From an uncultured Actinomycetota bacterium (GTDB lineage: Bacteria > Actinomycetota > Acidimicrobiia > Spongiisociales > UBA4744): a DNA stretch of 64,000 nt. The first letter of the stretch is position 1. Each line of letters starts with the position of its first letter. The stretch spans positions 32,243 through 96,242 of the forward strand of contig CAVRAP010000019.1 of assembly GCA_963718995.1 (NCBI GenBank), written 5' to 3'. The notes below the pieces were generated by a model, which was not told the DNA's origin, did no database searches, and saw only the letters and a program-made list of their open reading frames with translations. The translations under genes and the position numbers were made by a program. Positions 1 to 64,000 of the stretch are shown here, one piece after another.

Positions 1-1167
1 TCGATTGGTTCCATGAAGCTCGGATCGTCCCAGGGGAAGGCGCCCCGCGAGGCCGGGTCTTTGCCTCCCGTCATGCCAATCTCATCGCCGTAGTACACGC
101 ATGGCGCACCCGGGTGGGTGAACATCAGCAATGCTGCCAACACGACCGAGTCGACATCGCCGTCTGCCACCGTCAACGGGCGGGCCGTGTCGTGCGATCC
201 AAGCAGATTGAAGGTTGAACGAGTCAAGTGCTCGGGATAGAGCGACAGGAGCTCAGTGATGGCATCGCCGTACTCGGCGGCGTCGATGGCCGGCGTTATC
301 GGGTAGTCGACTCCGTCGGCCAGTTCGGGGTCGACGCGCTCACCGGCTACGAAGGCCAGCGTCTTGCCTGTGAAGACATAGTTCATGGCAGCGTCGAATC
401 GGTCCCCCCGGCCGAGCCAGGCTGAAGCGTCGTCCCAGATCTCGCCGACGAGGTAGGCCTCGGGATTCAAGGCGCGGACGCGAGCCCGAAACTCTTCCCA
501 GAAACCCGGGGTCGTGATCTCGGCGGGAACGTCGAGCCGCCAACCGTCGATCCCCTGGGCGGTCCAATGCTCGGCAACGCCCATCAGGTATTCGCGGACG
601 TCCGGATGGTCGGTGTTGAATTTCGGGCAGAGCCGGGTTGTCCCCACCAGGCGTGATAGTTGGGAGGAACTCCCTGCCGGTATGGATTGAGCGGCAAACC
701 GGTGACCGTGAACCACTCAATCCAGGGTGATTCGAGGCCGTTCTCGAGGATGTCATTGAAGGGGAAGAAGCCACGACTCGCATGATTGAAGACTCCGTCG
801 AGGATGACCCGGATCCCGCGGTTGTGACAACCGTCCAGCAACGTTCGAAGGCTTCGTTTCCGCCGAGCAGGGGATCGACCTGGAGGTAGTCGTGGGTGTG
901 GTAACGGTGATTGGAGGCGGATTGAAAGATCGGATTGAAATAGATGGCGTTGATGCCGAGGTCGCTCAGCCAGTCCAATCGTTCGAACACGCCGAGGAGG
1001 TCTCCGCCTTTGTAACCGTGACTCGTCGGCGGCGAATCCCACGGCTCGAGGTTCGTCGGTTGTGGGACCTTGCGCGAACGGGCGAACCGATCGGGGAAGA
1101 TCTGATAGAAGACGGCATCAGCTACCCAGTCGGGCGGTCGATCGAAGGCAGTTCGGGTATCGGACAC
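1..1167 (-). CDS. GH13 glycoside hydrolase (neopullulanase/cyclomaltodextrinase-like); apparent indels near 843, 643 and 626; runs off the window start
   Basis: Motifs [37 protein letters not shown] and [10 protein letters not shown] are spread across ORFs 340..1167 and 584..1042. Confidence 0.85.
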
Positions 1168-1238
1168 CGGCCAGACTCTATCCGTTCGCCGGTGTCAGGT
1201 GGGTCGTTCGGCGACGGTCTGCGCTCTGGTCGGCTGCT

Positions 1239-1433
1239 TTACGCCTCGGACGGAGAAATCTGTCCCCGGACCCGCGGAAAACGAACCGGAGTGTGTTGGC
1301 GGCAGGTGGGCCGGGAGTTATACGTGGACAGCCGTGTTCCGCAGTCCTCTTGCGAGCACACCCGACCGGTCGGGTACGTGCCGGGTTTGCGAACGTAGCC
1401 CCCTGCTTTCCTGGCTTTCATGATGTCGCTCAT
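1239..1433 (-). CDS. Small basic protein with C-x4-C...C-x2-H putative zinc ligands
   Basis: ATG at 1433 with GAAAGG upstream; sequence RVCSQEDCGTRLSTYNSRPTCRQH. Confidence 0.6.
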   Translation of the reverse strand: MSDIMKARKAGGYVRKPGTYPTGRVCSQEDCGTRLSTYNSRPTCRQHTPVRFPRVRGQISPSEA

Positions 1434-1649
1434 GCTTTGTCCTTTCCGATCCTCCATCGTCCGATGAGACGGTGAGAATCACGTGAATGGTTTCTGAGAA
1501 TTGCCTAAGAATCGAGCGAAGCTAGCGGTTCGTCGACATCGCATGCCTGCTTGCCTGCTCCTGGCAGGATCCATTGACCGGATGGCTTTTCTCCGCCGGT
1601 GGATGGTTCGGGTCGGTAGATTCCGAGATCAGGTAGGAGGGAGGGAAAA

Positions 1650-4598
1650 CTGAGCGGCAGGGCAAAGCTCGACATCTCGGTCCTGGGTGAACTCGAGGTT
1701 CGGATCGGTCGACATGACCGCACGCCGCCAGGGCGGTTGCCGCAGGCCGTGTTCTCCGTCCTCGTTGGCAGGCTGGGGAAGGCATTCAGCGCTGATAGCT
1801 TGATCGACACGGTCTGGAACGGTTCTCCCCCGAGGTCGGCGCGCTCAGCCTTGCGGGTGCACATCTCCCGGATCCGCCAGGCCATCGGCCTCCCCGGTCT
1901 TCTGGTTACGACTGACCATGGGTACCGGCTCCAGACCGATCCTGAGACGGTTGATGCGTATCGCTTCGAACATGGCGTCCGGGAAGGGAGACGGCTCCTC
2001 GAGGCCGGCGCCCACAGCCGAGCACAGCAGGCGCTTCGGCTTGCGATGGATGAATGGCGAGGTGACCCATACCTGGGCGCCGCGCACGTTCTGGCGCTGC
2101 AGTCGGAGGCCGCTCGTCTCGTGGCTCTGAAGAGGGAGGCCGACGTGGACCTGTCGGCCGCAGATATGGAGCTGGCCGGATCCGCTCCCGACACCACTGC
2201 CATCGAGGCGTTGGTACATGCCGATCCTCTGGACGAGCGGCGCTGGGCATTGCTGATGAAGGCCCTCTATCGCAGCGGCCGCCAGGCGGACGCCCTCAAC
2301 GCCTATCAGCGGGCGTCGCGATTGCTCGGGGAGCAACTAGGACTCGAGCCTGGTCCCGAACTGAAAGAGCTGGAAGAGCGGATCCTTCTCCATGACCCGA
2401 ATCTGCGGCCTGCAGGCACATCTCCGGTTGTTGCTTTGCCCGGGTTCGCCACGTCGATGGTGGGACGCTCGGAGCAGGTCGCGACGCTGGCCAAGCGCCT
2501 CGGCGAGCATCGTCTCATGACCGTGACCGGTCTTGGCGGTGTTGGCAAGACACGGCTCGCCGTGGCAGCCGCTCACGCCGCCGTCGTTGACTTCCCCGAT
2601 GGTGCCGTGTTCATTCCACTCGACCCTGTCTCCGACGCCGGACTCGTGGCGGATGCGATCACAAGTCACCTCGATATTGCACCGTCGGTAGATCCGGTCG
2701 ACGCGCTGGTTCATCACCTCGCCGACCGGCAGATTGTGCTCGTACTCGACAATTGTGAACACGTGGTCGACGAGGTTGCCCGGTTGGTCAGTCGGATCTT
2801 GACCAGCAGCCCGGGCACCGGACTGCTGTGCACGAGTCGAATGCCCATCGGCGTGACGGGAGAGACTTCGTTTCCTGTGGGGCCACTACCGGTGCCGCCC
2901 CCCGGACAGGAGTTCACCACCCCGGACAACCTGCTCCGCTACGAGTCGATCGCCCTCTTCTGCGATCGAGCACGGCTGGCTCGCCCCGAATTCACATTCG
3001 ATGCCGAGAGCGCTCCGGTGATCGCGGAGATAGTTCGCCGTCTGGCCGGCATCCCGCTGTCGATCGAGATTGCCGCGGCGAACAGCGACCTGCTCAATCC
3101 GGCCGACATCCTCGATCGCATCGAGGCTGCGCCGCAGCTTCTGGTGGCCGAGGAACGAGACCGGGCCGATCGCCACCAGAGCATGGCCGAAGCGGTGGCG
3201 TGGAGCCTCGACCTTCTCGACGAGCCGGCCCGAGAGCTGTTCAAGAGGATGTCGGTGTTTCACTCGCCGGTGGACGCGGAGACACTTGAGGCAGTGTGTC
3301 GGGATGATGTGCTCGATTCGGGGGCGATCTACGGATCTCTGGCGGCTCTGGTGAGATCGTCTTTGGTACCGGTCGACTTCGACACCGCTCGGGCCCGCTA
3401 TGTCCAGTTGCCGCCGATTCGAGGGGTTGCTCTCGATCTGCTCGGTAGTGACGAGCCGAGCGTCCGACAGCGCCACCTCGATCACTTCGCGGCGCTGGCA
3501 TCCGCGGAGGTCGACAGTATCGGCGGACCAGGGGAGGCTGCGTCGTTCGAACGACTGACCTCCGTGATCGATGAGCTCCGATCCGCGCTCCACTTTGCCA
3601 TCACCAATCGGCCGGAGATTGGCCGCCAGATGTGCGTTGATCTCGGCACATATTGGCTGCGTTCGGGGCGGACCAAGGAGGCCCGCGCTTGGGTCGGGCA
3701 GTTCACCGATAGCGAATTGGACGTTCCCAATATCACGGCGTCGCTGTCGCACCTGGCCGGATCCCTCGCTCTCGTGGAACACGACCTCGAGGCGGCCGAC
3801 GAGGCGCTCACCGCCGCGCTTCAGCTCCGTCGGGATCTCGGTTTGCGGCGGGAGCTCGGGATGACGCTCAGCAACCTGGGTGGGCTCGCCAACAGCCGGA
3901 AGGACTACGGGAGAGCGGAGTCCCTCTTCCGGGAAGCCCTCGAGGTGTTCGGCAAGGAGAAGTACGAGAGGGGAGGGGCCGCCGCCCGGTTGAATCTGGG
4001 ACTCGCGTTGCTCAATCGGGGCGAGATCGAAGCCGCTGCCCAGGAGATACAGTTCGCCGTCGATGGGTTCCGTCGCCTTGGTGATCGCGGTGAGGAGGCA
4101 CACGCCCTCAGTCGGCTCGGGTTTGCACACGCGGCGCTGGGTGATCTGGCTCGTGCCGAGGCCTGCCGGCTCGCCGGCCACCGGATCGCTCAGAACCTGG
4201 GCCGGGTCCCGGACCTGGCTTTCAGTCATATGAACCTGGCCGCCCACTACCTCGAGATCTCAGACCTGGATCTCGCCAAGGAGCATGCGGCCTCGTCTGC
4301 CAAGCTGGTTGTCGAGGAGGACCTCGAACGATGGTGGATTCCGAATCTTGTGGAACTTGCCGCCGGGATCGAAGCTGATGCGGGAGACCCGGAGGAAGGT
4401 GCCCGATTCTTGGGATGTGCGGCCGCGTACCGGCGTGCGTATGACTTGCCTGTCTTGGATGCAGGGAAAGCGTTCCACAACGAGATGCGGCAACGGATCG
4501 AGGCTTCGCTGGGCAACAAGCAGTTCTTGATCGAGATGGAAGTAGGTGGAACCCGTACCCTCCTCGACGGTGTGCGGGCAGTCGCAGCCTGGTCGTGA
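1650..4598 (+). CDS. AfsR/SARP-type regulator (winged helix, BTAD, P-loop ATPase, TPR); probable CTG start
   Basis: Conserved N-terminus ISVLGELEVR lies upstream of the ORF-track start; BTAD PLDERRWALLMKALYRSGRQADAL; Walker A GLGGVGKT; Walker B LVLDNCEH. Confidence 0.9.
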   Translation: MSGRAKLDISVLGELEVRIGRHDRTPPGRLPQAVFSVLVGRLGKAFSADSLIDTVWNGSPPRSARSALRVHISRIRQAIGLPGLLVTTDHGYRLQTDPETVDAYRFEHGVREGRRLLEAGAHSRAQQALRLAMDEWRGDPYLGAAHVLALQSEAARLVALKREADVDLSAADMELAGSAPDTTAIEALVHADPLDERRWALLMKALYRSGRQADALNAYQRASRLLGEQLGLEPGPELKELEERILLHDPNLRPAGTSPVVALPGFATSMVGRSEQVATLAKRLGEHRLMTVTGLGGVGKTRLAVAAAHAAVVDFPDGAVFIPLDPVSDAGLVADAITSHLDIAPSVDPVDALVHHLADRQIVLVLDNCEHVVDEVARLVSRILTSSPGTGLLCTSRMPIGVTGETSFPVGPLPVPPPGQEFTTPDNLLRYESIALFCDRARLARPEFTFDAESAPVIAEIVRRLAGIPLSIEIAAANSDLLNPADILDRIEAAPQLLVAEERDRADRHQSMAEAVAWSLDLLDEPARELFKRMSVFHSPVDAETLEAVCRDDVLDSGAIYGSLAALVRSSLVPVDFDTARARYVQLPPIRGVALDLLGSDEPSVRQRHLDHFAALASAEVDSIGGPGEAASFERLTSVIDELRSALHFAITNRPEIGRQMCVDLGTYWLRSGRTKEARAWVGQFTDSELDVPNITASLSHLAGSLALVEHDLEAADEALTAALQLRRDLGLRRELGMTLSNLGGLANSRKDYGRAESLFREALEVFGKEKYERGGAAARLNLGLALLNRGEIEAAAQEIQFAVDGFRRLGDRGEEAHALSRLGFAHAALGDLARAEACRLAGHRIAQNLGRVPDLAFSHMNLAAHYLEISDLDLAKEHAASSAKLVVEEDLERWWIPNLVELAAGIEADAGDPEEGARFLGCAAAYRRAYDLPVLDAGKAFHNEMRQRIEASLGNKQFLIEMEVGGTRTLLDGVRAVAAWS

Positions 4599-4660
4599 GC
4601 GTTCGTTAATCAACCTTTTGCGCGCCCCTGGCATCGTTGCACGGAGCCAGGAGGCTTATT

Positions 4661-5371
4661 TTGCGTCATCTCATCTTCATGCTGTGCCTTGCCCTTGCCA
4701 TAGCCGCCTGCGGAGGCGACCCGGCCGGCACAGACGATGGCAGTGGAGCAGAGCCATCTTCTTCCCCGCCCTCAGCATTGAGCAGCGAACCGTCCACCCC
4801 GGACGACTCCGACGAGACGGCCGCGTCCGGCAGCGGCCCGGAGGGGGATCTCCCGTTTGAGAACGGAGAGGGTTTCTTCACCATCGACGGGGAGCGATTC
4901 GATCCCGAGTTCGTTGTGAGTTGCATCCCCTTCGATGCGTCTGAGTTCGGTGGCCGGGCGGGCCATCCAGACGACGTGGCGATCAACGCCATCAAGGACG
5001 GCACGGCGCTCGAAGTCCAGGTCGCATACGAGGAGGGAGCGGGCGCCGGCGGAGACAAGGTCTACGACGCCGTTTTCGTGAGTCCGATCTTCTTGCGACC
5101 CGGAGAAGATGGTCAGGAGTCTTTCGAGGCAAGCTTCCTCACCGATCCGGAAGGTGTGTGGTACTCCGCGGAGACGGACAGCACCATCCAACTGTCGATG
5201 GGGAATGCCGCGGGCGCCCCATTGGACGATGCGCCGATGATCCGACAAGACAACCGCATCACGGGCACGGTCACCCTGCCGCAAACCTGGCCTGATGGCG
5301 CCTCCGGATCTGTCGCCGTGTCGTACGACCTGTCGTTCGCCTCAGAGCAATTCGACTGCAGCACGCGATGA
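4661..5371 (+). CDS. Putative lipoprotein
   Basis: AGGAGG then TTG; lipobox IAAC; acidic Ser/Pro linker; Cys near the C-terminus. Confidence 0.7.
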   Translation: MRHLIFMLCLALAIAACGGDPAGTDDGSGAEPSSSPPSALSSEPSTPDDSDETAASGSGPEGDLPFENGEGFFTIDGERFDPEFVVSCIPFDASEFGGRAGHPDDVAINAIKDGTALEVQVAYEEGAGAGGDKVYDAVFVSPIFLRPGEDGQESFEASFLTDPEGVWYSAETDSTIQLSMGNAAGAPLDDAPMIRQDNRITGTVTLPQTWPDGASGSVAVSYDLSFASEQFDCSTR

Positions 5372-5409
5372 CCAGTGCCAGCGTCCGAACAACGAATGGA
5401 GTTGGGAGG

Positions 5410-5931
5410 ATGATCGTGCACAGATTCATCTTGACCACCTGCATGGCGCTGGTGGTGGCTGCCTGTGGGGACGGCACCGATGGCCCTGCGGGGAATGGGG
5501 CCGGCAACATGGGAGAGACGGCATTCGAGGGCAGCGAAGCCACCACAGGCGGATCCGATGGCAGTTCGTCCCCGGACGACGGCAGTGACCCGGCCGACGG
5601 CGGCACGGGCGCGGCCAGGGCGACACTGGTCGTCGGTGACGAGACCTACACCTGGGAAGGCAATCAGTGGACCTACTGCGAGATTGGCGGGCTCTTCCCG
5701 GCCAATGCCGAGTTCCAGACCGAACCGGACAAACGATCCGGCAACTGGGTGCAATTCATTGATCGGAGAGACGGCGGCATCAACTTCAGCGCAATCCTCG
5801 GCGGTCGGGAGTTCGGGGGGACCGGCTCCGGTGAGGCCGACGAGATCACTTCCAACGGCTTCACCTTCACCGGATCTCTGAACAACTCGGGCACGGTGTA
5901 TGACGCCCGGCTCGAGGTGAGCTGCGGATGA
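5410..5931 (+). CDS. Putative lipoprotein
   Basis: Lipobox VAAC; ends LEVSCG. Confidence 0.7.
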   Translation: MIVHRFILTTCMALVVAACGDGTDGPAGNGAGNMGETAFEGSEATTGGSDGSSSPDDGSDPADGGTGAARATLVVGDETYTWEGNQWTYCEIGGLFPANAEFQTEPDKRSGNWVQFIDRRDGGINFSAILGGREFGGTGSGEADEITSNGFTFTGSLNNSGTVYDARLEVSCG

Positions 5932-5968
5932 CGGTTCGAACCGAACAACGAGGAACTAGGAGAACATC

Positions 5969-6607
5969 ATGAAGAAACTCGTTCTGATGGTGGCGATGGT
6001 GCTGGTTGCGGCGGCGTGCGGCGGCGGTGAGGCAGGCTCCGACGACACTCCGGCCGACGACGGATCATCCGTGACAACGGCGGCCGGCTCGCCCGAGACG
6101 AGTGCTCCGGAGACCGGCGACGACGGTGAGTCGACCGACCCCGCTCCGTCCGACCTTTCCGGTATCGGGGAGGGAACGGTCACTCTCAACGGCGAGACTT
6201 ACTTGTTCGGAGAAGCCGGTTTCCCCGCTCTGCAGTGCGAGCCAGACATGTTCGGCGTGTTCTTCGTGGTGCTCCAGCAGGTGGATGCGTCTGGGGGAGA
6301 AGTCCCCGGCGGCCTCCTCGCCTTGACCCTGCTCCTGGAGGGCACTGATCCCGCGGTGGTGGGTCAGGACAACACTGCCCGCCTGACGATCGGCGGCGAG
6401 GACTGGATCGCAGAACCCGAGGACATCGCTGAGCGAGGACTGGATCCCGGCACCAGTCAGGTCGACTCGTACGCCATCGATGGGAACTCGGTGTCGGGCA
6501 CGGCGACCCTATATGAGGAGGAGAGCTACTACGCCACCACCGGCGGATCGACGGACCCGATCGTGACGGCCCAAGGGACGTTCGAGGTGACGTGCAGCGG
6601 TGAGTAG
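5969..6607 (+). CDS. Putative lipoprotein
   Basis: AGGAG RBS; MKK signal, lipobox AAAC; ends FEVTCSGE. Confidence 0.75.
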   Translation: MKKLVLMVAMVLVAAACGGGEAGSDDTPADDGSSVTTAAGSPETSAPETGDDGESTDPAPSDLSGIGEGTVTLNGETYLFGEAGFPALQCEPDMFGVFFVVLQQVDASGGEVPGGLLALTLLLEGTDPAVVGQDNTARLTIGGEDWIAEPEDIAERGLDPGTSQVDSYAIDGNSVSGTATLYEEESYYATTGGSTDPIVTAQGTFEVTCSGE

Positions 6608-6994
6608 CTGATGGCCGAGGTGCCCCGGGGACGGCATCTTCGGCGAGATCGAAGACGTTCTCCTCCCGGGGCTGTCGACCAAAAAGTAGATGGCAGTTTG
6701 CGGGGCGATCTCGATTGCGAAGCGGTTCGCGATCCGTCAACGACGGCGACGGGGAAGTGATGTCGTATGAGGTTCGACGGACCCGATCGTGCCGACCCAA
6801 GGGACATTCGAGGCGCCTTGTCGCGGTCGACGACCTCGGCGCAGAAAAGCCGGGGAGCGGTTGCAGACTATGGCCGACGAGGCTTCCGAGGACATGGAAG
6901 CCGTTGCGGCGACCTGTTGCCCGGGAAGCGTGCGGTTGTGACTCTCGAGGTCGTGTACGACCGGAGGTCCAACGAGACTACTGAGTCGCTCGAA

Positions 6995-7025
6995 TACCGG
7001 CTACCGGCTACCGGCTACCGGCTAC
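6995..7025. repeat. Heptamer tandem repeat (TACCGGC)x4
   Basis: Directly visible just upstream of pheA. Confidence 0.85.
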
Positions 7026-7038
7026 TAATGTCCGCGCC

Positions 7039-7847
7039 ATGTTGATCGGTTTTCAGGGTGAGCAGTACTCCTACAGCGACCGGGCATCCCGGGAGATGTT
7101 TCCGGACGGTGAGCTGATCGGGTACCCGAGTTTTGTGGCAGCCTTCGCGGCGTTGGCGGACGGGGCCGTCGAACGGCTGGTGCTCCCGATCGAGAATTCG
7201 ACGACCGGAAGCGTCTTGCCCGTACTCGATCGATTGGTGGATGCTCCCTCCGGATCGTCGCGGAACACCAGGTCGAGGTCCGCCATGCACTGCTCGGATT
7301 GGCGGGCACTTCGCTCGATGACATCAAACAGGTCCGTTCTCACCCCGAGGCACTCGCGCAGGCCGAGGCGATTATCCAGGCACGTGGATGGCAGCCCATC
7401 CCGACGCACGACACCGCAGGCGCAGTACGGGAGACGGCCGCTCGCCAGAATCCGGCGGAAGCGGCTCTGGCACCGCCCGAAGCGGCTCGTCCGCACAATC
7501 TCGAGGTCTTGATGTCGGATGTTGTCGATCGAGCACACAACACGACGAGGTTCGTTGTCCTGGCCGGTGGGGAGCCGACCATTGCGGAAGACGCCAACAA
7601 GTCGAGCATGGCATTCGAGACCCAGCACCGTCCCGGGGCGCTGGCCCTCGCCCTGACGGAGCTCGGTTTGCGTGGGGCCAATCTGACTCGCATTGAGTCG
7701 CGTCCGACCGACACCCCCTGGAGATACCGCATGTTCGTCGATCTGATCCACCGGCCGGGCCCGGAAGGATTCGCAGAGGTCTTCAGCCCACGGCCGGGTT
7801 CGATGGCCGAACTCCATCACCTGGGTACCTACCGGGCCGAGGTCTAG
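7039..7847 (+). CDS. pheA: Prephenate dehydratase with ACT domain; apparent indel near 7247
   Basis: GFQGEQYSYS, LPIENSTTGSV, SHPEALAQ, NTTRFVVL, NLTRIESRP. Confidence 0.9.
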
Positions 7848-7890
7848 GCGACGCCCTCTCCCCGTTGCGTATGGGCGGCCACGAGAGGAT

Positions 7891-8943
7891 TCAGTCGAGA
7901 CCGACCGGAGCCAAGTGGTGAAGCGGCTCGAGCAGCTTGACGAGCTGTGGAGATGGAGGGCCGGCGACCCGGGCGGCATCGTGAATCTCGGGGAGGTGGG
8001 GTAGCAAGATGGCCGGTTCGAGGCCGAGCCAATGGCGGGCGGCGCGGACGGCATCTTCCCGACTGTCGGCCGGAACCCGGTTGAGGACCAGATGAGGGAG
8101 GGGGGCCGCCCAGGTCTCAACGGTACGTGCCGCTCTGACCAGACCTTTTGGCGTTGCTTCGCAGGTGAGGATTCGTGAAGCGGCCCGATACAGCAACGGG
8201 TCGTCCGGTTCACTGACGCCGAGGTCGACCACGACTCGCGCAAACGTCCCCTCAGCTGCCTGGATAACCTCGTTCACCAGTGCGGAGCTGAGGGGACCGG
8301 ATCGGCGGATGGGCGGACCGGCCAGGAGCGAAAGTGGGCCGATCCGGCGGACATCGGGTGGGAAGGCACCGGACAGCATGATCTCATCCGCAGCGAACGC
8401 AACGTCCGGCGCGGGCAGCACCCCCAGCCTGACCGAGAGCGAAGGGCCCTGGCGGTCCAGATCGATCAGCAAGGTGGCTCGTTGCCCGGCGAGTCCCCAG
8501 GCCAGGCTGAGGGCGACTTCGGAGATGCCGGGTGCGCCCCGACTGCCGGTAACGGCGATCAAAGCCCCCGCTTCAACCGGGGCCTGGGCCGGTCGCTGCA
8601 TGGTCCGGACGATCTGGAGCAGCCGCTCCGGCGGGGTCGAGTCGGGGAGTACCTCGTCGGCGCCGCCCATGGTGAGCAGTCGATGGGCCGGTTGATCGTT
8701 CGGTGGATGTAGACCCAGCACGCCCGGCCCGCGACTTCTCCAGCTTCTGATGACGGTGGGGGTGACCCAGGCGGTCTCGGCTCCCGCCACAATCACGTCG
8801 AGCCCGCCGTTATGCCTGTCGAGGTCGGCAGGTTGATAGGCGCGGGCAACGAGTCTCACCAGACTGGTTGCCCGGGCCAGGTGTGCGAAGCTCGACTCCC
8901 ACTCGCGGGCCGAGAGAACCGTGGCAACCCTGGTCCTGGTCAT
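7891..8943 (-). CDS. CpaE/MinD-like P-loop protein with receiver-like N-terminus
   Basis: Deviant Walker A AVTGSRGAPGIS, LLIDLD, VVVDLG. Confidence 0.7.
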   Translation of the reverse strand: MTRTRVATVLSAREWESSFAHLARATSLVRLVARAYQPADLDRHNGGLDVIVAGAETAWVTPTVIRSWRSRGPGVLGLHPPNDQPAHRLLTMGGADEVLPDSTPPERLLQIVRTMQRPAQAPVEAGALIAVTGSRGAPGISEVALSLAWGLAGQRATLLIDLDRQGPSLSVRLGVLPAPDVAFAADEIMLSGAFPPDVRRIGPLSLLAGPPIRRSGPLSSALVNEVIQAAEGTFARVVVDLGVSEPDDPLLYRAASRILTCEATPKGLVRAARTVETWAAPLPHLVLNRVPADSREDAVRAARHWLGLEPAILLPHLPEIHDAARVAGPPSPQLVKLLEPLHHLAPVGLD

Positions 8944-9245
8944 GGGTTGACGGACCGGATAACGACGATGTGCAACAGGGCAATGCAGGCGGCCGCGCCG
9001 CTTGTCTCCAGTACTACATGATCCACGCCAACGCCGCCAACGGTTCCGGATCGGTCCCTGCCGTCGATACACGTGATGTGGACGGATTCGTTCCGATCCT
9101 CGGCATCGAGCAATCGATCGCGAATAGTGCTGCGTCTTCGCAGGGTGATGGCGGCCGCCTCCTGTTCGGCTTCGAGCACCTGGGAAAGCTGGAGTCGGAG
9201 CCGGCGCGAAATCTCGATGAGATCGGGGTGTCTGAGCGGGTCCAT
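8940..9245 (-). CDS. Hypothetical protein, coupled to the CpaE-like gene
   Basis: ATG at 9245; 4-nt overlap with the downstream start; G.V.GVGVDHVVL motif. Confidence 0.6.
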   Translation of the reverse strand: MDPLRHPDLIEISRRLRLQLSQVLEAEQEAAAITLRRRSTIRDRLLDAEDRNESVHITCIDGRDRSGTVGGVGVDHVVLETSGAAACIALLHIVVIRSVNP

Positions 9246-9380
9246 CGTACCTGGCCTATTGTCGAATATCGTAAAACAACGATAATTGCGGACGGACGGT
9301 CGGACAACCGATTTGATTGCATTTGTTTCGCGCCCTACACCCCTTGCTCGCGAGCCCCGGTTCTCATAGCCTGGGGTCAC

Positions 9381-9604
9381 ATGGAGTGGATTGAAGTCAA
9401 CGTTCCCAAAGAGTGGCTGTCCGTTGCCGACATCTGTGAGTACATGGATGTCTCCACCTTTGTGGTCACCAGCGTGCTGCGCAGCGGTCAACTGCCTGCA
9501 GTGAAATTTGGCCGCGGAATTGGCGCGTGGCCAGGCAAGACTTCGAGGTCTGGATCAACGAAGCGCGCGCTCGTGCCGTGAGCGTTGAGGAGCCTCAGCG
9601 CTGA
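9381..9604 (+). CDS. Excisionase-like (HTH_17) DNA-binding protein; apparent indels near 9516-9521
   Basis: WLSVADICEYMDVS...LRSGQLPAVKFGR continues as EWRVARQDFEVWI in a shifted frame. Confidence 0.75.
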
Positions 9605-9628
9605 ATCCCGGGAGTAACGTGGGCGGCG

Positions 9629-9910
9629 ATGACAACGACGCCGCGCCGGGACGAACTTGGGGACACGCAGGTCGATGTGGATCGTCCCTGGAATGTCGTA
9701 GTTTGGAACGACCCGGTGAATCTCATGACGTACGTGGTGTATGTGTTCAGGAAACTGTTCGGATTCCCCAAAGAAAAGGCGAACCTCCTGATGCTGCAAG
9801 TCCACAACGAAGGGCGGGCAATCGTCGCCACCGGTCCGCGCGAGAAAATGGAGATGGATTGCTTCCGGCTCCATCATCACGGTTTGTGGGCCACCATGGA
9901 ACGAGCATGA
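9629..9910 (+). CDS. clpS: Clp protease adaptor ClpS
   Basis: [16 protein letters not shown]...[12 protein letters not shown]. Confidence 0.95.
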
Positions 9911-10377
9911 GCAACCCCTTCCGGCTTGTCGCAGGCCACATACAGCTGACCATGGATCCGCGAGAGGCCGACGCTCTGCTGGTGGTTCCCGACCTTCTCG
10001 CATCGGTTGGCGCCACGTACTCGGACCCGATGACCGATCGGCTCAATCAGACGCCGTATCCGGACGACCGCGAGGCAGCCATGGAGTTCGAGCGGTTGAT
10101 GGCCGAAGAGATGGCGCAGTCCCGGGCGGCAGATCGCTCTGCCTTCTCGCTCACCGTCGAGCAGTCCCCGCACGGGGTGAGCATGTCGGTCGGCGAAGGG
10201 GAAGCCTGGCTGCGAGTCCTGGCCGAGGCTCGATTGGTCCTGGCGGGGCGATTGGGGATCACGAACGATGGGTGGGAGGACGATCTGTCCGAGGAGGATC
10301 CCTCCGTTGCGCTCCTTCACTATCTGGGGTGGCTGCAGCAATCATTGGCTGAGACCCTCGAGGCCAACCTCTCGTGA
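9907..10377 (+). CDS. DUF2017-family protein
   Basis: Coupled to clpS; [14 protein letters not shown] and YLGWLQQSL; usual actinobacterial clpS neighbour. Confidence 0.8.
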
Positions 10378-11587
10378 TGGACCAAATGCTGGAGATTGAT
10401 GTGCACGATATGGCTCACGGCGGCGAGGCCGTCGGCCGCCACGACGGGAAAGCCATCTTCGTTGCGGAGCAATCCCCGGTGAACGGGTTCGGGTTTCGAT
10501 CATTGCCGAGAAGAGCGCCTGGGCTCGCTCCCGGCTGGAAGAAGTAATCACCCCTGCACCTACCCGGGTTACGCCCCCTTGTCCGCATTTCGTTGAGTGT
10601 GGGGGGTGCCAATGGCAGCACATGGCTTACGACGAGCAGCTGAAATGGAAGTCTTCGATTGTGGCGGGTCAGCTCCGCCATCTCGGCGGAGTCTCCGAGC
10701 CTGATATCGCCCCGATTGTGGTGCCCGGCGCCCCCTACGGGTACCGCAACCGGATGACCTTTCACGTGGTGGGCGGCCGGGCCGGTCTGTACCGGCTCCG
10801 GAGCAAGGAGCAGATTCCCGTATCCGCCTGCCTGCTGCTGGCACCGGAGTTGGCGGACCTCTACGGGCGGCTCGGGCCGCTGACGGGAGTCCATGAGGTG
10901 ACCCTCCGTCTGGGCGTCATGACCGGAGAACGTGCCGCGTTGATTCGCGGGAGAGCACCCGACCATGCCGGCGAATGGGGAGCGTCGGTTATTCGTCTGG
11001 CCGGGCGGAGATTTGAGCCTGTGGTCGGGCCGCCTCTCATCCACGAGGAAGTGGGAGGCGTTCGCTTCCGGATTACCGGACCTGCCTTTTTCCAGGTCAA
11101 CACGGCTGGAGCCCGGTCGCTTGTCGACCTGGTGAAGGATGCCCTGCAACCTTCCGGTTCAGACACCCTTCTCGATGCGTACGCCGGCGTCGGGTTGTTT
11201 GCTGCCACGGTCGGTAGGTCCGCCGGTCGGGTGATCGCCGTGGAGTCGAGCGGGGTTGCCCTGGCCGATCTGCGTCACAACCTGGAGGAGGCCGGGGTAG
11301 CGAACCATCAGGTTGTTCGAGGGCGGTTTGAGGAAGTTGCGCCCGCTACGTCGTGGAGTCTGGCCGTGTGCGATCCGCCCAGGACCGGGCTCGGAGAACG
11401 GGGGGTTACGTCTCTGGTATCGGGAGGGCCGCGGCGTATCGCCTATGTCTCGTGCGATCCGGCCAGCCTGGCGCGGGACACCCGGCTGCTCGATAGTGCC
11501 GGGTACCGCCTCGTAAGGGCAACTCCCGTAGACCTCTTTCCCCAAACCTTCCACGTTGAGACCGTGGCGGAGTTCGAGCTCAAGTAG
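10377..11587 (+). CDS. rlmD: TRAM-domain RNA m5U methyltransferase (RlmD/TrmA family); apparent indel near 10466
   Basis: AHGGEAVG, CPHFVECGGCQWQH, FFQVN, LDAYAGVG, DPPRTG, YVSCDP, DLFPQTFHVE. Confidence 0.88.
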
Positions 11588-11592
11588 GCCGT

Positions 11593-13110
11593 CTACGGCA
11601 ACGTGCATCCGAGCGCGTCGGATGGTGTCTCCCGCCAGGTTCCGGGTCTGGGGATGAATGAGTCGGCCAGGGCCGGGTCGAACGCAAATCCGGCGACGGC
11701 CGAGGTGCTGGGGGGCCGGAAGTGGATCTCCAACCGGTTGCTGGAGGCATCCTTGTTCCCGTACATGGCCCCGTAGATGGTCGTTTGCTGGCTGGCGCTG
11801 AACGTGCCGCCTGCATAGATGAGATGGTGGACCTGACCTTCGATCGAGTTGGAGCTGTTGCTGAGGGTGATGTCGCTGGTCGGTTCGACTCCGGCGATCA
11901 CCACGGTGACCGGGGCCAGGGCCGGGTTGGTCACCCCGTTGGGGGTCCCCTTTAGTTCCAGATCGCCCTTGAAAGCCAGGATGAAGTCGCCGCTCAGCTT
12001 CGTGCCGCCCATGTCAAGGGTGTAGGCGGCGGTGCCGCTCACAAAGTGAGCGCCTTTCAGGGAGTTCTTGTTGGTGTTGTACCAGGTGGTGAATTGTGCC
12101 CAGCCGGCATGGTTGTACACGGTCAGACCCTCGTCAATGTACTTGTTTGGGTCCCACACAAAGGCGGGCAAACTGATTTGCGGTACGGGCTGCAATCCGG
12201 TGGCGTTCCACACGTACGCAGCTGCCGACGGCGGGTCCGATACGGTTGAGGATGGACCAACCACCTGCAGGTTGCGTCCCACTGAAGCCTTGTTCTTCTT
12301 GAACGTCGATTTGGGCAACGAGGAGAGTGAGGTGTCGTTGAGGATGATCAGGTCGTTGCCGGCCGTGCCGAGGGCGCTGCCTGAATCGTCCTTGACGAAC
12401 CCGTTGACCTTCACCTCACCGGCGATATCCACGTTGGCGCCGCCGCCGACCAGGAGGTCCCGGTAGACGAGCACCTGGCCGGTGCCAGGAGCGCCATCAT
12501 CATTCGCGTACACCCGGGTGAAGTTGCCGATCGCCAGGTCGTCTCCCGAATAGGCGTCACCGTAGATCTCTTTGCGGTTCCCGGCGGTCAGGCCACCGTC
12601 TGCGGCGAACAAGGCGTAGTAGAACCCTCCGCCGATCGGCACCAGCTCGACCTCGATCATGACCTTCTTCGAAACGGCCTGGTGGGCCGTGTGATGAGGA
12701 GCCCATCCCCACGATTCGATGAGATAGGACCTGGCCTTGGCGAGCGGAACGGCCCGAACCCAGTACTCGCCCTGGGTCTCGCTGACGCCATCCACCACGG
12801 TTTCGAGAGTGTCGAGATCACACTGGGTACCGGTGATGCCCGTCGTTGCTTCGCCACCGTTTGCTGTATCCCGGAAGCCCCCTTCATTCGAGGCGAGCAG
12901 GTACATCGCTTCACGGGCACCTGCTTCGGCGACATTGAGGGCCGTGGCGAGGTGCCGGTCGTACCCGACTTCTTCGAGTTCATGGACGGAGACCGAATAC
13001 CAGGTGGCTCCGAGGATGAAGATAACGACTGCAACTGAGAGAGCAGACGCGATGCCAATACCTTGGTCTTGGTCATGCAGTGCGCCGAGTAGGCGTTTCA
13101 TGTGGTACAT
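11593..13110 (-). CDS. PilX-like pilus assembly protein
   Basis: QGIGIASALSVAVVIFILG N-terminus and ALNVAEAG motif. Confidence 0.7.
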   Translation of the reverse strand: MYHMKRLLGALHDQDQGIGIASALSVAVVIFILGATWYSVSVHELEEVGYDRHLATALNVAEAGAREAMYLLASNEGGFRDTANGGEATTGITGTQCDLDTLETVVDGVSETQGEYWVRAVPLAKARSYLIESWGWAPHHTAHQAVSKKVMIEVELVPIGGGFYYALFAADGGLTAGNRKEIYGDAYSGDDLAIGNFTRVYANDDGAPGTGQVLVYRDLLVGGGANVDIAGEVKVNGFVKDDSGSALGTAGNDLIILNDTSLSSLPKSTFKKNKASVGRNLQVVGPSSTVSDPPSAAAYVWNATGLQPVPQISLPAFVWDPNKYIDEGLTVYNHAGWAQFTTWYNTNKNSLKGAHFVSGTAAYTLDMGGTKLSGDFILAFKGDLELKGTPNGVTNPALAPVTVVIAGVEPTSDITLSNSSNSIEGQVHHLIYAGGTFSASQQTTIYGAMYGNKDASSNRLEIHFRPPSTSAVAGFAFDPALADSFIPRPGTWRETPSDALGCTLP

Positions 13111-13150
13111 ATCGGGATCTTGGCTCCGATTCTGGAGAGGTACGTGTGGA

Positions 13151-13798
13151 TCATGGGCAGTTGGCCGAGTTGGGTGTCCAGATGTTGCGGCCCGAAATCT
13201 CCGTGGTGCCGAGCCGGGCACTTATCCGGTCGTTGGTGTTCCCATCGACCCAGATCCGGACGGTGATGACCTTGCCCTGGGAGGGGAGTGCCGAGGCAAC
13301 TCCACCCTGATTAGTGAAGACGGGGACACCGGCCGTTCCCAGAGCGCGCCCGACCTTGGTGTTGTACACGTCGTCGACATAGGTTTCATTCTGGACTCCA
13401 CTGATGATGGTTCTCCAGGTGACCCCATCGTCCGCCGATCGCTGCAAATCTGTGGCAACCCCGTCGCCGTCCGTGTCGCGAAGGTCGTAGATGAGATCGT
13501 CGTATCCGACGGCACTGGTCGTTGCCGTGTAGCCGCGGGTCCGGAACTCCAGTCGATTCGATTCGAAACCGGGGAGCGGTTCGCACACTTTCTCGGCGCT
13601 GCGGAAGTCGCGGTCCATTTGTTGCAGGGCCAGGCGGACGTCGTCGTTGGAGCGCGCCGTACCTTCGAGGTCCCTGGTGGCCGACATCGTGGTCTGCAGG
13701 AGGGACAGGAAGACGGCCGCCACGATGGCCATCAGCATCATGGACACCATGAGCTCAGTCAGAGAAAGCCCTCGATCCGAGTGGTGCAGGCGTCTCAT
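13151..13798 (-). CDS. Prepilin-type minor pilin (PilW-like)
   Basis: Class III signal RG|LSLTELMV. Confidence 0.85.
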   Translation of the reverse strand: MRRLHHSDRGLSLTELMVSMMLMAIVAAVFLSLLQTTMSATRDLEGTARSNDDVRLALQQMDRDFRSAEKVCEPLPGFESNRLEFRTRGYTATTSAVGYDDLIYDLRDTDGDGVATDLQRSADDGVTWRTIISGVQNETYVDDVYNTKVGRALGTAGVPVFTNQGGVASALPSQGKVITVRIWVDGNTNDRISARLGTTEISGRNIWTPNSANCP

Positions 13799-15781
13799 CA
13801 GCTTGCATCCGGATCAATATAGAGAGCGGTGACTCCGACACCGCCCAGGTCGAAGGTGAGTACGACGTTGTACAGAGTGCCGTCCAGGAGGGGATCCGCG
13901 TCGATGACCGTGTCGACCACCCGGTAGGAGATCGTCCCGGTGACCATCCCCGTTGCCTGGACTCGAGATTCGGAAACATCCAGGTTGGTGTCTTCGGTGT
14001 ACGAGCGGCACGGCTTCCGTATCAGAATCGATCCCTGGACTTCGTAATGCAATTGCGGGTCACCGGTCGGGGTGATATCCCAGGTGCGAGGTCCTCCGGC
14101 GCCGTCGTCGACGGTGATCAGATCGGGTGACGGCAGAGCCGAGCAACTTCCGGTGGCGCCGAAACCCGAATACACCGTGACGTATTTGGTTGTACCGGGA
14201 TCCCAGAGCTTCACGATCACATTGCCCGTTGTGGACAGGTTGGGTGGGCGAGCGGCGTTCTCGCCTGCGGCCAGGTCGGTGCCGAAGACGCTAGGGGTCT
14301 CGATGATGACCCAGCCTTGGAAGGTGCTTTTTGCCAGCGGGCCAACCGAGTCCGGGAACAGGTACAGCGGTTCGGCCGCCCAGCTGTAGTCGACGCGGAC
14401 CTGCCGGTCGGTGGAAGGAGAAGGAGCGTCGTATCGGTCGGCGTTGGCCGAATAGGTCAGGGCGGGCCCAACCGAATCGTGTCCGCGGGCAAAGAAGGCG
14501 AACTCGTAGAACGGCGCATCCAGCGTGTCCCCCAGTTTGGCCTCGTACAGTGTCCGGACGGCCGCGGTCCGCATACTCTGTGAAGCCACCGTTGGTACGG
14601 TCGGCCGACTCCAGCCCGAACGAGGCATAGGGGAGACCGTCAACTTTCGGGTTCAACGAGGTCGGGTTGTATTCGGTCCACAGTTCTGCCCAGTACTTGG
14701 TTGGCTGCGCGGCCAGGAGATTGCTCAGGTCGGCCACGCTGAAGTCGTTGGGATGCGCCCCGCTGATCTGAAAGGCGGGTAGGAGGGATGTCAAGATGGC
14801 GTTGGAGTCATCGAGAGGAGCCACCGAGACCGCATCGTCATCGGCCGACCTCAGGACGTCGATCGGTTCGGGGCGGATCAGTACATCGTCGGCGGTGTCG
14901 AACAAACCGTCCGGGCCCGCATATTTGGCATCTCCCGATGTGGCTGAACTGCGTGCGATCTCGGAGGAGACGTAGTCGCTGGTGGCCGAAACGAAACCGT
15001 CGGAGAAGACGAGATTCGCCTGGAACAGGTCCCGTGGAGCGAGAACCCAGGCGCGGGTGCCGCGCACGGTGGTGAGCAGCGGATTGCCGACCCCGTCCGT
15101 GAATACCGGCGAGGGCTTGCCGTCGCCGGTCACGGTCAGATAGCCACCGTCCAGGGTCACTTCACCATGGATGAGGGGCTGGGATGGCTCGGTGAATGGG
15201 GAGACCAGCGTTGAGAGGCGCACCTCCCGCGGGAACCCGCCGGGAGGAGTCCAGGCGACGACCGCGGTGATGCGACGGTACTTCTCGGTGGCCGGGTCGA
15301 GCGGATCTGTTCGCACCGACGTGACGAAAAGGTACCGATCAAATGGTGTGTTGTCGCGTTCCTGCTGGTCGTGAAACGACAGGAAGGGGTCGAAGGTCGC
15401 CCCGTTGACGAAGACGAGCTCCTCTCCGCCGAAATCCCAGTTGCCGGATAACGGGTTGAGGGTGAGGTCCGTCCCGAAGACTCCGGTGGTCGGGTCGCTG
15501 AAGGTCGTGCACCCTACCTCGGTGGGGCACGTGGTTCCGTTGGCCAGCGATGTCAGACCCATGTGATTCCACTCGAGTGATCGAGAGCGCTCGAGCAACT
15601 CCGAGGCAAAGGCGGTTGCTGCCGCCTGCCGCTTCGTTTCGACGATGACTCGCGTGCCCGTGTCCATCGTTCGAAGCAGCACAACCACCAGGGCGAACAC
15701 GATGGTGAGGGCCACGACGGACTCGACGATCGTAAAGCCTGACTGATCCCTCAGGCGCGCCGTATTTTTGCTCCCAATCAT
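13798..15781 (-). CDS. Large prepilin-type protein (PilV-like); apparent indel near 14570
   Basis: QSG|FTIVESVVAL; ORFs 14291..15781 and 13798..14643 join in a shifted frame. Confidence 0.75.
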
Positions 15782-15838
15782 GGTTTGTCTATCGGCTGTT
15801 TGTTACCGAGTCTGGACCGGAATGTCTGCCTAAATCGC

Positions 15839-16192
15839 TCAGTGCGGAAGGGGCTCCAGGTCGATCGGGAGGCCTGCCTGATGCCAGGCGATGATGCCGC
15901 CGGCCAGGTTGAAAACATTGTCCATGCCGGCCTCGCGAATGAGGGCCGCGGTGGCCATGGCCGAACGGTTTCCCGACCGGCACTGCAGTATCACGGGGCG
16001 GTCGCGCGGTAACGCTTCGAACCAATCGTTGATTTCCGAGAGAGGCTTGAACTCGGCTCCCGGAATCCGCACTTCTTCCCATTCGTCGGCTTCGCGGATA
16101 TCCACCATCAGGGCTCCGGCGGCGATCAGATCGGCGGCGTTGTGCGGATTGGTTTCGGGCACCCCGCCAAAAAGGTCAGTCATATCGGGCAC
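15839..16192 (-). CDS. Single-domain rhodanese
   Basis: VDIREADEW, RIPGA, CRSGNRS, NLAGGIIAW. Confidence 0.9.
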   Translation of the reverse strand: MPDMTDLFGGVPETNPHNAADLIAAGALMVDIREADEWEEVRIPGAEFKPLSEINDWFEALPRDRPVILQCRSGNRSAMATAALIREAGMDNVFNLAGGIIAWHQAGLPIDLEPLPH

Positions 16193-16266
16193 GTTAGCCG
16201 GGAGCGAACCGTGACCGGTTTTCAGCGAGATGTCACCGGAGGGCCCAACTCCCCGGTAACCTTACG

Positions 16267-17454
16267 TTGGTGACCTTCCTGACCCACCACTCCACGCCCC
16301 TGGCACGCCGGCATCCGGCCGTAAGGAGACGGACCGGCCTGCTGGTGGTTGCCACCCTGTTGATTACCGTGCTTGCCGGGATAGAACCGGTAGCGGCGAT
16401 CGGCTCGGCCGACCGGAGGGTTCTGACGATTGGCGAAGTGGGCGGGATGTCCGCCGAGGTCGAGGCCACCATCACCTCCGCCGCGGAACGGTTTGGCGCC
16501 CGCTGGGCGACCTTCCATCGGGGCACGCTGCGGCTCACCTCCGTTGAGCGGGGTGACGAGACGGTGCAGAAGGCACCCGGCGGCTTCTTCTATCCGATGT
16601 CGACAACCGCGGTCGATGCGACCCAAGCTGCACCGCTGCTGGGGGACGCTGCAGCCGCAGTGCTCAGGAATGGTGATCTGGTGATGGGCGAAACGTCTGC
16701 GGGGTTGCGCGGAGCCGTTGCTGGGGACCTAGTGAATCTGGTTGGCTGGAACGGCCGTTCGTATCAGTTCACCATTGGAGCGGTGGTTCCCGATGAACTG
16801 ATTGGCTGGGCGGAACTGGTGCTGGACGAGAACGTGGCTGCGGAGATCGGGTTCAACCGGGCTGCGTTTGTAGCCATTTGGGATTACGAACCCGCCGATG
16901 AGCTGCTGCTGGCCATGTGGTCTCGGCTGCCGGATGCCCTGCTGACGATCAACGCGTACTTCGACCCAGACGATCCGGACGCCGTCTTGCCGACCGTCCT
17001 GGTCAAGGAACGGTTCGGCGAATTTTCCTATCGCCCGACCAGCGGGGATCAGATCATCCTGGACTCGGAGTGGCGGCGCACCAATATCGTCGATGTCAAC
17101 CTTCCCTATCTGGGTCCCTTTCGCTGTCACAAAGATGTCGTGCCTCTCCTTGAAGGCGCCCTCGCGGAGATCAAAGCGGACGGCCTGGCCTGGATGATCA
17201 ACTACCAGGACTTCCAAATCGCCGGCGGCTGTTACAACGCCCGTCTCATTCGCGGCGGCGACAAGGGCGGGGCAGTTTCCCGGCATACCTGGGGAATCGC
17301 CATCGACATCAACCCCAGCGAAAACCCCTACGGCGGTCGGGTCGGTATGGACCGGCGCATCGGCGAGATCTTCCGGAAGTGGGGCTTTGCCTGGGGAGCG
17401 GGTTGGCGCTTCACCGACGGAGGTCATTTCGAGTGGACACACGACGTCGCTTGA
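16267..17454 (+). CDS. Secreted M15-family zinc metallopeptidase
   Basis: SRHTWGIAIDIN and DGGHFEW. Confidence 0.85.
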   Translation: MVTFLTHHSTPLARRHPAVRRRTGLLVVATLLITVLAGIEPVAAIGSADRRVLTIGEVGGMSAEVEATITSAAERFGARWATFHRGTLRLTSVERGDETVQKAPGGFFYPMSTTAVDATQAAPLLGDAAAAVLRNGDLVMGETSAGLRGAVAGDLVNLVGWNGRSYQFTIGAVVPDELIGWAELVLDENVAAEIGFNRAAFVAIWDYEPADELLLAMWSRLPDALLTINAYFDPDDPDAVLPTVLVKERFGEFSYRPTSGDQIILDSEWRRTNIVDVNLPYLGPFRCHKDVVPLLEGALAEIKADGLAWMINYQDFQIAGGCYNARLIRGGDKGGAVSRHTWGIAIDINPSENPYGGRVGMDRRIGEIFRKWGFAWGAGWRFTDGGHFEWTHDVA

Positions 17455-17669
17455 TGGTGAGGTCGAAGTTTTCCTACCACGGCGATCGGACGCCGTGTAG
17501 TGTCAAAACTGAGTGAGGTACTGTACGAAGTCTGACGTTTGGCTGCGGTCCTCCCGCCTTGCGCTCGTTGTGACACGGCGCACGCGAGCCGCTTCCCCTG
17601 TGATCTTCCCGATGTTCTGCTGTGCACAATCGTCATCCGCGGCCTCTGGCTGACGGAGGAAGGAGACTC

Positions 17670-18803
17670 ATGCAGGTCGACCAGATCCGGCAATTCACCA
17701 ACTCCACCTTTCCGGTGCTGTCTGTGTACCTCAACCGGGTCGGCACCCCCCGCGACAGGACGTCGACCGGGGCCCGGCTCACCGAGTTGCTCCGACCGGT
17801 TCGCGAGGCGGTAGAAACTGGCGGGCTGAGTCATGATGCGGCGATGTCGTTGCGGGCGGATGTCAAGACGGTCCAAGGTCTCGCCGATCGGATCGATGCT
17901 GATCCTGCCTCGGCAGCCGTCTTTCTGTGTCACGGTGCAGACTGGTTTCACTACGTTTCGGTCAATCGGCCAGTCTGGGATGTAGCCCGAATCGGCAACC
18001 GGGCATATCTTCGGCCCCTGCGAGCCGCCGAGGCCGAGGTCCGATCGGCGGCGGTCATCTTCGATCCCCGGCGCTCGGTGGTATTCGTCAAACACGGCGA
18101 TGAGCTCCGGGAGTACGGAGAAGTCGTGGAAGAAGCCGTCAGGAAATCCAATTATGGAGGCTTCGCGGGGTACGAGGAGCGCGGAGTTCGCAGCCATGCG
18201 GACGCGGTGGTGCAGCGCCAATTCAAAGAGACGGCCGACCTGGTGTTTCGCCTCTTCCAGACAGAAGGATTCGATTTCCTGTTCCTCGGCGGGCATCAGG
18301 AATCGATCGACGAGGGATCGAAACTCCTCCATCCGTACGTGAAGGCGCATGTTGGGGGAGCTTTCGTCATCGATACCCACACCATGACCCCGGCCCTGGT
18401 CAAGGAACAGCTGATCGGCCTCGAGGAGGCCGCCGTTGCGGAGCACGAGGTCGCCCGTATCCAGGAGCTGCTCGATACCGCAGGGGCGGGCGGCCCGGCC
18501 GTGCTCGGCATCGCCGATGTGCTCGCCGCCGTCAACGCCAAGGCCATCGATCGGTTGATCGTTTCGGGGAGTTTCACCAAGACGGGTGCCGTCTGCGAAT
18601 CGTGCGGCTGGCTCTCTCGCAACGGCACCAGCTGCCCGGTCTGCGGGTCGGCAACCCGACCGACCGAAGACGTCGTGGACGAGATCATCGAGGCGACCAT
18701 TGGCGAGAGCGGAGAGGTGCTGCAGGTGTCGGTTGCTTCCGCGCTCGACCAGAAGGCGATCGGAGCGTTGCTTCGGTTTCAACTGCCGGCCGGTCTCACC
18801 TAA
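17670..18803 (+). CDS. Bacterial archaeo-eukaryotic release factor-like protein (baeRF) with C-terminal zinc ribbon
   Basis: VLSVYLN, RKSNYGGFAG, CESC...CPVC, IGALLRF. Confidence 0.75.
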   Translation: MQVDQIRQFTNSTFPVLSVYLNRVGTPRDRTSTGARLTELLRPVREAVETGGLSHDAAMSLRADVKTVQGLADRIDADPASAAVFLCHGADWFHYVSVNRPVWDVARIGNRAYLRPLRAAEAEVRSAAVIFDPRRSVVFVKHGDELREYGEVVEEAVRKSNYGGFAGYEERGVRSHADAVVQRQFKETADLVFRLFQTEGFDFLFLGGHQESIDEGSKLLHPYVKAHVGGAFVIDTHTMTPALVKEQLIGLEEAAVAEHEVARIQELLDTAGAGGPAVLGIADVLAAVNAKAIDRLIVSGSFTKTGAVCESCGWLSRNGTSCPVCGSATRPTEDVVDEIIEATIGESGEVLQVSVASALDQKAIGALLRFQLPAGLT

Positions 18804-18851
18804 CCGGTGCCCGTGCATGCCGAGGGAATCGTCGTCCGATAACGTGGGGTC

Positions 18852-19937
18852 ATGACAGACCAACTGGCTCGACTCAGGCAGTGGAAACTCGACGGCAAGG
18901 ATGTGGCGGTTGCCACCGTGGTGCGTGTGCAGGGGTCGGCTCCACGACCAGAAGGGGCGTGTCTGCTGGTGTCCTCTGCGGAGGAGCTCGACGGGTCCGT
19001 TAGCGGAGGTTGTGTCGAGAACGACGTGGCGCTGCATGCTCTCCAGGTACTCGAGGCCGGAGTCCCGCGGTTGGTGACCTATGGCATTGCCGACGAGGAT
19101 GCTTTCGAGGTCGGTCTCGCCTGCGGAGGGACCATCCAGGTCTATATCGAGCCTGCTGAAGCTGATGAGATCACCGAAGCAGTTGAGCAGCTCATCCTGG
19201 CCCGGCGCCTCGGGGCGAGAGTAAGGGCGGTGGCCGGCGGGGACTGGAAGGCGGTCATCGACGCCAAGCAAGGCGTGGTGGCCGGCACCATCCCTGGTTC
19301 CCTGGTCGACGATGTTCTTGCTGATGCACAACAACTGATGGGTGACGAGCAGAGCCGGACACTCACCTACGACGGAGTCGATGTCTTCATTGATTCGATC
19401 GTCCCTCCGCCCCGGTTGTTGATCTTTGGGGCGGGGCCTTTTGCCGAGCCGCTTTGCGCGATCGGGGCCCGGGTCGGGTACGAGGTCACCCTGATTGATC
19501 CGCGTCCGGCCTTTGCCCGGCCGGAGTTGTTCCCCGATGCGCATGAGGTGATCGTCGCCTGGCCGGAGACCGTCCTGGATGCGCAACCCTGGGAGGGGAG
19601 TTTTGTGGTCGTCTTGAACCACAACCAACGTCTCGAGGATCCGGTGATCCGGAGAGCGCTCGCCGAGCCGATCGCGTACATCGGGGTGATGGGGAGCAGG
19701 CGCACCCATGCCGATCGTCTGGTGCGACTACAGACGGACGGATGGTCGGTGGCCGATCAGGAGCGGATTCACGGTCCGATCGGGTTGGATATTGGCGCCG
19801 AGACCCCGGCGGAAGTTGCGCTGTCGATCCTCGCCGAGATGACCACGCTGCGGTACGGAAGCGGTGGAGGCGACTCTTTGAAGGGGACCCGGGGGAGGAT
19901 CCATCCGCAACGGAAGGATGACTCCGGAGACGTATAG
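18852..19937 (+). CDS. XdhC/CoxI-family molybdenum cofactor insertion chaperone
   Basis: GSAPRPEGA, GSVSGGCVE, GLACGG, GPIGLDIGAETPAE. Confidence 0.92.
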   Translation: MTDQLARLRQWKLDGKDVAVATVVRVQGSAPRPEGACLLVSSAEELDGSVSGGCVENDVALHALQVLEAGVPRLVTYGIADEDAFEVGLACGGTIQVYIEPAEADEITEAVEQLILARRLGARVRAVAGGDWKAVIDAKQGVVAGTIPGSLVDDVLADAQQLMGDEQSRTLTYDGVDVFIDSIVPPPRLLIFGAGPFAEPLCAIGARVGYEVTLIDPRPAFARPELFPDAHEVIVAWPETVLDAQPWEGSFVVVLNHNQRLEDPVIRRALAEPIAYIGVMGSRRTHADRLVRLQTDGWSVADQERIHGPIGLDIGAETPAEVALSILAEMTTLRYGSGGGDSLKGTRGRIHPQRKDDSGDV

Positions 19938-19969
19938 TGGACCTGCGTCACCAACCACCCGGTCCATTC

Positions 19970-20560
19970 ATGAGCACAACTGCCCTCGTTCTCGCCGCCG
20001 GCCCGTCGACTCGTCTTGGCCGGGCAAAACAACTCCTCCCGTGGGGAGGTCCGACGCTTCTGGAGAAGGTCGTCCAGCAGACGTTGACCTGGCCGGTTGA
20101 TGCCGTCTGGGTGGTCCTCGGGAGCCGGTACGAGGAAATCCTGGACACGGTCGACTTTGGTGATGCCGGTGTCATTGAGAACCCCGAATGGGAGGAAGGG
20201 ATGGCTTCTTCGATGCGTGTCGGTCTCGACGCGGCCGGTCGCGATCCATCTGCCGAAGCAGCCTTCATCGTGATGGGTGATCAACCGGGGATCGATCCGG
20301 CCGTGGTAGCTGCCCTGCTCGATCACCGCCGCTCGAGTGATGCCCTCGCCATCGTTCCGAAGTACCGGTACGTGCGCGGCCATCCGGTCCTGGTCGCCCG
20401 GGCGTTATGGGCCCGCCTGATGAGCCTGGAAGGCGACCAAGGGGGACGCAACCTCCTGCAAGCCCATCCGGACTGGGTCGAAGAGGTCTTCTTCGAGCAA
20501 CTGGCTCCCCGCGACGTCGATACCACGGACGACGTGACGGATCTGCAACCGCGCGGGTAG
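19970..20560 (+). CDS. MocA-like nucleotidyltransferase
   Basis: LAAGPSTRLG..KQLL, GDQP, GHPV, DVDT. Confidence 0.88.
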   Translation: MSTTALVLAAGPSTRLGRAKQLLPWGGPTLLEKVVQQTLTWPVDAVWVVLGSRYEEILDTVDFGDAGVIENPEWEEGMASSMRVGLDAAGRDPSAEAAFIVMGDQPGIDPAVVAALLDHRRSSDALAIVPKYRYVRGHPVLVARALWARLMSLEGDQGGRNLLQAHPDWVEEVFFEQLAPRDVDTTDDVTDLQPRG

Positions 20561-20655
20561 GCATCAGTCACCTCGGTCATCAGGACGATGGCAAATGGGT
20601 GGTCTCAATGGGTCACGCTGTCCCTGAGAGAAATATGGCCCTCTTACAGGGGTTC

Positions 20656-20697
20656 TTATTGACTTTCGATAAGGGCAAGATTATCGTTCTTCGATAT
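20656..20697 (+). promoter_or_regulatory. Two palindromic boxes (TTATYG-N5-CGATAW), probable operators of the DUF2975/HTH operon
   Basis: TTATTGACTTTCGATAA at 20656-20672 and TTATCGTTCTTCGATAT at 20681-20697, overlapping a TTGACT -35 and the ATG. Confidence 0.55.
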
Positions 20698-21361
20698 GAA
20701 CACACACAACCAATCTCTGAGCGGAAGAGGCCTGCGGGCGCTGGATCTTGGTCTCAAGGTCGCCCGGTTTCTTCTCATAGTTGCGACCGGCATCACCATT
20801 CCATTGGCGATCCTCGCCCTGTCCGGCCGAGGTGACATGTTCATCTCAGCGACGCTTGATGAGCCCTACGGGGTCGAGTTCGCGGACGGGCGACGGGTCG
20901 ATGTTTCCGGCGGTGTGCGCTCCTACTCGAACTTTGAAATCGGAAGGGAACGCGATTCGATTGCAGACGTACCGGTCATCCAGCTCCTCTTGAAGATCCA
21001 ACGAACCGACCTGGCCAGCCGAGGGGTCTTCCTCGCCTTTGTGGCCGGTCTGCTGGCGGCTGCCTGGGTCGGGCTCGTCAATCTCGGCCGCATCGTGCAA
21101 TCAACGATCGCCGGCCGGCCGTTCGCCGATGAGAATCCCGGAAGGCTGCGATGGCTGGGGGGCGCCATACTGGCCCTTCCGGCGATCGACCTGATGCGTA
21201 CGGCACTGCTCGACCGAACGCTGGATGTCGATCTGCCCGTATCGGTTTCGACGCTCGGCCCCGTCTGGGCGCTGCTGTTGGTCGGGATAGGCATGTTCGC
21301 CCTGGCCGAGGTCTTTGTGGAGGCAGCCCGACTGCGCCGGTTCGAGGAAGACACGATCTGA
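20696..21361 (+). CDS. DUF2975-family membrane protein
   Basis: Hydrophobic helices, PFADENPGRLR, LAEVF..AARL...DTI. Confidence 0.8.
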   Translation: MNTHNQSLSGRGLRALDLGLKVARFLLIVATGITIPLAILALSGRGDMFISATLDEPYGVEFADGRRVDVSGGVRSYSNFEIGRERDSIADVPVIQLLLKIQRTDLASRGVFLAFVAGLLAAAWVGLVNLGRIVQSTIAGRPFADENPGRLRWLGGAILALPAIDLMRTALLDRTLDVDLPVSVSTLGPVWALLLVGIGMFALAEVFVEAARLRRFEEDTI

Positions 21362-21362
21362 G

Positions 21363-21566
21363 ATGACGATCACCGTTCATCTCGACGAGGTCCTCGATCA
21401 ACGGGGGATGACGCTGACCCAGTTGTCCGAGGAGGTCGGCATCACGCTCGCCAACCTTTCGATCCTCAAGACGGGAAAGGCCAAAGCGATCCGTTTCTCG
21501 ACTTTGGAGTCGATCTGCGCGGCGCTCGAATGTCAACCGGGGGACATCCTTCGTTGGGCTCGATGA
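21363..21566 (+). CDS. Cro/C1 (YozG-like) HTH regulator
   Basis: GITLANLSILKTGKAKAIRFSTLESIC..LECQPGDIL. Confidence 0.92.
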   Translation: MTITVHLDEVLDQRGMTLTQLSEEVGITLANLSILKTGKAKAIRFSTLESICAALECQPGDILRWAR

Positions 21567-21676
21567 CGGCAGGGGGTCTTCGCTATTCCGCGTGGCATGC
21601 CGATGAGGTCGCTGGCTAGGCTGACCGATGGGCCGGCCGCGCTGCGGAGGCTGTCGGAGTACAGGGAAGGATTGCG

Positions 21677-22081
21677 ATGGCCACGATCGATACGATTGCG
21701 GGACTTGATCCCAAATCTGCCACCAGGTTCCGCAAATCGAGGGTGCGCACGACGGAAGCTCTCCTCAAGCGAGGTGCAACCAGGCGAGGTCGTAAGGACC
21801 TTGCGGTAGCCACGAGACTTGACGAGAAGCAGATACTCGTGTGGCTGAACCGAGCCGACCTCATGCGGGTCAAGGGGATCGGCTCGGAGTACTCCGATCT
21901 TCTGGAGGCTGCCGGAGTGGACACCATCAAGGAACTGCGCCGGCGCAACCCGGCTTCTCTGACCAAGAAGATGATGCAGATCAATGAGTCGCGAAAACTC
22001 GTCCAGAGGCTCCCTACCGAAGGAATGGTCGAACGCTGGGTTGCGCACGCCTCACAACTCGACCCGATCATCACGTACTAG
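21677..22081 (+). CDS. DUF4332 helix-hairpin-helix protein
   Basis: ADLMRVKGIGSEYSDLLEAAGVDT. Confidence 0.85.
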   Translation: MATIDTIAGLDPKSATRFRKSRVRTTEALLKRGATRRGRKDLAVATRLDEKQILVWLNRADLMRVKGIGSEYSDLLEAAGVDTIKELRRRNPASLTKKMMQINESRKLVQRLPTEGMVERWVAHASQLDPIITY

Positions 22082-22100
22082 AGCGTTGTGTCAAGAATGA

Positions 22101-22127
22101 CGAGGGGGCCCCGATGGGGCCCCCTCG
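22101..22127. terminator. Hairpin between convergent genes, probable bidirectional terminator
   Basis: CGAGGGGGCCCC-GAT-GGGGCCCCCTCG, a perfect 12-bp stem. Confidence 0.75.
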
Positions 22128-22150
22128 CTCTTCCGTGATGTCCGGACCGC

Positions 22151-22663
22151 TCAGGAGGTGGTGGTTACCTTCTTGGCGGCCGGTTTCCTGGCGGTGGTGG
22201 TGGTCGCCTTCTTGGCCACCGGCTTCTTGGCGGCCGGTTTGCGGGCGGCAGCGGCGGTCTTGGCCGCAGGCTTCTTGGCGGCCGGCTTCCGGGCGGCCGT
22301 TGCGGTCTTCGCCACAGGCTTGGCAGCCGGCTTGGCCACAGGCTTGGCAGCCGGCTTCTCGGTAGCGGGCCGGAAGGAAGTACGCCAGTTGCTCAACATG
22401 TCGTCGAGCTGCTCACGAAGCTTTCCAACCTGCTCCTGGATCTGGTCGAAGTCCATCTTTGCGCCGAGGTCCTCGACGAAGTCCTCGACCGCCTTGCGGT
22501 CTGCGACCTTGTTGACGACCTTCTCGCCTTCGACGGCCCACACGTCATAGTCCTTGTTGAGCTTGCCGCTCATCTCGGTGACCCGCTCTGAAAGCTTGCG
22601 GGCGGTTACGACGGGGACGCCTACGGCTGCGTAGAGCACCTTCTTGGTCGTATCGACAATCAT
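22151..22663 (-). CDS. HBHA-like protein with Lys/Ala/Pro-rich tail
   Basis: LYAAVG N-terminus, coiled-coil middle, KPAAKK repeats; downstream of an XRE gene as in mycobacterial Rv0474-hbhA. Confidence 0.65.
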   Translation of the reverse strand: MIVDTTKKVLYAAVGVPVVTARKLSERVTEMSGKLNKDYDVWAVEGEKVVNKVADRKAVEDFVEDLGAKMDFDQIQEQVGKLREQLDDMLSNWRTSFRPATEKPAAKPVAKPAAKPVAKTATAARKPAAKKPAAKTAAAARKPAAKKPVAKKATTTTARKPAAKKVTTTS

Positions 22664-23034
22664 TCCATTTCCTCCTTTGCTCCCGATTGAACGAATGTTC
22701 GGTAGATATCGAGGAGCACTTGCTTCTGTCGTTGGTTCAATTGCTGGTCCGTCTCTACCGCCTCGACGACGGTCGGCGGATTAAATCCGTCTTCCAGCAG
22801 TCCGGCCCTCGAGTAGAGGGACTCGGCCTGGATGGATAGGCCCCGGGCGATCGACTTGAGAATCTCGGCGGACGGCTTGCGTAAGCCTCGCTCGATCTGA
22901 CTCAGGTAGGGATTTGAGATCCCCGCCTTGTCGGCCAGCTTCCTGAGCGAGATATTGGCTCGCTCCCGTTGCTGCCTGATAAACGCACCGAGGTCGGCGC
23001 CCTTCTTCTCAGCTGTCGTGTCGTCTTTAGCCAC
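22660..23034 (-). CDS. XRE-family regulator (Rv0474-like)
   Basis: GISNPYLSQIERGLRKPSAEIL...AESLY. Confidence 0.9.
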   Translation of the reverse strand: MAKDDTTAEKKGADLGAFIRQQRERANISLRKLADKAGISNPYLSQIERGLRKPSAEILKSIARGLSIQAESLYSRAGLLEDGFNPPTVVEAVETDQQLNQRQKQVLLDIYRTFVQSGAKEEME

Positions 23035-23041
23035 CCTTAGC

Positions 23042-23070
23042 AGTATATTGCGGAGTGCTAACTATTGCAA
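23042..23070 (-). promoter_or_regulatory. Housekeeping-sigma promoter, probably leaderless transcript
   Basis: Minus strand TTGCAA-N17-TATACT, then 7 nt to the GTG start at 23034. Confidence 0.6.
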
Positions 23071-23077
23071 GCAGAGT

Positions 23078-23132
23078 CCCGTTCTTGCGTGAGAAACCGG
23101 CACATAGTGGCGAAAAGCCACGCAAGAACGGG
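23078..23132. repeat. Solo palindromic repeat (CCCGTTCTTGCGTG...CACGCAAGAACGGG)
   Basis: Same arms as the copies at 40070 and 41083; opposite orientation. Confidence 0.85.
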
Positions 23133-23141
23133 TTGGATCGA

Positions 23142-23327
23142 TCAGTCCTGATCGAACGCTTGGGCCAGGTCGGCCAGGAAATCCTGCTCCTGACCTGAAT
23201 GCTGATCGAGGATGAGGTCGCTCGATATCGTCCAGGCGTGCAGGCACCAGGGGCAGAAGTGTTCGCCGCTTTCGAGACGGACCGTGTCACGGGCCGCGCA
23301 GTGCGGGCAATCGTTAGCAATGGGCAC
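23142..23327 (-). CDS. Small zinc-ribbon protein
   Basis: CPHC...CPWC with acidic tail. Confidence 0.55.
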   Translation of the reverse strand: MPIANDCPHCAARDTVRLESGEHFCPWCLHAWTISSDLILDQHSGQEQDFLADLAQAFDQD

Positions 23328-23366
23328 TTCGGTAGATTCTGCCCGATGGGACCCGCCCGATGCGAA

Positions 23367-24551
23367 CTAGAAGATACTGGTCCGTTCACTGAGCATGATG
23401 TCGAGGGCTTTCTGCACCCGGGCGCGAACGGCTTCTGAGATCTCCAACACTGCAAGTCGATCCGGGCGGTCGGTGGCCGGACCAACGTCAATCGGCTCGA
23501 GGAAACGAATGTGCCATCGGACCGGCAGGGGGATGGGGTTGAGCCATACGGCCATCTCATCGACACGCTGCTGGGGAAATACCAGTCGCACGAGCTGGGC
23601 CAGCCGTTTGGATGTGAAGAGCGCCGGGTGCACATCCTCCGAACCCATGATGGCGACGGGAACGATGGGTGCCCCGGCCCGCATCGCCAGTTTGACGAAT
23701 CCCCCGCGACCAAATGGCTTCAGCCGGTATGCATCGGAACCTGATTTCTGGAAACCTTGCACACCTTCGGGAAAGACCCCGAGGAGGTGACCGTTCTCGA
23801 GCACCCACATCGCATCCTCTTTTGCGGCATAGGCGGCTCCCGATTTGCGATAGAGATGTGAGTACGTAGGGATCATGTTGAAGATTTCGGTGCCGATCAC
23901 CCGCACCCGGCGCGGAGCGGGGGCCTCGTTCGTGACCGCCATTTGCAACATGAGCGCGTCATAGGGGATGGCAGCCCCACCGTGATTAGCGGCGAGGACG
24001 GCAGCTCCATCCATGGGCACGTGCTCCAGCCCGGTCGTTTCGACCCGGAAGTAGTCGAAGTAGACATAGTTGCCCAGGTGCCACAACATCTCGGCAACCA
24101 CCGGGTCCAACCCGAGAGCGTCGATGTCGTAGCTCGCCATTTGCAGGTGGCGCAGTAGCGCCGGCCAGGAGTCGAATCCCAGGGCACCCGTGGCGGGGAT
24201 GGCCAGATCGGAGAAGTTGGTCCCACCGTGGAGAGCGCACCGGTCCTGGTTGACAATCGGGGGGAGGCCGCACAGGAACCCTTCGATGGTGGCGAACTCG
24301 CAGGTCCGATCCCGATCGACCAGGGATGCCAATCGTGCGCGAGTTTCCCTCCGGCGTCCCTCGCCGCGTATCCCGGCTCGCCGCACGCTCGCTTGCGAAG
24401 ATGCGCCGGGCTGCTCCTCGCTTGCCTTGAGTCCGGCTGCCACCGATTGCACCAGCGCAGGTTTGTTCATCGAGGATCGGCCGCTGATGTCCAATGCCCT
24501 CGCCAAAGCCCGGAGTTCGGACGCACTGAGGCGGTTGAGGATCTCTTCCAT
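23367..24551 (-). CDS. Lysophospholipid acyltransferase with Rho-N-like N-terminal module
   Basis: NHGGAAIPYD, FPEG, PIVPVA; N-terminal ELRALARALDISGRSSMNK. Confidence 0.85.
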   Translation of the reverse strand: MEEILNRLSASELRALARALDISGRSSMNKPALVQSVAAGLKASEEQPGASSQASVRRAGIRGEGRRRETRARLASLVDRDRTCEFATIEGFLCGLPPIVNQDRCALHGGTNFSDLAIPATGALGFDSWPALLRHLQMASYDIDALGLDPVVAEMLWHLGNYVYFDYFRVETTGLEHVPMDGAAVLAANHGGAAIPYDALMLQMAVTNEAPAPRRVRVIGTEIFNMIPTYSHLYRKSGAAYAAKEDAMWVLENGHLLGVFPEGVQGFQKSGSDAYRLKPFGRGGFVKLAMRAGAPIVPVAIMGSEDVHPALFTSKRLAQLVRLVFPQQRVDEMAVWLNPIPLPVRWHIRFLEPIDVGPATDRPDRLAVLEISEAVRARVQKALDIMLSERTSIF

Positions 24552-24556
24552 CTTCG

Positions 24557-25501
24557 CTAACCGGACATCTGGGCGGGAAGTCGCCCGTAGGTGGCCAGCA
24601 CCAGTCGGCGGCAGTTCAGACTCGGTGTGAACCCCAGGGTTTCGTTCATGAGGTGGGTATCGATCACCCGCCCGTACTTGATGAGGCTCCCGAGATGTCG
24701 CGGGAGGGAGGCACCAAACGGTCGCAGGACCTTCATGGCCATGTCGAACTGGCGCGCCGGGAGCCTTTGGTTGATCCGGTTCCCGAGCCGGAGAATCCGA
24801 CTGAGGTAGAGCTGCCCGTCGCTACTGATATTGAACGTTCCGCCCGTCGGATGGTCGATCGAGTGTTCCAACGCCGCTACTGCGTCATCTTCGTGGACGA
24901 ACTGGAGTCGCGGATCACTTCCCAGCAGCGTGGGAACGACCGGTAGCCGGAGGTAGAGACTGAGCTGGTTCCCGATCGTCGGTCCCACAATGGGATTGAA
25001 ACGCAATACCGTGAACGTGATCTTCGGCAGCTCGTCTGCGAGTTGGGAAACCGCCGACTCGACGTCCCGCAGGCTGCGCTCGTAGCTGGTGAGGCGCGCC
25101 GGCGTCGACGTCGATTCGCGAACAACCGACGGATTGCGAGGCCCCGATCCGTACACGGCTGCGTCGGACTTGACGATCACATTCTTGACGCCGGGAAGGC
25201 GTCCTATGGCCCCGAACAGTGCCTGGGCGCCGAGGACGACACTCGATCGGGAGTGCTCGGGACCGAGGAGTGCCGACCGGTCGAGGGTCTGAAGGTGGAC
25301 AACGGTGGTCGGTTTGACCGAAAGCACGTGCTCGGCCAGCTCGAGAACATCAAGGCTGGACAGGTGAAAATACGACGAGAACGCAACCGCGGGTTCGACT
25401 TCGTCCACTGCAAACACTTCGGTTTCAGTCCGGGACTCGAGGCTCCGGATCAAGTGCCCGCCGACCCACGATGATGCTCCCGTCACCAGGATCCTGTGCA
25501 T
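24557..25501 (-). CDS. NAD-dependent epimerase/dehydratase family protein
   Basis: ILVTGASSWVG, DPRLQFVHEDD. Confidence 0.85.
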   Translation of the reverse strand: MHRILVTGASSWVGGHLIRSLESRTETEVFAVDEVEPAVAFSSYFHLSSLDVLELAEHVLSVKPTTVVHLQTLDRSALLGPEHSRSSVVLGAQALFGAIGRLPGVKNVIVKSDAAVYGSGPRNPSVVRESTSTPARLTSYERSLRDVESAVSQLADELPKITFTVLRFNPIVGPTIGNQLSLYLRLPVVPTLLGSDPRLQFVHEDDAVAALEHSIDHPTGGTFNISSDGQLYLSRILRLGNRINQRLPARQFDMAMKVLRPFGASLPRHLGSLIKYGRVIDTHLMNETLGFTPSLNCRRLVLATYGRLPAQMSG

Positions 25502-25642
25502 GGACGAAGTGTAGGCCGGGCGTGATCGGCGTCCTCCGGCGGGCGGTGGCGCCAACCCGGGTCTGGTGTAGCGGATTCGTTCCGGGGGAGAGCACGTGCC
25601 GATCCGCCCTCGGGGAAGCTGCATGGAGGTACCATCTGCCAC

Positions 25643-25900
25643 ATGGAAGCGCTGTTGCTCGAGTTTGGCGGAGACACCCCTCCCCAGTGGATGGTGGAGC
25701 TGGCCGATGAGCTTGTCGAAGATCCCCGCTGCCGGCTTGTCTTGATGGGCTCGGATCAGAGGGGGGTCGTCCTGGTTACCATCTGGGACGCGGAGACGAT
25801 CGGCGAAGTAGAGGCGGGACTGGCCGGCTTCGCCGATGATGGTGTTCGGATCCGGAGGCTTTCGCTGGTTGATCCGGGTAATCCGGCTGGACTCTCCTGA
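25643..25900 (+). CDS. Hypothetical protein
   Basis: GGAGG upstream; fills the gap before the DAHP synthase. Confidence 0.45.
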   Translation: MEALLLEFGGDTPPQWMVELADELVEDPRCRLVLMGSDQRGVVLVTIWDAETIGEVEAGLAGFADDGVRIRRLSLVDPGNPAGLS

Positions 25901-25945
25901 ACCTGTGGAGGACGACGACATGATGGCCCGGCGCGAGACGGTGAG

Positions 25946-26968
25946 ATGAGTTCGATGATCATTGTGATGAAACCCGATGCTGTGCAAGCGGACGTTGATC
26001 AGGTCCTCGCCCGTTTGGCCTCGATCGACTCGGAGGCTCACGTTTCGGTTGGGCAGAAGCACACGGTGATTGGGGTGATCGGTGATCGCGATCGCATTCA
26101 GCAATTGCCGTGGGAGGCGATGTCCGGCGTCGAACGAGCCGTACCCGTGCTGAAGCCGTTCAAGTTCGTCAGTCGGGACTTTCAGGACGCCGACACGGTG
26201 ATCGAGGTACGGGGGGCGCGGATCGGCGGTGGTTCATTTGCCGTGGTGGCCGGTCCCTGTGCCGTTGAGAGTCGCGACCAGCTGTTCCGCGCCGCCGAGG
26301 CTGTTCAACAGGCGGGAGCCCACATCTTGCGGGGAGACGCGTTCAAACCGAGGACTTCGCCGTATGCCTTCCAGGGCTTGGGCGAAAAGGGTCTGGAGCT
26401 CCTGGCCGAGGCTCGCGAAGAGTTCGACATGCCGTTTGTTGCTGAGGTTCTGGATCCCCGTGATGTTGAGCTGGTGGCTTCCTATGCCGACATCCTCCGG
26501 GTTGGCACTCGCAATATGGCCAACTTCACGCTGCTGACCGAGGTCGGCAAGCAGGCCCGGCCCGTGCAGCTCAAGCGAGGCTTCACGGCGACCGTCGAGG
26601 AGTGGCTGAACGCTGCGGAATACATCTACAAAGAGGGCAACCATCAGATCATCATGATCGAGCGAGGCATCAGGACCTTCGAGACCTCGACCCGCAACAC
26701 GCTCGACATCAGCGCCGTTCCCGTGGTCAAAGGTTTGTCCCACCTCCCGGTGATGGTTGACCCTTCTCACTCCGGGGGGCATCGCTATCTGGTGGCTCCC
26801 CTCGCCCGGGCTGCCATCGCCGTCGGTGCCGACGGTTTCATGGTCGACGTCCATCACGCACCCGATACGGCTCTGGTTGACGGCCCCCAGGCCATCCTCC
26901 CATCCGACTTTGCCGCGCTGATGGATGACATCAGACGGCTCGCGTCTGCCCTCAACCTTCAGATCTGA
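25946..26968 (+). CDS. aroF: DAHP synthase, class I-beta with N-terminal regulatory domain
   Basis: AGPCAVES, KPRTSPYAFQG, ERGIRTFE, DPSH. Confidence 0.93.
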   Translation: MSSMIIVMKPDAVQADVDQVLARLASIDSEAHVSVGQKHTVIGVIGDRDRIQQLPWEAMSGVERAVPVLKPFKFVSRDFQDADTVIEVRGARIGGGSFAVVAGPCAVESRDQLFRAAEAVQQAGAHILRGDAFKPRTSPYAFQGLGEKGLELLAEAREEFDMPFVAEVLDPRDVELVASYADILRVGTRNMANFTLLTEVGKQARPVQLKRGFTATVEEWLNAAEYIYKEGNHQIIMIERGIRTFETSTRNTLDISAVPVVKGLSHLPVMVDPSHSGGHRYLVAPLARAAIAVGADGFMVDVHHAPDTALVDGPQAILPSDFAALMDDIRRLASALNLQI

Positions 26969-26972
26969 TTTC

Positions 26973-27995
26973 GTGCCGACTGCCGCCATCATCGGAACCG
27001 GGCTGATCGGAACCTCGGTTGGGCTCGGCTTGCGGGCGTCGGGGTGGCTCGTTACCGGATGGGATCCCGACCCGGCTGCGGTTCAGGTGGCTCTGGAACT
27101 GGCAGCCATCGATGAGCAGGCGGTCGGCGCTGCTGAGGCGATGCAGTCGGCCGATCTCGTTGTGCTGGCCGGCCCGCCGGCAGCCGTAATCAGTGAGCTG
27201 GCCGGGTTGGCTACCGACGCCCTCGTAACGGACGTGGCCGGCATCAAAGCACCGGTTGTTGCGGCGGCCGGGCATCTGAGACATTTCGTCGGAGGCCATC
27301 CCATGGCCGGTCGGGAGCATGCCGGTCCCCGGGCTGCATCCGCAGCGCTTTTTCGGGGCGCGACCTGGATCCTCTGCTCAGACGGCGCCTCCGCGGCAGA
27401 TCTGCAACGGACCAGGGAGGTGGTCATGAGTCTCGGGGCCGTGCCGGTCACGATGACGGCTGCAGAACACGATGCGGCGGTCGCCGCGATCAGCCATCTT
27501 CCTCAGGTGCTCGCCTCGGCCCTCGTCCAGGTAGCGGCCGACGACCCGCATGCTTTGGATCTGGCGGCCGGGAGTTTTCGTGATCTGACCAGGGTGGCGC
27601 TCAGCGAGCCCGCCTGGTGGGCGGAGCTACTGGTCATCAACCAGAGCGAGCTCCGCCGTGTTGTTGGGGCGCTCATCGAGGCGCTGCGCGGCTGGTCTGC
27701 CGCCCTCGAGGAAGGAGCGGTCGATCGGCTCGCCACCGACCTTCAGGAGGCACGTCGGGTCCGTCAGGCGATGGCACCGCCGGTTGTTGCGGTAGGGGTG
27801 GTCATGCAGGATCGCCCGGGTGAGTTGGGAGCGGTCGGCCGATCGCTGGCCGCCAGCGGTGTGGATGTACGCGACCTCCAGCTTCGTCATGGACCCCACG
27901 GTGGTGGCGGAGTGTTGACCCTGTCCGTGCGACCCGGGGAGGCAGAAACCCTCCGGGCGGCGCTCACTGCAGAGGGTTTCCAGCTCGAGGAGTGA
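26973..27995 (+). CDS. tyrA: Prephenate dehydrogenase with ACT domain
   Basis: IGTGLIGTS, GGHPMAGRE, HD...A.ISHLPQ, FRDLTRVA, DRPGEL. Confidence 0.9.
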   Translation: MPTAAIIGTGLIGTSVGLGLRASGWLVTGWDPDPAAVQVALELAAIDEQAVGAAEAMQSADLVVLAGPPAAVISELAGLATDALVTDVAGIKAPVVAAAGHLRHFVGGHPMAGREHAGPRAASAALFRGATWILCSDGASAADLQRTREVVMSLGAVPVTMTAAEHDAAVAAISHLPQVLASALVQVAADDPHALDLAAGSFRDLTRVALSEPAWWAELLVINQSELRRVVGALIEALRGWSAALEEGAVDRLATDLQEARRVRQAMAPPVVAVGVVMQDRPGELGAVGRSLAASGVDVRDLQLRHGPHGGGGVLTLSVRPGEAETLRAALTAEGFQLEE

Positions 27996-28018
27996 GGCGA
28001 TCTCCGGGGACAAAAGAC

Positions 28019-28046
28019 CCGGAGGCGCATCGCAATGCGCCCCCGG
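28019..28046. terminator. Hairpin between convergent tyrA and cytochrome genes
   Basis: CCGGAGGCGCAT-CGCA-ATGCGCCCCCGG. Confidence 0.55.
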
Positions 28047-28068
28047 ACCGTCCTCTGGTTTCCTCTCC

Positions 28069-29448
28069 TCACGGGCCCGGTAGCACATCCACGATCACGT
28101 CCTGGTTGGCCGCGATCTCCTCAGGAAGTACTTTGTCGGCCGTCAGAAACAGCGAGGCGTTGCCGTGACAGGAGTCACACGACGCGTTCTGCGGGGTGTT
28201 CTTCTGGATGTTGTGGGGCGTGGCAGGCGCAAACGTCGGCCGGGCATCGAACTCAGGCAGCAGATTCGTCCCGTAGAACGAGAAGCTTTCCGGATCGATC
28301 GGCACATGGCGCACCACCGTGTAGCTCCAGGGCCGTTGCTCGGTTTGCTCGACGTTCTTGCCGATATAGAACGCCATCTGCGAAGGTTCGATCTTGTAGT
28401 AGGGCGTCCCTTCGTCCGATGTCTGCACGTGGCAGCTGTAGCAGTTCTTGTAGTCAACCGAGTGGCAGACCTGACACGACAGGTTCTCCGAGTGGAGCGA
28501 GTGCTGCTGGTTACCGTCGGCGCCGCCTTCGACGTCGGGGTGGCAGTCGATGCACTCCACGGCCGTTTCGTCGTAGCGGTGCGTCTGGGCCGGTCCCTCA
28601 CCGTGCATTTCCGCGTCACCATGACAGTCGAAACAAGCCATGCCGCCGGGGTTGAAATGAACGTCGGCCGGGTACATGCCACCGTCTGCTGTCACATTCT
28701 TCCCCTTGTACTCGTCGTTGACCCGGCTGCCGTGACAGCCCGTGCAGGTCAGGTTCATCGGCGGCGGGTTCTTGAACGAGTGTCCGTCGAGCAATCCACC
28801 ACCGGCACTGGTCGGCCGGCTCACATGGCATTGTCCACACGACGTGTGGCAGTCGGCGCAATGATTCTCGAAGGCCAACTCCAACCCGGGAGAGAGCTCC
28901 TCGCTGCCGGTCCTTTCGGCAAATACGGTCATGTAACCGTCGAGCGTCGAGTGCAAACTCATTGCATTGGTCGTGCTGATGTCGTTGTGGCAGCTCGAAC
29001 ATGTCTCGATCGCGTCCGGATCGCGCACCATGCCGGTGTGGGCCGCTTCTATCCCATTGGCCTGGCCGTCGCCGCCGTGGCAGGCAATGCAGCCGAGTGC
29101 CCCGTGGGTTGTTTCAAAGAACTCGTCGTCGCTGACAAAGACCTGTTCCCATGCCTCTAACTGAGGCACTGAGCCTCCTCAGCCTTCACCTTCGCTGAGG
29201 GTTTCGGTGGCAATAGGTTCGACGGCCATGGCCTGCAACGTGGCCTGGTCCGTGTGACAGGCCACACAACTGGCATCCGCGGCTGCGGATGGGTCGGTGG
29301 TGGTCGTCGTCGCGACCACCGTGGTCGTGGTTGTCTGCGGCACGGTCGTCTCGCTCGACGTCGTCGTGTCATCGGCACCACTGGTGCATCCGACCGCCAG
29401 GAGGGCGAAAAGCGCACTACCGATCAGCAATTGGATCGTCTTCTTCAT
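28069..29448 (-). CDS. Multiheme (11 CxxCH) cytochrome c lipoprotein, probable selenoprotein (UGA at 29181-29179 read as Sec), 459 aa
   Basis: ORFs 29179..29448 and 28069..29169 are in the same frame: LSEGEG-U-GGSVPQLEAWE; lipobox AVGC; one heme motif before the UGA and ten after. Confidence 0.85.
29151..29169 (-). promoter_or_regulatory. Candidate bacterial SECIS hairpin
   Basis: Minus strand TGCCTC-AGTTA-GAGGCA, starting 11 nt after the UGA; loop G at +18. Confidence 0.6.
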
Positions 29449-29466
29449 CTCACCTCCTCGGGTCGA

Positions 29467-29494
29467 GCGGGGCGCCGGGAGCCGGCGCCCCGCT
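29467..29494. other. Strong intercistronic stem-loop
   Basis: AGCGGGGCGCCGG pairs with CCGGCGCCCCGCT, between the rhodanese and cytochrome genes. Confidence 0.7.
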
Positions 29495-29505
29495 GGGTCG
29501 GAGAG

Positions 29506-30583
29506 TTATCCGGTGACGGTCGGGTAGTCGGGTGCCGTCGTGAACGGGGTGGTGCCGACCACGTCGGGGTCGTCGCTCCATCCCATCATCCCGAACTTCA
29601 TGTTGATGACGTCGTAGCCGAGCAGCTTCAGCGCCGTGGCGGCCGCCTGGCCGGTGTGGCCGGTGTAGCAGTACACCATGATCGGCTGATCGGTGGGCAG
29701 CATCGCCATATTGGCCGGGTCGGCGACGGCCTTCCAGCCGATGTTGATGGCACCCTCGACATGCCCGAGGGCATACACATCAGGCAGCCCGGACGCTCAC
29801 GACGAAGTAATCGTTGGAATCGTCACCGTCGGCCATGTTGTCGAACAGTTCCGACGCGCCCGTAACCGGCGTCCAGTCGGCCAGCATGGCCCGGGCCGCG
29901 GCAAGAGCGATGTCCGAAGCCTCGGTCTCCCCGGTAGCCAGCACCGGCAAGTCGTAGGTTTCGGTGGCAACGGTTGCCTCGGTGACGGTCGGATAGCCCG
30001 GCGAAGTCGTGAATGGGGTCGTCGCAACGACGTCGAGGTCGTTGGTCCAGCCCATCATTCCGAACTTCAGGTTGCTGACGTCATAGCCGAGGACCTTGAG
30101 CAGCGTTGCCGCCACCTGGCCGGTGTGGCCCGTGTAGCAATAGACGACGATCGGCTGATCGGTCGGCAGCATGGCCAGGCTGGCCTCGTCGACGATGCTC
30201 TTCCAGGGGATGTTGATGGCCCCTTCGATATGACCGAGGGCGTAGTGCTCAGGAGCCCGAACACTGACGATGAACGGGTCGTTCGACTCGTCACCGTCGG
30301 TCAGGTTCTCGTACAGGTCATTTGCCGAGATAACCGGTGTCCACTCGGCGAACTGCGCAGTGATCTGCCCGGCCAGCACCAACTCCTCGTCGACCATGAC
30401 GGCGGTGGTGGTCGTGGCTTCGGCCGTTGTGGTGGTGGCTTCGGTTGTGGTGGTGGCTTCGGTTGTGGCCACCGCAGTCGTGGTGGTCTCTTCAGCCGCG
30501 TCGTCGGCACAGCCGGCGAGCACGATCATGCTGAATACGGTCAGGACCGCCAGCAGTTTGAAGAACTTGGTTCTCCGGTACAT
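29506..30583 (-). CDS. Tandem two-domain rhodanese lipoprotein; apparent 1-nt insertion near 29785
   Basis: Lipobox LAGC, Thr-rich linker, two repeats of SVRA...YALGH.EGAINI and active-site CYTGHTG. Confidence 0.85.
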
Positions 30584-30594
30584 CAGGTTGCTCC

Positions 30595-30612
30595 TTGTGA
30601 ATCAATTCACAA
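30595..30612. promoter_or_regulatory. Rex operator
   Basis: TTGTGAA-TCAA-TTCACAA matches the Rex consensus TTGTGAA-N4-TTCACAA and abuts the AAGGAG RBS of the rhodanese gene. Confidence 0.8.
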
Positions 30613-30914
30613 CCTCCCTCGAACGCAATGATACAGGGGTGGATTCGCCGAAAGGCCCGGATGCGGGGGAATGAGGCACATCAAGAGAGGTACTTCGACC
30701 CTATGCGCTTCAGCGCATTTGTTCAGGTATCGAGCAGGTCCGCTGGGAGATGCCGTGGGGTGCTCGTGGCGGATCGAACCATGCAACCAACGGATTCCAG
30801 ACGGTCCTTGGTTGTCCGTTGTTCGGTGTACGACTGAGGCAGACGGTTGGAGCATCACCAGGTGGTCAACGCCGGGCATGGCACCCGGGAACCAATGAAC
30901 CAAGTGAAGGCCGC

Positions 30915-32079
30915 CTAGCTCCAATCGCAGGCCATCAAACGCAGCATGGCCGTGGTCCCCGCCACGATGCCCGTTTCGATGGCAGCTTCGTCGATGTCGA
31001 ACCAGGCGGAGTGCAGGTCGGTTTTACGGTCGGGTAGTTGCGTGCCGAGCCGGAAGAGGGCGCCCGGGATTTCCTGGAGGAAGTAGGAGAAGTCCTCGGC
31101 TCCGAGGCTGGCGTGCGTCAACGCTACGGCGTGGGTTCCCAGCACGCTTGACACTGCATACTCCACTTCGGCGACCACGAACTGGTCGTTGATCACCGGG
31201 GGGATCCCGATTTCGTAATTGATCGTGGCGGTCGCTCCGAGCGGCGCGACAATCTCATGGACGAGCCTTTCGATGAGTTTGGGCATCTGTTCCCAGGTGT
31301 CGTGGTCGAGCGACCTGCAGGTTCCACTCAACTCGACCGAGGCGGGGATCACGTTGCCGGCGATGCCGCCCTGCACACGCCCGAAGACCAGCGAGAGCGG
31401 CATGCGGGCGTCGACGAGACGGTCCAGGAAGGCCGGGAGCTGGGTGATGACCTGGCCGGCGGCGAAGATCGTGTCGACCGAGTCATGCGGCCGGGCCGTA
31501 TGGCCACCGGGGCCGTCGACCGTGATGAGGAACCTATCCGATGAGCTGGTGATCGCGCCGGTCTTGAACCCGATCTGGCCGGGGGGGAGCGTTGGATCAA
31601 CATGGAAGGCGATGATCGCTTGCAACCCCGTCGATGGCGCCCTCGCGCAACAAGTCGTCGGCTCCGCCGGGGAAGAGCTCCTCGGCCGGCTGGAAGAGGA
31701 ATCTCACACGACCGGGGAGCGGGCCCAGCTCCTTGAGGGCCAGGGCGATGCCGACGGCAATAGCGGTATGGGCATCATGCCCACACGCATGCATGAGGCC
31801 GGGGAGTTCTGAAGCGAAGGGGAGGCCGGTTTGCTCATGAATCGGAAGTGCGTCCAGGTCTGCGCGAAACCCCACCAGGGAACCATGCTCCCCAAGCTCG
31901 GCGATCAGGCCGGTGTCGGCCGTCCTGACCTGGCTCGTGATACCGGCCCCGGCCAGCGCCCGGACCACCAGTTGGGTGGTCGCGAATTCCTGGCGTCCGA
32001 GTTCCGGGCGGCGGTGGATCGCCCGGCGCAACTCCACGGCGCGGGGTGCCACCCGCGTCCGCAATGGCTCGAACGTCAT
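30915..32079 (-). CDS. M20 amidohydrolase; apparent indel near 31627
   Basis: HRRPELG..E, RADLDALP, MHACGHDAH, FQPAEE, GGHTARPH, AEDFS. Confidence 0.88.
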
Positions 32080-32179
32080 CGAGGTCGAATTCCATATCGG
32101 TAGGGGTACTTCCTGAACGCGAGTTTGGTTGGGTGCATGCTATCTCGTCGGGCAGACGGCCGGTAGTGGACCAGCAGGT

Positions 32180-35122
32180 TCAGTCCTTATAGAAGCTTTG
32201 CTCAACGAGTTTTCGAGCCCGTCTCGTGAGCCTCCGGTACTCCTCGCGGACCGAAGAACGCGGAGCATCGAATCGACCCAGAGAAAGGGCCAGGCGGGTC
32301 AATTCGTCCTGGTCGGTTGGAAGCGAATCGACCGGGCGGCCGAACTGAAGGAACAATCGGTTGCGCAGCATGCCGCAAAACCGGTACGCCGCACTGAGGT
32401 CCCGGGCCGCCTCTGGCGATAGATGTCCGGCATCAATCAGCCCTGCAAGGGCTGTCTCGGTCCCCGGTGTTTGCAGGCCGGGGTTTCGGCTGCCGAAGCG
32501 CATCTGGTGCAACTGGACGAGAAACTCGATGTCGTTCATGGCGCCTCGACCGAGCTTGAGGTGGAAATCCGGGTCCTCACCGGGGCCGAGCCGCTCCCGT
32601 TCGATGCGGGCTTTCATGGTGCGGATGGAGCGGATGGCGTCGGGGTTGAGGGTGTCGGGGTAGACGTGGGGGGAAATGAGTTGGGTGAAGCGTTGTCCGA
32701 GGTTGGGGTCGCCGGCGGCCGGGCGGGCTTTGATGAGCGATTGGAACTCCCAGGTTTGGGCCCATTTGTCGTAGTAGCCGGCGTACCCGTCCAGTGACCG
32801 GGCCAGGGGACCGTTCTTGCCTTCGGGGCGGAGGTCGGCGTCGACCCGGAAGGCGGCGCCTTCTGGGGTGACTTTGCCGAGGGCGGCCATGAACTCGGCT
32901 GCGATCTTGTTGGCGTACTGGCGGGCCGGTTCGGGGTCGACGTTGGGGGGCGTGTCGTAGACGAAGAGCAGGTCGATGTCGGAGGAGTAGTTGAGTTCTT
33001 GTCCGCCCCATTTGCCCATGGCGATCACCGTGAAGGGGATGGGGGGCAGGTCCGCGAAGAGAGGAGCGCGGCGGGTTTCCTGGTCGACGGCGGCCAGGGC
33101 GGCGGCGGCGGCTGCGTCGGCGGTGTCGGCCAGGTCCCGACCTACTTCGGGCATGGACACGTGACCCAACAGGTCCCGTACCGCAATCCACAACAACCGC
33201 CTCCGCACAAACCGCCGCACCGCCCGGAATTGCTCGGCATAGCTGGAGCGGAGCAGCACGTGGTGGGTGGCACTCTCGATGAGGGCCTCCTTGTCCGGGA
33301 GGGTGGCCAGGGCCCGGTCGTCGCCCAAACGGGAAAGGAACTCGGGGATTCGATCGAGCATCTGTCCGAGTAGACGACTCGTTCCCAGCAACCTGCAGAG
33401 ACGCTCCGCGGCAACCGGTACATCACGGAGCGTTCCGATCAGGGCGGCGTTGTCCGGGATGGAAGTCACCAGGAGTCGCAACTGCTCGAGCCCGAGATCC
33501 GGGTGGGGGGCGTCCGACAGCCAGTCCATCATCAGCGGCAACATCTGCTGCATGAGTCGCGAGCGTCTCGACAAGCCTGTGGTCAGCTCGGCCAATGCCC
33601 GTTTTGCTGCAGCGGCGTCCTGGAAACCCAGCGCCGCGAGTTGCCTCGCCGCTCCTTCCGGTGAAAGGTTGACTGCCGGGGAAGCTGCGAACACTTCGAG
33701 CAGGGGTCGGTAGAAGAGGCGCTCGTGGATAGTGCGAATGGTTGCCCGATGGTGGACGAGTTCCTTCTCAAATTGATCGAGGGCGTTCTGCTGGTCGTCG
33801 TCGCGGAATCCCATGCTCTTTGCCAGACGGGTTCGGGAGGCCTGATCACCCGGCAGCGTGTGGGTCTGTTGCAGGTCGTACAACTGGATGCGATGTTCGA
33901 GGTTGCGCAACCACTGGTAGGACGTGGCCAGATCCTGGGCATCATCGTCGCGGACGTAGTCGTGTTCTCCCAGGGTCACGAGCACGTCGAGCGTATTGGG
34001 TGATCGCAGTCCGTCGTCGAATCGGCCGTGCACGAGTTGCAGCAACTGCACGGCAAACTCCACGTCCCGGATGCCGCCGAATCCCCGCTTGATCTCGGAA
34101 TGCGAAACCCCGCTCTCCTCGGCACGACCTTCGATGCGGGCTTTCATGGTGCGGATGGAGCGGATGGCGTCGGGGTTGAGGGTGTCGGGGTAGACGTGGG
34201 GGGAAATGAGTTGGGTGAAGCGTTGTCCGAGGTTGGGGTCGCCGGCGGCCGGGCGGGCTTTGATGAGCGATTGGAACTCCCAGGTTTGGGCCCATTTGTC
34301 GTAGTAGCCGGCGTACCCGTCCAGTGACCGGGCCAGGGGACCGTTCTTGCCTTCGGGGCGGAGGTCGGCGTCGACCCGGAAGGCGGCGCCTTCTGGGGTG
34401 ACTTTGCCGAGGGCGGCCATGAACTCGGTTGCGATCTTGTTGGCGTACTGGCGGGCCGGTTCGGGGTCGACGTTGGGGGGCGTGTCGTAGACGAAGAGCA
34501 GGTCGATGTCGGAGGAGTAGTTGAGTTCTTGTCCGCCCCATTTGCCCATGGCGATCACCGTGAAGGGGATGGGGGGCAGGTCCGCGAAGAGAGGAGCGCG
34601 GCGGGTTTCCTGGTCGACGGCGGCCAGGGCGGCGGCGGCGGCTGCGTCGGCGGTGTCGGCCAGGTCCCGACCTACTTCGGGCATGGACACGTGACCCAAC
34701 AGGTCCCGTACCGCAATCCACAACAACCGCCTCCGCACAAACCGCCGCACCGCCATCAGTCGGTCGGATGGCGAACAGTCTGCCGCGAGGGTCTCGAGCT
34801 TGGGCTCCTCGAACGGTCGGAACCAATCGGGTTTGGCTCGAATGGTTGCCGACAACGCCCGGCTCGAGCCGGCGATGGCCACCAGGGCCCGGCCGACGTC
34901 GAGGTCGGAGAGAGCCCGCCCGGCGAGGACGGGCCCGGCCTCGAGGATGGTGATGATCCGTTCCAGAGTGGGGAGGGGCTCCGGTCCGCTGCGAACCGTC
35001 CGAAGCAATTCCAGGGCCGGTTGAGCTACCAGGCCATCGTCGCCGATCCACCCGACCGCCGCGAAACGGGGGCGGAGCAGCTCGGAGATCCCCAGCCGGG
35101 TCGGCGAAGCGTCCGTGGTCAT
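32180..35122 (-). CDS. glnE: Bifunctional glutamine synthetase adenylyltransferase/deadenylylase
   Basis: Two MGKWGGQELNYSSDID and VDADLRPEG cores, each followed by a substrate-binding region (IKRGFGGIRDVEF; LKLGRGAMNDIEF). Confidence 0.93.
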   Translation of the reverse strand: MTTDASPTRLGISELLRPRFAAVGWIGDDGLVAQPALELLRTVRSGPEPLPTLERIITILEAGPVLAGRALSDLDVGRALVAIAGSSRALSATIRAKPDWFRPFEEPKLETLAADCSPSDRLMAVRRFVRRRLLWIAVRDLLGHVSMPEVGRDLADTADAAAAAALAAVDQETRRAPLFADLPPIPFTVIAMGKWGGQELNYSSDIDLLFVYDTPPNVDPEPARQYANKIATEFMAALGKVTPEGAAFRVDADLRPEGKNGPLARSLDGYAGYYDKWAQTWEFQSLIKARPAAGDPNLGQRFTQLISPHVYPDTLNPDAIRSIRTMKARIEGRAEESGVSHSEIKRGFGGIRDVEFAVQLLQLVHGRFDDGLRSPNTLDVLVTLGEHDYVRDDDAQDLATSYQWLRNLEHRIQLYDLQQTHTLPGDQASRTRLAKSMGFRDDDQQNALDQFEKELVHHRATIRTIHERLFYRPLLEVFAASPAVNLSPEGAARQLAALGFQDAAAAKRALAELTTGLSRRSRLMQQMLPLMMDWLSDAPHPDLGLEQLRLLVTSIPDNAALIGTLRDVPVAAERLCRLLGTSRLLGQMLDRIPEFLSRLGDDRALATLPDKEALIESATHHVLLRSSYAEQFRAVRRFVRRRLLWIAVRDLLGHVSMPEVGRDLADTADAAAAAALAAVDQETRRAPLFADLPPIPFTVIAMGKWGGQELNYSSDIDLLFVYDTPPNVDPEPARQYANKIAAEFMAALGKVTPEGAAFRVDADLRPEGKNGPLARSLDGYAGYYDKWAQTWEFQSLIKARPAAGDPNLGQRFTQLISPHVYPDTLNPDAIRSIRTMKARIERERLGPGEDPDFHLKLGRGAMNDIEFLVQLHQMRFGSRNPGLQTPGTETALAGLIDAGHLSPEAARDLSAAYRFCGMLRNRLFLQFGRPVDSLPTDQDELTRLALSLGRFDAPRSSVREEYRRLTRRARKLVEQSFYKD
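32600..33224. repeat. 625-nt intragenic direct repeat, copy in the C-terminal half of glnE
   Basis: Matches 34130-34754 (offset 1530) with one mismatch seen, 32899 vs 34429. Confidence 0.92.
34130..34754. repeat. 625-nt intragenic direct repeat, copy in the N-terminal half of glnE
   Basis: Matches 32600-33224. Confidence 0.92.
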
Positions 35123-35256
35123 GGGGCCAGGCTAGGCCACCATGCTGTGCCGTTCTTCTGTCGATAGCGATCAGCAGGACTCGGTAGGTGGCGCCGGGCC
35201 GTTGTTGGGGCATACCGCACGCGATTGGAGCGTGTCCGACCTTCTAGGCTTTCGGC

Positions 35257-36972
35257 ATGGACTTCCTACGCGTGGCCGGAGCCCAGCTGAACCTGGTGGT
35301 CGGTGACCTCGAGGGCAACCATGACCGAATTGCCGAGGCGATGGCTTGGGCCGAACAACAGCATGCAGATGTTCTCCTGCTTCCCGAACTGGCGGTCACG
35401 GGATACCCACCCGAAGACTTGTTGATCCGCCCGGCGTTCGTCCGGGCCAACCTGGACGTGCTCCGGCGGTTGGCGGCAGTCTCCGGCAACGTGGTGACGG
35501 TGGTGGGGTTCGCCGACCGGGTAGGGCCTATCGTCGATCCTCTCGAAGATGCAGCCGTGCGTAGCGTGGCCAACGCCGCCGCTCTGCTCTATCGAGGAGA
35601 AATTCGGGGGGTGTACCACAAGGTATTGCTGCCCAATTACGGAGTGTTCGACGAGGATCGGTACTTCGTCCCGGGGCGCGAGCCGGCCCGGGTCTGGGAT
35701 GTCGGCGGGGTGCCGGTCGGCGTTTCGATCTGCGAGGACATCTGGATTCCCGACGGTCCCCCCACCCATCAGGCGGGAGCCGGTGCGCGGGTGCTCCTCA
35801 ATATCAATGCGTCGCCCTATCACACCAACAAGGCGGAAGAACGGGCCAACCTGTTGGCCGGCCAGGCTTCGCGGTCCGGTGTTCCGGTGGTGTACGTCAA
35901 CCTCGTCGGTGGCCAGGACGAGCTGGTCTTTGAGGGAGACAGCATGGTCTTCGACGCTTCAGGCCGGTTGCTGTATCGAGCTGCCGAATTCAAGGAAGAG
36001 CGGTTTGTCGTGGACACACCCCTGGCGACCGTGCGAGCCCCCGGCGGCGCCGTCGTGACGGTCCGCCAGGAGCCTCTGGTCGATCGCCCCACCCGGCCCA
36101 TTCCTGAGTCGGTTCCTCGCCTCGAGCCGGAGGAAGCGGAGGTGTACCAGGCCCTTGTCACCGGTCTGCGCGACTACATCCACAAGAACGGGTTCAGCGA
36201 GGTTGTGATCGGGCTATCCGGCGGCATCGACTCTGCCCTCTCAGCCGCAGTCGCGGTGGATGCCCTCGGCGCCGGGGCCGTGTGGGGAGTCGCGATGCCG
36301 ACTCGATTCTCGTCGAAGGGATCCGTGCTCGACGCGGGGGATTTGGCCGAACGTCTGGGAATTCGATTCGAGATCATCCCGATCGACGACACGTTCGCGG
36401 AGTTCCTGGCTGCCCTGGAGCCGGCCTTCGCCGGCACCGAATTCGGCGTCGCCGAGGAGAACGTTCAGGCTCGTATTCGGGGAGCCATCCTCATGGCGCT
36501 TTCGAACAAATTCGGGCACATGGTGGTGACCACCGGTAACAAATCGGAAGTCGCGGTCGGATACGCCACTCTGTATGGCGACATGGCAGGTGGCTATTCC
36601 GTGCTCAAGGATGTCTTCAAGACGCTTGTCTACCGGTTGGCGGAGTGGCGGAATAGAGAGACCGAGGTGATTCCCCGATCCATCATCGACAAGCCACCGT
36701 CGGCGGAGCTGCGACCAGATCAGAAGGACAGCGACAGCCTGCCGGCGTACGATCTCCTTGATCAGGTCCTGGTCCGGTACGTTGAGCAGGATCGTTCCGT
36801 CCAGGAGATCATCGGTGACGGCTTCGACACAGACCTCGTGCATCGCATCGCCGGTCTGATCGACCGCAACGAGTACAAGCGCCGCCAGGCAGCCCCCGGG
36901 GTGAGGATCACCCGCAAAGCATTCGGGAAGGATCGCCGCCTCCCGATCACCAATCGATATCGGGAGGGATGA
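35257..36972 (+). CDS. nadE: Glutamine-dependent NAD+ synthetase
   Basis: Nitrilase-type PEL..TGYPPED and ICEDIW; SGGIDS; TGNKSE; PPSAEL. Confidence 0.95.
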   Translation: MDFLRVAGAQLNLVVGDLEGNHDRIAEAMAWAEQQHADVLLLPELAVTGYPPEDLLIRPAFVRANLDVLRRLAAVSGNVVTVVGFADRVGPIVDPLEDAAVRSVANAAALLYRGEIRGVYHKVLLPNYGVFDEDRYFVPGREPARVWDVGGVPVGVSICEDIWIPDGPPTHQAGAGARVLLNINASPYHTNKAEERANLLAGQASRSGVPVVYVNLVGGQDELVFEGDSMVFDASGRLLYRAAEFKEERFVVDTPLATVRAPGGAVVTVRQEPLVDRPTRPIPESVPRLEPEEAEVYQALVTGLRDYIHKNGFSEVVIGLSGGIDSALSAAVAVDALGAGAVWGVAMPTRFSSKGSVLDAGDLAERLGIRFEIIPIDDTFAEFLAALEPAFAGTEFGVAEENVQARIRGAILMALSNKFGHMVVTTGNKSEVAVGYATLYGDMAGGYSVLKDVFKTLVYRLAEWRNRETEVIPRSIIDKPPSAELRPDQKDSDSLPAYDLLDQVLVRYVEQDRSVQEIIGDGFDTDLVHRIAGLIDRNEYKRRQAAPGVRITRKAFGKDRRLPITNRYREG

Positions 36973-37024
36973 GGTCGGGTCCGGGTGCCGGGCTCATGAC
37001 GGCTTCGCCACTATCCTCTTGGCG

Positions 37025-37846
37025 ATGCGAGTACTGATCGACGGCCGTCCGGTCGACCCCCAACAAGCAATGATCTCCGTCTTCGACTGGGGACTGTTAC
37101 GCGGTGACGGCATCTTCGAGGCCATCCGCTGCTACCGGGGCCGCCTCTTCCAATTCGACGCGCATCTCGCCCGCCTCCAGCGAAGTGCCGCCCTCATGAA
37201 CCTTGATCTGCCGGAACTTTCGGAGATCACGCGCTGGGCGAAAGCGGTCGGGGAGGACGGCCAGGATTGCTCGATCCGGATCCTCGTTACCCGCGGCGGG
37301 TCCGATCCGGACGTCGAGAGCCCCAGTCGCGTTGTGGTGTTGTGGGAACCGATTCCCGATATCCCCGAGGCTATCTCAATGCGGCCGACTGCGGCACCCT
37401 GGCAGTCCGGGGGCATCCCCTGGGAACTCATGGGGGCGAAAACCCTCTCCTACGCCCCCAACATGTCCGCTTGGCGGACGGCCCGGGCGGAAGGATTCAG
37501 CGATGCGCTGCTGATCTCTCGGGACGACTACGTGCTCGAAGGCCCCACCTTCTCCATCGGTTGGGCAATCAACGGGAAGGTCGAGACGCCATCGCTCGAC
37601 CTCGGCATACTGGCGTCGATTACCCGGATGGTGACCCTGGAGGTGGCCGCCGACCTAGGGCTGCACGTCACCGAGGGTCGTTTCCATCTCGATCGTGTCC
37701 TGGAGGCGGACGAAGTCTTTGCCCTGTCCACCCTCAAGGAGGTCAAGACGGTCGACCGCGTCGGGTCAACCCGGTTTGAGGCCGGCCCCATCACCGGCAA
37801 GCTGGCGGCCGCCTACACCGCTCGCGTTGAAGCGGAGATGTCCTGA
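37025..37846 (+). CDS. Class IV PLP aminotransferase
   Basis: ISVFDWGLLRGDGIFE, AKTLSY, EGPT, GILASITR. Confidence 0.88.
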   Translation: MRVLIDGRPVDPQQAMISVFDWGLLRGDGIFEAIRCYRGRLFQFDAHLARLQRSAALMNLDLPELSEITRWAKAVGEDGQDCSIRILVTRGGSDPDVESPSRVVVLWEPIPDIPEAISMRPTAAPWQSGGIPWELMGAKTLSYAPNMSAWRTARAEGFSDALLISRDDYVLEGPTFSIGWAINGKVETPSLDLGILASITRMVTLEVAADLGLHVTEGRFHLDRVLEADEVFALSTLKEVKTVDRVGSTRFEAGPITGKLAAAYTARVEAEMS

Positions 37847-37918
37847 CCCAAGAAAACCAGGGAACTCTCGGGGACCCGCATCCGTTTGAGAAATAGCTAC
37901 AAAGGTAGAGTGACAACC

Positions 37919-38404
37919 ATGCGACGTTCTGTAATCCTCATCCTGGCTCTCGCCCTCGTCGTGACTGCCTGCAGTCGGGGCGACGACACCGAATTGACCA
38001 CCACCACCACCGATAGCAGTGTTCTGCAGACCACCTCTACGACCGTGTCCGGTAATGGAACCGACGGCGAGACCACCACCACGGTGGCCGGCACCGAGCC
38101 TCCGGAATACGAAATCATTGCGGGGAGCACCGGAGAAGGGGAGTATGTCGTCCTCATCGATCCCGGCACATACACCGAACAGGACCTCCGCAACCTCATG
38201 GTGGGGTTCGTTGACGATTACGCGCCCGTCACGGCCCACCTGATCGATTCCGAAGATGCCCGTGAGTTGGTGCTCCTGGACCAGGTCACCGAAGCCGAGC
38301 AAGCGATCCTCGATGCGCACTACTTTGCTCGGATCGTCGACGGAATCACGCTCGAGTTCCTCGGCCCGTACGCAGACCTCGAACCGGTGTACATCGGTTC
38401 CTGA
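37919..38404 (+). CDS. Putative lipoprotein
   Basis: Lipobox VTAC, Thr-rich linker. Confidence 0.7.
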   Translation: MRRSVILILALALVVTACSRGDDTELTTTTTDSSVLQTTSTTVSGNGTDGETTTTVAGTEPPEYEIIAGSTGEGEYVVLIDPGTYTEQDLRNLMVGFVDDYAPVTAHLIDSEDARELVLLDQVTEAEQAILDAHYFARIVDGITLEFLGPYADLEPVYIGS

Positions 38405-38468
38405 GCCAGCTCAATTTTTCCACCTCTTCGGTCGATACACCGGGTAAGACCCGAGGTGGAGGTTTCTG

Positions 38469-40067
38469 CTGGAACCACGTGTATTGCTCGTTGATCCGGA
38501 TCCTGTGGCGAGGACCGTCACCGCGAACGTCCTGTCCTCGGCCCGCTTGGAAGTAGTCGGTGAGGCTGCCAGCGGCGAACAGGCTCTCGCACTCGCGCGT
38601 ACCACGCATCCGACGGTGGCCGTTATCGATGCCGGGTTGTCCGGAATCGGACCGGCCAACACCGCCCGCCGGTTGCGCGAAGAAGCCGACCGCCGGATGG
38701 AAATTGTGGCCGTTGCCTCGTTCGAGAACATCGGCCGGATCGGAGACATGGTCGCGGCAGGTGCCGCTGCGTATGTCGTCAAGGGCAAACCGGCCGAACT
38801 GATCGCGGCAGTTCGATCGGTTTCGATTGGTTCGGGGCTGCTCTCCGCTGAGGCCAGTCGCCCGGTGCTCGAAGAAGTCTCTCGCCTCTACGATCGGGAA
38901 CGGGTTCGCAACGTCGAACTCGAGAAGATGGTGTCCCGTCTTCAGGCCCTGTCGGTAACCGACTCCCTGACCGGTCTCAAGAACCATGGCTTCTTCTTCG
39001 ATCGGCTGGCTGAGGAACTCGAACGGGGAGGGCGTTACGGGCGCCCGGTTGCGGTGATCATCGCTGATGTCGACAACTTCAAGCTGGTCAACGACGCATA
39101 CGGGCATGCTGCGGGAGACGCGGTGCTCAGGACGCTGGGAGATGTCTTCCGGACGCAGCTCCGCGAGGTCGATTTGGCCTGTCGAATCGGCGGTGAGGAG
39201 TTCGGGTTTGTTTTGCCCGAGACCGATGAAGAGGGCGGGATGCGGGCGGCCGAGAGGATCCGGACGGCCGTGGAGACGCACAACGTTCCTGAGGTCGGCA
39301 ACGTCACCGTCAGCCTCGGAGTGGCCGTGTTCCCCCATCACGCCACCGAGCGAGATGAGCTCCTCGAGTCGGCCGATACGGCCCTGTACCAGGCCAAGCA
39401 TGAGGGCAAGAACTGCTCGAGGCTGGCCGGCAGTTCATCCATGACCGTGCAGCTCACCAGGGCCCGGCCAACCACCGGCCCGGTCGTCGGCGCGCTCCTC
39501 GCAGCACTGCGGATGCGAGTGCCGTACCTGGCCGAGCACTCGGTGCGAGTGGCAGAACTGGCTCCCGAAATCGGGGAAGGGCTCGGCTTGTCCGTCGCCC
39601 GCTTGGGGCGGCTGCGGTTGGCAGCTCTCCTCCACGACGTCGGCATGTTGGGAGTTCCGGATTCCATCCTGGTCAAGCCCGGGCCGCTGGAACCCGCTGA
39701 GTGGGACGTCGTGCGCGACCATCCCCAAAACGGCTTCGACCTGGTCGTCGATGCGGTGCACGTTGAGGTGGCGGAAGCGGTGCTTTGTCATCATGAGCGG
39801 ATAGACGGGACCGGCTATCCCCGCGGGCTGGCCGGCGGAGAAGTCCCGCTGCTTGCGAGGATCTTGCTGGTTGCAGACGCCTTCGATGCAATGACGATGC
39901 CCAGGTCCTATCAGCGATCGCTCACTCGCGCCGACGCTCTCGCCGAACTCCGCCGGAACGTCGGCACACAATTCGACGCTAAAGTCGTCGACGTTCTCGC
40001 GACCCATGTGACCACCAGCGGAGCTTCCAACGTGCTCGAATTCCCGCGCCGCGGCCACACCGGCTGA
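38469..40067 (+). CDS. REC-GGDEF-HD-GYP c-di-GMP signalling protein; probable CTG start
   Basis: REC RVLLVD and VAVID; I-site REVD and GGEEF; LHDVG, HHERIDGTGYP. Confidence 0.9.
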   Translation: MEPRVLLVDPDPVARTVTANVLSSARLEVVGEAASGEQALALARTTHPTVAVIDAGLSGIGPANTARRLREEADRRMEIVAVASFENIGRIGDMVAAGAAAYVVKGKPAELIAAVRSVSIGSGLLSAEASRPVLEEVSRLYDRERVRNVELEKMVSRLQALSVTDSLTGLKNHGFFFDRLAEELERGGRYGRPVAVIIADVDNFKLVNDAYGHAAGDAVLRTLGDVFRTQLREVDLACRIGGEEFGFVLPETDEEGGMRAAERIRTAVETHNVPEVGNVTVSLGVAVFPHHATERDELLESADTALYQAKHEGKNCSRLAGSSSMTVQLTRARPTTGPVVGALLAALRMRVPYLAEHSVRVAELAPEIGEGLGLSVARLGRLRLAALLHDVGMLGVPDSILVKPGPLEPAEWDVVRDHPQNGFDLVVDAVHVEVAEAVLCHHERIDGTGYPRGLAGGEVPLLARILLVADAFDAMTMPRSYQRSLTRADALAELRRNVGTQFDAKVVDVLATHVTTSGASNVLEFPRRGHTG

Positions 40068-40069
40068 CC

Positions 40070-40134
40070 AAAACCCCGTTCTTGCGTGAGTTTCCCGCGT
40101 ATATTCGCGGTTTCTCACGCAAGAACGGGGTTTT
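40070..40134. repeat. Palindromic repeat, left of the AbiEi/DUF559 gene
   Basis: 21-nt perfect arms AAAACCCCGTTCTTGCGTGAG / CTCACGCAAGAACGGGGTTTT with inner CCGCG/CGCGG stem. Confidence 0.9.
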
Positions 40135-40169
40135 CCGGGCTTGTCGGACCCTCCTGGCATGGTGCCCTG

Positions 40170-41096
40170 ATGAGCACCTATCGCAAGCTGGCAGAGGTTG
40201 CCGAGTCGCAGCACGGTGTCGTTTCGCTCGAGCAAGCCCGCGACGTTGGGTTCACGGACAATCAGATCCGTTGGCTCGTCGATGGGGGTCGACTGGCACG
40301 GCCCGAACGGGGGGCGTTCTTGATCGCAGGATGCCCGGCAACCTGGGAGCGGACCGTCATGGTCGCAGTGGCCGCGGCCGGCGACGCAGCGCTGGCCTCA
40401 CACCAAACGGCCGCTTACCTCTGGGATCTGACCGGCTTCCGGCCGGATCGAATCGAAGTTGTGATGCCGCGCTGGGATCGTTCAATTCGGGCCTGTGTGG
40501 TTCACGAATCCAAAGACCTGGTTCCGGAAGATGCCGATCGGGTGAACGGCATACCGGTCACGTCCCCTGTGCGAACGGTTGTTGACCTAGGGGCCACCGC
40601 GCCCTGGCTGGTCGAAACGGCCCTCGAACGAGGGATCCGACAGGGAGTATTCCAGCTTGCCGACGTCGCATGGTTCGTGGCGCGGGTGGGGCGACGGGGT
40701 CGCAGGGGGGTCGGGGTTATCAGGCCCCTCTTGGACCAGCGAGCGCAATGGGACACCGCCACCGAGAGCGAGCTCGAGGACCTCTTCAGGAAGGCATGGT
40801 GCGCTCCCGGACGTCCTGAACCAGAGACTCAGTTCCGAATCAAGGACTCGACCGGATGTATTGTCTGCAGGGCGGACTTCGCATTTGCCGATGCCATGTT
40901 GCGGATCGAACTCGATTCCGAGGCCTATCACATGGACCGGCCCACTTTTCGAAAAGACCGGTCCATCCAGAACCGAACCGAACTACTTGGATGGCGGACT
41001 CTCCGGTACACGTGGTGGGATCTCACCACGCGCCCGGCGGAGGTGGTGCGCGAGGTGGCCAAGGCGCTGGGGATTTCGAATACCGTTCTTGCGTGA
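40170..41096 (+). CDS. AbiEi-like N-terminal domain plus DUF559/Vsr-like nuclease domain
   Basis: SQHGVVSLEQA, ASHQTAAYLW, GIPVTSPVRTVVDL, ESELE, RADFAF..IELDS..YH, GWRTLRYTW. Confidence 0.82.
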   Translation: MSTYRKLAEVAESQHGVVSLEQARDVGFTDNQIRWLVDGGRLARPERGAFLIAGCPATWERTVMVAVAAAGDAALASHQTAAYLWDLTGFRPDRIEVVMPRWDRSIRACVVHESKDLVPEDADRVNGIPVTSPVRTVVDLGATAPWLVETALERGIRQGVFQLADVAWFVARVGRRGRRGVGVIRPLLDQRAQWDTATESELEDLFRKAWCAPGRPEPETQFRIKDSTGCIVCRADFAFADAMLRIELDSEAYHMDRPTFRKDRSIQNRTELLGWRTLRYTWWDLTTRPAEVVREVAKALGISNTVLA

Positions 41097-41135
41097 GTTT
41101 CCTGCGCATATTCGCGGTTTCTCACGCAAGAACGG
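41083..41135. repeat. Palindromic repeat, right copy; contains the gene's stop codon
   Basis: 51 of 53 nt identical to 40076-40128, same orientation. Confidence 0.9.
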
Positions 41136-41140
41136 GCTGG

Positions 41141-42544
41141 CTAGAGGAGGGCGGCCGCGACCAGGAGGAAGCCGCCGAAGCCGACCAGGTCGGTGATCAG
41201 CGTGAGGAAGATACTCGACGCCTGAGCCGGGTCGGCTCCGATTTTGCGGAGTATGAGCGGGATGCTGGCTCCGGCCAGGCCCGCTATCGACACGTTCCCG
41301 AAAGCTGCGAGTGCCACGACGGCCGCGACTTCCAGGGGCGGGGCTACCGACGAAAAGATTCCGGAATCGAGGAGCAGTGCCGCGAGCCCGGCGGCCAGGA
41401 TTCCCAGGACTAGACCGTTGAGCAGGCCGACGGAGAATTGCCGCCCGATCACTTGTCCGACCTGACTGCGCGGGACGTCGTCCGTTGCCAGCGAGCGGAT
41501 GACCACGGCGAGACTCTGGAATCCGCCGTTCCCACCGAGCAGTGCGATGACCGGCATCAAGGCGGCGAGGACGGGCTCATCGCTGATGATCCCGGTCTGC
41601 CGCTCGATCACGAAGGCCACGAATAACGCCATGATGAGGTTCAGGCTGAGCCAGGGGAGCCGCATCCGCACCGATCCCAATACCGGTGTGAAGATCGTCT
41701 CGCCGGCGCCTGCCCCGGTGGCGACGGCGAAGTCTTCGCTGGCTTCAGCCTGGATGGCCTCGATCAGTTCGTCATTGGTGACCATGCCCAGCAGCCGGTT
41801 ACGAGCGTCGACGACGGGAATGCTGAACAGGTGGTACCGCTGGGTGAGATCGGCAGCCTCTTCCCGATCCGCGTAGGCATTGACCGAAACCGGGTTGGCG
41901 ATCATCGCTTCTTCCAGTCCCACTCCGGGACGCTTGAAGACCAGGTCGCGGAACGACAACACCCCGACCAGGGAGTCCTCGTCGTCAACGATGTAGACGT
42001 ACGAGAGATCTTCGAGTTCCTCGTTCATCTGCCTGACCCGCTCGATGGCCTCGCCGGCCGTCATGCCGACAGGGAGTCTGGCAACCTCGGTGGTCATCAA
42101 ACCGCCGGCCGAGTCGGGTGGATAGGCGAGCAGCCTGCGGACGTTGGCTTCCGCGGGGTCGCTCATTGCATTGAGAATCTCGTCGCGCGCTTCCGGTTCC
42201 AGGGCCGCGACAAGGTCTGCGGCTTCGTCGGCCGGCATCCCTTCGAGGAAGTCGGCAGCCGTTTCCAGGTCGAGTTCTTCGAGGATGTCCGCAGCCAGGT
42301 CGTCCTGCATTTCCTCGAGAACTTCCGCGGCTTGATCCGGGTGCAGGTCGGCGAGGAGATCAGTCGCTGCGTCCTCGCCCAACTCTTCGAGGATGTCGGC
42401 GGCGTCGTGGGGGTCGGCCTCGGCGATGGCCGTCCACTCCTCGGAGTGGGTGTCCAGGTACTCCTCGACCTCACGCGGCGCGTGGCGGGCGCGACGGCGC
42501 AGCAGTTGGGCAACCTCGCGCGGTCGACGCGGTCGCAACTTCAT
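41141..42544 (-). CDS. mgtE: Magnesium transporter MgtE
   Basis: YPPDSAGGLMT, CBS pair, RLPWL, GGNGGFQS, DPA.AS..FLTLITD. Confidence 0.93.
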   Translation of the reverse strand: MKLRPRRPREVAQLLRRRARHAPREVEEYLDTHSEEWTAIAEADPHDAADILEELGEDAATDLLADLHPDQAAEVLEEMQDDLAADILEELDLETAADFLEGMPADEAADLVAALEPEARDEILNAMSDPAEANVRRLLAYPPDSAGGLMTTEVARLPVGMTAGEAIERVRQMNEELEDLSYVYIVDDEDSLVGVLSFRDLVFKRPGVGLEEAMIANPVSVNAYADREEAADLTQRYHLFSIPVVDARNRLLGMVTNDELIEAIQAEASEDFAVATGAGAGETIFTPVLGSVRMRLPWLSLNLIMALFVAFVIERQTGIISDEPVLAALMPVIALLGGNGGFQSLAVVIRSLATDDVPRSQVGQVIGRQFSVGLLNGLVLGILAAGLAALLLDSGIFSSVAPPLEVAAVVALAAFGNVSIAGLAGASIPLILRKIGADPAQASSIFLTLITDLVGFGGFLLVAAALL

Positions 42545-42665
42545 GATGCCCGAATGTTCAGCACGGAAACCTCCACCTGCCCGACAAGCGCCGTGAGGCG
42601 TGGTTCAGGCTAATGCCTTCAGGTTGGCCGGCTCGTTACCTCAGGGCTTCGGCCGGGTGCCGGGA

Positions 42666-43142
42666 TCAGCCTTCAAAGGGTCGAATGGCGGTGACGGTCA
42701 TCGAGAAGGTGCCGCCCGGGGCCTCATACGACACCTCGTCGTTGATGCGGGCTCCGAGCAGTGCCTTTCCGAGAGGCCCGCCTGGAGAGGCGAGGAGGAA
42801 GTCGGGAACCCTGTTCTCGGCGGGGGCGACGAAGTATTCGGAGATTTCACCGTCGGGGTCGGTAACGGTGACGATCGAGCCGATCTCCACCCGGCCGGTG
42901 TCTTCCACGTCCCGAACCTCTGCACTGTCGAGGAGGTGTCGGATCTGTCTGATCCGCGCCTCCATCATGCCTTGCTCGTTCTTGGCGGCGTCGTAGTCTG
43001 CGTTCTCGCGGATGTCTCCGTGCGAACGGGCTTCCGCGATGCGTTCAGATATCTCATGCCGGGCGTCACCCTGCAGGTGGGCAAGTTCTTCCTGCAGTTT
43101 TTGGTGAGCAGTCGGCGTGAGCCAGGTGGTCTCGTCGGTCAT
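42666..43142 (-). CDS. greA: Transcription elongation factor GreA
   Basis: ARSHGDIRENADYDAAKNEQ, SP.GPLGKALLG. Confidence 0.95.
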   Translation of the reverse strand: MTDETTWLTPTAHQKLQEELAHLQGDARHEISERIAEARSHGDIRENADYDAAKNEQGMMEARIRQIRHLLDSAEVRDVEDTGRVEIGSIVTVTDPDGEISEYFVAPAENRVPDFLLASPGGPLGKALLGARINDEVSYEAPGGTFSMTVTAIRPFEG

Positions 43143-43161
43143 GACCGGGCAGGATAGCTCT

Positions 43162-44067
43162 ATGCGCGAGAAATCGAACGAACGATTGGGGTCCGCAGTC
43201 GGACTGGCCATCTTCGCGGCCGTTTTGTGGGGAGTGAGCGGGGCGGTCGCGGCCGACGCTTTCGAGGAGGTAGCTCCAACCAGGGTTGCGCAGGTGCGGT
43301 CGTTGGTGGCCCTCGCTTTTCTCGTTCCCTATGCGTGGCGCCGGGGTTTGTTGCGAACTCAAGGGGCCGGACGCCAGCTCGTTGCGTTCGGATTGATTCT
43401 CGCCACGGTGCACGTCACCTACTACTGGGCGCTGCAGCGACTGGGGGTGGGGCCCGGCGTCACCGTCCAGTTCCTGGGACCGATCCTGGTGCTGATTTGG
43501 ATGACTGTGGTCCAGAAACGGCCCGTTCCCCGGCCCCTCTGGGTGGCCGGGCTGGCGGCTCTGGCCGGCACGATCATGGTCACCAGGGCGTGGGATTTCG
43601 CCGCGCTGGATCTCCTCGGAGTCGGCGCCGGGCTGGCTTCTGCGATCACGTTTGGTGCATATCTCTTGACGGGCGAACACCTCACCCGGCGGTTGTCTCC
43701 GGTGACGTTGTTGACCTATGGGTTTCTGGTTGCGGCCCTCTTCTGGTTGGTAGCGCAGCCACTGTGGGACTTTCCGACGGACCTCTCGTCGAAGGCTTGG
43801 ATCGAATTGCTGTGGGTCGGGGTGGTGGGAACCCTGATCCCCTTCCTGGCCACCATGGCCGCGCTGAAACGGGCCTCAGCCGGGACCGTCGGGGTGGTCG
43901 CCTCCATCGAACCGGTTGTCGCGGCCGTCGCCGCCTGGTTGCTCCTGGCCCAATCGCTGGTGGCCGTCCAAATCGCCGGCGGGTTGCTGGTCGTTGGGGC
44001 CGTCGCCGTCGTTCAACGGTGGGGCGTGCCCGAGGTCGAAGTGGTGCCTCTCGACTCGGTCCGGTGA
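43162..44067 (+). CDS. EamA/DMT transporter
   Basis: Many hydrophobic helices, LWGVSG, SIEPVVA. Confidence 0.85.
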   Translation: MREKSNERLGSAVGLAIFAAVLWGVSGAVAADAFEEVAPTRVAQVRSLVALAFLVPYAWRRGLLRTQGAGRQLVAFGLILATVHVTYYWALQRLGVGPGVTVQFLGPILVLIWMTVVQKRPVPRPLWVAGLAALAGTIMVTRAWDFAALDLLGVGAGLASAITFGAYLLTGEHLTRRLSPVTLLTYGFLVAALFWLVAQPLWDFPTDLSSKAWIELLWVGVVGTLIPFLATMAALKRASAGTVGVVASIEPVVAAVAAWLLLAQSLVAVQIAGGLLVVGAVAVVQRWGVPEVEVVPLDSVR

Positions 44068-44091
44068 AAGGCGCTTCAGGAGGTTCGGTCT

Positions 44092-44607
44092 GTGACTTCA
44101 GTTGATCACATCCAACTTCGTCCTCTGGCGGGCGACGACCACGATCACATCACGTGGGCCCTGTACGCCGCGATCGGCTGGGATCGAGAGGGCCAACTGC
44201 CACCTCATGACATAGTTCTCAGCCATCCGGACGTGACCAGGTATCACGAAGGCTGGGGCCGCTCCGGCGACATCGGTATGGTGGCAGAGGCTGACGGGGT
44301 TTTCGCTGGGATCGCCTTTTGCCGACTATTCACGGCCGCCGACCACGGCTACGGCTATGTCGATGATGCCACTCCAGAGTTGGCGGTGGCCGTCGAGGAG
44401 GATTGGCGCGGACGCGGGGTCGGGACCTTGCTCTTGAACGGCCTCGCTACCGAAGTCCGCCGGGCCGGGTTTGGTGCCCTCAGCCTGAGCGTCGACCCGG
44501 CCAATCCGGCACGGCGCTTGTACGAGCGGTTGGGTTACCGGGAGGTAGCGGTCGACGAACCGGGGGTTCGCATGCTCCTCGAGCTCCGGGAGGCTAGCCG
44601 GGAGTAG
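44092..44607 (+). CDS. GNAT acetyltransferase
   Basis: WRGRGVGTLLL, LSLSVDPANPARRLYERLG. Confidence 0.88.
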   Translation: MTSVDHIQLRPLAGDDHDHITWALYAAIGWDREGQLPPHDIVLSHPDVTRYHEGWGRSGDIGMVAEADGVFAGIAFCRLFTAADHGYGYVDDATPELAVAVEEDWRGRGVGTLLLNGLATEVRRAGFGALSLSVDPANPARRLYERLGYREVAVDEPGVRMLLELREASRE

Positions 44608-44926
44608 ATCCCCCCAGTGCTCTGCTGAGCACAGCCAGACGTTCGGGAACGGCCCGGTAGTAGACCCACCTTCCCCGTTTCTCCCTCTCGACGAGACCTG
44701 CCTCGAACAGCACCTTGAGATGGTGGCTGACCGTTGGTTGGGAGACGCCGATCGGTTCGACCAGATCGCACGCGGCGCACGCTTCGCCCAGGTTGGCGAT
44801 GACACTGAGCAGGCGGAGTCGGGCCGGGTCCCCCAGGACCCGGAACCATCCGGCCAAGTGGGTGGCCTGGCCCTTTTCGAGTGGTTCTTCAACCAAAGGT
44901 GCACAGCATTCGACGATGGGTTGCAT
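44594..44926 (-). CDS. ArsR/SmtB regulator, arsenic-type
   Basis: N-terminal ECC, LGDPARLRLL, ACAACDL, SQPTVSHHLKVL, RGRWVYY. Confidence 0.9.
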   Translation of the reverse strand: MQPIVECCAPLVEEPLEKGQATHLAGWFRVLGDPARLRLLSVIANLGEACAACDLVEPIGVSQPTVSHHLKVLFEAGLVEREKRGRWVYYRAVPERLAVLSRALGGSTPG

Positions 44927-44941
44927 GCTCCGATGATCTCA

Positions 44942-44963
44942 CATATCGATGATCATCGCTATG
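44942..44963. promoter_or_regulatory. Palindromic operator between arsR and selD
   Basis: CATATCGATGA|TCATCGCTATG, 10 of 11 pairs. Confidence 0.65.
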
Positions 44964-45017
44964 AATCGGCCGGTCTCGGAGGGGGATGTGGGAGACTGCC
45001 GGTCGGAAAGGAGGTGC

Positions 45018-46064
45018 ATGGTGGCGGTGAAACTGACCGAGTTTTCGCACGGCAGCGGTTGAGCTTGCAAGCTCGGCCCTGACGAGCTGGCGCAGGTCTT
45101 GCGCCCCTTGCACAACCATCCAACCACGGTCCACCCCGACCTGGTCGTCGGCCTCAATACCGGCGACGACGCCGGGGTCCTGCGCTTGCCCGACGGACGT
45201 CTCATGGTGCAGACGGTGGACTACTTCACTCCTGTGGTCGACGATCCCAACGATTGGGGACGGATCGCTGCGGCCAATGCACTTTCGGATATCTACGCCA
45301 TGGGCGCCACCCCGAGCACCGCTTTGCAGCTCATCGGCTGGCCGCGCGACAAGCTCTCCTTCGAGCTACTCGGCGAGGTGATCGTGGGCGGGATCGGCAC
45401 ATTGGAAGAGGCCGGCTGTCTGTTGATCGGCGGTCACTCGATCGACGCTCCCGAACCGACGTACGGGTTTGCCGTCACCGGGTTCGTCGACCCGGACCAA
45501 CTCACGTCCAACGGTGGAGCCCGTCCCGGCGATCGGCTGGTCCTCACCAAACCGATCGGGACGGGCATCATCTCAACGGCGGTCAAGAACGGCCGCGCCG
45601 ATCCGGCGGTCATCGCCGAGGCCATCGAGGTGATGGCGGAACTCAACGCCGGTGCGGCTCGCGCCATGGCCGCCGTCGGCGTTCATGCGGCGACCGATGT
45701 GACCGGCTTCGGTCTCCTCGGCCACCTGGGGGAGATGCTGATGGCGAGTGGGGTGGCCGCGGTCGTCGAGCACCATGCCGTGCCGCTCATCGAAGGTACA
45801 CGGGAACTGGCCGAGGCCGGTGTCGTGCCAGGAGGGACGGGCCGAAACCTGATTGCGGCTGAGCGGTTCACCGACTTCGGCGGACTCGATGCTGCCGATC
45901 GGCTCATCCTGGCCGACGCCCAGACGAGTGGCGGCTTGCTGATTGCGGTTGCCGCCGCCAAGGCTCTCGAACTGACTGAAGCACTCGCGGCTGAGCACAC
46001 CCGCGCCGCGGCCATCGTTGGTGAGATCGTCGAGGATCGACCCGGCACTATCGACGTCCGCTAG
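45018..46064 (+). CDS. selD: Selenophosphate synthetase, selenocysteine-containing (UGA at 45060-45062)
   Basis: AAGGAGG RBS; MVAVKLTEFSHGSG-U-ACKLGP in frame with ORF 45099; DDAGV, QTVDYFTP, AANALSDIYAMG, DAQTSGGLL. Confidence 0.95.
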
Positions 46065-46071
46065 GCGACCG

Positions 46072-47271
46072 ATGGCCGACGAATCGAAACAGGGGTTTGG
46101 AAGACAGACCTGGGCACTGACCGTGGCGATCGCCTTCGTGATGACCGGGGTGAGCCTGGTCGCCCCGATTCTCCCCCTGTACGCCCTCGAATTCGACGTC
46201 AGCTACACAGCCGCGGGTGCGCTGATCACCGGGTTCGCCATGGCGCGTTTGATGTTCAGTCTGCTGGGTGGTGTAGCCGGTGACCGGTTCGGCGCTCGCC
46301 GGATAGCCGTCGGGGGAGCCCTCCTGCTCACCGTTTCGAGCGTGACCGCGGCCCTCGCCCCTTCGTACGGCGTTTTGCTGGCGTCACGCTTCGTCGAGGG
46401 CATGGGATCGGCGATCCTCGCCACGACGGCCTCTCAATATCTGGTGCAGACGACACCGAAGGCGCGCCTGGGACGGACGATGGCCCTCTATCAGACCGGC
46501 CTGTTGATCGGGGTAGCGATCGGTCCCTTCATCGGCGGCCGGCTTGCCGAGGCGGGGGACTTCCGAACCCCTTTCTGGGCGTATTCGGTGCTGGGTCTGG
46601 TGGTTGCGGTGCTGGTGGTCCTTTTCATCACCGACTTGCCCCCGTCGGGTAAGACCGTCGGTGAGTCGTTTCGCGCCACGGGCCAGATCCTCAAAATGCC
46701 GTCGTTCCGGGTCCTGCTGTTCGTGGCTTTCTCTCTGTTCGTGATGAGAGGGGGAGCGAGGATCACCCTCATTCCGCTGTTCGGCGCCGAGGTGGTTGGC
46801 CTGACTCCCGCGCAGATTGGCGACGTCTTGTCGCTGTCGGCAGTCACCAACCTGTTGATCGTCAATCCGGGAGGTCAGTTGGTCGACCGGATAGGGCGCA
46901 AACCGGTGGCCGTCTGGGGTTTGATCCTCGCTGGTTTGACCACTGCCGCGTACGGTTTCTTCGATACCTATGGTTCTCTGCTGGCCGTTTCGGCGGTGTT
47001 CGGGCTCGCCTCGGGCCTGGCGTCGATCCCACCTCCGACCATGGTGGGAGATCTGGCTCCATCCGGGGCGGAAGGTTCGGCGGTCGGCCTCTATCGAACG
47101 TCTGGCGACCTGGGGTTCATCGTTGGGCCGCTGGTCATGGGCGCCGTTGCCGATGCCGGGGCCTTCTCGAGCGGATTCATTGTGAGCGGTGTTCTTCTGG
47201 GTGTTGCCGCGCTGGTCGTTTCGAGGATTCCCGAGACCCGCCAGGGGGCGGGTACCGTACGTGGCAAATGA
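46072..47271 (+). CDS. MFS transporter
   Basis: MFS loop motifs [10 protein letters not shown] and [10 protein letters not shown]; hydrophobic helices throughout. Confidence 0.88.
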
Positions 47272-47693
47272 CCGACCGCGACCGTTTGGACAAGATCGCC
47301 GCCGCCCTGTCGATAGGTGTCGCCCCGCGTCACATATTCCTCTGCGCCCAGCAGTCGACGCCTCGCTGCTCGACGGCCGTGCAAAGCGCTGAAGTCTGGA
47401 CCTTCCTGAAGAACCGGCTCAAGGAGCTGGACCTCACGAGTCCTCCGCCACGGTGGAGGGGAGACTTTTCGATGGAAGCACCGGCGCCGGCGGTTGGGAA
47501 CGGCATCGTACTGAGGAGCAAGGTGGACTGTTTTCGAGTCTGTGAACAGGGCCCCATCGCGGTCGTCTATCCGGACGGCGTGTGGTACCACTCGGTCGAC
47601 GTCGATGTGATGGAACGCATCATCGAGGAGCACCTCATCGGTGGGGAACCGGTGGCCGAGTACGTATTTGCGACCGGCCAAATGGATTTCTGA
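47268..47693 (+). CDS. Thioredoxin-like [2Fe-2S] ferredoxin
   Basis: [28 protein letters not shown]. Confidence 0.85.
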
Positions 47694-47708
47694 ATTGAGG
47701 AGATCGGC

Positions 47709-48641
47709 ATGAGCAAGTTCTGGAAGTGGACGCTCGGAGTAGCCGCCTTTTGGAGGCTCTTCGGCCCCGAGCTGGGACACCGGTACACCGCCAAGCAGGA
47801 GCACCCGCTCCGGGTGCCCGGCCGCACCGTGTTTGTCGGAGACCGGGAATTCTTTCTCCGGGAAACGGGCCCCGGCGACGGTCCGATCCTGATCCTGATT
47901 CATGGACTTGGGAACAACTCGCTGGAGAACTGGTACGAGTTGATCAAACGGCTTCAGCATCGCTACCGGATCGTTTCCGTCGATATGCGCAATCACGGCA
48001 AGAGCGACAAACCGCGCGAACGCTTCGAGATAGGACGGATGGCCGACGAAGTGGCAGGCATGATGGACGCGGTCGGCATCGACCGGGCGGCGGTGGCCGG
48101 GTTCTCGATGGGTGGCATGATTGCCCAGGAACTGGCTCATCGTCATCCGCACCGGGTGTCACGAATGGTGCTGATGGGGACAACCTCCCATCACAGCGAC
48201 AAGGTCAAAGTGGTGAGATGGTTCGGCTTCGTACTTGGTCGGGCTTTGGAGCGTCTGACCGGCAAGTCGCTCTCCCTGTTCACCTACCGGTACATGATGC
48301 TGACGGGGGCGGTCCCCGCCCGGTACGACCGGTGGTATCGCGAAAAGACCCTGGATCGGGACGCCGACCTCTACTTCGAGGCAGCCTTTGCCGTTATCAA
48401 CTTCGATAGCCGCGAGTGGGTGGGGCGACTGGACATCCCTGCATTGGTCATTATCTCGGTGAAGGATCAGCTCGTGCCCGTCTCGTGGCAGTACGACCTG
48501 GCCGGAAGGCTGAAGGACGCCGAAGTCGTCGAATTGGTCGACGGTGGCCACGAACATCCGTGGACGCACGCGGATCGGATTGCTGCGGCGATGGACCACT
48601 TCATCGGCGGACCAAACCTGCGGGTCGTCGAAGCGTCGTAG
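47709..48641 (+). CDS. Alpha/beta hydrolase
   Basis: LIHGLG, DMRNHG, GFSMGG. Confidence 0.9.
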   Translation: MSKFWKWTLGVAAFWRLFGPELGHRYTAKQEHPLRVPGRTVFVGDREFFLRETGPGDGPILILIHGLGNNSLENWYELIKRLQHRYRIVSVDMRNHGKSDKPRERFEIGRMADEVAGMMDAVGIDRAAVAGFSMGGMIAQELAHRHPHRVSRMVLMGTTSHHSDKVKVVRWFGFVLGRALERLTGKSLSLFTYRYMMLTGAVPARYDRWYREKTLDRDADLYFEAAFAVINFDSREWVGRLDIPALVIISVKDQLVPVSWQYDLAGRLKDAEVVELVDGGHEHPWTHADRIAAAMDHFIGGPNLRVVEAS

Positions 48642-48736
48642 TCAGCGTCAGTTGTCAGTTGTCAGCCGTCGAGCAGCAACTGGTAACTGATCACTGGTTC
48701 CCACGATGTTGGGGCATCCCCTGCCATCATGGGCTC

Positions 48737-49216
48737 ATGACCGCTCCACCGGCCATCCAGGACACGTATCCGGAGGATGTGGCGCACTGTTACGGATGCG
48801 GCCGCCTCAACGCGCACGGTTACCGGATCAAGACCCGGGCCCACGGGGAGGGAACCCTCACCGAGTTCGCTCCGGAGAGTTTCCATACGGCCATACCCGG
48901 GTACATGTACGGTGGGCTCATCGCCAGTCTCATCGACTGCCATTCCACCGGTTCGGCTGCCATCTTCTCCATGCAGGATGCCGGCGTTGAAGTCGGCAGT
49001 GCGCCTTCTCCGCGGTTTCTCACCGCGCACCTCGAAGTCGACTACCTGGAACCAACTCCGCTCGATCGGGTGACGCTGATCGGCAAAGCTGTCGAGGTCC
49101 GGGACCGCAAAGTCATTGTTGTTTCCGAATTCGTCGTCGGCGGCGAAGTTACGGCGCGTGGCTACGCCGTTCTGGTCAAGATGCCCGAGGGCATGATTGA
49201 GGCCCTTTCCGACTGA
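48737..49216 (+). CDS. PaaI-type hot-dog thioesterase
   Basis: HCYGCG..N.HG, YGGLIASLIDCH, TAHLEVDYL.PTP. Confidence 0.85.
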   Translation: MTAPPAIQDTYPEDVAHCYGCGRLNAHGYRIKTRAHGEGTLTEFAPESFHTAIPGYMYGGLIASLIDCHSTGSAAIFSMQDAGVEVGSAPSPRFLTAHLEVDYLEPTPLDRVTLIGKAVEVRDRKVIVVSEFVVGGEVTARGYAVLVKMPEGMIEALSD

Positions 49217-49247
49217 CCGGGGCTGGTCGGTCCGCTACGGTCAGGGG

Positions 49248-49781
49248 ATGGACTTGCCTCCCGTGCTGCTCTCCCAGGACGAGATCGCTGATCGGGTCGG
49301 TCACCTCGCCGCCGAGATCGATGCGGCGTACGCAGGTGCGGAACAGTTGGTGCTGATCGGGGTACTCAAGGGTTCGTTCATCTTTCTCTCGGATCTGGCC
49401 AGAAAAATCACGATCCCCCACCGGGTCGAGTTCATTGCCGTTTCCAGCTACGGCGCCAAGGAGAGCGAAGCAGCCGATCCGGTGCGTCTCATCATGGATG
49501 TGCGCCATGCCATCGACGGCGAGCACGTCCTGATCGTCGAAGACATCGTCGATACCGGTCACACGCTGGCCTACCTGCGCCGGCTCTTTGAGGTGCGCAG
49601 CCCGGCTTCCCTCAAGATCTGCACGCTGTTGCACAAGCCGGACCGCACCGAACAAGAGATTGCACTGGACTTCCTCGGCTTCACCATCCCGGATGTTTGG
49701 GTGGTCGGTTACGGCCTCGATTACGCCGAGCGTTACCGGACCCTGCCCTTCATCGGCCGGCTTCCACCCGAGATGCGTTGA
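49248..49781 (+). CDS. hpt: Hypoxanthine phosphoribosyltransferase
   Basis: GVLKGSFIF, VLIVEDIVDTGHTL, VGYGLDY..RYR. Confidence 0.95.
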   Translation: MDLPPVLLSQDEIADRVGHLAAEIDAAYAGAEQLVLIGVLKGSFIFLSDLARKITIPHRVEFIAVSSYGAKESEAADPVRLIMDVRHAIDGEHVLIVEDIVDTGHTLAYLRRLFEVRSPASLKICTLLHKPDRTEQEIALDFLGFTIPDVWVVGYGLDYAERYRTLPFIGRLPPEMR

Positions 49782-49851
49782 CCCGGCGGAACCGCCGTCT
49801 CAATGGGTTCCCCGGCCCGATCAGCTCTCCATCCTTCTATCCTGTTGGGAC

Positions 49852-51642
49852 ATGAGCACGTATAGCGCCCCCCTTCGCGACATCGCCTTCACGCTCGAAC
49901 ATCTGGCCGGCCTGCCTGAACTCGCCACCTGGGAGCAGTTCTCGCATGCCGATCCCGCGACGCTTTTCGGAGCGCTCGACGAAGCGGGCCGGTTTGTGTC
50001 CGAGGTCATCGCTCCTACCAACGTCGCCGGTGACCAGACGGGCAGCACCCTCAACGAAGACGGCACCGTGACAACCGCGCCCGGGTTCAAGGAGGCCTAC
50101 GCCAGTTTTGTTGAGTCCGGTTGGGGCACGCTCCCGTTCCCCAGCGCCTTCGGCGGACAGGATCTGCCGTGGGTAGTGGGGATCGCGATCGTGGAGATGA
50201 TCAAGTCGGCCAACATGGCCTGGTCGCTCTGTCCGATGCTCACCCAGAGTGCGATCGACGCCTTGATCCATCACGGGAGCCCGGACCAACAAGCGACGTA
50301 TCTCGAGAAGCTGGTCACCGGAGCGTGGACCGGGACGATGCTGTTGACCGAGCCGGAGGCCGGATCAGACGTGGGAGCGTTGCGGGCCAAAGCGGTGCCG
50401 GCCGGGGACGGCACGTGGCGGATCACCGGGTCGAAGATCTTCATCACCTGGGGGGAACACGACGTTGCCGAGAACATCATCCACATGGTTCTCGCTCGGA
50501 CGCCGGGGGCACCGCCGGGAACTCGTGGGATTTCCCTCTTCATCGTCCCCAAATACCTCGTCAACCCCGATGGAAGCCTGGGGGAGCGCAACGACATCAA
50601 AGCTGTTTCCCTCGAACATAAGATCGGGATTCATGGCAGCCCGACCTGCGTCATGGCGATGGGCGACGAAGGCGAAGGGGCCGTTGGATACCTGATCGGC
50701 GAAGAGCACCGTGGCATGGCCTACATGTTCACGATGATGAACAACGCCCGTCTCTCCGTTGGTGTCGAAGGACTGTCGCTTTCTGAGCGTGCCTATCAGC
50801 AGGCGCTCGAGTTTGCCCAGGTCCGCCGGCAAGGGCGAGCGATCGGTGTCGCCAAGACGGAGAGTTCGTTGATCATCGAACACCCGGATATTCGCCGCAT
50901 GCTCATGACGATGAGGGCAAACATCGAAGCGATGCGGGGGATGCTCTATCTGACCGCAGCTTCGATCGACCGGTCGCGGCATCATCCCATCGAAGCAGAA
51001 CAGCGGCGGCACGCCGAGTTGCTGGCCCTGCTGACTCCGGTCGCCAAAGCCTGGCCGACTGATCGAGGGGTCGAGATGACCTCCCTCGGTATCCAGATTC
51101 ACGGCGGCATGGGTTACGTCGAAGAAACGGGAGCCGCCCAGCACTGGCGTGACTCACGCATCGCTCCGATCTACGAAGGAACCAACGGAATTCAGGCCAT
51201 CGACCTGGTTCTCCGGAAGATATCCCTGCACAAAGGTGAGGTCGCCCGCGGCTTCTTCGCAGACATGGAGGCGCTCGATGCCCAGCTCGAGGGAGCGGGC
51301 GATCGCTTCTCGTTGATCCGGGCCGGCCTCACGGAAGGACTCGTCGCTCTCCGCGGTGCAACCGAATGGCTTCTGGTTTGTGAGGACCCGAACGATGCCC
51401 TCGCCGGAGCGACTCCCTACCTGGAGCTGTTCGGGACCGTGACCGGCGGCTGGCTGCTGGCGAAGGGGGCTCTCGCCGCCGCCCGGAAGCTCGAAGAAGC
51501 CGACGATCCATTTCTGCGGGCCAAGATCGCCACGGCGCATTTCTACTGCACCCAGATGCTGCCCCGTGCAACCGCCCTCGCACCGTCCGTCATGGCCGGC
51601 GCAGGCGACCTGTATGAGATCGAGGCGATGCCCGGCGCCTAG
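49852..51642 (+). CDS. Acyl-CoA dehydrogenase
   Basis: GTMLLTEPEAGSDVG, GSKIFIT.GEHD, QIHGGMGY, IYEGTNGIQ. Confidence 0.93.
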   Translation: MSTYSAPLRDIAFTLEHLAGLPELATWEQFSHADPATLFGALDEAGRFVSEVIAPTNVAGDQTGSTLNEDGTVTTAPGFKEAYASFVESGWGTLPFPSAFGGQDLPWVVGIAIVEMIKSANMAWSLCPMLTQSAIDALIHHGSPDQQATYLEKLVTGAWTGTMLLTEPEAGSDVGALRAKAVPAGDGTWRITGSKIFITWGEHDVAENIIHMVLARTPGAPPGTRGISLFIVPKYLVNPDGSLGERNDIKAVSLEHKIGIHGSPTCVMAMGDEGEGAVGYLIGEEHRGMAYMFTMMNNARLSVGVEGLSLSERAYQQALEFAQVRRQGRAIGVAKTESSLIIEHPDIRRMLMTMRANIEAMRGMLYLTAASIDRSRHHPIEAEQRRHAELLALLTPVAKAWPTDRGVEMTSLGIQIHGGMGYVEETGAAQHWRDSRIAPIYEGTNGIQAIDLVLRKISLHKGEVARGFFADMEALDAQLEGAGDRFSLIRAGLTEGLVALRGATEWLLVCEDPNDALAGATPYLELFGTVTGGWLLAKGALAAARKLEEADDPFLRAKIATAHFYCTQMLPRATALAPSVMAGAGDLYEIEAMPGA

Positions 51643-51743
51643 GGCGCTCCGCGGGTCCTTTCCTTCCGGTGGCGCACCGGGGCAGGCATACCCGTGTTTC
51701 ATGGAAGCTGCCAGGCCCTTCGTGGAGCGTGGCGCAACCGGCT

Positions 51744-52994
51744 CTAGGTCCTGGCCGCGATGTTGTCCGCAATGAAACGGGCGTCCTCGTCGATGCCGTG
51801 GAGGATTCCTGATTTGCGTGTGTGCAGCCACGGAAAACCGAGGAAGTACAGCCCGGGAACGGGGGAGACCCCTCTCTGGTGTATGGGCCGTCCGTTGTCG
51901 TCCGTTACGCCGGCACGGATCCAACCGAAGTCGGCTGTGAATCCGGTGCACCAGATGACCGACCCGACACCGGCTTCCCTGAGGTCAAGTTCCGTGATCC
52001 CCGACTCAGCGACTTCCGGGCCGGCGGGCTCATCGTTGGGATCATCCTCGATCGGCTCCACGCTGACGCCGTTGGCGACGATCCAATCCTCGATCGTTCT
52101 GGTGAACTCGGCCGAGCGCTCGTCGGCGAAGGCAATGTGCTCCGCCAGGGAGTCGTCCGTTGTCAGGACGCCGTCTTCCACGTCGCTGAGACGGCCCATC
52201 AGCTGCACTCCGTCCCGGGCCATCGACTGCAGGCTGAGGGTGCTCCCGAGCCGCCCGACTCCGGACACCTGCGGCTGTGCGGCGAACTGCATCGCGGGAT
52301 CCGGAAGCTCTTCGATTGCAGCATCCCAGAACCCGATGTCTTCGCCCCATGCCACGATGTCCCGTTGTCGATACCTCCGGCGGAACCGTCCCACCTTGCT
52401 GGTGCAGAGGTAGACGTCCCGGCCGGCGTGGACCAGGTCTTCGGCTATCTGACATCCCGACTGCCCTGCGCCGATCACAACGACCGCTCCAGGCGGCAGA
52501 TTCTCCGGTGACCGATAGTCGGAGGCGTGGAGTTGGAGGAGCGACTCGGGGAACCGCTCCCGAATCCCCGGGATCTTGGGTGCCTGCATCATCCCGGAGG
52601 CGACGACGATATTCGTAGCGGCGACGGTGTCGACCGTGCCCGCCGCGTCTTCGTAGGTGACATGGAAACCGTCGCCGGTGGCGTTGACGGCGGTCACCGT
52701 GACTCCCGCCTTCAACGGAAGCTCGAACTTGTCGACGTAGTGCTCGAAGTAGCCGATGAGTTCGTCGCGGTGATAGAAGCCGTCGGGTTTGTCACCTTCG
52801 TACGGGTCGCCGGGAAGCCCATTCGCCCAGTTCGGCGTGTTGACCGCAAACGAATCCCAGCGTTGACTCCGCCAGGTCTCACCGACCCGACCGCGCTCGA
52901 AGATGACGAACTTCCTGCCGGCTGCTCGCAGGTAGTAACCGATGCCCAGACCGGCTTGTCCGCCGCCGATGACGACAACATCGAAATGGTTCAA
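51744..52994 (-). CDS. Flavin-containing monooxygenase-like oxidoreductase (CzcO/TrkA family)
   Basis: GGAGG then TTG; IGGGQAG, HASDY, IGAGQSG, WCTGF. Confidence 0.85.
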   Translation of the reverse strand: MNHFDVVVIGGGQAGLGIGYYLRAAGRKFVIFERGRVGETWRSQRWDSFAVNTPNWANGLPGDPYEGDKPDGFYHRDELIGYFEHYVDKFELPLKAGVTVTAVNATGDGFHVTYEDAAGTVDTVAATNIVVASGMMQAPKIPGIRERFPESLLQLHASDYRSPENLPPGAVVVIGAGQSGCQIAEDLVHAGRDVYLCTSKVGRFRRRYRQRDIVAWGEDIGFWDAAIEELPDPAMQFAAQPQVSGVGRLGSTLSLQSMARDGVQLMGRLSDVEDGVLTTDDSLAEHIAFADERSAEFTRTIEDWIVANGVSVEPIEDDPNDEPAGPEVAESGITELDLREAGVGSVIWCTGFTADFGWIRAGVTDDNGRPIHQRGVSPVPGLYFLGFPWLHTRKSGILHGIDEDARFIADNIAART

Positions 52995-53149
52995 ACGGGT
53001 TGCCTCCAGTGCAACGAGAACGATTCGCTTGAAGCTAGCGATCGGAGCCCACTCGTGACGGGCGCAACCTGCAGGGATCTCCAGGCGGTGAAGGCTCGCG
53101 GGGGTTCGGGAGGCGTCCGGCACCAGCCGGACAGATCCGCCGGGCGGTC

Positions 53150-53980
53150 TCAACCCGTTGAGACGAGCGCTACCGCCCCGAGGGCCAGCGCCAGGCCGGT
53201 GATTCGGCGCGGCGTGAGCGTTTCGTGGAAGACGAGTCTGGCGAGCAGCACCGTCGCGGCCGGGAACATCGCCGCAACCACCGTTGCCACGGCGAGCGAT
53301 TCGAGCCCGGCGGCGATGACGAAGAACCCGTTCCCAACGGCCGTCAGCGACCCGGCCGCGATTCCCGGTTTCATGGCATCGCGAGGGAGTACGAGGCTCT
53401 TGCCGAGCCAGAGACCCACGACGGCGATCAAGATCCCTCCCGCGATCCGCGCCGGAAACAGTGCCCAGATGCTCGAACCCTCGGAGGTGAAGCTGAGGAA
53501 TATCAGCTGAGCTCCAAAGCCGAGCCCGGAGATCAGCCCAAAACGAAGCCCGTCACGATCGCCGGCGAGAACCTGTCTGCCCCCACCGCTCACCAACCAG
53601 ATCGCCGCGATCCCGGTGACGATTCCGGCGACGACCAGCCCCGTGGGGGTTTCTCCGAAGAGGACGCTCCACACAACCGGCCACGTGGCGGAACCCACCG
53701 CAGCGATAGGCGAGACCACTGCGATGTCGCTGCGCGTGAATCCGGTGTAGAGGCCCATCACGCCGATCGCGCCGCCGACGCCGGCCAGTGATCCCCAGAG
53801 GATGAGTTCCCCGCTGAGACTGCCGTCGAGGAAAGGCGCAATGGCCAGCACGGTGATGGCCCCGGCCACGTGATTCCACGTACCAACAGCCCACGTGTCG
53901 GCCCGCCGACTCGCCAACCCGCCGAGGAAGTCTCCGGTACCCGCAAATGTGGCGGCCAGAGCCGCAAGAACTACACCCAT
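53150..53980 (-). CDS. EamA/DMT transporter
   Basis: GTGDFLGGLASRR, AVVSPIA, hydrophobic repeats. Confidence 0.82.
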   Translation of the reverse strand: MGVVLAALAATFAGTGDFLGGLASRRADTWAVGTWNHVAGAITVLAIAPFLDGSLSGELILWGSLAGVGGAIGVMGLYTGFTRSDIAVVSPIAAVGSATWPVVWSVLFGETPTGLVVAGIVTGIAAIWLVSGGGRQVLAGDRDGLRFGLISGLGFGAQLIFLSFTSEGSSIWALFPARIAGGILIAVVGLWLGKSLVLPRDAMKPGIAAGSLTAVGNGFFVIAAGLESLAVATVVAAMFPAATVLLARLVFHETLTPRRITGLALALGAVALVSTG

Positions 53981-54117
53981 CGGGCCACGCTACCGGGAAC
54001 GACGAGTGGTGTCTCCCACTCGAAACCTATGCACCCATACATCTCATGAGGTTTGGTCCCGCCGCAATCGCCTCGGACGGACGGCAAACCCACCTTGTCC
54101 GGGCGAACCAGGGCTTC

Positions 54118-54580
54118 CTACTGCTCCGCTGCTTGCTTGAGCCGAGCGAGGCCTTTCTCGAAGTCGGGGCCGATCATCTTGTCCATGCTCTTGAAGATGC
54201 CCATCACCCTGGTCATGAGGGTCATCGGACCGGTCATCGTCCACGTCACGCGGGTCGCCTGGCCCTCGGGGGCCAGGTCGAACATCGTCGTGCTGCTGGA
54301 CTTGAACGGTTTCAGGAAGTTCGAGCGCGATCGTCACCCGGGAGGGCTCGACTGCGTCGGTTATCTCCATGCGTCCCTCGCCGGCCTTGCGATTCCCCGA
54401 CCAGACGTAGGTTGACCCCGGACCCGAGTCCGGCCCCGAGTAGGTCCGCTGCATGTCCGGGTCGAGACCCTCCCACGGGGACCAGGCGATCCATCGGTGA
54501 AAGTCGTTGATCCGCCCGTAGATGGACTCGGCCGGAGCTTGAATGGTCGTTGCGCGGATAACGGTGTAGGTGTTGGGCAT
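54118..54580 (-). CDS. SRPBCC family protein; apparent indel near 54320
   Basis: WSPWE.LDP, WSGNRKAGEG; continues FLKPFKS...IGPDFEKGLARLK in a shifted frame. Confidence 0.85.
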
Positions 54581-54739
54581 TGATCGAGATTACACGACCG
54601 CGACCGGCGGAGTCGGGGAAGTGGAGTAGGTGGGCAAACCGCCGATAGAGTGGGCCGGTGGCGCACCGATGAGCAGGGTTGGCCAAATCTCCGCTTCCAG
54701 GCGGAGGGTCCTGGACCAACCCGGAGAAGAGAGAGCAGG

Positions 54740-55047
54740 ATGGACCGCAAAGAGATCGTGCGCCAATACCGCGAGACTCCTCGCCCCGCCGGTATCTACC
54801 GCGTGGCTCACCGACCGACCGGGCGAACCCTGCTGGGATCCAGCGTCGACGCACCGGCCATGCTCAACCGGATTCGAACGCAGCTGGGCATGCAGCGTAT
54901 CCGACGGGAGAGGCCGCGTTTGCGTTCGAGGTACTCGATCGGCTCGCGCCGCCGGACGATCCGAGCCGGGACATGAGCGAAGACCTCGAGACCCTCCACG
55001 ATCTCTGGCGGGAGAAGCTCCAGGTCGAAACGGGCCCCACCTACTGA
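54740..55047 (+). pseudogene. GIY-YIG-like protein, frameshifted and apparently internally shortened near 54895
   Basis: AGIYRV..LLGSS..LNRIR in one frame, GEAAFAFEVLD...LWREKL in another. Confidence 0.6.
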
Positions 55048-55205
55048 AGGCGCTCGGGGCGCCCTTTCGTGACCGGATGGAGCATGCGCCTGATCGGTTG
55101 GGTCCGGAGCAGGCCGGAGCCTCGATGTTCCCGGTTGGTAGTGTCCACTCCGGTTTCAGTTTCGATACGAGCTAGCGGCGCGTGGTGCGCTCGAGGAGAT
55201 GGATT

Positions 55206-55496
55206 GTGTATGGATTGATCGGAAAGATCGTGACGGTTGGCGGCAAACGGGCTGAGCTCGCGTCCATGTTGAGCGGTATGGATGCCATGCCGGGTTGCTC
55301 GAGCTACATCGTTGCCGCCGATGCTGCCGATCCTGACGCCCTCTGGGTGACTGAGGTCTGGGACAGTCAGGAGGCGCATGCCGCTTCCTTGGAACTGCCC
55401 GTCGTTCAGGCCGCGATCGCTCGAGGCCGCCACCTCATCATCGACTTTGCGAGCCAGGTGGAAACCGAACCGTTGGGCGGTATCGGCCTCGCCTGA
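55206..55496 (+). CDS. ABM-family (putative quinol monooxygenase) protein
   Basis: MPGCSSYIV, WVTEVWDS..AH.ASL. Confidence 0.85.
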   Translation: MYGLIGKIVTVGGKRAELASMLSGMDAMPGCSSYIVAADAADPDALWVTEVWDSQEAHAASLELPVVQAAIARGRHLIIDFASQVETEPLGGIGLA

Positions 55497-55582
55497 CCGG
55501 TCGCGGTGCTCCCGGCGCGCTTAGCCCGAGCACGAGCTGCCCCACATTGGGTAAGTTGGGACGGATGATCGAGAGGAAACCG

Positions 55583-56143
55583 ATGGTTATTCGTTGGCCT
55601 GCCGGCTTCATCGTCGTCATTGCCTTGGCCCTGGCTGCTTGCGGGGGTGGGGACACCGCGGACGACACCACAACCACAGCACCGGTCGCCACGACTGCGA
55701 CAACAACCGATTCGGGAGCTGGCACCAGCCAACCTGGAGCGGTTGTGCCTGAATTGATCGGCACGAATTGGAGGGTGGTGACCTACAGCATTCCCGGGAG
55801 CATGACGAACCCCTGGCCGGGTACCGAACTCACGTTGCGCTTCGGCGATGACGGAACCGTTTCGGGCTCGACCGGGTGCAACGAATACAGTGCGACGTTC
55901 GAGGTCGAGGGTCCGTACGACGAGTTCATTGAAGGCCAGCGCGACGAAAACGACGGCCAGGCTATCCGCTTCGGCGCCCTCACCATCACCGAGAGGGCTT
56001 GCGCCGAGTCCACCTATATGGAGCAAGAGGCAGAGTTCGTCGACGTCCTCGAGAAGGTCGGGCAATGGTTCATCGCCCGGGGGAACCTCACCCTGCGGGA
56101 ATCTGACGGCTCCTTCCTGACGGAGGCGGAGCCGATTGATTAG
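55583..56143 (+). CDS. META-domain lipoprotein
   Basis: Lipobox LAAC, GSTGCNEY, TERAC. Confidence 0.82.
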   Translation: MVIRWPAGFIVVIALALAACGGGDTADDTTTTAPVATTATTTDSGAGTSQPGAVVPELIGTNWRVVTYSIPGSMTNPWPGTELTLRFGDDGTVSGSTGCNEYSATFEVEGPYDEFIEGQRDENDGQAIRFGALTITERACAESTYMEQEAEFVDVLEKVGQWFIARGNLTLRESDGSFLTEAEPID

Positions 56144-56255
56144 ACACCTTTCGGCTGTGGTACCCGGTCGCCTCGCAAGGAGAAACCCAGGAGCTCGTCG
56201 CTAGGGTCGCGGCGTTAGCCGGAACGAGGGTTCCATCCGGACAGGAGAAGAGCAC

Positions 56256-57662
56256 GTGCACCAATCTGAGTGGGAGAAGGTTATTGAGGCGGCCATTGGT
56301 CCGGCCACCCGGTACCTCCAGTCGTTACCCGACCGACCCGTGTATCGGCCGGCCGACCCGGCCGAGATCCGGGCGCTGATCGGCGGTCCCCTCCCCGAAA
56401 CGGGGACGAGCCCGGAGGAGGTCGTTGCGGCTCTTGCCCGGGACCTCGAACCGTTCGTTGCCGCTCATGCTTCCGGCCGCTACTTCGGGTTCGTCATCGG
56501 AGGCCTGCACCCCGCCTCCTACGGTGCCGAGTTGCTCGCTTCCACATGGGATCAGAACGCCGGTCTGTACGCGGTCGCCCCGGGGGTGGCCGTGGCCGAA
56601 GAGGTAGCGGCCGGATGGGTCCTGGATCTCCTCGACCTGCCCGGGGAAGCTGCGGTCGGTTTTGTGACCGGAGGCCAGATGGCCACGTTCACGTGTCTGG
56701 CGGCCGCTCGCCATCACGTACTCCGGGAGGCGGGATGGGATGTCGAAGCCGACGGACTGCAAGGCGCACCAAGAGTCAATGTGGTCGTCAAGTCTGAATG
56801 GCACTCGACCGTGCCCCGGGCCATGCGCTTTCTCGGTTTGGGCGACTCGACCGCGGTGGTGATTCCTTCCGACGACCAGTCGCGGATCGACCCCGATGCG
56901 TTGGAGCGGGCTTTGGCCGAACTGGCAGGGCCGACCATCGTGTGCGTCGAGTCCGCCAACGTCAACACCGGATCGTTCGACCCGTTCGAGAAGGTGGCCG
57001 ATCTCGCCGAGCACCATCGGGAGCGGGGGAATCCCACCTGGGTCCATGTCGACGGGGCAGTCGGCCTGTGGGCCAGGGCTTCCGCCGGCCACCGCGATCT
57101 CACCGCCGGTCTGGAGCGACTCGACTCCTGGTCGACCGATGCCCACAAACTGCTCAACGTGTCCTATGACTCGGGGATCGCCATCAGCCGGCATCCGGCC
57201 GCCCACCGGGCCGCCATGAGCGTGCATGCCTCGTATCTGATTCAATCCGACGGTGCTGCCCGCGACCAGATGGACTGGAACCCGGAGTTCTCCCGCCGGG
57301 CGCGTGGCCTGGCCGTGTACGCCACGCTGCGCTCTTTAGGCCGGAGGGGAGTCGCCGACATGGTCGATCGCACCTGTTCGCTGGCGAGACGGTTTGCCGA
57401 TCGGTTGTCGGCGAGCGGCCGGGCCGAGGTGATGAACGAGGTGGCGTTCAACCAGGTGCTGATTCGATGGCTCGCTCCCGACGGCGATCACGACGCCTTC
57501 AACGACCGGGTGATTGCAGCCATCCAGGCCGATGGGACCGCCTTTTTCAGCGGCACGACCTGGGGCGGGATGCGGCTCATGCGGATCTCCGTTTCTGACT
57601 GGGCAACCGATGAAGGCGATGTCGATCGGGCGGTCGAAGCATTGCTTCGTTGCGCCGGGTGA
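56256..57662 (+). CDS. Group II PLP-dependent decarboxylase
   Basis: RYFGFVIGG, WVHVDGA, DAHK. Confidence 0.9.
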   Translation: MHQSEWEKVIEAAIGPATRYLQSLPDRPVYRPADPAEIRALIGGPLPETGTSPEEVVAALARDLEPFVAAHASGRYFGFVIGGLHPASYGAELLASTWDQNAGLYAVAPGVAVAEEVAAGWVLDLLDLPGEAAVGFVTGGQMATFTCLAAARHHVLREAGWDVEADGLQGAPRVNVVVKSEWHSTVPRAMRFLGLGDSTAVVIPSDDQSRIDPDALERALAELAGPTIVCVESANVNTGSFDPFEKVADLAEHHRERGNPTWVHVDGAVGLWARASAGHRDLTAGLERLDSWSTDAHKLLNVSYDSGIAISRHPAAHRAAMSVHASYLIQSDGAARDQMDWNPEFSRRARGLAVYATLRSLGRRGVADMVDRTCSLARRFADRLSASGRAEVMNEVAFNQVLIRWLAPDGDHDAFNDRVIAAIQADGTAFFSGTTWGGMRLMRISVSDWATDEGDVDRAVEALLRCAG

Positions 57663-57726
57663 CCGTGCCGCAAGACGGACGCGGATAGGTGTTGCGGAGG
57701 GTTCGGGCATCGGGCAGAATATGGCG

Positions 57727-57822
57727 GTCGAGGGGGAGTAGCCCCCGGGATCGGCCGTCAGTCCGGCAGCTTGCTGCCCGGTTCCCCGGCTCACCCATCC
57801 GGGTGAGAGCAAGACCTTCGAC
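57727..57822 (+). ncRNA. yybP-ykoY (manganese-sensing) riboswitch
   Basis: GTCGAGG...CCTTCGAC closing stem with GGGAGTAG, CGTCA and CAAGACC motifs, directly upstream of TerC/Alx. Confidence 0.8.
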
Positions 57823-57855
57823 TGTCCGTGTAGTGATGGTCGAAAGGATGCTCAA

Positions 57856-58851
57856 TTGATACTGGCCGCGGCCGGAAGCGACCGTTCGAGTTTTGTCGAT
57901 CTCGACGTCCCGATCTGGGCCTGGATCCTCTTGCTGGTGTTGATCGTCGCCCTGCTGGCGATCGACCTGTACCGGCACCGCGACGCCCACGCTCCTTCCC
58001 CCAAAGAAGCGCTCTACGAATCGCTCGTGTGGGTGGCGTGCGGCCTGACCTTCTCAGTCTTCATAGCTTTCACCTTCGGTTCCGACGCCTTCGGTGAGTA
58101 CATCAGCGGGTACTTGATCGAGAAATCCCTCAGCATCGACAATGTCTTTGTCTGGTCGATGCTGTTCTCCACTCTGGCGATCCCATTGAAGTATCAGCAT
58201 CGGGTGCTGTTCTGGGGCATCTTCGGCGCTCTCGCTCTGCGAGCGATCTTCATTCTGCTGGGGACCGCCCTCATCAGCCGTTTCTGGTGGCTGCTGCTCG
58301 TGTTCGGGGTTTTCCTTGTCTATACCGGCGTCAAAATCATCCGCCACCGGGCCGACGAGGGCGCCAAAGAAGCCACCCGGGGCCTCGGGCTGTTGCACAA
58401 GATCATGCCAGTCACCGACCAGCTCGACGGACAGAAATTCTTCACCAGACTCAACGGGAGGCGCGCCGCCACCCCTCTCCTGTCCGCCTTGTTCGTCGTC
58501 GAGATCACCGACATCATCTTCGCCGTCGATTCGGTCCCCGCCATCCTGGCCGTGTCGAACGAGCCCTACCTCGTCTTCGCCTCCAATGCTTTCGCCATCC
58601 TGGGTTTGCGGGCCATGTATTTCTTGCTCGCCAACGCCAAGGAGCGCTTCCACTTCCTTTCCCACGCGCTCGGCGGCATCTTGATCTTCGTTGGCATCAA
58701 GATGGCCGTCTCGCACTGGTACCACATGAACACCTACCTCTCGCTGGCGATCATCGTCACCATGCTGGTCGCCGCCATCGTGTTCAGCATGCGCCGCGCC
58801 AAGCGTTTCCTCCCTCTCGAAACGACGTCACCCGCCGGTCCCGGAGCATGA
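57856..58851 (+). CDS. TerC/Alx-family metal homeostasis membrane protein
   Basis: IEKSLSIDNVFV, QHRVLFWG, DIIFAVDSVPA, SNAFAILGLR. Confidence 0.93.
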   Translation: MILAAAGSDRSSFVDLDVPIWAWILLLVLIVALLAIDLYRHRDAHAPSPKEALYESLVWVACGLTFSVFIAFTFGSDAFGEYISGYLIEKSLSIDNVFVWSMLFSTLAIPLKYQHRVLFWGIFGALALRAIFILLGTALISRFWWLLLVFGVFLVYTGVKIIRHRADEGAKEATRGLGLLHKIMPVTDQLDGQKFFTRLNGRRAATPLLSALFVVEITDIIFAVDSVPAILAVSNEPYLVFASNAFAILGLRAMYFLLANAKERFHFLSHALGGILIFVGIKMAVSHWYHMNTYLSLAIIVTMLVAAIVFSMRRAKRFLPLETTSPAGPGA

Positions 58852-58864
58852 TCGTGACCGACCG

Positions 58865-59716
58865 ATGACCAGTATCGGGGCCATGATCCGGCGCGACGTA
58901 CCACCCGGCGAAGTGGTCGATCACGCCGGGCTCATCCAGAACGGCTTCGATGAACTCTGGGTTGTGGAGGACCTTCCGTATGCCGGAGGCATCAGTCAGG
59001 CCGGCGCAGTCCTTGCCGGGACCCGGGATGTGGTCGTCGGCCACGGCATCGCTCCGGCACCGTTCCGCAATCCCGCCGCTCTGGCCATGGAATGGGCGAC
59101 CTTGGCCGGGATGTATCCGGGCCGTCTGGCTGCCGGTGTTGGCCACGGGGTGCAGGATTGGATGACGCAGATCGGAGAAAAGGTCGCCTCACCGCTCACG
59201 TTGCTGACCGAAACCATCGAGGCCATCCGCCGATTGCTGGCAGGCGAACTCGTTTCGATGGATGGGCGTTACGTTCACCTCGACCAGGTCCGCCTGCAGT
59301 TCCCGCCGGTCCCCGTTCCGCTCGTCTCCGCCGGCGTTACCGGACCAAAATCACTGAGAGCCTCTGGCGCAGTGGCCGACGGCACGATCCTCTCCGAAGG
59401 AAACGGACCCGCCGAGGTCGAGCGGGCCCGGACGCTCATCGATCAAGGCCGGGCCGATGCCGGGCGAACCGAGAGGCACCGGCTCACGGTATTTGCCGGC
59501 TTTTGTGCCGGGGACCTGCGCGAACTCGGACCGCCCCCTCCCGACGCCCTCCCCGGATGGGACGCGATCGCACCGGACCCCGGGGTGGTCGCAGGCCGGC
59601 TCCAGTCGCTCATCGACGCCGGGGCGGACGCGGTGGTCCTGGTCCCGTTCGGTTCCGATTTCGTTGGGCAGTTGCAGCTGGCATCCACCGAGATCGTGCT
59701 GCAACTCAAGACGTAG
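58865..59716 (+). CDS. LLM-class flavin-dependent oxidoreductase
   Basis: GFDELWVVED, RNPAALAMEWATL, GPKSL..SG.VADG. Confidence 0.88.
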   Translation: MTSIGAMIRRDVPPGEVVDHAGLIQNGFDELWVVEDLPYAGGISQAGAVLAGTRDVVVGHGIAPAPFRNPAALAMEWATLAGMYPGRLAAGVGHGVQDWMTQIGEKVASPLTLLTETIEAIRRLLAGELVSMDGRYVHLDQVRLQFPPVPVPLVSAGVTGPKSLRASGAVADGTILSEGNGPAEVERARTLIDQGRADAGRTERHRLTVFAGFCAGDLRELGPPPPDALPGWDAIAPDPGVVAGRLQSLIDAGADAVVLVPFGSDFVGQLQLASTEIVLQLKT

Positions 59717-59799
59717 TTGCAGCGGGCCGACAACCTCCGATCTGGTCGGGCTGCAAGAGGCGTACTGTTGAACGTGACCCTCTCGATAGGAGCGTTTCC

Positions 59800-60147
59800 G
59801 TGTCGAAGTTCGATGAAGTGATAGCTGCCGGGCGTGACGCGATCACGGTGCGGCGCGTGTTCGGCGACCCGTATGAGAAGGATGGCGTGACGTTCATCCC
59901 GGCTGCTGCGGTCAAGGGCGGTGGCGGTGGTGGTGAAGGCGAAGGTGGAGACGAGACCGGGTCCGGTGCGGGAGGCGGATACGGGGTCTCCGCCCGGCCG
60001 GTCGGTGCGTACCAAATCAAAGGCGGCGAGGTCAGCTGGGTTCCCGCGGCCGACACCACCCGGGTGATCATCATGTCCGAGGTCGTCGCCGTGGTTGCTC
60101 TGTTGGTCATCCGATCAATCTTCCGGTCCCGCAGGCGTCGTTCCTGA
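59800..60147 (+). CDS. GerW/YtfJ-family protein
   Basis: VFGDPYEKDGVTFIP, GGGGG, ARPVGAY. Confidence 0.82.
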   Translation: MSKFDEVIAAGRDAITVRRVFGDPYEKDGVTFIPAAAVKGGGGGGEGEGGDETGSGAGGGYGVSARPVGAYQIKGGEVSWVPAADTTRVIIMSEVVAVVALLVIRSIFRSRRRRS

Positions 60148-60181
60148 CAGTCTCCGTCTGGGAAGTCCGGCGGTGTGACCT

Positions 60182-60443
60182 GCCCCCTCCGGCTCGGCTG
60201 CGCCGATCCACCTCCCCCACCTGAAGTGGGGGAGGACGTTAAGGAGAGGTTCCTGTTCGCAGGGTTCTGTGTGTCCTTTTTCGTCCTCCCTTGGCGGAGC
60301 CGGGGGAGGTGGTTCTCGCCGGTGGCGAGAAGCGGAGGGGGCAGTTCTTTTTTTTGCCCTTCTCGCGGGGTGTTTCTTCTTTCGTCCTCCCTCGGCTGTG
60401 CCGGGGGAGGTGGTTCTCGCTGGAGGCGAGTAGCGGGCGGGGC
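60182..60443. repeat. Cluster of three REP-like double-hairpin elements
   Basis: GCCCCCTCCG...CCACCTCCCCC...GGGAGGA forward at 60182-60236 and inverted at 60284-60342 and 60385-60443. Confidence 0.75.
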
Positions 60444-60454
60444 GGCTCTGGCGC

Positions 60455-60976
60455 CTACTCGTTTCCGAGCGCGGTGCGGATGGATTGGATCTGGCCGCGA
60501 TGTTCTGCCTCGTGCTGGCGGAGATGGTGCAACACCCACTCCGGAGTGGTGATCCCGCCCTCTACTCCTCGCTCGGTTTGGTAGTCGGCGTCGGTGAGGT
60601 CCGCGAGGTCCTCGAGGAGGTACCTGCGGACCGTCGCGAGCCGTTCCAGGTGTTGGGCAACGGTGAACCCGGGGACGGGGGTCAGGCGACCGTCCTCTTC
60701 TCGAACGTCCATAGGGAACCAGTCGCCCATCCAGGCCGGGTAGGCGACCTGGAGGATATCGGCGTACAACCAGTCGGCTTCGATCGCGGCGACGTGATAG
60801 AGCAGCGAACCGACCGAGTTATCGAGGCCGTCGGGGATCCGATCCACGTCGGCATCGGTGAGATCTTCGACGGCCTCGCGGGTTCGACGCCGAGTGTCGG
60901 CCAGCATCCAGAGGGCCGTCCCGACGGCCGGCGGGAATCCTGGAACGGGGTGCACCAGGAGATCATGGTCTTGCAT
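60455..60976 (-). CDS. DinB family protein
   Basis: NSVGSLLYHVA.IE, WVLHHLRQHEAEHRGQ. Confidence 0.88.
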   Translation of the reverse strand: MQDHDLLVHPVPGFPPAVGTALWMLADTRRRTREAVEDLTDADVDRIPDGLDNSVGSLLYHVAAIEADWLYADILQVAYPAWMGDWFPMDVREEDGRLTPVPGFTVAQHLERLATVRRYLLEDLADLTDADYQTERGVEGGITTPEWVLHHLRQHEAEHRGQIQSIRTALGNE

Positions 60977-61030
60977 GGTGCACCCCTAGCGGATCGTCAG
61001 TAGCGAGCGGGGGGTTGCTTCGCTGATGCG

Positions 61031-61129
61031 TCAGTGGGACTGTCCGCTGTCGATCTTGATGAGCCCGGCTTGTTTGGCAGCGAAAACAGCGATACCAACG
61101 ACGAGCAGAATGAGCAGGAACTTCTTCAT
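61031..61129 (-). CDS. 32-aa single-helix membrane microprotein, absent from the ORF track
   Basis: GGAAGG RBS; MKKFLLILLVVGIAVFAAKQAGLIKIDSGQSH. Confidence 0.6.
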   Translation of the reverse strand: MKKFLLILLVVGIAVFAAKQAGLIKIDSGQSH

Positions 61130-61186
61130 GGTGGCCTTCCTAGGGGTTCGCCGTTAATCCTATGCGCTTCGGGGACCTTTGTGTGT

Positions 61187-63706
61187 TTACCCGGAGGGCA
61201 ACAGGCGCAGATGCCCGTCGGCGTTAGCCTCGATCGCCGGCCGGTCCCAGCGGAGCGGTTGTGTCTCGTTGACGACCCATAGGTCCGCCATGTCGATGTA
61301 GTGCTTGTTGAAGGCATGCCCGGATTGGCCGGTGGTGTGGACAGCTCGCGAGCGGGACAGGTCATCGAGGTCGACGATCATCCGCATGGACGGAAGCGCG
61401 ATCACCTCGTACCCCTCGGCGGCGTTCCAGGTTGTGGCGTTGACAAGGTCGCCGCTGCCCGATGCTTCAAAGGGTCCCCGATTGAAAAGCCATTCGATGG
61501 GGGCTATTCCCGATTGGCCGAGACTGGCATTGCGGAAGGTGGCGGTGTGCAGGTCGCCCCATCTCCATTCGCTCGGCTGGCTGCCCAGGGTGTCCACCAT
61601 CTCATTCCATGCTTCGAGCATGGCAGTTTCGAGGATGGCGTCGCGTTCTTCGATGTTGCTCGTCGACTGACTATCCCACCATTCACTGGTGGGGTCATCC
61701 AGGATGGGCCGGAGCACCTGGAAGAAGTTGTCACGACCAATCGGCCAGTAGTCCTCCGGGAGGTCATCGTGGAACGCCGCCGCCAGGAGGTGTTTCCAAA
61801 CCGCCGCGTAGAGCGCTCCGTGCGGGGAGTCGGCGTCTTGCTGGAAAGGCTCGGCTTGCGAGCCCCACTCGGCGAGCAACCCCTGGGCCGACTGCACCTC
61901 GGGCAGCGCGCTCTCCACCGCGGTCAGGTAGGGGATGATCTCTTCGGCCATGAGGTTGAAATTGTCCCGCTGCATGTCCTCGACCATCGCAACGGTGATC
62001 GGACCGTCGGATTCCTCGATCATGTCGACGATGCGCTGGGCGCGGGTGCCGTACGACCACTCGCGAGCCAGTAAGTAGGGATAGGAATCGTCCACCACGG
62101 CATTGTTGGCGGTGACGATGTAGCCCTCCGGCGGGTTGTACCGGTTAGGGAGATCGTCGAACGGGATGAAGCCGGTCCATTCGTACTGGTTGGTCCAGCC
62201 GGGCACCGGGATGCGCCCGTCACCGTCGGCCCGGATGGGGATCCGGCCGGGCATCTGGTAGCCGATGTTGCCGTCGACGTCGGCGTAGATGAAGTTCTGC
62301 GACGGGACGTCCCACAGGCTCAGTGCCTGGCGGAACTCCTCCCAGTTCCCCGCCTGATTGATCCCGAGGATGGCTTCGACCATTCGGGTTGGTTCGAGGG
62401 CCGTCCACTTCAAGGCGATGGCATAGTCGTCGGGGAGGTCAAGCACGGTCGCTTCGTCGAAATCTTCCAGGGCGCCGTACGAGTCGGAGATGATCGGTCC
62501 GTGCCGGGTGACCCGCACGTCGATATCGGTCTTCCTACCGCTGTAGATCAGCGTCTCGGTGTAGATGTCCATATCGACCCACCGGCCGTTGACCTCGTAC
62601 TGGTCGGGGTTGTCGGGATTGATCTTCTCGATGTAGAGGTCCTGGACGTCGGCCGCCAGGTTGGTGACCCCCCAGGCAATCCGGTCGTTGTGTCCGAGGA
62701 CCACTGCGGGGATGCCGAGCAAGGAGAACCCGGCAACCTCGAGGTCACAACCGGGACCGATCGGGGCGCAATGCAGACCAACTTCGTACCAGATGGACGG
62801 CATCTGGATGCCCAGGTGGGGGTCGTTGGCCAAGATGGGCTGGCCGGTGTCCGTGAGTTCCCCGGACACGACCCAGTTGTTGGATCCAATATCTGCACCG
62901 GAGATACCCAGCAGATCGTCGAGGTTTCCTGCTCGTTCGGCCACGGTGGCCAGCAAGTCCGCTACGTCGCCTGCGATTGTTTGGATATCGGCCGACGTGC
63001 TCAATCCGCCGCTACCGGGGACGGTTACCGGTCGGTCATCCGGATAGGCGGGGAAGAAGTCGTCGACCCGATCGGCGCCCACTGCTTTCGAGATCACGGC
63101 CCGCGAGATCTCAACGTCCATGTTGCTGCGGAGATCCCAGGCCATTGCTTTGGCCCACACCAGCGTGTCGGCCGGTTCCCAGGGCAGCGGCTTGTAGGAA
63201 GCGTTGTTCAGCTTGAGCACCGAGTATTCGAGACCAAGGCGGATCGGGGTCCGCTCATCGAGGTAGGCGTTGACTCCAGCGGCATAGGCGGTGAGGACGT
63301 CCTGAGCCTCCTGGGGCATCGCCGCAAACTCTTCATCGGCGGTGCGCGACCACCCGAGGGTCCGAAGGAAGGTATCGGTGCCGATCTCTGATTCGCCGAA
63401 CAGCTGGGCAAGGCGGCCGTGCCCGATGGCTCTCTGGAAGTCCATCTGCCAGAAACGGTCCTGAGCGTGGACATAACCCTGCGCCACGAACAGATCGTGG
63501 GTGGTTTCGGCGTAGATGTGCGGGATCCCGTTCTCGTCCCGGTAGACGTCGACCGGTCCATCCAGCCCGGCCTTCTCGAGGATGGTTTCTCCGTTGGTGC
63601 GCGGAAAAGCCAAACGGCTGAGGGTGAACGTGGCCGCTCCGACAACCAGGACCAGGATCAAGAGGATGACGAGGATGACCTTGAAGAACGATCGAAGAAC
63701 TTGCAT
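61187..63706 (-). CDS. Penicillin acylase (Ntn hydrolase) family protein
   Basis: YRDENGIPHIYA, QDRFWQMD, catalytic GSNNW, ANDPHL, GQSGH. Confidence 0.93.
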   Translation of the reverse strand: MQVLRSFFKVILVILLILVLVVGAATFTLSRLAFPRTNGETILEKAGLDGPVDVYRDENGIPHIYAETTHDLFVAQGYVHAQDRFWQMDFQRAIGHGRLAQLFGESEIGTDTFLRTLGWSRTADEEFAAMPQEAQDVLTAYAAGVNAYLDERTPIRLGLEYSVLKLNNASYKPLPWEPADTLVWAKAMAWDLRSNMDVEISRAVISKAVGADRVDDFFPAYPDDRPVTVPGSGGLSTSADIQTIAGDVADLLATVAERAGNLDDLLGISGADIGSNNWVVSGELTDTGQPILANDPHLGIQMPSIWYEVGLHCAPIGPGCDLEVAGFSLLGIPAVVLGHNDRIAWGVTNLAADVQDLYIEKINPDNPDQYEVNGRWVDMDIYTETLIYSGRKTDIDVRVTRHGPIISDSYGALEDFDEATVLDLPDDYAIALKWTALEPTRMVEAILGINQAGNWEEFRQALSLWDVPSQNFIYADVDGNIGYQMPGRIPIRADGDGRIPVPGWTNQYEWTGFIPFDDLPNRYNPPEGYIVTANNAVVDDSYPYLLAREWSYGTRAQRIVDMIEESDGPITVAMVEDMQRDNFNLMAEEIIPYLTAVESALPEVQSAQGLLAEWGSQAEPFQQDADSPHGALYAAVWKHLLAAAFHDDLPEDYWPIGRDNFFQVLRPILDDPTSEWWDSQSTSNIEERDAILETAMLEAWNEMVDTLGSQPSEWRWGDLHTATFRNASLGQSGIAPIEWLFNRGPFEASGSGDLVNATTWNAAEGYEVIALPSMRMIVDLDDLSRSRAVHTTGQSGHAFNKHYIDMADLWVVNETQPLRWDRPAIEANADGHLRLLPSG

Positions 63707-64000
63707 GGTCGGCAGGCTAGGGCCTCAAAGGGCAGTCCACCACCCCGGATCTCCGGCCAGCGACTAGTTACCGGGGGTGAGCCTCACCCAACGGAAGACC
63801 GAAGGTCCGTGGTCTATGCCCTCGTGAAGCCCGAAGGGGAGTTATTGCCCTCAGTCTTCGCTTCGCTCAGACAGCCCCCCCGTCTGCGTCGGGGGGCACG
63901 TGGTTTGGGCCAAGGTGCTCGCATGGTGAACTTCTTCTTGCGGGTGGTGCCGGCTATCCGACCCTCTCCGCATCGCCGCCTTCGGCGGCGCCGCGCCTCT

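Follow-up and report, generated by a model that had tools for sequence, protein, structure and literature searches.

A conserved gene pair for a tandem-rhodanese lipoprotein and a predicted selenocysteine-containing 11-haem cytochrome in Chloroflexota and Actinomycetota

On the minus strand at positions 28069–30612 of the window, the 64,000-nucleotide stretch of DNA analysed here, a Rex-type operator is followed by a gene for a tandem-rhodanese lipoprotein and a gene for a lipoprotein c-type cytochrome with 11 CxxCH motifs, in which an in-frame UGA almost certainly encodes selenocysteine (Sec). Judged by its gene neighbourhoods, this module is conserved in Chloroflexota, mostly in Anaerolineae, and in some Acidimicrobiia (Actinomycetota), and the pair is apparently new to the literature. 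By analogy with the polysulfide reductase MccSep of Geobacter, we lean towards the reading that the module is an independent, analogous multihaem selenoenzyme, which would reduce sulfane sulfur delivered by the rhodanese and act as a terminal reductase outside the cytoplasm. Since no relation of the cytochrome to MccSep was detectable, this function rests on analogy and gene linkage, from which we infer both the substrate and the direction of electron flow.

The region is predicted to be a two-gene operon closed by a terminator. The rhodanese gene (29506–30583, minus strand, with its start at 30583) encodes a lipobox (LAGC), a Thr/Ala-rich linker and two rhodanese domains; the cytochrome gene (28069–29448, minus strand) encodes 459 aa plus a stop codon (coding part 28072–29448, with TGA read as U), including the lipobox LAVGC and, after it, a linker rich in Thr. 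Directly 3′ of the cytochrome stop codon lies a hairpin resembling an intrinsic terminator (28016–28049, minus strand), with 15 pairs followed by TTTTGT. Both lipoboxes were read directly, in agreement with the original prediction of two co-oriented lipoprotein genes, and with such lipid anchors and long Thr-rich linkers both products are predicted to lie on the outer face of the cytoplasmic membrane. Lipoprotein features were judged by direct reading and by pattern: a strict pattern recovered the lipobox in 58 of the 74 available N-termini of the family, and seven more were recognised by eye. All parts of the locus as originally described were found again, with the exception that the rhodanese is not one intact frame (see below).

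The UGA codon (29179–29181, minus strand) corresponds to Sec90, which lies between haems 1 and 2 within the motif LSEGEG-U-GGS. The predicted 11 CxxCH motifs with an in-frame UGA were seen in the 459-aa translation, where they were counted directly; a script counted 10 in the piece past the UGA. Among the 80 best related loci, TGA occupied the same site in 78, in the motif SEGEG-U-GG, the remaining two having TGG in one case and being cut by a contig end in the other; the CxxCH of haem 1 lay upstream of the UGA in the same frame in 77 of these 78 loci. Match rows in relatives that spanned residue 90 contained one TGA in each of 15 cases. Past the UGA, the remaining piece is without its own signal peptide; since a c-type cytochrome needs export, this supports readthrough of the UGA.

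A SECIS-like hairpin (29151–29169, minus strand), in which 29163–29167 pair with 29153–29157 around the loop 29158–29162 (AGUUA), follows the UGA. Its core stem begins 11 nt past the codon, and the 5 bp of this core were kept across loci: pair 24:38 was GC in 60 loci, CG in 12, AU in three, GU in three and another combination in one, pair 28:34 was CG in 78 and GC in one, and the G at loop position 2 was invariant. The covariation score observed for the compensatory changes was reached by none of 500 shuffles, and slid controls scored lower. PMC13188914 describes the bacterial SECIS element as a stem-loop at a short distance from the UGA, whose small apical loop has a G or U near its start, and the hairpin agrees with this description in its position, its small loop and its early G.

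The machinery for Sec insertion, for which the original prediction had suggested a search, was found complete in the genome, with 389.7 bits for SelA, 329.5 bits for SelB and 393.9 bits for SelD in addition to tRNA-Sec. SelA was present in all five sampled genomes bearing the cytochrome family. The selD gene (selenophosphate synthetase; 45030–45962, plus strand), with one in-frame TGA, lies in the window outside the operon.

Of 36 full-length representatives that lack the UGA, 10 have Cys at the aligned site (P0144, for instance, reads GEG-C-GG), and the other 26 have various residues at this site in a loop that aligns poorly. Leu, Trp, Gln or His, not Cys, stands at this site in some members of the Sec-type clade, in a loop of uncertain alignment; a catalytic Sec would not usually be replaced in this way, if the alignment is correct.

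The cytochrome gene keeps an intact frame, with 84–89% identity to four same-genus orthologues. Residues 120–281 matched PF22113 (MtrC/MtrF domain II/IV) with 42.2 bits against a cut-off of 30. No NCBIfam model scored over its cut-off, the best being ExtM with 33.3 bits against a cut-off of 800, and phmmer gave no match to PDB sequences at E up to 1. An AlphaFold2 model (pLDDT 87.3, pTM 0.82) gave no Foldseek match in the PDB at E up to 0.001, the best weak matches being hydroxylamine oxidoreductases with a TM of about 0.2. By NCBIfam, PDB sequence and PDB fold, then, no match to a characterised family with another function was obtained, in keeping with the original interpretation. The family alignment contains 11 conserved non-motif His residues for the 11 haems (H196 in 98% of rows), which could provide bis-His ligation of all of them, and no conserved Cys outside the CxxCH motifs, so that a Cys-ligated catalytic haem like that of MccSep is not evident.

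Both pieces of the rhodanese matched PF00581 (62.6 and 44.3 bits) and the active-site loop CYTGHTG is present in each of the two domains, each of which is predicted to retain its persulfide-forming Cys. The two domains and both loops had been correctly foreseen; the single frame had not, since the frame reaches a TGA at 29780–29782 after residue 267 and domain 2 continues in another frame. Alignment with four relatives (L012, L014, L015 and L017) showed one extra base at 29785 (minus strand), missing from all four, which shifts the frame and creates this TGA; a tblastn search with an intact relative placed the frame switch between 29786 and 29784. The intact L012 orthologue has 360 aa with two PF00581 stretches. 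Since the adjoining amidohydrolase gene (30918–32079) is split in the same manner, near 31625, an assembly indel at 29785 is as likely as a real pseudogene. The sequencing runs listed for this DNA included no RNA run, and the shares in all of the DNA runs were small (0.13 or less). Four of these, labelled as soil, sediment and beach sand metagenomes, contained contigs of relatives, mostly 90–99% alike, the source strain being absent from them, and three contig pieces across 29785 contained one gap each, the gap position within the piece not being given.

A library that represents 185,579 species by one genome apiece yielded 375 stretches with confirmed relatives of the cytochrome, and the family comprises 693 representatives at 50% identity. 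The linkage to the rhodanese, which the original prediction had proposed to check, proved to be conserved: where the upstream sequence extended for 1800 nt or more (58 loci), a co-oriented tandem rhodanese was encoded within 2.5 kb upstream of the cytochrome in 52 (9/9 of the Actinomycetota type and 43/49 of the others). The loop Cys was kept in all 138 neighbouring rhodanese domains, and a single 985-aa frame in locus L063 joins four rhodanese domains with a cytochrome of 12 CxxCH motifs.

Of the 41 non-Actinomycetota loci whose upstream flank reached 5 kb or more, 22 were accompanied by NrfD or cytochrome b–multihaem genes on the same strand. In Chloroflexota the operons also encode quinol-oxidising partners of the NrfC/NrfD-like, cytochrome b or NapC-like kind (families PF03916, PF13247, PF01292 and PF03264), whereas the Actinomycetota loci do not; no molybdopterin subunit was seen in the loci of the family. 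A quick tree with a midpoint root is tentatively read as a single transfer of the module from Chloroflexota to Actinomycetota. No earlier description of the cytochrome family was found in the literature; selenoproteome survey tables, or data S1 and S2 of PMC13510729, might list it.

The box TTGTGAATCAATTCACAA (30595–30612) lies directly against the Shine–Dalgarno sequence GGAG of the rhodanese gene. It is a perfect palindrome of the form TTGTGAA-N4-TTCACAA, which we take to be the Rex operator consensus. With up to two mismatches allowed, the window contains no other match (shuffles give 0.06), and the 2.66-Mb assembly contains no other perfect one. Five relatives (L012–L015 and L017) have a perfect box upstream of the rhodanese gene, the 4-nt spacers varying between them, and another (L016) has a box with one mismatch. 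The perfect Rex-type box proposed for this operon is thus unique in the assembly and kept in relatives, and a Rex protein is encoded in the genome (278.9 bits against a cut-off of 226), as had been anticipated. The looser CRP/FNR-type core TGTGA-N6-TCACA is likewise contained in the box and is all that the Chloroflexota sites keep; a promoter scan located no sigma-70-type site. In the Acidimicrobiia lineage the operon is probably under Rex repression, released when the NADH/NAD+ ratio rises on oxygen shortage, and we infer an induction of the module in anoxia.

It had been noted that no quinol-oxidising membrane partner lies in the window, and none of the NrfD or NapC type was found in the 90%-complete genome either; such partners are those of the Chloroflexota operons. 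An NrfC-like match (C6:1295–1579) was rejected as a partner of the operon, being among frames read by eye as nitrate-reductase-like. A candidate electron donor here is the cytochrome b6/subunit IV/multi-c cluster on contig C11. Haem c maturation genes, expected from the original prediction, were likewise not found in the 90%-complete assembly; CcmC/CcmF-type genes were present in 9/9 same-genus genomes, so that their absence is probably an assembly gap. The overall tally of this survey (19/21) includes an unpublished genome (G016), of which the 9/9 count is independent.

In the sulfur-reducing mechanism that we lean towards, polysulfide, elemental sulfur or a similar donor would supply sulfane sulfur, which the rhodanese would bind as a Cys persulfide and pass to the selenolate of Sec90, electrons from the haem chain would reduce the Se–S bond, and sulfide would be released. 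The module would work like ExtH with MccSep in Geobacter, or Sud with Psr in Wolinella, built from an unrelated cytochrome. Quinol electrons would be supplied in Chloroflexota via the NrfC/NrfD-like, cytochrome b561–multihaem or NapC-like proteins of the same operon, and in the Acidimicrobiia lineage the electron donor would be encoded elsewhere. More tentatively, and with a confidence that falls somewhat short of even, the family may have evolved independently as a second class of multihaem selenoenzymes and be the terminal sulfur or polysulfide reductase of monoderm-type bacteria; a lone Sec without a partner Cys would then receive sulfane sulfur straight from a doubly active rhodanese, with an 11-haem wire to recycle it.

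Operation in the reverse direction, in which the module would oxidise thiosulfate, sulfide or polysulfide at the surface and feed the respiratory chain, like cytochromes of the TsdA or Sox type that work with sulfur carriers, is unlikely. Rhodaneses also serve sulfur oxidation, multihaem chains conduct both ways, and aerobic and nitrate-type respiratory parts seem to be present in the genome (a cytochrome b cluster and, by eye, nitrate-reductase-like frames on C6). A Rex-type operator, however, presumably marks genes for NADH re-oxidation, to which a donor-side enzyme would not belong, and the co-operonic NrfD, NapC and cytochrome b561 are the usual donors to terminal reductases. In addition, the sole multihaem selenoenzyme presented as characterised in PMC13510729 is a reductase.

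Distinctly unlikely, in our judgement, is a function in detoxification or in the acquisition of selenium, with the rhodanese as selenium carrier and selenite or tellurite reduced at the surface. The quinol-linked partners of Chloroflexota suggest bulk electron flow and not trace-element handling, and the presence of selD in the window, which might speak for selenium, amounts to no linkage at a distance of 15 kb. Selenite is, by the account in PMC13510729, also reduced by MccSep, less efficiently, which makes it the poorer substrate of the one characterised analogue. The Geobacter ext cluster is linked in PMC5877670 to selenite/tellurite reduction, and NCBIfam calls ExtM a cytochrome of the 'selenite/tellurite reduction operon'.

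A general surface electron path of monoderms to metals, electrodes or shuttles, with Sec and rhodanese as accessories, is improbable: it would suit the PF22113 match, the lipid anchor with its long linkers and the wealth of multihaem cytochromes described for Anaerolineae (10.1101/2021.08.23.457424), but it leaves unexplained the near-invariant Sec, the near-obligate tandem rhodanese and the retained rhodanese active-site Cys. Most improbable of all is that the operon is a decaying relic in this one strain, with a real rhodanese frameshift and a UGA that stops translation, leaving a small monohaem lipoprotein and a remainder that is untranslated or useless. The extra base does break the rhodanese frame, and a GGAGG with a GTG behind it past the UGA might imitate a translation start. 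Yet the cytochrome has kept its frame and is closely similar to its same-genus orthologues, the 366-aa piece past the UGA would be without an export signal, the second gene split alike, 2 kb away, points to assembly indels, and the UGA and hairpin are conserved across two phyla.

On the sulfur-reducing reading, the family would repeat the MccSep logic, a rhodanese lipoprotein with a Sec-containing multihaem cytochrome, with an unrelated protein and in other phyla, and would be a candidate for sulfur respiration in abundant uncultured lineages as well as a natural experiment on the role of Sec beside haems. If the reading as a second class of sulfur reductase is true, many Anaerolineae and some Acidimicrobiia, now regarded as plain heterotrophs, could respire sulfur, and the module would have moved once from Chloroflexota to Actinomycetota, lost the quinol dehydrogenase and gained Rex control. 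By hand count, 111 of the 120 best database matches are a piece of 354–375 aa without signal peptide; since gene callers cut the protein at the UGA, the family is hidden both as a secreted enzyme and as a selenoprotein. Many post-UGA pieces are labelled by JGI as 'thiosulfate/3-mercaptopyruvate sulfurtransferase', so that recognising the family corrects annotations.

MccSep is described in a 2026 report (PMC13510729) as a 5-haem selenoprotein and polysulfide reductase with weaker selenite activity, the first multihaem selenoenzyme to be characterised, presented there as the missing sulfur reductase of Desulfobacterota and reported from 684 genomes, mainly of Desulfobacterota and Nitrospirota. 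Like the cytochrome studied here, MccSep (ExtKL, GSU2937-2936 of Geobacter sulfurreducens) is a multihaem c-type cytochrome with one Sec from an in-frame UGA; annotation splits each gene in two at this codon, a SECIS-like hairpin lies just past it in both, and both proteins are extracytoplasmic with a rhodanese lipoprotein encoded alongside (ExtH in the case of MccSep, as described). [quoted passage not shown] MccSep has a conserved haem-ligating Cys that is without counterpart outside the CxxCH motifs here, and it is a soluble periplasmic protein of a diderm, whereas the present cytochrome is a lipoprotein of monoderm-type phyla. NF040886 (ExtKL/MccSep) was not among the NCBIfam matches at E up to 10, the HMMER filters dropping very weak matches. 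With no such match, 11 haems against five and Sec near the N-terminus instead of the C-terminus, the comparison with ExtH/ExtKL made in the original prediction stands as an analogy and falls as homology; this, the intact rhodanese, and the presumed substrate and anoxic induction are the points of the earlier interpretation that lack support in the form given, and each of the computational tests proposed for it turned out in its favour.

Other haem-related selenoprotein families, listed in a 2026 review (PMC13188914), include the GSU2204 family (NF041027) and the octahaem tetrathionate reductases (TIGR04315), which are, as described there, c-type cytochromes or CxxCH proteins with Sec like the present one; neither was among its NCBIfam matches at E up to 10. 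Surface cytochromes of the MtrC/OmcA type have the PF22113 stretch (residues 120–281), a lipid anchor and the surface location in common with it, but contain no Sec and have no rhodanese partner, and the rest of the present cytochrome is without match, so that the overall architecture is not shared. In Wolinella succinogenes, the periplasmic rhodanese-type carrier Sud feeds polysulfide sulfur to the quinol-linked reductase PsrABC. An NrfD-family membrane subunit and a 4Fe-4S subunit are common to that system and to the Chloroflexota operons, and the two differ in the catalytic subunit, which is a molybdopterin enzyme in PsrABC and would be a multihaem selenoprotein in the module described here.

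The operon elements were located at 28016–30612 of the window, on the minus strand, the first being a palindromic box, TTGTGAATCAATTCACAA (30595–30612), abutted by a Shine-Dalgarno sequence GGAG. It was followed by the rhodanese gene (30583–29506), a spacer of 57 nt containing GGAGG, the cytochrome gene (29448–28069), and a hairpin of 15 pairs with a subsequent T run (28049–28016). The two-gene pair is flanked by genes for DAHP synthase and prephenate dehydrogenase at one end and by those for an amidohydrolase and GlnE at the other, and thus stands alone. The window represents contig C19 of a 2.66-Mb assembly (22 contigs, rated 90% complete), whose nearest public relatives, metagenome-assembled genomes, bear the label Acidimicrobiia or Actinomycetota. 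In glnE (32183–35122, minus strand) the 300-nt stretches 32600–32899 and 34130–34429, 1530 nt apart, were 100% identical, and therefore both GlnE nucleotidyltransferase halves share a long identical segment, which may be due to recent internal conversion or to an assembly artefact.

The two-domain rhodanese lipoprotein of the original prediction was recovered with its lipobox (LAGC), a Thr/Ala-rich linker and a CYTGHTG loop in each domain, but in the window's assembly the frame breaks between the two domains. The base at 29785 was extra in comparison with four relatives, and the rhodanese of an intact relative aligned to the window in two frames meeting at this position. The M20-type amidohydrolase gene (30918–32079, minus strand), about 2 kb from the break, consisted of two overlapping frames split near 31625, both spanned by the intact 394-aa orthologue of locus L012 from a related genome. 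As this second frameshift inside 2.3 kb splits the gene in the same way, an assembly indel is plausible for the rhodanese gene, and the two together hint at indel errors in the window's assembly. Public sequencing runs examined at the rhodanese break contained contigs of relatives only.

With TGA read as U, the cytochrome gene encodes 459 residues comprising a signal peptide, a lipobox (LAVGC), a Thr-rich linker of about 35 residues, haem 1 (CVACH), the sequence LSEGEG-U-GGS (U is residue 90) and ten further CxxCH motifs, in agreement with the 11-CxxCH lipoprotein with an in-frame UGA proposed originally. Pfam returned generic multihaem families only, residues 120–281 matching the MtrC/MtrF domain II/IV family at 42.2 bits (cut-off 30). 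The search for an already characterised family gave no NCBIfam model close to its cut-off and no match to PDB sequences at E up to 1; ExtKL (NF040886), the GSU2204 family and the octahaem tetrathionate reductase family were absent from the NCBIfam matches at E up to 10. An AlphaFold2 model built from 87 aligned sequences was confident (pLDDT 87.3, pTM 0.82), with scores of 81–91 in the Sec loop and disorder confined to the signal peptide and linker. Because gene callers stop at UGA, the cytochrome is truncated in databases, where a post-UGA piece of 354–375 aa accounted for 111 of the 120 best matches (counted by hand).

Five lines of evidence (conservation, Cys forms, RNA, machinery and relatives) agree in pointing to UGA as a selenocysteine codon. 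A family scan with one genome per species gave 375 confirmed relatives, of which the best 80 loci were kept. TGA was present at the codon aligned to residue 90, within a nearly invariant SEGEG-U-GG, in 78 of these 80, the exceptions being L070 (TGG) and L088, which ends at a contig edge; the haem-1 motif lay upstream of TGA in the same frame in 77 of the 78. c-Type cytochromes need export; at least 58 of the 74 available N-termini had a lipobox-type signal, and the post-UGA piece carries no export signal. Among 36 full-length representatives without UGA, ten had Cys at the aligned site (e.g., GEG-C-GG) and 26 had mixed residues. In a quick tree some of these 26 (Leu, Trp, Gln and His forms) nested within the Sec-type clade, which speaks against a strictly essential residue, although the Sec loop is a poorly aligned region. 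L070 (position 6103) was the sole close relative with TGG (Trp) for the Sec codon; it lacks an upstream rhodanese, and its genome has SelA.

A hairpin started 11 nt past the UGA in all 79 aligned sequences, with a preserved 5-bp core and G as loop base 2 in every sequence. Pair 24:38 was GC in 60, CG in 12, AU in three and GU in three sequences, and pair 28:34 showed one switch from CG to GC. The covariation score was reached by none of 500 shuffles and every slid control was lower; as read from the alignment, several of the changes replaced an amino acid on one side and had a silent partner change on the other. The search for Sec machinery was positive throughout: selA, selB and tRNA-Sec were present in the genome, and selD was found at 45030–45962 (plus strand), 15 kb from the operon, with one in-frame TGA, so that SelD is itself a selenoprotein. 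ARAGORN called two tRNA-Sec genes 1.2 kb apart on contig C10 (13785–13877 and 15042–15128), the second being shorter. All 15 match rows of related genomes spanning residue 90 contained one TGA, and SelA was found in five of five sampled carriers of the family.

Neighbourhood analysis, likewise suggested at the outset, demonstrated conserved linkage. Of the 58 loci whose upstream sequence extended over 1800 nt or more, 52 (9/9 Actinomycetota-type and 43/49 others) encoded a co-oriented tandem rhodanese no farther than 2.5 kb upstream from the cytochrome gene, the loci without it being L047, L049, L053, L066, L070 and L083. Some loci contained two or three of these tandem-rhodanese genes, and the active-site Cys was kept in 138/138 neighbouring rhodanese domains. 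A single gene with four rhodanese domains was observed at L039:3442–5586. In L063:2771–5728 one 985-aa frame joins a membrane cytochrome with 12 CxxCH motifs to four rhodanese domains; this fusion is probably the reason why many cytochrome pieces are named sulfurtransferase by JGI.

The perfect Rex-type box noted originally was borne out as the sole perfect match to TTGTGAA-N4-TTCACAA in the assembly, where three sites, the operon box included, had up to two mismatches. A two-mismatch box was located between glyA (serine hydroxymethyltransferase) and the ATP synthase operon (C7:30291; L095:2292 in the excised locus). Upstream of the rhodanese gene, the perfect box occurred in five relatives, with a different 4-nt spacer in each, and in a sixth with one mismatch. 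The genome was found to encode Rex (278.9 bits, cut-off 226), which keeps respiratory and fermentative genes repressed as long as NADH is low. Rex is thus a probable, not a proven, regulator of the operon, because the box also holds a CRP/FNR-type core, which alone is retained at the Chloroflexota sites.

The family was patchily distributed, in 16 of 41 relatives (window's genome included) and 13 of 19 within the same taxonomic family. In the quick tree, rooted at midpoint, 13 Actinomycetota-type sequences formed one group (support 87) nested in a clade (support 98) that otherwise consisted of Chloroflexota, as did every deeper Sec-type branch. Chloroflexota mostly carry the pair as the terminal part of a longer operon, and the tree would fit a single transfer of this two-gene end into Actinomycetota. 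One operon form codes for a 4Fe-4S protein with a Tat signal (closest to DsrO, TtrB and NrfC, each below cut-off), a membrane protein of the NrfD family, a membrane-anchored 10–12-haem cytochrome, the rhodanese and the selenocytochrome, and a PadR-DUF4388 regulator is frequently encoded divergently. In the other form, a cytochrome b561-multihaem fusion is accompanied by a downstream NapC/NirT-type cytochrome and a LysR regulator. Same-strand NrfD or cytochrome b-multihaem genes were found in 22 of 41 non-Actinomycetota loci that extend 5 kb or more upstream and in none of seven Actinomycetota-type loci.

The search for an electron donor gave neither NrfD nor NapC/NirT in the window's genome (90% complete), but contig C11 (1175–3949; L098) encodes cytochrome b6, a subunit IV-c fusion and a 459-aa class-I cytochrome with six CxxCH motifs, an unusual bc-type complex and candidate donor. 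A 421-aa secreted protein with 18 CxxCH motifs is encoded at C20:621633–622979 (L097:6718–7983); the adjoining frames, read by eye, correspond to a histidine kinase and a LuxR-type response regulator. A search of this 90% complete genome for the expected haem c maturation genes (ResB, CcsA/CcmC/CcmF, CcmE) gave none, but CcmC/CcmF-type genes were present in 9/9 same-genus genomes and in 19/21 genomes counting the window's own and the unpublished G016.

The sequence data establish the parts of the module and their export signals, the presence of Sec, the linkage of the two genes and, in other phyla, the respiratory partners. Its likeliest working, by analogy, is that the rhodanese would pick up sulfane sulfur as a persulfide and hand it to Sec90, the Se–S bond then being reduced via the haem chain with release of sulfide. 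Alternatively, the module may oxidise sulfur, handle selenium or serve general extracellular electron transfer.

The nearest precedent for this working is Geobacter MccSep (ExtKL), a periplasmic 5-haem selenoprotein shown by biochemistry, crystal structures and genetics to be a polysulfide reductase on which sulfur respiration depends; its selenite activity is weaker (PMC13510729). Its gene cluster is reported to encode the rhodanese-like lipoprotein ExtH. The proposed parallel with Ext held for the design of rhodanese lipoprotein plus multihaem selenoprotein but not for the family. Membership of MccSep/ExtKL was rejected: the window's cytochrome has 11 haems instead of five, Sec in an N-terminal Gly-rich loop instead of a C-terminal Ig-like domain, no conserved haem-ligating Cys in its family, unlike MccSep, and no match to NF040886. 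The likeness is therefore one of design only. The cytochrome also matched none of the three haem-related selenoprotein families in the accessible portion of a 2026 selenoproteome review (PMC13188914). Literature searches gave no description of a multihaem cytochrome with Sec from either Chloroflexota or Actinomycetota, nor of its pairing with a rhodanese; an earlier listing in a survey is possible. As a kind, multihaem selenoenzymes partnered by a rhodanese have been known since 2026; the protein family of the cytochrome, its architecture, phyla and regulation are new.

Follow-up and report, generated by a model that had tools for sequence, protein, structure and literature searches.

A conserved in-frame UGA joins two reading frames into a putative selenocysteine-containing 11-heme lipoprotein cytochrome with a rhodanese partner gene

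Two adjoining open reading frames (ORFs) of 89 and 366 aa, lying on the minus strand of the 64,000-nt stretch of DNA analyzed here (the window), are one complete gene (28069..29448) encoding an exported 11-heme lipoprotein cytochrome c. Selenium insertion at the UGA of its codon 90 is inferred, as neither selenium in the protein nor read-through has been observed directly, and is regarded as very probable. The findings as a whole are best explained by an 11-heme lipoprotein with a recoded UGA that takes part in rhodanese-linked redox chemistry of sulfur or another chalcogen; to this explanation, in which the function is inferred, we assign a probability of about 0.85.

Translation of the minus strand revealed an 89-codon frame from ATG 29448 that carries an N-terminus of the form MKK..LLAVGC and the heme-binding motif C62VACH66, and that stops at TGA 29181-29179. 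Past this TGA the same frame continues unbroken (GGA GGC TCA GTG CCT..) into the 366-aa ORF (29169..28072; ten CxxCH motifs), which ends at TGA 28071-28069. The read-through product thus reads ..LSEGEG-U-GGSVPQLEAWEQV.., with U90 in a protein of 459 aa. The segment at 29386..29448 (minus strand) encodes a signal peptide with what we take to be a lipobox (..LLAVG-C21), assigned by pattern without a predictor, followed by a Thr-rich linker; signal and lipobox N-termini were also found in most full-length read-through frames of homologous loci, which likewise carry the cytochrome gene as one single frame. Heme-binding motif 1 (C62-V-A-C-H66; 29251..29265, minus strand) is the sole heme motif 5' of the selenocysteine (Sec), and its C4, C7 and H8 were invariant in the junction alignment A3 (n=78 sequences). 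The in-frame UGA (29179..29181, minus strand), identified as U90 by conservation of TGA or Cys codons, sits within GEG-U-GG and is followed by a 10-heme core (residues 95-459; 28072..29166, minus strand) with ten invariant CxxCH columns, which resembles MtrC/MtrF domain II/IV and lacks its own signal peptide. The preliminary description of this locus, made from the sequence alone, had reported the same-frame continuation, the missing signal peptide of the downstream ORF and the location of Sec in a Gly-rich linker (EGEG-U-GGSVP) between heme 1 and the 10-heme core; the observation is confirmed.

The junction was then compared across 79 rows, i.e., the window plus the 78 loci, out of 80 fetched, that contained the motif. 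TGA occupied the site in 78 of the 79 rows, the remaining one being TGG in a close relative (L077), and the residues on both sides of the TGA were conserved (LSEGEG-U-GG..PPLEAWEKV). In a second sample, consisting of 301 evenly sampled genomes of another class, TGA was present in 64 of 70 match rows. Such conservation is far above chance. Moreover, the Gly codon after the TGA occurred as GGA, GGC, GGG and GGT while the residue stayed Gly; with the third base free and the amino acid kept, the codon after the TGA must be translated. The statement in the preliminary description that this break is not an indel holds, since the stop is of the substitution type, keeps the frame and is common to 78/79 assemblies. 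Among public sequencing runs, no RNA run was listed as holding the stretch, and the DNA runs holding it share at most 0.13 of sampled words; contigs from other public runs displayed no difference over 29179-29181 among the matches listed, which is not a firm result.

At the protein level, a sister clade carries Cys at the corresponding position: of 80 metagenome loci the motif was found in 77, and all 77 had TGC or TGT at the Sec site. These Cys forms are full-length single ORFs similar to the Sec form over the full length. When 1.84 billion representatives were searched with a profile, 55 matches spanned the site. Cys was present in 27 of them; the remaining 28 had W (6), Y (5), R (3), A (3), L (3) or further residues, although a few of these 28 are alignment shifts or fall in a second domain. 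Database forms with Leu (P0089) and Trp (P0108) at the site were identified, and in one genome Sec forms are accompanied by a paralogue that lacks both Sec and Cys there; a chalcogen residue is not universal at this site. When full-length forms without Sec were sought by a word search restricted to the region, nothing but seven close truncated forms came up. The family has Sec forms and invariant-Cys forms, and we propose that this residue is its functional chalcogen.

In bacteria, a SECIS element is a stem-loop located shortly past the UGA, with a G- or U-bearing apical loop. The minimum-free-energy fold contains such a hairpin (GUGCCUC-AGUUA-GAGGCAU; 29151..29169, minus strand), which has a 5-bp core (29153-29157 with 29163-29167) and 7 bp in total, one of them G-U. 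It begins 9 nt past the last base of the UGA when the outer G-U is counted (alignment columns 19:37), while the conserved stem begins 10-11 nt past it (columns 20-21), and the loop across the rows is (C/A)GUU(G/A). Stem cells were paired in 89.9% of cases, as compared to 43-55% in slid controls. Two-sided changes were observed in three pairs (GC to CG in 12 rows and GC to AU in three; CG to GC in one; CG to AU in two), pair 21:35 alone being GC in 61, CG in 12, AU in three and GU in two. The covariation score of the hairpin was reached by none of 500 shuffles, and RNAalifold recovered the core unaided. In further support of the hairpin, synonymous sites within it were invariant, a Pro codon of the stem being CCU in 79/79 rows. 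On the other hand, the hairpin overlaps a peptide that is itself conserved (V/L-P-P-L-E-A-W), and the protein accounts for some of the conservation. A scan of 29050-29250 against Rfam at E<=10 found no SECIS family, only four chance-level matches to lncRNA and snRNA families. The predicted hairpin meets the spacing and loop expected of a bacterial SECIS; the SECIS-like hairpin of the preliminary description is present, conserved and covarying, while its stem is 7 bp including the G-U rather than the 6 bp described.

The genome also encodes the machinery for Sec insertion: a tRNA-Sec (76.9 bits, anticodon tca), selA (452.5 bits), selB (329.5 bits) and, within the window, selD (45018..46064, plus strand; TIGR00476, 393.9 bits), which itself has an in-frame UGA at 45060-45062 (..SHGSG-U-ACK..) and belongs to the Sec trait needed by the cytochrome. 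Of 49 other genomes with the cytochrome gene, 48 had selA above its cut-off. The background in the window's class was 101/151 genomes; only three of these 151 hold the cytochrome gene, and all three have selA. Hence both kinds of support that the preliminary description had named for a Sec codon, conservation of TGA or Cys at the site and co-occurrence with Sec genes, were obtained.

Three readings without selenium have to be weighed against these data. That the stop is an assembly artefact or a sign of gene decay might be suspected from other frame breaks in the window, as the adjoining rhodanese gene has a 1-nt break and the M20 peptidase gene is found as two overlapping ORFs; yet a frame-keeping stop recurring in nearly all independent assemblies of both samples refutes this reading, and virtually no weight is left to it. 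Scarcely more can be granted to the possibility of two genes, in which the TGA would be the true stop of a monoheme lipoprotein and the 366-aa cytochrome would start at GTG 29169 with GGAGG as its ribosome-binding site (RBS). In the window GGAGG does sit 5 nt 5' of the GTG, and gene callers make the same split in 114 of the 120 homologues listed. However, GGAGG is found in just 15/79 rows, and the supposed start codon is GTG in 31, TTG in 21, CTG in 12, GTC in 12 and TTA, GTA and GCA in one each, so that 27/79 rows have no ATG, GTG or TTG there; the preliminary description had named an RBS here as a refutation of its proposal, and it is the RBS reading that fails. Moreover, the G-G-S/A/E between the TGA and the supposed start is kept as amino acids with synonymous variation, the full-length Cys forms are single ORFs, and a separate cytochrome would lack a signal peptide, whereas c-type heme attachment takes place outside the cytoplasm.

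Read-through without Sec, by hairpin-aided insertion of a near-cognate Trp, Cys or Arg at a position where the residue is unimportant, is harder to dismiss but still very unlikely. It draws support from the homologues with Trp, Leu, Arg and others at the site, which indicate that the fold tolerates them, and from TGG and CGA being one step from TGA. What speaks against it is the invariant Cys of the sister clade, a classical Sec/Cys signature, together with the presence of selA in nearly all holder genomes and a hairpin whose spacing and loop fit bacterial SECIS elements. In addition, the same gene ends normally in TGA, and there is no known reason why a stop would be retained in hundreds of lineages if any residue served equally well. 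Recoding of the UGA as Sec is thus the reading that we carry forward.

Directly upstream of the cytochrome gene lies a gene for a tandem-rhodanese lipoprotein (29506..30583, minus strand), with PF00581 matched in both pieces (62.6 and 42.9 bits). Each rhodanese domain has a CYTGHTG active-site loop, read here as a six-residue sulfurtransferase loop. This partner had escaped the preliminary description and is the best clue to function. In the window a 1-nt frame break near 29779-29781 divides the rhodanese gene into two pieces; three contigs from other runs had one gap each around 29780 among the matches listed, which is not firm. The M20 peptidase gene of the window likewise appears as overlapping ORFs. 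In the Sec clade, a rhodanese gene on the same strand adjoins the cytochrome gene in 62/78 loci (59 upstream, three downstream), and 12 of the 16 loci missing it extend less than 1500 nt upstream. Cys-clade loci carry it immediately downstream in 73 of 77 cases, the four misses being contigs of 1668-1961 nt. Thus the linkage outlasts a reversal of gene order, from upstream in the Sec clade to downstream in the Cys clade. Genes for NrfC-like and NrfD-like proteins were present in 22/78 and 18/78 Sec-clade loci respectively; an NrfCD-like neighbour is absent from the window.

In the read-through protein, Pfam PF22113 matched the 10-heme core at residues 120-281 (42.2 bits, cut-off 30), which is no more than a domain-level resemblance, and PF14522 and PF14537 were also matched. 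The best NCBIfam match, to ExtM from an operon for selenite/tellurite reduction, was weak, at 33.3 bits where the cut-off is 800, and the GSU2203 decaheme family NF041028 scored 16.8 bits against 325. A sequence search of the PDB gave no match at E<=1, a Foldseek fold search found none in a PDB copy to April 2026 that may miss the MccSep structure, and the ESM Atlas yielded only generic cytochrome clusters of 318-452 aa. An AlphaFold2 model from a 70-row alignment reached a mean pLDDT of 63.9 and a pTM of 0.57, with pLDDT below 50 for the Sec loop (residues 79-99); with the model so poor around Sec, its position relative to the hemes cannot be predicted, and the idea of the preliminary description that Sec acts as a mobile chalcogen carrier or heme ligand stays conjectural. 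Conservation of His and Cys outside the motifs was read from a mixed alignment, in which 11 non-motif histidines were conserved (nine invariant, two nearly so). As these equal the 11 hemes in number, there is no obvious heme without a distal His, although the argument is weak. No Cys outside the CxxCH motifs was conserved in the family alignments.

A mechanism consistent with these features can be envisaged. SelB and tRNA-Sec would recode the UGA of codon 90 under direction of the short downstream hairpin, and the resulting Sec would stand on a Gly-rich loop (SEGEG-U-GG) joining the one-heme N-terminal module to the 10-heme core. The tandem rhodanese may bind sulfur or deliver it to the cytochrome, where nucleophilic attack by the selenolate would yield a Se-S adduct; electrons arriving through the heme chain would then cleave the adduct. 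In many Anaerolineae loci these electrons would probably come from the neighbouring NrfC/NrfD-like quinol module. Sulfane sulfur, polysulfide or another chalcogen of this kind would be the substrate, and the reaction would take place outside the cytoplasmic membrane. That the substrate is sulfur or polysulfide and the direction reductive is inferred from gene neighbourhood and analogy only; it is the likeliest assignment but a tentative one, with slightly less than even odds of being right. The frame break in the window's own rhodanese gene and the missing NrfCD-like neighbour weigh against it.

A genuine selenoprotein could also have another job, which is unlikely but must be kept in view: Sec may serve heme 1 as an axial ligand or as a redox switch, the substrate may be selenite, tellurite, thiosulfate or tetrathionate, the enzyme may work oxidatively, with sulfide or thiosulfate oxidation supplying the heme chain, or it may mainly transfer electrons to extracellular minerals. 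The resemblance of the core to MtrC/MtrF pentaheme domains (PF22113), the weak match to ExtM and the lack of a conserved non-CxxCH Cys as a partner for Sec are all compatible with such roles, as is the selenite-dependent methyl viologen oxidation supported by MccSep (PMC13510729). On the other hand, the 11 conserved histidines for 11 hemes speak, if weakly, against a role of Sec at a heme, and the rhodanese linkage in both clades favours handling of sulfane sulfur over mineral reduction.

To our knowledge, experimental proof of Sec-dependent multiheme enzymes has existed only since 2026, with MccSep in Geobacter. The MccSep gene cluster includes ExtH, presumably a rhodanese-family protein as well. 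In PMC13510729, MccSep is described as a Sec-dependent multiheme polysulfide reductase, reported mainly in Desulfobacterota and Nitrospirota, whereas the present family is found in Chloroflexota and Acidimicrobiia. MccSep/ExtKL (GSU2937-2936 of G. sulfurreducens; NF040886) is likewise a c-type cytochrome with several hemes, periplasmic or extracytoplasmic (PMC13510729). Its gene carries one in-frame UGA with a SECIS-like hairpin just 3' of it and is split by annotation into two ORFs, and the family has both Sec-type and Cys-type members. However, no relationship to it was detected by sequence, it has five hemes instead of 11, its Sec (U325 in ..IPDG-U-PTPNR) lies close to the C-terminus rather than at residue 90 in GEG-U-GG, and it pairs Sec with a heme-ligating Cys239 for which no conserved non-CxxCH Cys is found here (PMC13510729). 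The GSU2204 family of CXXCH proteins (NF041027) and the tetrathionate-reductase-family octahemes (TIGR04315) are c-type heme proteins of which some members contain Sec, as stated in PMC13188914. None of NF040886, NF041027 and TIGR04315 was among the NCBIfam matches of the read-through protein at E<=1. The MtrC/MtrF/OmcA decahemes (PF22113) are, as here, lipoprotein cytochromes at the outer face of the cell envelope, but the present protein has an extra N-terminal one-heme Sec/Cys module and a rhodanese partner, and no MtrAB-type porin-cytochrome partners were seen in the loci examined. In Wolinella, polysulfide reductase PsrABC acts with the sulfur-transfer protein Sud. Many Anaerolineae loci follow the same module logic, with an NrfD-like quinol subunit in the membrane, an NrfC/PsrB-like FeS subunit, a sulfur carrier of the rhodanese type and a catalytic subunit; the last is a molybdopterin enzyme in PsrABC, while here it would be a Sec multiheme cytochrome.

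One further reading, which is speculative and less probable still than the alternative roles above, joins two proposals. Sec, on a flexible Gly-rich arm, would lie near heme 1, either as a selenolate axial ligand or swinging between a rhodanese persulfide and the 11-heme wire, for which no geometry is at hand; and the family would be independent of Geobacter MccSep, a second invention of heme-plus-selenium chalcogen reduction and an unlisted, widespread selenoenzyme class. If this were true, a possibly major and unrecognized route of sulfur and selenium cycling in sediments and soils would be implied. What can be stated with less reserve is that, besides MccSep and unrelated to it, another cytochrome scaffold that combines a Sec/Cys site with a partner rhodanese exists in other phyla.

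The text of a 2026 review (PMC13188914; supplements excluded) mentions cytochromes three times, always of other families, in the portion available, and PMC12013277, without its supplement, mentions neither cytochrome nor heme. No description of this cytochrome family as a selenoprotein was found in the literature, as far as the sources were available and with supplements (Data S1/S2 of PMC13510729) excluded. The family is thus an addition to the prokaryotic selenoproteome, being absent from the table of PMC13188914, so far as that source was available, and from NCBIfam release 20.

The preliminary description had anticipated that automated annotation would split the gene, and so it does: 114 of the 120 database homologues listed are forms of 326-375 aa cut after the UGA and starting ..PPLEAWE. 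Thousands of database entries appear as truncated "cytochromes" of 360-370 aa without signal peptide or under a misleading name, "thiosulfate/3-mercaptopyruvate sulfurtransferase"; reading the UGA as Sec restores the exported 11-heme lipoprotein to the annotation. If the protein reduces or oxidizes sulfur or selenium species, this bears on the cycling of these elements by abundant uncultured Anaerolineae. The gene is common: in the evenly sampled genomes of one class, it was present in 65 of 301.

The cytochrome gene on the reverse strand opens with an ORF that runs from ATG 29448 to TGA 29181-29179 and encodes MKKTIQLLIGSALFALLAVGC.., a Thr-rich linker and the motif C62VACH66, after which the same frame continues, free of stops, as GGA GGC TCA GTG CCT CAG.. 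to TGA 28071-28069. Translation through the first UGA gives a 459-aa protein (..ATETLSEGEG-U90-GGSVPQLEAWEQVF..) with 11 CxxCH motifs, one upstream and ten downstream of the UGA. Pfam multiheme domains were matched by PF22113 (MtrC/MtrF domain II/IV; 42.2 bits, cut-off 30), PF14522 and PF14537. An NCBIfam scan found no model near its cut-off (top, ExtM, 33.3 bits versus 800), PDB searches by sequence and by fold returned no relatives, and the structure model was too weak for use. Frame, motifs and hairpin, checked in the sequence, all agreed with the preliminary description, and its main interpretation, a single gene in which UGA is read as selenocysteine (Sec), is judged right, with no experimental evidence for selenium at residue 90.

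From a collection of 5.8 billion proteins, 8000 candidates were scored and 2043 matched the cytochrome. Among the 120 matches listed, 114 were 326-375 aa long and began with M/L-P-P-L-E-A-W-E, which is where the gene caller restarts past the UGA; annotation thus splits the gene, as had been predicted. The six longer forms comprised four with the same truncated start plus a C-terminal extension, and only two with the N-terminal module, carrying Leu (protein P0089) and Trp (P0108) at the site. Species-representative genomes (MAGs of Acidimicrobiia, Anaerolineae, Caldilineaceae, Thermoflexales and Dehalococcoidales) gave 375 relatives; DNA was taken for 80 of these, and the motif was located in 78. 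In the resulting 79 rows (window included) the site codon was TGA in 78 and TGG in one (locus L077); every upstream frame of the loci carried CxxCHT ~25 residues ahead of the site, and most full-length read-through frames opened with a signal peptide and lipobox. Moreover, among 301 evenly sampled genomes from the class of one Anaerolineae holder, the gene occurred in 65 genomes and the in-frame TGA in 64 of 70 match rows, the other six being three rows short of the site, one TGG, one Leu and one paralogue without Sec or Cys, where a TAG was a plain terminal stop. Judged from these sequences, the stop that interrupts the gene is a property of the entire family.

A profile of the 73-residue junction around the UGA, searched against 1.84 billion cluster representatives, gave 199 matches at E<=0.001, of which 150 were listed. 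Many short matches among these stopped exactly at profile position 32, being N-terminal pieces truncated by the UGA, while many others, beginning at positions 37-40, were C-terminal fragments. Of the listed domain matches, 55 came from uninterrupted proteins and spanned the site, and 27 of these had Cys there, within GGCGG (one or two of them second-domain matches); the other residues were W (6), Y (5), R, A and L (3 each), S and H (2 each) and P, M, V and K (once each), and about four more matches were, by eye, Trp forms one column off. Throughout their length the Cys forms were built alike, with a lipobox, CxxCHT and GGCGG ahead of the heme core. Of 80 metagenome loci from this sister clade, 77 yielded the motif, all with a Cys codon at the site (TGC 47, TGT 30). 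Both the conserved TGA and the Cys replacement that the preliminary description had named as support were therefore observed. A Sec clade alongside one with invariant Cys is the usual mark of functional selenocysteine, which remains a prediction here.

The preliminary description had itself raised a rival, namely that the GGAGG after the UGA serves as an RBS for a separate protein starting at GTG, and the window sequence taken singly does hold both elements. This restart was contradicted by codon variation across the 79 rows: GGAGG, the window's form of two Gly codons, occurred in only 15; the first codon after TGA was GGA, GGC, GGG or GGT, with Ala (GCN) in five; and the supposed start was GTG in 31, TTG in 21, CTG and GTC in 12 each, and TTA, GTA and GCA in one each. 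Amino acids were thus kept despite synonymous drift between "stop" and "start", which means that the stretch is protein-coding. The downstream part lacks a signal peptide of its own, as had been noted, and c-type heme attachment takes place extracytoplasmically. Furthermore TGA also ends the gene normally, so the organism does not generally read TGA as sense.

Read-through as Sec is also consistent with an RNA element. The SECIS-like hairpin described earlier (GUGCCUC-AGUUA-GAGGCAU, 29169-29151, reverse strand) was present in the MFE fold of 91 nt around the UGA. In a gap-free alignment of 54 nt (6 nt, TGA and 45 nt; 79 rows), 89.9% of cells in helix columns 19-26/30-37 were paired, versus 43-55% with the 3' partners slid by 1-3 columns; the covariation score was equalled by 0 of 500 shuffles, and RNAalifold found the 5-bp core unaided. 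Pairs 22:34, 23:33 and 24:32 were invariant, while 21:35 was GC in 61 rows, CG in 12, AU in 3, GU in 2 and other in 1; 25:31 was CG in 78 and GC in 1; and 26:30 was CG in 64, AU in 2 and other in 13. The hairpin falls within conserved peptide. Its stem Pro codon was CCU in 79/79 rows from phyla of differing GC content, and the GC->CG and GC->AU changes at 21:35 joined a silent third-base change (GUG, GUC, GUA) with an Ala to Gly or Val replacement in the codon on the pairing side; together these make a case for RNA-level selection beyond the protein. The conserved stem starts 10-11 nt past the UGA and its loop is (C/A)GUU(G/A), a spacing and G/U loop that we take to match bacterial SECIS elements (E. 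coli fdhF work, bSECISearch). An Rfam scan of the hairpin region matched no model.

The sel genes whose co-occurrence had been proposed as a check were found. The window's genome (2.66 Mb, 22 contigs, 90% complete) carries tRNA-Sec (76.9 bits; ARAGORN anticodon tca), selA (452.5 bits) adjoining selB (329.5 bits), and selD (~45018-46064, forward strand; 393.9 bits). selA was above cut-off in 48 of 49 other cytochrome-holding genomes; its background in the window's class was 101/151 genomes, only three of which held the cytochrome, all three with selA. This association fits expectation but discriminates little, since many genomes of these groups have the Sec trait. selD, 16 kb away from the cytochrome gene, encodes a selenoprotein too, with an in-frame UGA at 45060-45062 (..SHGSG-U-ACK..) and a predicted hairpin (loop GGUCU) ~27-30 nt after it, farther than in the cytochrome gene. 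At locus L001 (genome G000, contig C10, ~13785-15126), ARAGORN placed two tRNA-Sec genes 1.2 kb apart (1501-1593 and 2758-2844) with a membrane-protein ORF between them; the second matches the first near letter-for-letter in the 3' half only (anticodon arm to acceptor end) and resembles a second copy of the 3' part, of the sort that an element leaves on integrating into a tRNA gene.

Directly upstream of the cytochrome, on the same strand, lies a tandem-rhodanese lipoprotein gene (29506-30583) with a CYTGHTG loop in each domain. It is in two ORFs (29780-30583 and 29506-29778) with a 1-nt frame break near 29780: within 29775-29785 ..VSVRAA is followed by TGA, and the second domain resumes in the next frame (VYALGHVEG), which looks like one extra base. 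Three contigs from relatives spanning the break showed one gap each (gap position not given), and the break may reflect a mistake in assembly or genuine damage to the gene. In the Sec clade a same-strand tandem rhodanese was present in 62/78 loci (59 upstream, 3 downstream); 12 of the 16 misses had <1500 nt of upstream sequence, while L055, L057, L074 and L077 had enough, yet no rhodanese. In the Cys clade a two-domain rhodanese lipoprotein (~340 aa) lay directly downstream in 73/77 loci, the other four being contigs of 1668-1961 nt. Linkage kept through a reversal of gene order in distant clades is good evidence of shared function. Other neighbours were less constant: NrfC-like FeS genes (22/78) and NrfD-like membrane genes (18/78) in Sec-clade loci, mostly upstream of the rhodanese, with some Cys-clade loci having extra multiheme cytochromes and a sigma-54-type regulator. 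In the window, an M20-family peptidase/amidohydrolase gene (30915-32079, reverse strand) is split into overlapping ORFs (30915-31625 and 31597-32079), probably another frame break of the assembly.

In the available sources just one precedent has been characterised, MccSep/ExtKL of Geobacter. This periplasmic selenoprotein with five hemes is a polysulfide reductase whose Sec, beside a His/Cys heme, makes the nucleophilic attack (PMC13510729). By analogy the window cytochrome is inferred to work like MccSep. However, set against what is available of that account, it fails every MccSep membership feature examined: it has no NF040886 match and 11 hemes instead of five, its Sec sits close to the N-terminus within another motif, and its family has no conserved partner Cys. 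Two other cytochrome selenoprotein families appear in the accessible table of a May 2026 review (NF041027 and TIGR04315; PMC13188914), and neither matched the window cytochrome in the NCBIfam scan. The literature in the portions available, including the deep-Sep paper (PMC12013277), held no account of this family, an entry in a supplementary list not being excluded. The family would therefore represent a second, unrelated multiheme-cytochrome scaffold bearing catalytic Sec/Cys, the selenium itself still without experimental proof. Beyond the preliminary description, the analysis adds i) the scale of the family, ii) the Cys sister clade, iii) the covarying SECIS, iv) the conserved rhodanese partner and v) the distinction from MccSep.

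A possible scheme, to which we give slightly less than even odds (roughly 0.45) and which rests on analogy, is sulfur reduction in which the rhodanese would bind or deliver sulfane sulfur, U90 on its Gly-rich loop would attack that sulfur, and electrons from the heme chain would reduce the Se-S adduct. The protein may instead act on other chalcogens or run oxidatively, or its Sec may serve as a ligand or a switch. Heme ligation by Sec had been suggested earlier; the 11 conserved non-motif histidines of the family (nine invariant, two nearly so) equal the heme number, which speaks weakly against Sec as an obligatory axial ligand.

Some lineages have Trp, Leu or another residue in place of Sec/Cys, so the scaffold is able to do without the chalcogen, and such forms perhaps serve as plain electron carriers. 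Locus L209 (genome G036, contig C328) has neither Sec nor Cys at the site (..MEGTSELLSVEPW..) in a genome that also has Sec forms, and L181 reads GDG-L-GG there, which suggests sub-functionalised copies. Long C-terminal extensions, which hold extra CxxCH motifs together with a hydrophobic helix at the C-terminus, were seen in L054, L056, L065, P0039, P0094, P0104 and P0117; extended members reach ~766 aa, with a signal-like N-terminus lacking the lipobox Cys. The gene has a scattered occurrence within the class of the window (3/151 sampled genomes, versus 65/301 in the class of the Anaerolineae holder), and identity between phyla is 50-65%; both are compatible with lateral transfer into Acidimicrobiia, no tree having been built. 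One source labels many of these cytochromes (P0017, P0020, P0136, P0272 and others) 'thiosulfate/3-mercaptopyruvate sulfurtransferase' in the absence of a rhodanese domain, a label probably transferred from the adjacent gene or a fused form.
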